This document shows positions 1 through 26,767 of a stretch of DNA of 26,767 bases, in pieces. Made by a program: the position numbers and the translations under genes. Numbering within the stretch: position 1 is the first letter of the stretch; the number at the start of each line of letters is the position of its first letter. Origin of the DNA: an uncultured Clostridia bacterium (GTDB taxonomy: Bacteria; Bacillota; Clostridia; Christensenellales; Borkfalkiaceae); the NCBI GenBank assembly GCA_947632165.1, contig CANROI010000001.1:1-26767 (forward strand). The letters run 5' to 3'. The notes under the pieces are model-generated. The model had not been told where the DNA came from and did not search any database. It worked only from the letters and a program-made list of their open reading frames with translations.

Positions 1-25
1 GTTTTACGGAAGGACGTACTTTCAT
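1..25 (-). CDS. rpmJ: 50S ribosomal protein L36, 5' end only (runs off the window)
   Basis: Minus strand reads ATG AAA GTA CGT CCT TCC GTA AAA = MKVRPSVK, the typical L36 N-terminus. A GAGAGG SD lies upstream and the position after infA is as expected. Not in the ORF track. Confidence 0.9.
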
Positions 26-203
26 TTTGATTTACCTCTCGAATTTAATGCCGTTTCCGGCGGAAATAATCTTGTGGATCCTTGCAGGGACAGCAAGGGA
101 AACTTATGTGCTCCCCGATCGCGTCCGCGAGCAAAATCACACTTTTGCGCTACGCTTTGGGCGGCAGGGACCGCCGCAAAGCCCGTCGGCGAGGCCACGC
201 CTC

Positions 204-261
204 CTGTCGCGGCGTTGTTCACAGCGCACTGCGCTGTTGAACAGAAGCAACGCTGCTCCAC
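204..261. repeat. 58-bp hairpin-forming direct repeat, copy 1
   Basis: ctgtcgcggcgttgttcacagcgcactgcgctgttgaacagaagcaacgctgctccac; 52/58 identical to 347-404; internal inverted repeat TGTTCA-CAGCGC...GCGCTG-T-TGAACA. Confidence 0.9.
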
Positions 262-346
262 CCCTGCAGGGGCACCAAGCAAGTTAAGGCAAAAGAGCAC
301 TTTTCGACGGTAGCGCCCGTCGAACACCGCCTCGCTACCAGCTCGG

Positions 347-404
347 CTGTCGCGACGTTGTTCACAGCCCGCAGGGCTGTTGAACAGAAGCAACGCCGCT
401 CCAC
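347..404. repeat. 58-bp hairpin-forming direct repeat, copy 2
   Basis: ctgtcgcgacgttgttcacagcccgcagggctgttgaacagaagcaacgccgctccac; inner stem is CAGCCC-gca-GGGCTG. Confidence 0.9.
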
Positions 405-483
405 ATCACGGAAATCGCTTTCGAACAAGCGGCAAGCACCGCTCGCGGCGCGTGCCACGAAGTGAGCAAGCAATTTCGTGAAC

Positions 484-705
484 TCAGTTCTTGCTTCTCC
501 AGGTGATCCGCCCCTTGGTGAGATCGTAAGGGCTCATTTCGAGCTTTACGCCGTCGCCTTCGATGATGCGGATATAGTTCATGCGCAGCTTTCCCGAAAT
601 GTAGGCGGTGATGATGTGCCCGTTCGAGAGCTGCACTTTGAATGTGGCGTTGGGAAGAGCTTCGAGCACTCTGCCTTCTGCTTCGATGACATCGTCCTTG
701 GACAT
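484..705 (-). CDS. infA: Translation initiation factor IF-1
   Basis: [24 protein letters not shown]...[12 protein letters not shown]...[10 protein letters not shown], typical IF-1; follows map. Confidence 0.98.
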
Positions 706-728
706 GATTCCTCCGAAAAATTATTGCT

Positions 729-1472
729 TCAAAGCGTCAGGATCTCGACGCCGTCCTCGCGGATCACGAGGGTGTTTTCGTAGTGCGCGGCGGGTTTTCC
801 GTCGACCGTAACTGCCGTCCAGCCGTCGTCGAGGATCTTCACGCGCCAGCCGCCCGCGGCGATCATCGGCTCCACGCAGATGACCGTTCCCGCTTTCAGC
901 CGCACGCCCGTGCCCTTCTTCCCGTAGTTGGGGACGGCGGGATCTTCGTGCATTTCACGGCCGATCCCATGCCCCGTGTAGGAGCGGATGACGGAAAATC
1001 CGTTTTCCTCCGCATGCCGCTGCACCTTATAGCCGATATCATAGAGGGGGGTGCCCTCTCTCAATCCCTCGATGCCGCGGAAGAAGCACGCTTCGGTGAC
1101 GCGTACGAGTTTGTCTTTTTCGGGGCTCACGCTTCCGATCCGGAAGGTGCGCGCTCCGTCGCCGTGAAATCCGTTCTTGAATGCACAGAGGTCCACACTG
1201 ACGATGTCTCCCTCTTCGAGTACCCGCCCGTCGGGGATCCCGTGTACGACGACCTCGTTGACCGAGACGCATGCCGACGCCGGATAGCCGCAGTAGCCGA
1301 GGCAACTCGGCTCGGCGCCGCTTGCCGTGATGAACTTATAGACCAGCTCATCCACTTCTTTCGTCGTCATACCCGCGCGGATGCGCCCGCCGACGAATTC
1401 GAGGCAATCGTGCACGATGCGGCAGGGCTCGCGCAAGAGGTCGATCTCTTCTTCGCTCTTTACGGTGATCAT
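729..1472 (-). CDS. map: Type I methionine aminopeptidase
   Basis: SVNEVVVHGIP, VDL...GFHGDGART, GHGIG.EMHEDP, EPMI and HYENT metal-ligand motifs; adk-map-infA synteny. Confidence 0.97.
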   Translation of the reverse strand: MITVKSEEEIDLLREPCRIVHDCLEFVGGRIRAGMTTKEVDELVYKFITASGAEPSCLGYCGYPASACVSVNEVVVHGIPDGRVLEEGDIVSVDLCAFKNGFHGDGARTFRIGSVSPEKDKLVRVTEACFFRGIEGLREGTPLYDIGYKVQRHAEENGFSVIRSYTGHGIGREMHEDPAVPNYGKKGTGVRLKAGTVICVEPMIAAGGWRVKILDDGWTAVTVDGKPAAHYENTLVIREDGVEILTL

Positions 1473-1473
1473 A

Positions 1474-2106
1474 TCAGCCCAAACGGTCGAGCACCTGCTT
1501 CACCTCTTCGAAGAGCACCTCCGCAGGCGCCTCCGAACCCGTGAAGTTGATGATGATCCCCTTCTTCGTGTAATAATCGATCAGGGGTGCGGTCTGCTCG
1601 TTGTAGACCGCCAGCCGCGCGCCCACCGTTTCGGGATTGTCGTCCTTCCGCTGGTAGAGCTCGCCGCCGCAGCGCTCGCAGGTCGTCTTGCCGCCGAGCG
1701 TGGAGATGTGATAGCTCTCACCGCACTCCTTGCAGACCCTTCTGCCGCAGAGACGGTCCATGAGGAGCTTGTGATCGATGTTGATGTTGACCACGCCGTC
1801 GATGTGCGCGAACTTGTCGAGTTCCTCCGCCTGGAAGAGGTTGCGGGGGAATCCGTCGAGCAGATATCCCTTCTTGCAGTCCTCCCAGGTGAGGCGGTCC
1901 TTGACGATCGCACAGGTGACCTCGTCCGGGACGAGCTCGCCCTTGTCGATGTACGACTTGGCGAGAAGCCCGATCTCGGTGCCGTTCTTGATGTTCGCAC
2001 GGAAGATGTCCCCCGTCGAAATGTGGACGAGCCCGTAACGATCGGAAATCTTGGTTGCCTGCGTGCCCTTGCCTGCGCCGGGCGCGCCGAGTAGGATCAG
2101 ATTCAT
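1474..2106 (-). CDS. adk: Adenylate kinase with Cys4 (zinc-type) LID
   Basis: GAPGAGKGT P-loop, HISTGDIFR, LDGFPR, LID CKEC...CERC; follows secY. Confidence 0.98.
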   Translation of the reverse strand: MNLILLGAPGAGKGTQATKISDRYGLVHISTGDIFRANIKNGTEIGLLAKSYIDKGELVPDEVTCAIVKDRLTWEDCKKGYLLDGFPRNLFQAEELDKFAHIDGVVNINIDHKLLMDRLCGRRVCKECGESYHISTLGGKTTCERCGGELYQRKDDNPETVGARLAVYNEQTAPLIDYYTKKGIIINFTGSEAPAEVLFEEVKQVLDRLG

Positions 2107-2156
2107 AATTTCCCCCTTATCTTTCTGCTTTCCGTCTTTCGGAACTTCCCGGGGAA

Positions 2157-3464
2157 TTACTTCAGGAAGCCCTTGTAGTTCTTCATCATGATCTGCGACT
2201 GCAGCTGCTTATCGAGCTCGAGCGCCACAGACACGACGATGAGGATACCGGTCGTGGAGAACACGTTGATGAGGTCCACCGTGACGAAACTGAAGATGAA
2301 GGACGGGATGAACGCGACGAGCGCCAGGAAGATCGCGCCGAACAGCGTGATGCGGTTGTGGATCTTCTTGAGATACTGCGCCGTGGGCTTGCCGGGGCGG
2401 ATGCCCTGGATGAAGCCGCCGTTCTGCTGGATGGTCTTGCTCACGTCCTCGGGATTGAACTCGATCTGCGCATAGAAGAACGCAAACGCGAAGATGAGGA
2501 TGACGAGCACGATGACATAGTACCAGGTGCCGCTTGCGAAGTAGGTGTTCCACCATTGAAGCGCGTCGCTCCAGGCGGGGACGAGGCTCATGATCATGCT
2601 CGGGAAGGAGATGATCGCGAACGCAAAGATGAGGGGCATGACGCCGCTCGCCGTGATCTTCATGGGGATCACGGAATTCTGTCCGCCGTACATCTTCGTG
2701 CCGCGCACCTGCTTGGCATACTGCACATGGATCTTGCGTTCCGCGAGGTCGACATAGACGATCGCGAAGAAGATGATCGCAGCAAGCACGAGGAAGCCGA
2801 TCACTTCGAAGAGGGGCGCAACGTTGTTCGCCGTGATGGTGGTGAGCTTTTCGATAATCGCAAGGCCCGCCGTGGAGATGATGCCGACAAAGATGATGAG
2901 GGAGATGCCGTTGCCGACGCCGTAGTCGGTAATGCGCTCGCCGAGCCACATGACGAGCATTGCGCCCGCCGTGTAGATCACCGTCATGTAGATGACCGCA
3001 AGCCAGCCATGATTGTAGAACAGCGCGCCGTTGACGGAAGTGCTGGTGCTCAGATCGAAGCCGCCCATGAGGTTGACGATGATGCCGATCGACTGCACGA
3101 CCGCAAGCACGATCGTGATGATTCGGGTGAGATTGGTGATCTTCTTCTGCCCCTCTTCCCCCTGTTTGCTCCAGCGCTCGAGCGCGGGAATGCCGACCGT
3201 GAGGAGCTGGACGATAATGGACGAGTTGATGTAAGGTCCGATGCCCAGCGCAAAGAGCGTACCGTTGGCAAGCGCGCCGCCGGTGACGCTGCTCATCAGG
3301 TTCAGAAAGTCGTTTTGGGTGATCGCCGCCGAAAACGCAGCCGCCGTGATGCCGGGAACGGGGATATAGCACCCGAGACGGAACACGAACAGCAGGATCA
3401 GCGAAATGAAGATCTTCCTCCGGATATCCTTATTGAGAAAGGCATTTTTCAATGTTTCAAACAT
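2157..3464 (-). CDS. secY: Preprotein translocase subunit SecY
   Basis: Multi-TM protein with LGIGPYINSSIIVQLL, GERITDYGVGNGISLIIF, GGFIQGIRPG, TGILIVVSV; follows rplO. Confidence 0.98.
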   Translation of the reverse strand: MFETLKNAFLNKDIRRKIFISLILLFVFRLGCYIPVPGITAAAFSAAITQNDFLNLMSSVTGGALANGTLFALGIGPYINSSIIVQLLTVGIPALERWSKQGEEGQKKITNLTRIITIVLAVVQSIGIIVNLMGGFDLSTSTSVNGALFYNHGWLAVIYMTVIYTAGAMLVMWLGERITDYGVGNGISLIIFVGIISTAGLAIIEKLTTITANNVAPLFEVIGFLVLAAIIFFAIVYVDLAERKIHVQYAKQVRGTKMYGGQNSVIPMKITASGVMPLIFAFAIISFPSMIMSLVPAWSDALQWWNTYFASGTWYYVIVLVILIFAFAFFYAQIEFNPEDVSKTIQQNGGFIQGIRPGKPTAQYLKKIHNRITLFGAIFLALVAFIPSFIFSFVTVDLINVFSTTGILIVVSVALELDKQLQSQIMMKNYKGFLK

Positions 3465-3520
3465 TTTTTAACTCCTGTTATAGCCGAAGTACACCGCCCG
3501 AAGGCGGTTGAGCGCCAAAG

Positions 3521-3970
3521 TTATTCGACGACTTCCGCCGTGCCGCCCGCTGCCTCGATGGCGGCTTTGGCCTTGGCGGAGAATTTCGCCGCCTTCACGG
3601 TGAGCGAAACGGAGAGTTCGCCATCGCCGAGCACCTTGAGCCCGACATTGTTCTTGACGCTCTTCGCAAGACCGTTCTCCATCACGAAGCCATAGTCCAC
3701 CACGGTGCCCGCGGGAAGCTCGGCAAGCTCGCCGAGATTGACGATGACATACTCCTTGCGGAACTTATTGTGGAAGCCGCGTTTGGGAAGCCTTCTTGCG
3801 ATGGGCATCTGGCCGCCTTCGAAACCGGGACGGACCCCGCCGCCCGAACGCGCCCACTGGCCCTTATGACCCTTGCCGCTCGTCTTGCCGAGACCCGACC
3901 CGATGCCGCGCCCCAGCCGCTTTACGGAAGTTCTTGCTCCCTCTGCGGGAGATAAAGTATCGATTCTCAT
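3521..3970 (-). CDS. rplO: 50S ribosomal protein L15
   Basis: [40 protein letters not shown]. Confidence 0.98.
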
Positions 3971-3980
3971 TGCTGTCTCC

Positions 3981-4154
3981 TTAAACGTTCTCGACCTTCA
4001 CAAGGTGCGCGACCTTTTTCAGCTGTCCCTGAAGCGTGGCGCTGTCTTCGAAGGTCTTTTCGGAACGGATCTTTTTGAGCCCGAGCGCGGCAATCGTCGC
4101 TTTTACGGACTTCACTTCGCCGATCGGGCTTTTTACAAGCGTTACTTTTACCAT
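3981..4154 (-). CDS. rpmD: 50S ribosomal protein L30 (57 aa, below ORF-track cutoff)
   Basis: Translated by hand: [65 protein letters not shown]; lies between rpsE and rplO. Confidence 0.93.
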
Positions 4155-4164
4155 AACATCCTCC

Positions 4165-4683
4165 TTAAGCCAGGATCTCTTCCACGGACTTGCCGCGGAG
4201 ACGGGCGACTTCTTCCGCCGTCTTGAGCGAAGCGAGGCCCTGCACGGTCGCCTTCACACAGTTTACGGGATTCTGCGTCCCGTGGGACTTCGTTCTGATG
4301 TTCTTGATGCCGACTGCCTCCATCACGGCACGGACGGGACCGCCCGCGATCACGCCGGTACCTTCTTCGGCGGGCAGCATGAGCACCGCGCCGCGCCCGA
4401 ATTTTCCGAGGATCTCGTGAGGGATGGTCGTCTCCACGATCGGGACGCGGACGAGATTCTTCTTCGCCGCCTGCGTTGCCTTCTCGATTGCTTCGGGGAC
4501 TTCCTTCGCCTTGCCCTGCCCGTAACCGACCTTGCCGTTGCCGTCGCCGACGACCACGAGCGCCGCGAATCTCATGTTGCGGCCGCCCTTGACCGTCTTG
4601 CTGACGCGGTTGATGCCGATGAGCTTTTTGATGAAACCGTCGTCCTGTTCCTGTTTTCTCTGAGGTCTGTTTTCTCTTGCCAT
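4165..4683 (-). CDS. rpsE: 30S ribosomal protein S5
   Basis: [40 protein letters not shown]. Confidence 0.98.
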
Positions 4684-4697
4684 GATCGTCTCTCCTA

Positions 4698-5066
4698 TCA
4701 GAATTTCAGTCCGGCTTCACGCGCGCCGTCCGCGACCGCTTTGACGCGTCCCGTATAGAGGTAACCGCCTCTGTCGAACACGACAGCCTCGATCCCCTTG
4801 TCCTTTGCGCGCTCGCCCGCCGTCTGACCGACGATCTTCGCCGCTTCCGTCTTGGTCTTTCCGGAGATCTTCTCGCGGATCCCCTTCTCAAGCGTGGAGG
4901 CGGACGCAAGGGTGACGCCTTTCACGTCGTCGATGACCTGCACATAGATGTGATTCAGACTTCTGTATACGTTCAGACGGGGCGTCTCCGCCGTGCCCGA
5001 AATGTGCTTCCGGACGCGGGCATGACGGCGCTGTCTGAGCTGATTTTTATCAACTTTCGTTATCAT
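4698..5066 (-). CDS. rplR: 50S ribosomal protein L18
   Basis: [45 protein letters not shown]. Confidence 0.98.
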
Positions 5067-5079
5067 GTTTTACGCTCCT

Positions 5080-5628
5080 TTACTTCTTGCCCTTGCCCGA
5101 AGTCTTGCCTTCCTTATGCTCGACATGTTCGCCCTTGTAGCGGATGCCATAGCCGTGATAGGGTTCGGGAACGCGGATGGCGCGAAGGTCTGCCGCGACC
5201 TGCCCCACCTTCTCCTTGTCGATCCCGCTGACGGTGATCTCCGTCTGCGAGGGGCATTCGAGTTTGATGCCCTCGGGTTCGGCATATTCGATGGGATGGG
5301 AATAACCGACGTTCAGAACGAGCTTGTTGCCCTGTTTTGCGACCTTCCAGCCGACGCCCTTGACCTCGAGGCTCTTCGTGAAGCCTTCGTAAACGCCCTT
5401 CACCATGCCGGCGAGCAGGGATCTGTAGAGACCGTGCAGAGCGCCCGTCTCCTTCTCGTTATTCAGCGCGGTGAGCCGGATGTGCCCGTCTTCGACCTTG
5501 ATCTCGACGGAGCCGCCCATCTTGCGGGACAACGTGCCCTTGGGGCCCTTCACCGTGACGATCTGATTTTCGCATTGCAGGCTGACGCCCGCGGGAACTG
5601 CGATACTCATTTTACCGATTCTCGACAT
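5080..5628 (-). CDS. rplF: 50S ribosomal protein L6
   Basis: Start revised to MSRIGK at 5628 (GGAGGG SD); VKGPKGTL, PEPYHGYGIRY. Confidence 0.96.
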   Translation of the reverse strand: MSRIGKMSIAVPAGVSLQCENQIVTVKGPKGTLSRKMGGSVEIKVEDGHIRLTALNNEKETGALHGLYRSLLAGMVKGVYEGFTKSLEVKGVGWKVAKQGNKLVLNVGYSHPIEYAEPEGIKLECPSQTEITVSGIDKEKVGQVAADLRAIRVPEPYHGYGIRYKGEHVEHKEGKTSGKGKK

Positions 5629-5638
5629 AATTCCCTCC

Positions 5639-6028
5639 TTACCAGACGTAGCAGAGCACTTCGCCGCCGACATTCTGCCGCTTTGCCTGCTTATCCGTCA
5701 TGATTCCCTGATTGGTGGAAACGATCGCGATGCCGAAGCCGCCCAACACTTTGGGCATCTCCTGTGCGCCGCTGTAAGTTCTGAGCCCGGGCTTCGAGAC
5801 GCGCTGCAACCCGCCGATCACCGAACGGCCGTCCGCATACTTGAGCGTGATGACGATCTTGCCGTTGTTGCCTTCTTCGACGTATTCCGCGCCTGCGATA
5901 TATCCCTCGTCGAGAAGGATGCGGGCGATCTCTTTCTTGATGCCCGAAGCGGGGATCTCCACCGTTTCCTTCTTGACCATGAGCGCATTTCTGATTCTTG
6001 TGAGCATATCTGCGATAGGATCTGTCAT
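5639..6028 (-). CDS. rpsH: 30S ribosomal protein S8
   Basis: Start revised to [15 protein letters not shown] at 6028 (AGGAGG SD); [24 protein letters not shown]. Confidence 0.96.
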
Positions 6029-6039
6029 TTCTTGCCTCC

Positions 6040-6225
6040 TTACCAGCTCGATTTCTTCACGCCGGGGATCTGACCCTTGTAGGCGAGATTGCGGAAACAG
6101 ATACGGCAGATACCGTACTTTCTCAGAACCGCGTGAGGTCTCCCACAGATGGAGCAACGGGTGTATGCTCTCGTGGAAAACTTGGGCTTTCTCTGCTGTT
6201 TATTGATCATTGACTTCTTTGCCAT
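6040..6225 (-). CDS. rpsN: 30S ribosomal protein S14, zinc-binding type Z
   Basis: 61 aa; RCSICGRPH...GICRICFR (two CxxC); ends GVKKSSW. Confidence 0.97.
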
Positions 6226-6235
6226 GTTCTCTTCC

Positions 6236-6892
6236 TCACTTCTTGAAGGGCATTCCGAGCGCTCTCAAAAGCTCTCTCGCTTCTTCGTCCGTCTGCGCCG
6301 TCGTGACGATGCAGACGTCCATACCTCTGATCTTTTCCACCTGATCGTATGTGATCTCGGGGAAGATCAGCTGTTCCTTGAGCCCGACCGCATAGTTGCC
6401 TCTGCCGTCGAACGCAGTTGCGGATACGCCGCGGAAGTCGCGGACGCGGGGAAGCACGATCGACACGAACTTGTCGAAGAAATCGTACATTCTTCTGCCG
6501 CGGAGGGTCACCTTGAGACCGATGTTCATCCCCTCTCTGACTTTGAAGTTTGCGACCGACTTCGTCGCCTTGCAATAGATGGGCTTCTGTCCCGAAATGA
6601 GCGCGAGCTCTTTTTCGATGGTCTGCATGGACTTCTGGTTGTCCTTGATGTCGCCGAGACCCGTGTTGATGACGATCTTCTCGAGCTTGGGGACCTGCAT
6701 GACCGAATGATAGTTGAACTTCTTCATGAGCGCGGGCACGACCTCATCGCGGTACAGTGTCTGCACTCTGCTCGGTTCACGCTTGACCTGTTCTGCCGGA
6801 GCGGATTTCTTCGCGCCCTTCTGAGCGCCCTTCTCCGCCGCGGGCTTCGTCTTCGCCTTTGCGTTTTCCGCAGGCGCCTTTTTCTCTGCCAT
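6236..6892 (-). CDS. rplE: 50S ribosomal protein L5 with Lys/Ala-rich N-terminal extension
   Basis: [43 protein letters not shown]; AAGGAG SD in front of the 6892 ATG. Confidence 0.97.
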
Positions 6893-6939
6893 ATTTACTC
6901 CTTACCGTCGGCCTGGTTTTCGCCCGTAACAGCGGACGT

Positions 6940-7371
6940 TTACTCGACGGGTGCCTCCTTGTTGGCTTCTTCGCTCTTTGCGCTGCGCTTTCTCGTCCGC
7001 TTCTTGGGCGCTTCCGTCTTTTCGGGAGCCGGCTCCGCCTTCTTGGCCTTCTTCGCATACGCCTTGTCGAGCACGGCGCCGCACTTCTTGCAGATGCGGA
7101 CCTTCTTGCCGTTCAGCTCGCTGTGGGCGACTCTCGTCGCCTTGCCGCACTTGTCGCAGACGACTTCCACATTGGAAGCGTCGATCGGGCTCTCCTCGGT
7201 GACGATCCTGCTCGTCTCGTTGGACTTTCTCGCCTTCTCATGCTTGTGCACGATGGCGACGCCCTCCACCACGACCGTGTTGTTCTTCGGGAAAGTTGCA
7301 AGAACTTTGCCCTGCTTGCCCTTATATTTGCCCGTCAAAACGAGCACATTGTCGTTTACTTTGATATTCAT
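6940..7371 (-). CDS. rplX: 50S ribosomal protein L24 with basic C-terminal tail
   Basis: KOW-like V.VLTGKYKGKQGKV, E.PIDASNV, two CxxC motifs (CDKC, CKKC); follows rplN. Confidence 0.96.
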   Translation of the reverse strand: MNIKVNDNVLVLTGKYKGKQGKVLATFPKNNTVVVEGVAIVHKHEKARKSNETSRIVTEESPIDASNVEVVCDKCGKATRVAHSELNGKKVRICKKCGAVLDKAYAKKAKKAEPAPEKTEAPKKRTRKRSAKSEEANKEAPVE

Positions 7372-7374
7372 GGC

Positions 7375-7743
7375 TTACAGCACCTCCGGAGCGAGGGATA
7401 TGATCCTCATGTAGTCCTTCTCTCTCAGCTCACGCGCGATGGGCCCGAAGATACGGGTGCCCTTCGGCTGCTTCTGAGCGTCGATGATGACCGCCGCATT
7501 GTCGTCGAAGCGGATGTAGGTACCGTCCGGACGGCGGATGCCCTTTGCGCTTCTCACGATGACCGCCTTCACGACTTCGCCCTTCTTGACCGCGCCGCCG
7601 GGCGTCGCCGTCTTGACCGACGCAACAATCACGTCGCCGATATTGCCGCATCTGCGGAAGGAGCCGCCCAAGACGCGAATACACATCAGCTCTTTTGCGC
7701 CCGAGTTGTCCGCCGCTTTCAGCCTTGTTTGAGGTTGTATCAT
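7375..7743 (-). CDS. rplN: 50S ribosomal protein L14
   Basis: [46 protein letters not shown]. Confidence 0.99.
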
Positions 7744-7765
7744 AGGTCTTTACTCTCCTTATTCC

Positions 7766-8020
7766 TTACTTCGCCTTCTCGACGATCTCGGCGACTCTCC
7801 AATTCTTGTCTTTACTGAGCTTTCTCGTCTCGACGATACGAACCTTGTCGCCCACGCCGCACTCATTGACTTCGTCGTGCGCCTTGAACCGCTTGGTACG
7901 GGTGATCGTCTTCTTGTAGACGGGGTGCTTGCGCTTATCCGTTACCGCAACGACGACCGTCTTATCCATCTTGTCGGATACCACGATGCCGACTCTCTCT
8001 TTTCTCAGATTTCTTTCCAT
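7766..8020 (-). CDS. rpsQ: 30S ribosomal protein S17
   Basis: [41 protein letters not shown] at 8020 preferred over GTG at 8029 because AAGGTG sits at SD distance. Confidence 0.95.
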
Positions 8021-8030
8021 GTTCGTCACC

Positions 8031-8225
8031 TTATGCCTTTAATTCCCTTGCGCGGAGTTCCGTATTCACTCTCGCGATATCCCGCTTGCAGTTCCGGATG
8101 GACAGGGGATTCTCGAGCTGCCCGGAGGCATGGCGGAAACGGAGATTGAAGAGTTCGCTCTTCAGTTCCTTGAGTTTCTTATTGAGCTCGGTTTCGCTCA
8201 TGTTGTGTAACTCTGTCGCTTTCAT
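8031..8225 (-). CDS. rpmC: 50S ribosomal protein L29
   Basis: [12 protein letters not shown]...ELFNLRF...GQLENP...[11 protein letters not shown]; TGATG overlap with rplP. Confidence 0.97.
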
Positions 8226-8668
8226 CAGACTTCACCGCCTTCTGCCTTATTTGCCTCAAGCTCTTCCTTCTTGACGAATTTGCACTTGATGGGAAGTTTG
8301 TGACCCGCAAGGCGCATCGCTTCGCGCGCGACGTCCTCAGGCACGCCCGCCATCTCGAACATGACTCTGCCCGGCTTTACGACCGCGACCCAAAATTCCA
8401 CCGCGCCTTTACCGGAACCCATACGGGCTTCCGCGGGGTGGCGGGTGATGGGCTTATGAGGGAAGATGTCGATCCAGACCTGGCCGCCTCTCTTGATGAA
8501 ACGGGTCATTGCGATACGGGCAGCCTCGATCTGGTTGGACTTGATCCAGCCCGCCTCTTCGGCGACGAGACCGTAATCTCCGTATGCGACGAAATTTCCC
8601 TTATGCGCCACGCCCTTCAGGGAACCGCGGTGCTGTTTTCTTCTCTTGACTCTCTTCGGAATTAACAT
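8225..8668 (-). CDS. rplP: 50S ribosomal protein L16
   Basis: Start revised to [15 protein letters not shown] at 8668 (TAATG overlap with rpsC); [18 protein letters not shown]. Confidence 0.97.
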
Positions 8669-9327
8669 TACTTGCCTCCTTCCGCCTTCTTCGCGGCTTT
8701 CAGGACTTCGCCCTTGTAGATCCAGCACTTCACGCCGATCATGCCGAAGGTCGTGTGCGCTTCCGCAAAGCCGTAGTCGATATCGGCGCGCAGCGTCTGA
8801 AGCGGAATGCTGCCGTCGTGATAGTGCTCGCAGCCTGCGATCTCACGGCCGTCGAGACGGCCCGAAACCTGCATCTTGACGCCCTTCACGCCCGCGCGCA
8901 TCGTTCTGCCGATCGCCTGCTTGATGGCTCTTCTGAACGCGATACGCTTCTCGAGCTGCGCCGCAACGCTCTCGGCGACGAGCTGCGCGTCCGCGTCGGG
9001 TTTTCTGACCTCGGTCACGTTGATGATGACCTGCTTCCCGCCCGTGAGCTTGGCAAGGTCCTTCTTGATGACCTCGATCTCCGCGCCGGCCTTGCCGATG
9101 AGCACGCCGGGACGGCCCGTGTGGATGGTGACGACGATCTTGCCCGCCGCCCTCTCGATGAGGATGCGCGAGACTGCCGCCGCATAATACTTCTTTTTGA
9201 GGAACGTGCGGATGTTATAGTCTTCCTTCAGATAAGCGGAAAATTCCTTCTTGTCGGCATACCACTGGGTATCCCAGCCTTTGATTACTCCGACTCTGAG
9301 TCCGTGAGGATTAACTTTTTGTCCCAT
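8668..9327 (-). CDS. rpsC: 30S ribosomal protein S3
   Basis: [15 protein letters not shown] domain [33 protein letters not shown]. Confidence 0.99.
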
Positions 9328-9328
9328 G

Positions 9329-9730
9329 TTAGATATTTCCCTCCGCTTTCTTCACATCGAGGATGACCGTGATGTGGCTCGTTCTTTTCAGGATCGCATG
9401 ACCTCTGCCCTTGGAGACGGGCTGCATGCGCTTCAGGCTCGTGCCGCCGTTCGCGAAGCACTCCGCCACGAACAGATCGGATCTGTCCATCTCGTTGTTG
9501 TGTTCCGCGTTTGCGACCGCGCTCATGAGCACCTTCAGCGCGGGTTCCGCGCCGCCGTTGGGGCAATGCTCCAAGATCGCCTTCGCTTCCGCCACGCTCT
9601 TCCCTCTGATCAGATCGAGCACCGCCCGCACTTTATAGGGGGAAATTCTGATATACTTTGCTACCGCGTAAGGGCGTTTTTCTCTCTTTTCTTCGACCCT
9701 TTCCGCCTTTTTCTTCATATTACCGGCCAT
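9329..9730 (-). CDS. rplV: 50S ribosomal protein L22 with short charged N-terminal extension
   Basis: Start revised to MAGNMKKK at 9730 (AGGAGG/GGAG SD); [40 protein letters not shown]. Confidence 0.95.
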
Positions 9731-9741
9731 GATGCTCCTCC

Positions 9742-10020
9742 TTACTTCCCGGGCGACGTTGTCTTCGCCGTATGTCCCCTGAAGGTCCTCGTGGGGGCGA
9801 ACTCGCCAAGCTTGCAACCCACCATGTCTTCGGTGATATAGACGGGAACGTGTTTCCTGCCGTCATAGACGGCGATCGTGTGCCCTACCATCTGAGGGAA
9901 AATCGTAGACGCTCTCGACCAGGTCTTGAGCACTTTCTTTTCGTTTGCCTCGTTCATCGCCTCGATGCGCGCAAGCAGCTTCGCTTCGACGTAAGGCCCT
10001 TTCTTGATACTTCTCGACAT
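9742..10020 (-). CDS. rpsS: 30S ribosomal protein S19
   Basis: [49 protein letters not shown]. Confidence 0.99.
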
Positions 10021-10036
10021 TTCTCATTCCCCTCCC

Positions 10037-10864
10037 TTAGTTGATTCTCTTCAAGATGAACTTGCTCGTCGGATTCTTCTTCTTTCTCGTCTTATATCCG
10101 AGCGCGGGCTTGCCCCAAGGGGTTTCGGGACCCGCATGTCCGACGGGAGATTTGCCTTCGCCACCGCCGTGAGGGTGGTCGTTGGGGTTCATGACCGAGC
10201 CGCGGACGGTGGGACGGATGCCGAGATGGCGCGTCTTGCCCGCTTTGCCGACGCGGATGATATCGTGCTCGAGGTTGCCGACCTGCCCGATCGTCGCCCT
10301 GCACTCCGCGGGGATGAGCCGCATTTCGCCGGAAGGCATCTTGATCGTCGCATACTTGCCTTCGCAAGCCATGATCTGGGCAAAGATGCCGGCGCTTCTG
10401 GCGACCTGTCCGCCCCTTCCGGGCTGGAGCTCGATGTTGTGGACGATCGTGCCGACGGGGATATCCTTCAGGGGAAGGGTGTTCCCGGCCTTGATGTCCG
10501 AACCGGAGCCGCTGACGACCTTGTCGCCGACGTTGAGCCCGACGGGCGCGAGAATGTATCTCTTCTCGCCGTCCGCATAGACGAGGAGGGCGATGTTCGC
10601 GCTGCGGTTGGGATCGTATTGGATGCTCTTCACCGTGGCGGGAATGCCGTCTTTATTTCTCTTGTAGTCGATGATGCGGTACTTTCTCTTGTTGCCGCCG
10701 CCGATGTGGCGCACGGTGATGCGTCCCGCGCTGTTTCTTCCGCCCGAGTGGCGCTGGTCCTCGAGGAGCGCACGCTCCGCCTTGTCCTTGGAGAGTTCCG
10801 AATAATCGGGAACGGTCATGAAGCGGCGGGCGGCGGACGTAGGTTTGTATCTCTTGACTGCCAT
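10037..10864 (-). CDS. rplB: 50S ribosomal protein L2
   Basis: [50 protein letters not shown]. Confidence 0.99.
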
Positions 10865-10882
10865 TTAAGTGTTCCTCCGTTT

Positions 10883-11209
10883 TTACGACAACGAATTGAA
10901 GTATTCGATGGGCTTGCTGTCTTCCTTGAGCTGAACGATCGCCTTCTTGGCGGAGGGCGTGTAGCCCTGCGTTCTGCCCTGTCTCTTCAGCTTGCCGCGC
11001 TTGGTGACGGTGTTCACGCTCTTGACCTCGACGCCGAACATCTTTTCGACGGCGATCTTGATCTGCGTCTTGTTGGCGGTCTTCGCGACGATGAAGGTGT
11101 ATTTCTTACCGTACGCCGTTCTGTCGGACTTGCCCGCTTCGTCGGGCTGGAGACCGTCGTAACCTTTCTCGGTGAGAACGGGCTTTAAGATGATATCTTC
11201 GGGCATCAT
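10883..11209 (-). CDS. rplW: 50S ribosomal protein L23 (with internal insertion)
   Basis: IILKPVLTEK, KYTFIV...ANKTQIK.AVEKMFGVEV.SVNT, KKAIVQL; ATGA overlap with rplD. Confidence 0.96.
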   Translation of the reverse strand: MMPEDIILKPVLTEKGYDGLQPDEAGKSDRTAYGKKYTFIVAKTANKTQIKIAVEKMFGVEVKSVNTVTKRGKLKRQGRTQGYTPSAKKAIVQLKEDSKPIEYFNSLS

Positions 11210-11832
11210 ATTGCATAAGCCTCCTCGAGTTTTTTCACCGAACCCTTCGTGAGCACCACGACGGCGTTCGCAACGATTGCATAGGTATTGATCTCCTCGA
11301 CCGAGATCGTGGAGAACTTCTCGATGTTGCGGGAGGCAAGGATGACGTCGCGGTCGTTCTCGTCCATGATGACGACCGTGCGCTTATCGAGCTTGAGCGC
11401 CTTTCTGAACGCCTCCATCTCCTTGGTCTTGGGTGCGGAGACTTTGAGTTCGTCCACGACGAGAAGCTCGCCGTCCGCGACCTTCTTGGAGAGGGCGGAA
11501 AGGAGCGCGCCCGTCTTTGCCTTTGCGTTCATCTTCTTGGAGAAGTCGCGGGACTTGGGTGCGAACACGACGCCGCCCTTGATCCACTGCGGCGCGCGGG
11601 TGGAACCCTGGCGCGCACGGCCCGTGCCCTTCTGCCTCCAGGGCTTTACGCCGCCGCCGCGCACTTCCGTGCGCGTGAGCGTGGACTTCGTGCCCTGGCG
11701 CTGGTTCGCAAGATAGGTGACGACCGCCTGATGGATGAGCGGTTCATTATATTCGACGCCGAAAACCGAGTCCGAAAGTTCGAGATCGCCGACCTCCGCG
11801 CCTTTCATATTATAAATCTTCACGTTTGCCAT
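11206..11832 (-). CDS. rplD: 50S ribosomal protein L4
   Basis: RQGTKSTLTRTEVRGGGVKPWRQKGTGRARQGS.RAPQW..GG. Confidence 0.99.
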   Translation of the reverse strand: MANVKIYNMKGAEVGDLELSDSVFGVEYNEPLIHQAVVTYLANQRQGTKSTLTRTEVRGGGVKPWRQKGTGRARQGSTRAPQWIKGGVVFAPKSRDFSKKMNAKAKTGALLSALSKKVADGELLVVDELKVSAPKTKEMEAFRKALKLDKRTVVIMDENDRDVILASRNIEKFSTISVEEINTYAIVANAVVVLTKGSVKKLEEAYAI

Positions 11833-11833
11833 T

Positions 11834-12475
11834 TCAATTCTCCTTCGCTTTCACGCTGTTGGAAATGGTCACGACGCTGCCCTTGGGGCCGGGGATCGCG
11901 CCCTTGATGAGGATCGCGTTCCTTGCGACGTCCACTCTCACGACCTCGAGGTTCTGGACGGTGACGTTCTCGACGCCGTACTGACCTGCGAGATGTTTGT
12001 GCTTGAATACGCGCGAGGGATCGCTGATCGAGCCCATGGAGCCGGGCTCTCTGTGGACGGGACCCACGCCGTGCGTCTCTTTGAGGCGGTGCTGGTTCCA
12101 ACGCTTGATGACGCCCGTAAAGCCGTGGCCCTTGGAGACGCCCGCAACGTCGACCTTGTCGCCCGCCGCGAACACATCCGCCTTCACAAGATCGCCGACC
12201 TTATACGCGTCGACCTTGTCGAGCCGCACCTCTTTGAGATACTTGCAGGGCTTTACGCCCGCCTTCTTGAACTGCCCGAGTTCGGGCTTGTTCAACGCCT
12301 TTTCGCTCGCTTCCACGAAGCCGAGCTTGAGCGCGGTATATCCGTCCGTTTCGACCGTCTTGATCTGAACGACGGGACAGGGACCCGCTTCCACGACTGT
12401 GACGGGGATCACTTTCCCGTCAGGGGCAAAGACCTGCGTCATGCCGGCTTTGCGACCGATGATTGCTTTATTCAT
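11834..12475 (-). CDS. rplC: 50S ribosomal protein L3
   Basis: [52 protein letters not shown]. Confidence 0.99.
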
Positions 12476-12543
12476 GGATAAAGTTCACTCCTATAAATTT
12501 TTATTTGTGAAAACCGCTCTCGGCAGTTTTTCAACTTCGTGAT

Positions 12544-12846
12544 TTAGCCTAACTTGACCTTGATATCCACGCCAGCGGGAAGGTGGATGGAATCGAGCAG
12601 TTTCGCGTTGGGGGAATAGATGTCGATGATGCGCTTATGGGTGCGCAGTTCGAACTGTTCGCGGGAATCCTTGTCTTTGTGCGGGCTGCGAAGGATTGTG
12701 ACGATCTCGCGTTCGGTGGGAAGCGGAATGGGACCGGAGATCTTCGCTCCGCCCTTCTGCATCGTTTCGACAATCCTGCTCGCCGCCTGATCCACGAGTT
12801 CGTGATCGTAAGCGGACAACTTGATTCTGATCTTCTGACTTGCCAT
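12544..12846 (-). CDS. rpsJ: 30S ribosomal protein S10
   Basis: [38 protein letters not shown]. Confidence 0.99.
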
Positions 12847-13081
12847 TTCTTCTTACTCCTTTTTTATACTAACTGTTTGTTCCGTGTCAACGCATCCGTG
12901 CGTATCGAGGCATTTCAATCAAAAAAACACAGCGTTTTTGCGGTGTTTTCTCGCAAAAGCCTCGGTTAGTCGCAGAGGTCGTGCCTCCACACTTGTCAAC
13001 GGAAATTATCTGCCGAGGGGCTTTTCTTCCCCGGAATTTCAGTAACTTTCCGTCTCAACCCTATACGCATAATGACACAGC
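12847..13081 (-). promoter_or_regulatory. Long structured 5' leader of the S10 operon (candidate ribosomal-protein leader)
   Basis: About 235 nt between the predicted +1 and rpsJ. Complementary segments AAAAGC(CC)CUCGG/CCGAGGCUUUU, CAGA/UCUG and CGGAAAGUUA/UAAUUUCCG. Family membership not verified. Confidence 0.5.
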
Positions 13082-13087
13082 TTGATT

Positions 13088-13116
13088 ATTTTAGCATATT
13101 GTCAAACCCGTGTCAA
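13088..13116 (-). promoter_or_regulatory. Sigma-A promoter of the S10 operon
   Basis: TTGACA-17 nt-TAAAAT with a TG extended -10 on the minus strand. Confidence 0.8.
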
Positions 13117-13250
13117 CGATTTTATGCGATTATCTGCAAATTTTTTTGCCTTGCGGAGCGTTTTTTATACCTTTTTTCGGGTTTTCGCGCGGAAATGCCG
13201 CCCGCGCGCAAAAATCGGCCCCGGCCGCCCCACGGCGTTCTTGCGGGGAA

Positions 13251-13282
13251 ACGCCGCGGCGCGAATATTCGCGCCGCGGCGT
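13251..13282 (-). terminator. Perfect 32-bp palindrome after rny, probable terminator
   Basis: ACGCCGCGGCGCGAAT|ATTCGCGCCGCGGCGT about 30 bp after the rny stop; only a short U run follows. Confidence 0.6.
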
Positions 13283-13311
13283 CCGTTGCCTTGATGATTT
13301 GTTTTTGCGGA

Positions 13312-14925
13312 TCACTTCGCGTATTCCACGCTGCGAAATTCGCGGATGACATTGACCTTGATTTGGCCGGGATATTCGAGTTCGCTCTCGATCTTCTTTG
13401 CGATGTCCTTGGCAAGGAAGAGCGCCTTGGCGTCGTCGATGACCTCGGGCTTCACGATCACGCGGACCTCTCTGCCCGCCTGGATCGCATAGCTCTTGTC
13501 CACGCCGTTGAATCCTGAGGCGATCGCCTCGAGCTTCTCGAGCCGCTTGACATAGCCTGCGCCCGTCTCCCGTCTCGCGCCCGGGCGCGCGCCCGAGACC
13601 GCGTCCGCAGCCTGCACGAGCACCGCCTCGATCGTCTTGGGTTCCACATCGCCGTGATGCGCCATGATCGCGTTGACGATCATCGCGTTTTCCTTATACT
13701 TCTTCGCGAGATCGGCGCCGATCTGGATATGCGTGCCCTCCTGCTCGTGGTCGACGGCCTTGCCGATGTCGTGCAGGAGCCCCGCGCGCTTGGCGAAGTT
13801 GACGTCGAGCCCAAGCTCCTGTGCCATGAGCCCCGCGAGCTGTGCGACCTCGATGGAATGGCGGTAGACGTTCTGCCCGTAAGAGGTACGGAATTTGAGG
13901 CGGCCGATGAGCTTGATGAGTTCGGGATGGAGCCCGAAGATGCCGACCTCGAACATTGCATTCTCACCCGCGGCCTTGATCTGCTGGTCGAGTTCCTTGG
14001 TGACCTTTTCCACCGTCTCCTCGATGCGGGCGGGGTGAATGCGGCCGTCCGAGATGAGCCGCTCGAGCGTGAGGCGGGCGATCTCCCGCCGCACGGGGTC
14101 GAATCCCGAGAGGATGACGACCTCGGGCGTATCGTCGATGACGAGCTCGATGCCCGTCGCATTCTCGATCGCGCGGATGTTTCTGCCCTCGCGGCCGATG
14201 ATGCGCGCCTTCATATCGTCGTTGGGAAGGGGCACGACGGAGACGGTCGTCTCCGACGCGTGGTCGGACGCGCAGCGCTGGATCGCAAGAGAAATGATGT
14301 TCTTTGCGTTCATGTCGGCGTCGTCTTTGGCCTGCTGTTCGAGGTTGCGGACCTGCATCGCGCAGTCGCGCCGCGTCTCGTCGAGGATCTCGTCGGTGAG
14401 CTGCTTCTTCGCCTCCTCTTTGGTGAGCTGGGCGATGCGCTCGAGCTCCTGGATCATGAGCTCCTGCTGATGGGAGACCTGCTCCTGCGCCTTTTCGACC
14501 TCTTCGGTTTTCTTCGCCAAATTCTTCTTCTGGTCCTCGAGGGACTGCTCCTTGCGGGAAATTTCGCTCTCGCGCTTTTCGAGCATATCCTCTTGCCTGC
14601 CGAGACGGGATTCCACGCGCTGCTGTTCGGCGCGCTTCTCCTTCATCTCCTGTTCGAATTCGTTTCTTCGCTTCAGATCCTGTTCCTTGGATTCTAAAAT
14701 TGCTTCCTTCTTGAGCTGTTTGCATTCCGCCTGCGCGTTTGCAAGCATCTCTTCCACTTTTTTCGACGTTTCGTCGAGTTTCTGTTCAGACTTCTTCTTG
14801 GAAACTTGTTTCAGAATATACCATGTGACGGCGCCGCCGATCGCAAGCCCGAGGATGGGCAGGATGACGAGCAGGGCGATTGCCCAACCGTCCACCGCAA
14901 GGAGCAGGCCGATCAACTGATTCAT
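13312..14925 (-). CDS. rny: Ribonuclease Y
   Basis: N-terminal TM helix, coiled coil, KH domain ([10 protein letters not shown]), RTSYGQN, HD motif (LLHDIGKA), GREVRVIV; AAGGAGG SD. Confidence 0.97.
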
Positions 14926-15008
14926 ATGTTTTTTCAGCCTCCTTGGGAATGATTTGACTTATCTTTTAAGAATACCCCGAAAGGGCATAGTTAGACATTG
15001 TCGTAAGC

Positions 15009-15037
15009 ATTATACTATATTTTGTTGGGCTTGTCAA
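15009..15037 (-). promoter_or_regulatory. Consensus sigma-A promoter for rny
   Basis: TTGACA-agcccaacaaaatatag (17)-TATAAT on the minus strand. Confidence 0.85.
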
Positions 15038-15088
15038 TCGAATCACAAACGATATGGGGGAGCTTTGCAAAAAAATTTCTCTTTTTCG

Positions 15089-15117
15089 TTGACGGAACGC
15101 TTCGAACATGTTATAAT
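15089..15117 (+). promoter_or_regulatory. Sigma-A promoter divergent from rny
   Basis: TTGACG-17 nt-TATAAT with a TG extended -10. Confidence 0.75.
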
Positions 15118-15123
15118 GAAGAT

Positions 15124-15263
15124 GCGTCTCAATTGAATTATTTTTTCTCAAAGGGTCACAATGGCATTGGTGTATCCTTTATATTCCTTTGAGAAATACA
15201 GTTGAGACGCAAACCAACGGGATACTCATTGCGGGCGTCCCCTTGGGGCGTCCTTATTTTTTT
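15124..15263 (+). ncRNA. Unassigned structured leader or sRNA: long hairpin followed by antiterminator/terminator
   Basis: Stem GCGTCTCAA (15124)/TTGAGACGC (15210) plus TTCTCAAAGG/CCTTTGAGAA; terminator stem 15233-15253 followed by TTATTTTTTT; alternative stem CCAA..GGGAT/GTCCC..TTGG (15214-15246). Confidence 0.5.
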
Positions 15264-15287
15264 GCCCGCAAAATTTACGGAGGTTTT

Positions 15288-15353
15288 ATGATGAAAAAAC
15301 TACTTTCGATCCTACTGACTGCAGCGCTCGCGCTCTGCGCGGCGCTCCCGTGA
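15288..15353 (+). pseudogene. 21-aa ORF MMKKLLSILLTAALALCAALP (signal-peptide remnant or small membrane peptide)
   Basis: GGAGG SD before ATG; basic n-region plus hydrophobic h-region; stops at TGA 15351-15353; followed by a bidirectional terminator. Confidence 0.5.
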
Positions 15354-15409
15354 CCAGGATCGATCCCCTATGTAAGTTACGCTGTCCGGGGAAAAGAGAA
15401 AATAAGACG

Positions 15410-15444
15410 GCGCCGCGGGGCGACTTTAAGTCGCCCCGCGGCGC
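15410..15444. terminator. Bidirectional intrinsic terminator between the small plus-strand ORF and nadE
   Basis: 15-bp perfect stem GCGCCGCGGGGCGAC-tttaa-GTCGCCCCGCGGCGC with T-rich runs on both strands. Confidence 0.8.
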
Positions 15445-15541
15445 ATTTTTCATGTACTTCGCAATATTTTCCGCGGATTTTTCCGCAAAACGGCATTCTT
15501 GCCGCAAAAAATTCCGAAAACGGCCGCGGCCGGGGGCAGAA

Positions 15542-17446
15542 TTACAGTTCCTCCGCCTCTTTGATCCAGAGCGCGCCCGAGGCGTCGGAGGGCATTCTCC
15601 AATCGGCGCGGGGCGAGAGCGAAACGGAGCCCACCTTCACGCCGTCCGGCACGCAGTCGCGCTTGAACTGCTGTGCGAAGAACCGCCGGTAGAAGTTCAC
15701 GAGCCACTTTTTGAGCGTCGCCCGATCGTATTTTTCCCCGAAGGCGCCCTCCGCGAGGTACAGCGTCTTTGCGGGGGAACAGCCCCTCCGGATGAAGCAC
15801 CAAAGGTAGAAGTCGTGCAGCTCGTAGGGGCCGACGATGTCCTCCGTCCTCTGCGCGATGTTCCCCTTTTCGTCGGGCGGGAGCAGCTCGGGCGAGATCT
15901 CGGTGCTCAAAATGCTCTTCAGCACGACCTCCATCCTCCCGCCGAGACGCTTTGCCTCATAGGCGACGAGGGATTTAACGAGCGTCTTGGGCACGGACGC
16001 GTTGACTGCATACATGCTCATATGATCGCCATTATAGGTGCACCAGCCGAGTGCAAGCTCGCTCATATCACCCGTGCCGACAACGAGCCCTTCCGTCTCG
16101 TTGGCGATGTCCATGAGCACCATCGTGCGGTAGCGCGCCTGCGCGTTCTCATAGGTCGTGTTGCGCACCTCTGGGTCGTGGTCGATATCCCGGAAGTGGC
16201 GGCTGACCGTGCCGCCGATGGAGACCGTCTTTACCGTCACGCCCGCCGCCTGCATGATCGACATTGCGTTGTTGCGGGTCTTGGTGCTCGTGCCGAAGCC
16301 GGGCATCGTGACTGCGATGATGTTCTCGCGGTCCTTGCCGAGAAGGTCGAACGCGCGGCAGGTGACGAGGAGCGCAAGCGCCGAATCCAGCCCGCCCGAA
16401 ATGCCGAGGACCGCCGTCTTTGAACGGGCATGCCGCAAGCGCTTTGCGAGCGCGGTCGACTGCATCGAGAGGATGAGCCCGCACCGCCGCTCGAGCTCTT
16501 TGCCCTGCGGCACGAAGGGAAGCTGCGGGAATTTGCGCAAAGTAAGGTCGCCGTCGCCGATGAAGACCTGCGGATCTGCCGCATAGTCCCCCTCCACCGA
16601 GGAGAAGGTATTCGTCTTTCTGCGCTCATTCAAAAGAAATCCGACGTCGATCTCCGCCTCGGCGATCCCACCCGAGAAGGGCAGGCTCTCCGCAAGGCAG
16701 ACGCCGTTTTCATAGATCAGATGATTGCCCGCAAATACCATGTCCGAGGTGCTCTCCCCCACGCCCGCGTCGGCATAGACATAGGCGCAGAGATTTTTGC
16801 CCGACTGCGCCGCGAGGAGCGTCTTGCGGTATTCCCGCTTTCCGATCGTCTCGTTGGAGGCGGAGAGGTTGACGACGATCGTCGCGCCGTGCCTGCAATG
16901 CCGCACCGAGGGCGATTCGGGCGCCCAGAGGTCCTCGCAGATCTCGCATGCGACCGCAAATTCGGGACGGTGATTGTCATACACGATGAAATCGCGGTCG
17001 AAATAGGCGTAACTATCCCCGATGCGCAGAAGATGGGAGCCTTCGGGCGCGGAAGAAAAGTACCGCGCTTCATAAAATTCGCCATAGTTCGGAAGATAGG
17101 TCTTGGGAATGACGCCCGAGACCTTTCCGCCGACGACCGCCGCGGCGCAATTATAGATCTTGCCCTCGAATGCGACGGGTAACCCGACAAAGACGAGCAT
17201 TTTCAGTTCTTGCGTCGCTTTGGCGATCTCTTGCAGAGCGGCAAGACAGCCGTCGCGCAGCGTCTGCTGCAGGAAGAGGTCCCCGCAGGTGTAGCCCGAA
17301 ATGCAGAGTTCGGGAAAGACGAGGATCTCAGTCCCTTTGGCGGCCTGCGCTTCGATGATCCCGATGATTTTTTTTGCGTTGAAGGCGGGGTCGGCGACCT
17401 TCATCTCCGGGCTCGCCGCCGCAACTTTTACAAATCCGTGTTTCAT
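15542..17446 (-). CDS. nadE: Glutamine-dependent NAD(+) synthetase
   Basis: Nitrilase-type glutaminase domain (FPEL, IPKTYLPNY.EFYE, EICEDLW) fused to a synthetase domain (GISGGLDS, ENAQARYR, GTGDMSELALGWCTY.GD). Start revised to MKHGF at 17446 (AAGGAG SD). Confidence 0.96.
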   Translation of the reverse strand: MKHGFVKVAAASPEMKVADPAFNAKKIIGIIEAQAAKGTEILVFPELCISGYTCGDLFLQQTLRDGCLAALQEIAKATQELKMLVFVGLPVAFEGKIYNCAAAVVGGKVSGVIPKTYLPNYGEFYEARYFSSAPEGSHLLRIGDSYAYFDRDFIVYDNHRPEFAVACEICEDLWAPESPSVRHCRHGATIVVNLSASNETIGKREYRKTLLAAQSGKNLCAYVYADAGVGESTSDMVFAGNHLIYENGVCLAESLPFSGGIAEAEIDVGFLLNERRKTNTFSSVEGDYAADPQVFIGDGDLTLRKFPQLPFVPQGKELERRCGLILSMQSTALAKRLRHARSKTAVLGISGGLDSALALLVTCRAFDLLGKDRENIIAVTMPGFGTSTKTRNNAMSIMQAAGVTVKTVSIGGTVSRHFRDIDHDPEVRNTTYENAQARYRTMVLMDIANETEGLVVGTGDMSELALGWCTYNGDHMSMYAVNASVPKTLVKSLVAYEAKRLGGRMEVVLKSILSTEISPELLPPDEKGNIAQRTEDIVGPYELHDFYLWCFIRRGCSPAKTLYLAEGAFGEKYDRATLKKWLVNFYRRFFAQQFKRDCVPDGVKVGSVSLSPRADWRMPSDASGALWIKEAEEL

Positions 17447-17504
17447 ATTTTTTCTCCTTTCCGCATTGTCCTGCCCTTTACGGGAGCGGATCAAGGGCGC
17501 CTTT

Positions 17505-17559
17505 ATGCTGCGGCGATGCTACGACACGCGCATTCCGCGCGGCTCAGCATGACATATTG
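17505..17559. repeat. 55-bp palindromic repeat unit (solitary half)
   Basis: 53/55 identical to 17778-17832; internal CGCGC-attcc-GCGCG hairpin; ends in CATGACATA. Confidence 0.9.
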
Positions 17560-17580
17560 AGAATGCCGCTATGGGTTTCC

Positions 17581-17714
17581 CCGTCATTCCGTCCCGCGCC
17601 TTGTTTCGTCATTCCGAGCCCCCGAAGGGGGTGCCCCGCCCGCGGTTCTGATTCTCGGACTTCGTATCAGGGGATACGCTCCTCCCGCGCTTCGCTTGGT
17701 CGTCGGTATGACGG
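17581..17714. repeat. Short element with terminal inverted repeats (REP/MITE-like)
   Basis: CCGTCATTCCG (17581-17591) and CGGTATGACGG (17704-17714) match 10/11; a second GTCATTCCG lies near 17608; internal CCCC-GAA-GGGG hairpin. Confidence 0.6.
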
Positions 17715-17737
17715 TAAACAGACAGGCGCTATAAAAT

Positions 17738-17832
17738 TATGTCATGGTGAACGAAGTCGAACCATCGCCTTGTTATAATGCTGCGGCGATGCTACGACAC
17801 GCGCGTTCCGCGCGGCTCTGCATGACATATTG
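17738..17832. repeat. Inverted doublet of palindromic units (REPIN-like)
   Basis: Ends TATGTCATG/CATGACATA (9-bp perfect IR); inner GTCGAACCATCGCC/GGCGATGCTACGAC match 12/14; the right half is the 55-bp repeat. Confidence 0.75.
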
Positions 17833-17984
17833 GGGACGACCTTTTGTTCCCCAATCTTTTGCGTTAGGCGGAATTCACTTCCGCCGTGCGCGACCCAATT
17901 TGGCAAACCTTTTTGCCTTACTGTCTGCACAAGGCAGACCGTTCGTGGGCGATTTGGTTACATGAAAACCGAAATCCCACCCCT

Positions 17985-18015
17985 CACGAAATTTTTCCGC
18001 AAGGAAAAATTTGTG
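17985..18015 (-). other. Hairpin just after the recA stop, with no U-tract on the coding strand
   Basis: CAC(G)AAATTTTTCC-GCAA-GGAAAAATTTGTG; the minus strand continues AGGGGTGGG, so it is not a typical intrinsic terminator. Confidence 0.6.
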
Positions 18016-18022
18016 AACACTA

Positions 18023-19045
18023 TCACTCCGTTTCTCCCGCGACGTCGGCAACGGACGAGCCCTTCGCCGCCGTACGGATCTTTGCCTCGATCTCCTTGGA
18101 GAGTTCGGGGTTGTCCTTCAGGAACTGCCGCATCTTCTCTCTGCCGTTGGCGACCTTGTTGTCGTTATAGCTGAACCATGCGCCGCTCTTTTTGATGATG
18201 TCGTATTGGATGCCGAGGTCGATGAGGCAGCCCTCCTGCGAGACGCCTTCGCCGTACATGATGTCGAACTCCGCCTGCCGGAAGGGCGGCGCGAGTTTGT
18301 TTTTGACGACTTTTGCGCGCGTGCGGTTGCCCGCGGCGCCGTCGGCGTCCTTCAGCGTGTCGATCTTTCTCACGTCGATGCGCACAGACGCGTAGAACTT
18401 AAGCGCCTTGCCGCCGGGCGTCACTTCGGGATTGCCGAACATCACACCCACCTTCTCACGGAGCTGGTTGATGAACACGACGCACGTCTTGCTCTTGTTG
18501 ACGATCGCGGTGAGCTTGCGAAGCGCCTGCGACATGAGCCGCGCCTGCAGACCCACATGCGAATCCCCCATGTCTCCTTCGATCTCCGCCTTGGGCGTGA
18601 GCGCCGCCACCGAGTCGACGACGATGATATCGACCGCCGAGGAGCGGACAAGGGAATCGACGATGTCGAGCGCCTGTTCGCCCGTATCGGGCTGGGAGAC
18701 GTAGAGTTCCTCGAGGTTGACCCCGAGATGCTTTGCATAGACGGGGTCGAGCGCGTGTTCCGCATCTACAAACGCGGCGATCCCGCCCAACTTCTGCGTC
18801 TCTGCGACGGCATGGAGCGCGACGGTCGTCTTGCCCGAAGATTCGGGGCCGTAGATCTCGATCATCCTGCCGCGGGGCAGCCCGCCGATGCCGAGCGCGA
18901 GGTCGAGCGCGAGGCACCCCGTCGGGATGACCTCGATATCCGTATTGCCCGCCTCGTCGCCGAGTTTCATGATCGCACCCTTGCCGTACTGCTTCTCGAT
19001 CTGGGCAAGCACGGCGTCGAGCGCCTTCCGTTTCTCTTCGTTCAT
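18023..19045 (-). CDS. recA: Recombinase RecA
   Basis: Start revised to MNEEKRKAL at 19045; GPESSGKTT Walker [43 protein letters not shown]. Confidence 0.99.
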
Positions 19046-19093
19046 ATGTCTTCTCCTTCCGATGTTTTTTCCGGATCGCCGCACAGATGCGGC

Positions 19094-20170
19094 TCAGTTG
19101 ATCTCTTTATAAGCGAGGAACAGCGCCAGATTGACCGCTTTTTTGGTGATCTCCTCCCGATCGCCCTCGAGATGAAATTCGAACACCCTCACCCGCTCCT
19201 TGGTGCCGATCGCAATAAAGCAGAGCCCTGCGGGCGCGCCCGAGAGATCGGCACCCGGCCCCGCGACCCCCGTCGTGGCGATCGCAAGATCGCAATGCCC
19301 GTCCTTCAAAAGACCCGCCGCCATCTCATAGGCGGTATCGCCGGACACGGCGCCCTTGTTCCGGAGCGTATAGGCGGAGACGCCTAACCGCTCCATCTTG
19401 GAGGCGCTGTCGTAAGTGTTCAGCCCCTCATAAAAGACCTTGCTTGCGCCGGGATTGCTCACGATCGCCTGCCCCACGCCGCCCGCCGTGAACGATTCCG
19501 CGGTGGCGACCTTCATCCGGTGGAGCTTGAGCGCCTCGAACAGCCGTTTTCCGACGTCGATATCCTCCATCGCATAGACGTATTTCTCGAGCCGCATGAC
19601 GAGGATGCGCACGACCTCGTCCGCCACGACCTTGGGCGTGTCGCGGTCGTAGATGATCTCGATCCGCCCCACGCCGTACTCCTCGCGCATGTGGATGACG
19701 AGCTTCTCCCCCGCCTCGTCCTGTGCCTCCGCAACGGCGGAGAGCAGCAGATCAGGCGGTGCGGAGACCGTCTTGATGACGATGCTCTGATAGGATTGGC
19801 GGCGGCGCCTGTCCACTGCGGGAACGACGTCCGAACGGACGATCTCCCCGCCCTTCTCCCCCGCGGGAAGAACGGCAAACAGACAGCGCTCCGTCTCCGC
19901 GATGTAGGCCGTGAGCGGCTTGCCCGAGACCTCGGACACCGCCTCCCGCGCGGCGGACAGGAGCACTCTGTCGCAGATGAGAAAGACCCCTTCGCACTCG
20001 TCCGCAAGGCGCTTGAGCGCCCGCCTGACGAGGGGGGGATTGTCATAGGGAAGCAGCGCGACCTCCTCGAGCGGGATCCCTCCCGAGAGAAGTGCGCCCG
20101 TCACTGCGGTAAAGTCGACGGCTTCCGTCGGCGTTGTGATGTTTCTGAGTACGATCGCCGCGTATTTCAT
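19094..20170 (-). CDS. cinA: CinA-family protein: divergent N-terminal domain plus PncC (NMN deamidase) domain
   Basis: C-terminal TAESFTAGG..PGASKVF...TY...K..LGV, GAVSGDTAYEMA.G, IATTGVAGP; located between pgsA and recA. Confidence 0.85.
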   Translation of the reverse strand: MKYAAIVLRNITTPTEAVDFTAVTGALLSGGIPLEEVALLPYDNPPLVRRALKRLADECEGVFLICDRVLLSAAREAVSEVSGKPLTAYIAETERCLFAVLPAGEKGGEIVRSDVVPAVDRRRRQSYQSIVIKTVSAPPDLLLSAVAEAQDEAGEKLVIHMREEYGVGRIEIIYDRDTPKVVADEVVRILVMRLEKYVYAMEDIDVGKRLFEALKLHRMKVATAESFTAGGVGQAIVSNPGASKVFYEGLNTYDSASKMERLGVSAYTLRNKGAVSGDTAYEMAAGLLKDGHCDLAIATTGVAGPGADLSGAPAGLCFIAIGTKERVRVFEFHLEGDREEITKKAVNLALFLAYKEIN

Positions 20171-20173
20171 CTT

Positions 20174-20791
20174 TTACTCTTTTGTATCTTCTTTGAGTAC
20201 CTGTCTGTTTTTTACGATATAATGCACGCCCGAGCACACGGTGAGGAGCGCCGCAAGCAGTAAAAGCGCCATGCCGATGATCGCGCCGAGCTCCTCGTAG
20301 CCGAACACGTCGCCGCCCGTCCTCAAAAAGGGCATGACGCCGAGGAGCACGACGATCGAAACGTCCTGCACCGTCGTCTTGACTTTGCCGAGTTTATCCG
20401 CCGCGATGACCGCGCCCTTCTCCACCGCGACGAGGCGGAACCCGCCGATGATGAGCTCGCGCGCGAGAATGAGCGCAACGCAGATCCCCGCAGCCACGAG
20501 CCCCCATCCCGCCAAGGTGTTGTATTCAAACACCGCGGGGCGGGTCAGAAGCAGGATGAACGCCGTGGAGACGAGCACTTTGTCTGCGATCGGGTCTAAA
20601 AACTTGCCCATGTTCGTGACGAGGTTCCGCGAGCGCGCGATGTAGCCGTCGAGCGCGTCGGTGAGCGCCGCAACGGCGAAGATCCCCGCCGCGTACAATT
20701 CATGATAAGGCAGAACGTCGAGATAGAAAAACACGGCGAACACGGGGATGAGCACAATGCGCGTCAGCGTGATTTTGTTGGGAAGATTCAT
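20174..20791 (-). CDS. pgsA: CDP-diacylglycerol--glycerol-3-phosphate 3-phosphatidyltransferase
   Basis: MNLPNKITLTRI, TDALDGYIAR....VTNMGKFLDPIADK (CDP-alcohol phosphotransferase motif), GKVKT. Confidence 0.97.
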   Translation of the reverse strand: MNLPNKITLTRIVLIPVFAVFFYLDVLPYHELYAAGIFAVAALTDALDGYIARSRNLVTNMGKFLDPIADKVLVSTAFILLLTRPAVFEYNTLAGWGLVAAGICVALILARELIIGGFRLVAVEKGAVIAADKLGKVKTTVQDVSIVVLLGVMPFLRTGGDVFGYEELGAIIGMALLLLAALLTVCSGVHYIVKNRQVLKEDTKE

Positions 20792-20794
20792 CGT

Positions 20795-22102
20795 TTATTC
20801 CTCTACGATCCCATTGAGATCGTACGTCTCCGCGCTGTAGATCTTCACGGAAACGATCTCTCCGGGCGCAACTTTCCGCTTCGGTGAGACGAAAGAGACG
20901 TTGCCGTCGATCTCGGGCGCCTGAAAGTACGCCCTGCCGACATAGCCGATCTTGTCGTACCCGTCCGCGAGCACGGGCAGCGTCTTTCCGACCCACGCCG
21001 CCGTCTTTGCGGCGGAAACTTCCGCCTGCGCCTCATAGAGCTCCCGCACCCAGCGCTTCCGCGTGGAGGGATGCACCTGCCCCTTCAGTTTGTAGGCGGG
21101 CGTCCCGGGTTCGCGGGAGTAGGCGAAGAAACCGCAGTTTTCGAACTTCATCTCCCTCAAAAAGGAGAGCATCGCCCGATGTTCCTCCTCCGTTTCGGTG
21201 GGAAAACCGGCGATGAACGTCGTGCGGATCGCGATCCCGGGGATCTCGCGGCGCAGCTTCCGGATGAGGGAGACGAGCTCCCCGCGCTTTCCGCGCCGCC
21301 CCATGAGCTTTAAGATGCGGTCCTCGCAATGCTGCATGGGGATATCGAGATACTTTAAGACCTTCGGGTTGGTCTTTATCTCCTCGATGAGTTCGTCCGT
21401 GATGGCTTCCGGATAACAGTATAGCAGACGAATATGACAGATATTGTCAAGTTCGGATAATTTTCGGATGAGCGCTGCAAATTCGTTCTTGCCGCGGTCC
21501 TCGCCGTAGCGGGTCGTGTCCTGTGCGACGAGGATGAGCTCCTGCGTGTCCCCGAGGGCCTTCGCCTCGGCGAGGAGCTCTTCCATGGGGTAAGAAACAT
21601 ATTTGCCCCGGATCATGGGAATGAGGCAATAGGTGCAGTGGTTGAAACAGCCGTCCGCGATCTTGAGATATTTATAGTGCGCGGGGGTGGAGACGAGGCG
21701 CTCCGCGGGAGAGGTGCCCTTCCCCACGGCGTTGACTCGTTCGCCCGCATAGGCCCGTTCGAGCGCGGGAAAGAGCTCGCTCGCATCGCTCACGCCGAGG
21801 AACACATCCCCCTCCGTGAGTTCGGGAAAGAGCTCCGACACATATTTCTGCGGGAGGCAACCCGTCACGACGATCTTTTCGAGCTTTCCCTCGCTGCGGT
21901 AGCGGTTGCATTCGAGGATCCGCTCGATGGATTCCTTGCGCGCTTCGTTGAGAAAGGCGCAGGTGTTGACGATGAGGATCTGTGCCTCGTAGGGGTCCTG
22001 TGTGACGGGACAGCCGCGCTTTTCGATCTCGCCGAGGAGCCGTTCCCCGTCCACGCGGTTCTTGTCGCAGCCGAGGGAGATCATGCCGAACGTCTTTTGC
22101 AT
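20795..22102 (-). CDS. rimO: Ribosomal protein S12 methylthiotransferase
   Basis: Start revised to MQKTFGMISLGCDKNRVD at 22102 (TGATG overlap with ftsK); VNTCAF, radical-SAM CFNHCTYC, QDTT.YG, C-terminal APEIDG/TRAM-like; rimO-pgsA synteny. Confidence 0.92.
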   Translation of the reverse strand: MQKTFGMISLGCDKNRVDGERLLGEIEKRGCPVTQDPYEAQILIVNTCAFLNEARKESIERILECNRYRSEGKLEKIVVTGCLPQKYVSELFPELTEGDVFLGVSDASELFPALERAYAGERVNAVGKGTSPAERLVSTPAHYKYLKIADGCFNHCTYCLIPMIRGKYVSYPMEELLAEAKALGDTQELILVAQDTTRYGEDRGKNEFAALIRKLSELDNICHIRLLYCYPEAITDELIEEIKTNPKVLKYLDIPMQHCEDRILKLMGRRGKRGELVSLIRKLRREIPGIAIRTTFIAGFPTETEEEHRAMLSFLREMKFENCGFFAYSREPGTPAYKLKGQVHPSTRKRWVRELYEAQAEVSAAKTAAWVGKTLPVLADGYDKIGYVGRAYFQAPEIDGNVSFVSPKRKVAPGEIVSVKIYSAETYDLNGIVEE

Positions 22103-25100
22103 CAATCGAGGCTCCCGTATGTATTCTCGTATTCTTCCTTGGTGAGAAGCACCGTGCGCGCTTTGGCCTTGCCGTCGAACGGGGAGACATAGCCCATCGT
22201 CTCCATCCACTCCATGATCTTGCCCGCATGGTTGTAGCCGACCGAGCATTTGCGCTGGATGAGGGAGATGGACGCGGACCCGAGTTTGACGACGATCCCG
22301 AGCGCGCGGATGTATTCGGCACTGAGGCTCTCGCCGCTCTCGCCGTCGTCGTCATAGCCGCCGTCCCCGCTCGCTTCGGTGTGGTTGATATAGTCGGAGA
22401 CGTCGGGATCGAAGTAGGCTTCGTTGTGCGACTTGATGTCTTCGACGATCGCCTGCACCTCTTCGGAGCTGATGAAGGCGCCCTGCACGCGCGAGCAATT
22501 GAACATGCCCTCCGTTTTATAGAGCATATCGCCGAGCCCGAGCAGCTTCTCCGCGCCCGATTCGTCGAGAATGGTGCGGGAGTCGACTTCCTGAATGACG
22601 CGGAACGCGATACGCGTGGGAAGGTTGCCCTTGATGACGCCCGTGATGACGTCGACGGAGGGACGCTGGGTCGCGATGACGAGATGGATGCCCGCCGCGC
22701 GCGCCTTCTGCGCGATGCGCTGGATGCGCTCCTCGATGTCCTTCTTGGCGACGGACATGAGGTCGGCAAGTTCATCCACGACGATGACGATCTTCGGAAG
22801 TTTCTGCTCGTCCTCCGTCAGACTCGAGTTGTATTCGTCGAGGTTCCGCACCACGTTGCCCGAACGCGTCTTCTGTTCGAACAGATCGTATCTGCGCTCC
22901 ATCTCCTTGATCGACCAATTGAGCGCCATGACTGCCTTCTGCGCGTCGGCGACGATCTCGTTGATCATGAGGTGCGGCAGCCCGTCGTAGACCGTGAACT
23001 CGACCTTCTTGGGGTCGATGAGGATGAGCCTCAGATCTTCGGGCGAATATTTGCAGATGAGGCTGATGAGCATCGCGTTGAGGCAGACCGATTTGCCCGA
23101 GCCCGTCGCGCCCGCGACGAGCAGATGCTTCATCTTGGCAATATTCCCGCACACGCTCCTGCCCTCGATGTCTTTGCCGATCGCAAACATGAGCGCATTG
23201 GGGCGGGCGTTGAGGTATTCCTCCGACTGCATGACCGAGCGGAGCCCGACCGTCGCGCGGACGGAGTTGGGCACCTCGATCGAGATCGCGCCCGATTCGT
23301 TGTTGGCATACATATTCACGCCGTCGCGCGCATGCAGGCGCATAGCGATCTCGGCGTCGCGCTTGGTGACCATGCCGACGGAGATGTTCTTCGGGACGTC
23401 GATGTCATAGCGCGTAACGGCCGGCCCGACGGTCACTCTCATGATCTCCGCATCCACGCGGAACCCGGACAGGGTCTCCACGATCGTCTGCGAATTGCGG
23501 TCGACCTCCTCGGGCGAGACGCTGACGTTGTCGTTATATTCGCGGAGCAGGCTCACCATGGGCTGGCGGTAGGGCTTGTACACATGCTTCTTGGGAAGGG
23601 GCGCGGGATCCGAAGGGATGTCGTGCATCACTTCTTCGGGGCGGGACGATCTGCCTTCCCGCTCCCGCGAGACGGGCACGTCCGCTCCGGGCGCCTCGTC
23701 CTCTCCTTCGTCGAAGAGATCCGCATTCGAGCGCAGTCCGTCGATCGCGCGGCTTCCGCCCGCTTCCGTACGCCCTCTGCCGAGGTCGCCGAGCGATTCG
23801 CCGACCTCTCTGCCGAGATCCTCTATCCCACCGAACAGATCGGGCTTTTCGGGCGCTCTGCTCCTGCTCCCCCTGCCTCTTCCGGGCTCGCGGGCGCTCT
23901 CCGCAAGGTCTCTGCCGATGTTTCTGCCGAGGTCCTGCGTGAGCTCTCTGCCGCTGTCCCCTCTCGCGGGCGCCGCGCCGCGCACGGGTTCCGCGGATCC
24001 CGCCGAACGGCTCTCGATGCGCTCGTTTGCCGAGGAGAAGAGGCTCCTGAATTCGCTCTCCGCACCCTCGGTGCGCTTTTCCTCCGTACGCTTTTCCTCC
24101 GTGCCGCGGGCGATCACGGGCTCCTCGCGGGGCTCTGTGCGCGGTTCCGATTTGACGGGCTCCGGCTCGGGCAGAACGGGCGCGCGGTGCAGATCCGCTT
24201 GTCCGCTGCCGCGGGGTGCCTCGGGGATCTCTTCGAAGGAATCGGGCAGATCCTCGGCCGCGGGCTCCTCGAAGGGCACGTCCTTTGCATATTCGTCCGG
24301 CTGCTCCTCTTTGAGCGGGGTCTCGGGGGATTTATAGGAGGGCTTCACGGGATAGTTGAGGTCCTCCGCGCGGAGGGTATAACCGCCGCCGCGCAGATCG
24401 GGCTTCACTTCGGTGACCCTTCGCGGCATTCCGGGACGGGGTTCCTCCGCCTTGCGCTCGTAGCGCTCGGAATAGCTCTGCCGCGGCGCCGCGGGCCGCT
24501 CGAAGGGATCGAACTCGGTGGAACTGCCGTAGCCGCGCCCGTCCTGCGGGCGGACGCTGCTCTTGCGTTCCCGGGTGTTGAAATCGGAATCGCGCCTGAA
24601 GATGAGGTTGCTGTTGAAATCGCGCGCGGGATCGGAGAACAGGATGTCCCTGCCCGAAATGGGACGGGAGGGCTCACTGCGGGGCGGTTCATATCCGCTC
24701 CCGTAGATCACATCCCGGTCCGTTGCGCGAACGGAACGCCCGTCATAGGGCTGCTGCTGCGTAGGTTGATAGCCGTAGGGCTGTTGCTGTGCGGGCTGGT
24801 AGCCGTAAGGTTGTTGTTGCGCAGGTTGGTAGCCGTAGGGCTGCTGCTGCGTGGATTGATAGCCGTAGGGCTGCTGCGAAGGGCGCACTGCAGAACGGTC
24901 TTCCGAGGGCGCCTCGGTGCGGCGCGTGCGGTCTTCGCCGTCGCGTTCCTCACGGGCGGGCTCGCGGCCGTCGTAGCGGTCCGCAACCGCATGCCCCATC
25001 GTACGGCGGCTCGGCGTGAGGTCGTCGAGGTCGAAACCGCCCTCTTCCGCCTTCTCCCGCTTGCCGTGCTTCTTTTCGCGCTTCTCCCGCTTGCCCCCGA

Positions 25101-25650
25101 CGAGGCGGCCGAGCGGGGTCGCCTTGAGGAAGAAGAAGAGCGAGACTGCCGCAAGCAGAGAAAACAGCACATATGCGCCGACTTCGGTGAGCAGCGTGCG
25201 GCAGGGATAGACGATGAGCCCGAAGAGCACGCCGCCGCCCGTCGATTGGGCAACGGAGGCCTCCGCCGCGGTCCAGCAGGCGCTCATGTAGGCGCCGAAA
25301 CTCTCCCCGAAGAGGGAGGCACTCGTCGCGAGATGGGCAATGAGCAGCGCGGAGGCGAGCACACAGGCGGTGCGGCCGATCCACTTCCACGGGATGAGCT
25401 TTTTGCCCGTGATCATCACGAGCGAGGCATAGATGCCGAACACGAGCAGCGGATAGAGCGCAAAGCCGAACGCCCCCAACAAAAAGGCGTTGATCGCCGT
25501 CCCGATCTCGCCGAGCATATATGTACCGATGATGGAAATGACGAGCAGAACCGCGCTGAACAGGAGCAAGGTCATGCCGAAGGTCTCCCTCGTGATGACG
25601 GAGCCCGCACTCTTGCTTCTGTTGTCCTCCCCGCGACCGTAACTGTTCAA
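22102..25650 (-). CDS. ftsK: FtsK/SpoIIIE DNA translocase (about 1182 aa) with long low-complexity linker
   Basis: N-terminal TM segments, GPAVTRY, AGATGSGKS Walker A, LIDPK, IVVDELADLM, ATQRPSVDVITG, gamma domain SISLIQRK...A...MEWME. TTG start at 25650 chosen because GGAGG is 8 nt upstream and the ORF-track start lies inside the promoter. Confidence 0.95.
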   Translation of the reverse strand: MNSYGRGEDNRSKSAGSVITRETFGMTLLLFSAVLLVISIIGTYMLGEIGTAINAFLLGAFGFALYPLLVFGIYASLVMITGKKLIPWKWIGRTACVLASALLIAHLATSASLFGESFGAYMSACWTAAEASVAQSTGGGVLFGLIVYPCRTLLTEVGAYVLFSLLAAVSLFFFLKATPLGRLVGGKREKREKKHGKREKAEEGGFDLDDLTPSRRTMGHAVADRYDGREPAREERDGEDRTRRTEAPSEDRSAVRPSQQPYGYQSTQQQPYGYQPAQQQPYGYQPAQQQPYGYQPTQQQPYDGRSVRATDRDVIYGSGYEPPRSEPSRPISGRDILFSDPARDFNSNLIFRRDSDFNTRERKSSVRPQDGRGYGSSTEFDPFERPAAPRQSYSERYERKAEEPRPGMPRRVTEVKPDLRGGGYTLRAEDLNYPVKPSYKSPETPLKEEQPDEYAKDVPFEEPAAEDLPDSFEEIPEAPRGSGQADLHRAPVLPEPEPVKSEPRTEPREEPVIARGTEEKRTEEKRTEGAESEFRSLFSSANERIESRSAGSAEPVRGAAPARGDSGRELTQDLGRNIGRDLAESAREPGRGRGSRSRAPEKPDLFGGIEDLGREVGESLGDLGRGRTEAGGSRAIDGLRSNADLFDEGEDEAPGADVPVSREREGRSSRPEEVMHDIPSDPAPLPKKHVYKPYRQPMVSLLREYNDNVSVSPEEVDRNSQTIVETLSGFRVDAEIMRVTVGPAVTRYDIDVPKNISVGMVTKRDAEIAMRLHARDGVNMYANNESGAISIEVPNSVRATVGLRSVMQSEEYLNARPNALMFAIGKDIEGRSVCGNIAKMKHLLVAGATGSGKSVCLNAMLISLICKYSPEDLRLILIDPKKVEFTVYDGLPHLMINEIVADAQKAVMALNWSIKEMERRYDLFEQKTRSGNVVRNLDEYNSSLTEDEQKLPKIVIVVDELADLMSVAKKDIEERIQRIAQKARAAGIHLVIATQRPSVDVITGVIKGNLPTRIAFRVIQEVDSRTILDESGAEKLLGLGDMLYKTEGMFNCSRVQGAFISSEEVQAIVEDIKSHNEAYFDPDVSDYINHTEASGDGGYDDDGESGESLSAEYIRALGIVVKLGSASISLIQRKCSVGYNHAGKIMEWMETMGYVSPFDGKAKARTVLLTKEEYENTYGSLD
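24746..24876 (-). repeat. 30-bp tandem repeat (4 units plus a partial) encoding GYQ(P/S)(A/T)QQQPY within ftsK
   Basis: Units start at 24746, 24776, 24806, 24836 and 24866; differences are mainly at synonymous positions. Confidence 0.95.
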
Positions 25651-25702
25651 AATATCTTCCTCCGACCCCCTCCGGGGCTGTGTCTCTAATTTCTCATGAT
25701 AC

Positions 25703-25731
25703 AGTATAACATTTTTGTCGGGATTTTTCAA
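25703..25731 (-). promoter_or_regulatory. Sigma-A promoter for the ftsK-rimO-pgsA-cinA-recA operon
   Basis: TTGAAA-17 nt-TATACT with a TG extended -10. Confidence 0.7.
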
Positions 25732-25821
25732 CAATATAAGAGAGAAAATTTTTTCGAAATGGAAATTTATTTTGCAATCGGACGGGAAAAAGGGCGAAAA
25801 GCAGCGCGCCGCAAAAGAACG

Positions 25822-25857
25822 GGGGCGCCCCGCGGACTTTCGTCCGCGGGGCGCCCC
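25822..25857 (-). terminator. Intrinsic terminator of the spo0A-like gene
   Basis: 16-bp perfect stem with a GAAA loop on the minus strand, followed by CGTTCTTTT. Confidence 0.8.
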
Positions 25858-25897
25858 TCCTTATTCCTTGAACGCCGCCGGGATGCGGCATCTTTCG

Positions 25898-26659
25898 CTA
25901 AACCATATTCTCGAGGATGAGTTTATCCGCAACGAGCGCGATAAATTCGCTGTTGGTGGGCTTTTCGGTGCCGATGTACACCCGCGCGCCGAAGATCGCG
26001 TTCACCGCGTCGATCCTGCCCCTGTTCCATGCGACCTCGATGGCATGGCGGATCGCCCGCTCTACTTTGCTCGCGGTGGTATCGAATTTTTCGCCGATGA
26101 TCGGATACAGCCCCTTCGTCACATTGTTGATGATGTGCGGATTCTCCACCGCCATCTTGATCCCCTCGCGCAAATATCCGTAGCCCTTGATGTGCGGCGG
26201 GATGCCGATCGCGATAAAGATGTTCGAGATCCGCTCGTCGAGCGAGCCCGCACGGCGGCGTTCGAGGCTCTCGCGGACCGTGCCCGTCTCCTCGTCGGCG
26301 ATCTCCGCGATGCGGTCGGCGACGACCGTTGCGGAAATGGGCTTCATGAGATAGTACCGCGCGCCCAGCGCGATGGCGCGGTTGATGATCTTATCGTCGG
26401 AAAAGTTCCCCATCACGATAAATTCCGCCTTCTTTTGCTCCCTGCGCGCCGCCTCCATCACGGTAAACCCGTCTAAATTGCGCAGAAACAGGCTGAGGAC
26501 CACGATCGACGGATTGTTGGTCTTCAGAAGCTCCACGCCCTCCGCGCCGTCGTCCGTCATGCCGCATATGTTGAAATTTTCCCGTTCGGAAAGAATCTTT
26601 TTGAGCTCCTCCGCAAACGTTTTGTTGCTTTCGAGGATCAGGATCTGGATCGGTTTCAT
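25898..26659 (-). CDS. spo0A: Spo0A-family transcription factor with atypical receiver domain
   Basis: C-terminal IGIPPHIKGY.YLRE, VTK.LYP.I...FDTTASKVERAIRHAIEVAW.RG and KPTNSEFIA are Spo0A signatures. The receiver keeps LDG and KP but has E10-S11 and S56. Could be a paralog rather than the main spo0A. Confidence 0.85.
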   Translation of the reverse strand: MKPIQILILESNKTFAEELKKILSERENFNICGMTDDGAEGVELLKTNNPSIVVLSLFLRNLDGFTVMEAARREQKKAEFIVMGNFSDDKIINRAIALGARYYLMKPISATVVADRIAEIADEETGTVRESLERRRAGSLDERISNIFIAIGIPPHIKGYGYLREGIKMAVENPHIINNVTKGLYPIIGEKFDTTASKVERAIRHAIEVAWNRGRIDAVNAIFGARVYIGTEKPTNSEFIALVADKLILENMV

Positions 26660-26692
26660 GGCTGCACCCCTTATGATTTCGATTACAAAACT

Positions 26693-26721
26693 ATTATAAA
26701 TCCTCGTTTTGTAAATGTAAA
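26693..26721 (-). promoter_or_regulatory. Sigma-A-like promoter for the spo0A-like gene
   Basis: TTTACA-17 nt-TATAAT on the minus strand. Confidence 0.65.
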
Positions 26722-26726
26722 GCTAT

Positions 26727-26759
26727 TTTTGTAAAAATTTAATTGGATTTTTTACAAAA
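26727..26759. promoter_or_regulatory. 11-bp inverted repeat just upstream of the -35 (candidate operator)
   Basis: TTTTGTAAAAA-N11-TTTTTACAAAA; a third TTTTGTAAA at 26707-26715 lies in the promoter spacer. Confidence 0.35.
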
Positions 26760-26767
26760 TTCAAAGA

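Follow-up and report, generated by a model that had tools for sequence, protein, structure and literature searches.

The spo0A locus

The window analysed here is a 26,767-nt stretch of DNA from a Candidatus Gallimonas species, taken from a metagenome-assembled genome (MAG) of rabbit gut origin (G000; 1.42 Mb in 204 contigs, 86% complete). Its minus strand carries a spo0A gene (25898..26659; 253 codons plus stop, from the open reading frame and its translation) whose product scores 255 bits against the NCBIfam model TIGR02875 (spore_0_A), above the cut-off of 200, and consists of a receiver (REC) domain (residues 6–116; 26312..26644, minus strand; Pfam PF00072, Response_reg, 58 bits) and a Spo0A_C DNA-binding and transcription-activation domain (residues 144–247; 25919..26230, minus strand; Pfam PF08769, 132 bits). 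The latter had been described in a first-pass annotation of this DNA as a canonical Spo0A DNA-binding domain, and this is borne out by phmmer, in which it is ~70% identical to 1lq1 and 1fc3 over 113 aligned residues, with a nearly identical recognition helix.

A sigma-A-type promoter, TTTACA-17-TATAAT, matching 11 of 12 consensus positions, lies at 26693..26721 (minus strand), and its −35/−10 pair is also kept across the aligned upstream regions of the family; inspection by eye gave no convincing match to a sigma-H-type promoter for spo0A. Downstream of the gene there is an intrinsic terminator (25812..25857, minus strand; RNA fold z = −5.1), made of a 16-bp GC stem (hairpin 25857-25822) followed by a T-rich tail. 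The next gene is ftsK/spoIIIE (22102..25734, minus strand), recognized from the C-terminal FtsK-type ATPase/gamma region of its translated open reading frame; a promoter scan found a promoter-like site of its own at 25731-25703, and the position of its start codon is uncertain. The promoter, the terminator and the adjacency to ftsK/spoIIIE had all been proposed in the first-pass annotation, every descriptive statement of which holds.

The contig ends 108 nt upstream of spo0A. In relatives the gene is not beside spoIVB/recN, and upstream of it are genes for an ABC-F ATPase and a PopT-like transporter. The gene order in one relative (L034) is ABC-F, spo0A, ftsK, rimO/miaB-like, pgsA, cinA, recA, and in the best assembly of the genus (G003; 98% complete, 20 contigs) it is spoIIGA, sigE, PopT-like, ABC-F, spo0A, with spoIIGA-sigE located 3.6 kb upstream of spo0A.

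A receiver domain without the phospho-acceptor aspartate

In textbook accounts, endospore formation is set off when Spo0A is phosphorylated at Asp56, an event that underlies every model of the sporulation decision. We set the residue columns of the receiver by phmmer alignment to the solved Spo0A receivers 9phz and 1dz3/1qmp, and the same columns were obtained by hmmalign to the receiver model and in MAFFT alignments. By all three methods, the column of the phospho-acceptor D56 is occupied by Ser (codon AGC, 26492..26494, minus strand), E10-S11 (26627..26632, minus strand) stands in place of the metal-binding acidic pair D10-D11, and G84-N85 (26405..26410, minus strand) in place of the switch residues T/S84-A85. 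Lys106 and the cis-proline Pro107 (26339..26344, minus strand) are retained, as they are in 99–100% of the family. The receiver had been read in just this way from the start (E10-S11, S56, Gly84, K106-P107), and no alignment method restores an Asp at the acceptor site. In Spo0A of the Gallimonas/Borkfalkia family, moreover, the canonical M59-P60 is replaced by L59-K/R60, and D63-G64 and E10 are invariant. These residues support the view that the domain is a pseudo-receiver, incapable of His-Asp phosphotransfer.

One might suspect an artefact of sequencing, assembly or alignment, given that the source is a MAG fragmented into 204 contigs and that spo0A lies so near a contig end. However, positions 26355-26767 are matched with zero differences by contigs from three studies with public runs of rabbit-gut and gut metagenomes (one of the runs possibly being the source sample), the S56 codon being identical in these independent contigs, and such agreement rules out an error private to the assembly. 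None of the public runs listed was of RNA. The signature residues are in addition common to ~100 orthologues, and their columns do not depend on the alignment method. A sequencing error had been called unlikely from the start, and we give an artefact practically no credence.

A single-copy orthologue of Spo0A

It had also been proposed that the protein might be a paralogue, either a competitor of a canonical Spo0A for 0A boxes or a dominant-negative partner that poisons its dimers. Two spo0A paralogues are known in some Clostridia, and they occur in other families of Christensenellales as well. A profile search of the own genome, at 86% completeness, nevertheless returned one Spo0A_C match, and a protein search of 24 genus genomes found one full-length Spo0A per genome in the relatives that have it, the only second copy in the genus being a divergent paralogue in G022 that is likewise aspartate-less (E-S...S56). 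A canonical, Asp-containing Spo0A was found neither in the own genome nor in five relatives examined for it, and the protein search of the 24 genus genomes brought up none. In the Spo0A tree, the protein is placed inside Spo0A as the family orthologue. With one copy in the own genome, and no canonical one in these searches, the proposal of a competing paralogue fails, and we hold it to be very improbable. Spo0A of this Candidatus Gallimonas species is single-copy, and the protein encoded at 25898-26659 is the orthologue.

Distribution across the family and codons at position 56

A spo0A orthologue was found in 20 of the 24 species of the genus, and E10, S/G/A/N11, G84 and K106 are common to these 20 orthologues, to 80 further genome loci and to 119 metagenomic proteins. 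The related loci belong to Candidatus Gallimonas (64–85% identity) and Candidatus Borkfalkia (58–62%), of the family Borkfalkiaceae and order Christensenellales, and the assemblies that carry them derive from gut samples of chickens, rabbits, mice and ruminants. Among the ~100 Gallimonas/Borkfalkia orthologues, E10 and G84 are invariant and the aspartate-less pattern is general, so that the substitution is clade-wide and not private to this assembly. Other families of Christensenellales keep the canonical Spo0A residues.

At position 56 itself, most orthologues have Ser; Borkfalkia proteins have Gly, two orthologues carry Asn and a single one Asp. The codons used across the family (64 AGC, 29 AGT, five GGN, two AAY and one GAT) form a one-step network leading from GAY through AAY or GGY to AGY. 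The first-pass annotation had argued that the change from Asp to Ser requires at least two mutations; AGC is indeed two steps away, but the argument is weakened by the occurrence within the family of the intermediates N (AAY) and G (GGY) and of D (GAT). Because position 56 moves among S, G, N and D through one-step codon neighbours, its side chain is not a fixed acceptor. Within Gallimonas, on the other hand, Ser56 persists through synonymous change between AGC and AGT, so Ser56 may have a role in Gallimonas Spo0A, and some residual phospho-chemistry may persist as well, K106 and D63 being retained.

These observations bear on whether Spo0A could be phosphorylated elsewhere or otherwise, either on Ser56 by a Hanks-type Ser/Thr kinase or on E10, D63 or D88/D89. 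Such a possibility would be in keeping with the AGC or AGT codons of 93 of the ~100 orthologues, conserved as Ser despite synonymous turnover, and with the invariance of K106, D63-G64 and E10. Yet the presence of Gly in Borkfalkia, of Asn in two proteins and of Asp in one is not what a fixed acceptor would show, neither the metal-binding D11 nor the switch residue T/S84 is left, and D63-G64, which occurs without exception in Spo0A proteins, does not accept phosphate in the canonical ones. The survey of histidine kinases in G003 speaks against it too. This genome encodes one HisKA kinase, and its seven HATPase_c proteins comprise two kinases, SpoIIAB and four proteins of GyrB/ParE/MutL size; each of the two histidine kinases adjoins a response regulator, so that the orphan kinase looked for in G003 did not turn up, and neither did, as far as gene content tells, the phosphorelay associated with Spo0A activation. 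Overall, alternative phosphorylation appears to us an unlikely explanation.

Loss of Asp56 in the wider Spo0A family

A search with the Spo0A C-domain profile gave 1184 clusters (at 50% identity) with E <= 1e-30. Among the best 150 of these 1184, 58 have a near-complete receiver, and in this sample, which is biased towards the source order of the profile, 11 of the 58 lack D56 (having S, E, N, G or Q instead) and 38 deviate at one or more of the five signature residues. A quick maximum-likelihood tree, built from 79 Spo0A proteins, calls for at least eight changes to account for the loss of D56, and well-supported branches force at least three of them. The closest outgroup clusters carry E-S, E-R or E-H at positions 10-11 and keep D56. 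Since these outgroups are without the acidic pair but with D56, loss of the pair probably preceded that of D56.

Selection, predicted fold and surface conservation

The receiver is under purifying selection: dN/dS among close pairs of the 100 orthologues is 0.095 for the receiver, 0.17 for the linker and 0.03 for the C-domain, and two orthologues are on average 63.5% identical in the receiver and 90.7% identical in the C-domain. AlphaFold2, run with a 62-row alignment, predicts a confident (beta/alpha)5 receiver (pLDDT 85–95) and a confident C-domain, joined by a disordered linker (residues 125–137). The domain thus combines a PF00072 match and a predicted receiver fold with Ser at the acceptor column, as pseudo-receivers do. 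The alpha4-beta5-alpha5 face (residues 86–119) is the part of the receiver most strongly conserved in the family. From the low dN/dS, the predicted fold and the conserved face, we infer that Spo0A is a functional protein. A two-copy complex prediction for receiver residues 1–125 gave a score of 0.00, which is neutral on dimerisation; two observations that touch on a homodimer are the conservation of the alpha4-beta5-alpha5 face and the 10-bp register of the tandem boxes described below.

Retention of sporulation genes

To our knowledge no member of the Gallimonas/Borkfalkia family has been cultured, and sporulation is predicted here from gene content. The genus genomes carry the core sporulation genes looked for, namely spoIVA, spoIIE, spoIIGA-sigE-sigG, spoIIAB-sigF and spoIIID. 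Of 31 genus genomes, 29 have a SpoIVA above the equivalog cut-off, the own genome (G000:C93) among them; a full-length SpoIIE-like protein of ~770 aa is encoded in 30 of the 31, a SpoIIGA-like protein in 28, and SpoIIAB, over its cut-off and with a SigF-type gene after it, in 26. SigE of G003 reaches 361 bits against a cut-off of 339, and SpoIIE, SpoIIGA and SigF score below their equivalog cut-offs. In the own genome we found SigG, behind a SigE fragment that is truncated where its contig ends, together with SigF-like, SigH-like, SpoIIID and SpoIVA proteins. SpoIIE, SpoIIGA and SpoIIAB were not found in the own assembly (G000), absences that are most simply explained by its fragmentation into 204 contigs, one end of which cuts sigE, and by its completeness of 86%. 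With these genes kept, the sporulation cascade downstream of Spo0A looks intact in the gene content of the genus.

Predicted 0A boxes at target promoters

In B. subtilis, Spo0A~P acts directly on its classical target promoters, those of spoIIA, spoIIE and spoIIG, activating them as a dimer bound to tandem boxes. Predicted 0A boxes were found upstream of all three in the genus genomes, that is, in the sequences of relatives and not in the own assembly. Upstream of spoIIE, an exact TTCGACA (the reverse complement of TGTCGAA) occurs at one fixed place in 12 of 19 genus genomes and as a one-base variant in three or four more; a half-conserved second box follows 3 nt after the first, giving a tandem repeat with a 10-bp register, and a perfect TATAAT lies ~42 nt after the boxes, without a −35 at normal spacing. 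No other exact box exists elsewhere in the 19 spoIIE upstream stretches of ~1.5 kb. Upstream of spoIIGA, most genomes have a tandem TTCGGCA-TAT-TCCGACG ~35 nt before a TATAAT, and upstream of spoIIAA there is a conserved TTCGAC ~55 nt before the −10. The intergenic sequence around the boxes is otherwise poorly conserved.

When compared with 440 upstream windows of the own genome as controls, TTCGAC is found at 12 of 18 spoIIE, 12 of 28 spoIIGA and 16 of 26 spoIIAA upstream regions (controls, 4.3%), and the tandem TTCGNC-N7-GAC at 11 of 18, 17 of 28 and 0 of 26, respectively (controls, 0.2%, or 1 of 440); the nominal p-values for these motifs are too small, because the genomes are related. In the own genome, an exact 0A-box scan gave 202 sites against ~130 expected, 42 of them outside crude gene calls, with a few near gene starts (SpoIIID and an M23 peptidase), and the list is too noisy to use. 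The window contains four 0A boxes as against 4.4 expected. No composite of box and TATAAT was detected in the own assembly, as expected with spoIIE and spoIIGA not assembled. The simplest reading of the boxes at the three classical promoters is that the aspartate-less Spo0A still activates spoIIA, spoIIE and spoIIG.

It could also be that the lineage does not sporulate, and that Spo0A has become a repurposed or decaying regulator of other genes, stationary-phase or metabolic ones, the sporulation genes being relics. The genomes are small (1.3–2.1 Mb), several sporulation proteins fall below equivalog cut-offs, cultured Christensenellaceae have been called non-spore-forming (PMC11536998), and Spo0A is present in some asporogenous Firmicutes (Galperin et al., bioRxiv 10.1101/2022.02.25.481979). 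Moreover, four of the 24 genus genomes, two of them 95–96% complete, are without a detected Spo0A, yet with spoIVA and spoIIE. Nevertheless, almost all genus genomes have the sporulation genes as intact open frames, dN/dS values are low, and the 0A boxes have been kept precisely at the three classical Spo0A-activated sporulation promoters, an order that relics would not be expected to hold across species at 64–85% identity. We therefore think it improbable that the sporulation genes are relics.

An operator-like array upstream of spo0A and the control of Spo0A

The window contig ends inside an array of palindromes upstream of spo0A. Two degenerate copies of an operator-like palindrome with the family consensus TTTTGTACAAAA are found at 26728..26758 (no strand assigned), with matches starting at 26728 and 26749, and across the family the region upstream of spo0A consists of a TTCGAC box, three TTTTGTACAAAA palindromes at 21-nt phasing and then the −35/−10. 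The exact 12-mer occurs nowhere else in G003 and at one extra site each in G042 and G008: upstream of infC-rpmI in the former, and within an array of six TTGTACAA copies near LRR and phosphodiesterase genes in the latter. An exact site in the own genome (G000:C76) probably belongs to a terminator. None of the exact sites in G042, G008 and G000:C76 led to a regulator gene. The palindrome arms resemble the CodY box, but CodY (PF06018) is absent from five genus genomes, and it was rejected as the binder. The array together with the TTCGAC box looks like a dedicated operator combined with autoregulation, and its position upstream of spo0A fits control through the amount of Spo0A.

Returning to the reading in which the orthologous Spo0A still activates the early sporulation genes without Asp phosphorylation, one may picture its action as follows. 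The pseudo-receiver Spo0A, its DNA-binding domain unchanged, would still recognise 0A boxes and activate spoIIA, spoIIE and spoIIG, being bound as a tandem pair at spoIIE and spoIIG. Since the catalytic residues have been lost and the DNA-binding domain has been kept, its activity would be set by something other than Asp phosphorylation, the likely inputs being the amount of Spo0A made from the specially regulated promoter, and/or a partner or ligand acting on the alpha4-beta5-alpha5 face, which would offer room for a protein partner or for constitutive dimerisation. It is from sequence comparison that we infer binding to the boxes, action without any phosphorylation and the mode of switching. 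On balance, we think it fairly probable that activation of the early sporulation genes persists without Asp phosphorylation. Of the two alternatives put forward in the first-pass annotation, the phosphorylation-independent pseudo-receiver is favoured by the lost residues, their clade-wide distribution, purifying selection and the canonical DNA-binding domain; the half that invoked a competing paralogue has to be dropped. A more specific version would be that entry into sporulation in Borkfalkiaceae is kinase-free, with an always-competent Spo0A gated by its amount via the operator array (three TTTTGTACAAAA palindromes and the 0A box); this we offer as a tentative proposal that may well prove wrong.

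Relation to known systems

The protein shares with canonical Spo0A of B. subtilis, Geobacillus stearothermophilus and Clostridioides difficile the REC plus Spo0A_C architecture, the single copy, a TIGR02875 score above cut-off, the retained K106-P107 and D63-G64, and the predicted target sites: spoIIE and spoIIG each have tandem 0A boxes in a 10-bp register, and spoIIA has a box. It differs from them in being without D10-D11, D56 and T/S84, in having L59-K/R60 for M59-P60, in the location of its gene between the ABC-F ATPase gene and ftsK and not near spoIVB, and in that G003 has no orphan kinase. In constitutively active laboratory variants of Spo0A, among them receiver deletions such as sad67, the C-domain activates sporulation genes without phosphorylation once inhibition is relieved. 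These variants are engineered or selected, whereas here a full-length receiver is naturally conserved. HP1043/HsrA and GlnR are atypical response regulators thought to be active without phosphorylation and controlled by their abundance or by partners. Regulators of the ChxR/HP1043 type resemble the present protein as orphans with a degenerate acidic pocket, but their output is an OmpR/PhoB winged helix rather than Spo0A_C. Several of them are defined by a constitutive dimer, a feature on which the two-copy prediction for the present receiver is neutral. ChxR of Chlamydia has been classed as a phosphorylation-independent atypical response regulator (PMC4395418). More generally, pseudo-receivers (PMC4395418, PMC12632262) are likewise receivers by profile that lack phosphotransfer residues, have a DNA-binding output and conserve the domain; neither paper names Spo0A as a natural member, and the output here is a developmental master regulator whose textbook trigger is phosphorylation.

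Full-text searches of the literature found no description of a natural aspartate-less Spo0A and nothing relevant on Gallimonas or Borkfalkia with Spo0A. In the treatment of aspartate-less receivers by Maule et al. (2015; PMC4395418), Spo0A appears only as a laboratory D-to-E mutant, and a 2025 J Bacteriol perspective on such receivers (PMC12632262) does not mention it. Studies that compare sporulation gene sets say nothing about the acceptor residue (bioRxiv 10.1101/2022.02.25.481979), and one MAG study lists Borkfalkiaceae as potential spore formers.

Implications

The annotation of such proteins as ‘Spo0A’ gives no sign of altered regulation, and this bears on the prediction of gut spore formers and of spore transmission. 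The family provides a natural system in which to study receiver function without phosphorylation. D56 has been lost independently in several lineages, so that, if the kinase-free reading were true, phosphorylation-free switches would be common in uncultured gut Clostridia. Throughout a family of Clostridia that are abundant in animal guts, the machinery of sporulation has been kept together with the predicted target sites, and Spo0A would be unphosphorylatable at D56, which suggests that the decision to sporulate may be wired differently.

Palindromes at the spo0A promoter and elsewhere

Family-wide, three copies of the TTTTGTACAAAA palindrome, phased at 21 nt and following a TTCGAC box, are kept upstream of the spo0A promoter in the relatives (loci L034-L111; in the genus relative G003 a site lies at G003:C10:14544-14555). 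The window has two degenerate copies (26728-26758) before the contig ends. Elsewhere in whole genomes the exact 12-mer is nearly missing. CodY, considered as a binder of the array, was not found in five genus genomes searched with PF06018. The spo0A-promoter motif forms another array in one relative, where six TTGTACAA-type palindromes are packed into about 110 nt (locus L206, G008:C6, about 1506-1620), with a phosphodiesterase-like gene on one side and an ORF of 56 aa on the other. In another, TTTTGTACAAAA adjoins a tandem TGTCGAA-TTT-TGTCGCT pair between thrS and infC, upstream of infC-rpmI (locus L205, about 1540-1600, G042:C9).

In the genome under study, exact TTCGACA boxes occur 46 nt before a gene for a 253-aa M23-peptidase-like protein, possibly SpoIIQ-like (G000:C81:875), and 35 nt before spoIIID (G000:C136:1246); both could be chance matches. 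The FtsK/SpoIIIE homologue neighboring spo0A (window 22102-25734, minus strand) joins its membrane part to the ATPase through an unusually long, low-complexity linker (>500 aa) containing about four tandem QQQPYGYQP repeats as well as EEKRT repeats.

Spo0A distribution and further response regulators

Spo0A_C was not found in two genus relatives that are 95-96% complete, G007 and G009, both of which have spoIVA, spoIIE, spoIIGA and spoIIAB. Since a perfect tandem TCCGACG-AAT-TCCGACG is kept before spoIIGA in G009, its spo0A is probably merely unassembled. No boxes were found at spoIIE in G007, and only the weak variant TTCGTCA lies upstream of its spoIIGA.

One genus member, G022, harbors an additional Spo0A paralogue (locus L113 1096-1845, plus strand, G022:C18) that is highly divergent, with 41% identity and a long branch, and likewise reads E10-S11...S56. 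In the profile search of representatives, the highest ranks go to metagenomic proteins of 220-450 aa (among them P0121-P0132) that lack a receiver and have Spo0A_C domains in tandem, two to four per protein. They could be genuine DNA-binding proteins with several domains, or else artefacts of assembly or gene calling. The small genomes of this group encode, beyond Spo0A and two kinase-regulator pairs, about three more response regulators without a nearby kinase (G003:C3:18404, C7:35171 and C11:1581; G000:C21:2605 and C27:7881). These match the receiver model only in truncated form, and may be more orphan or pseudo-receivers.
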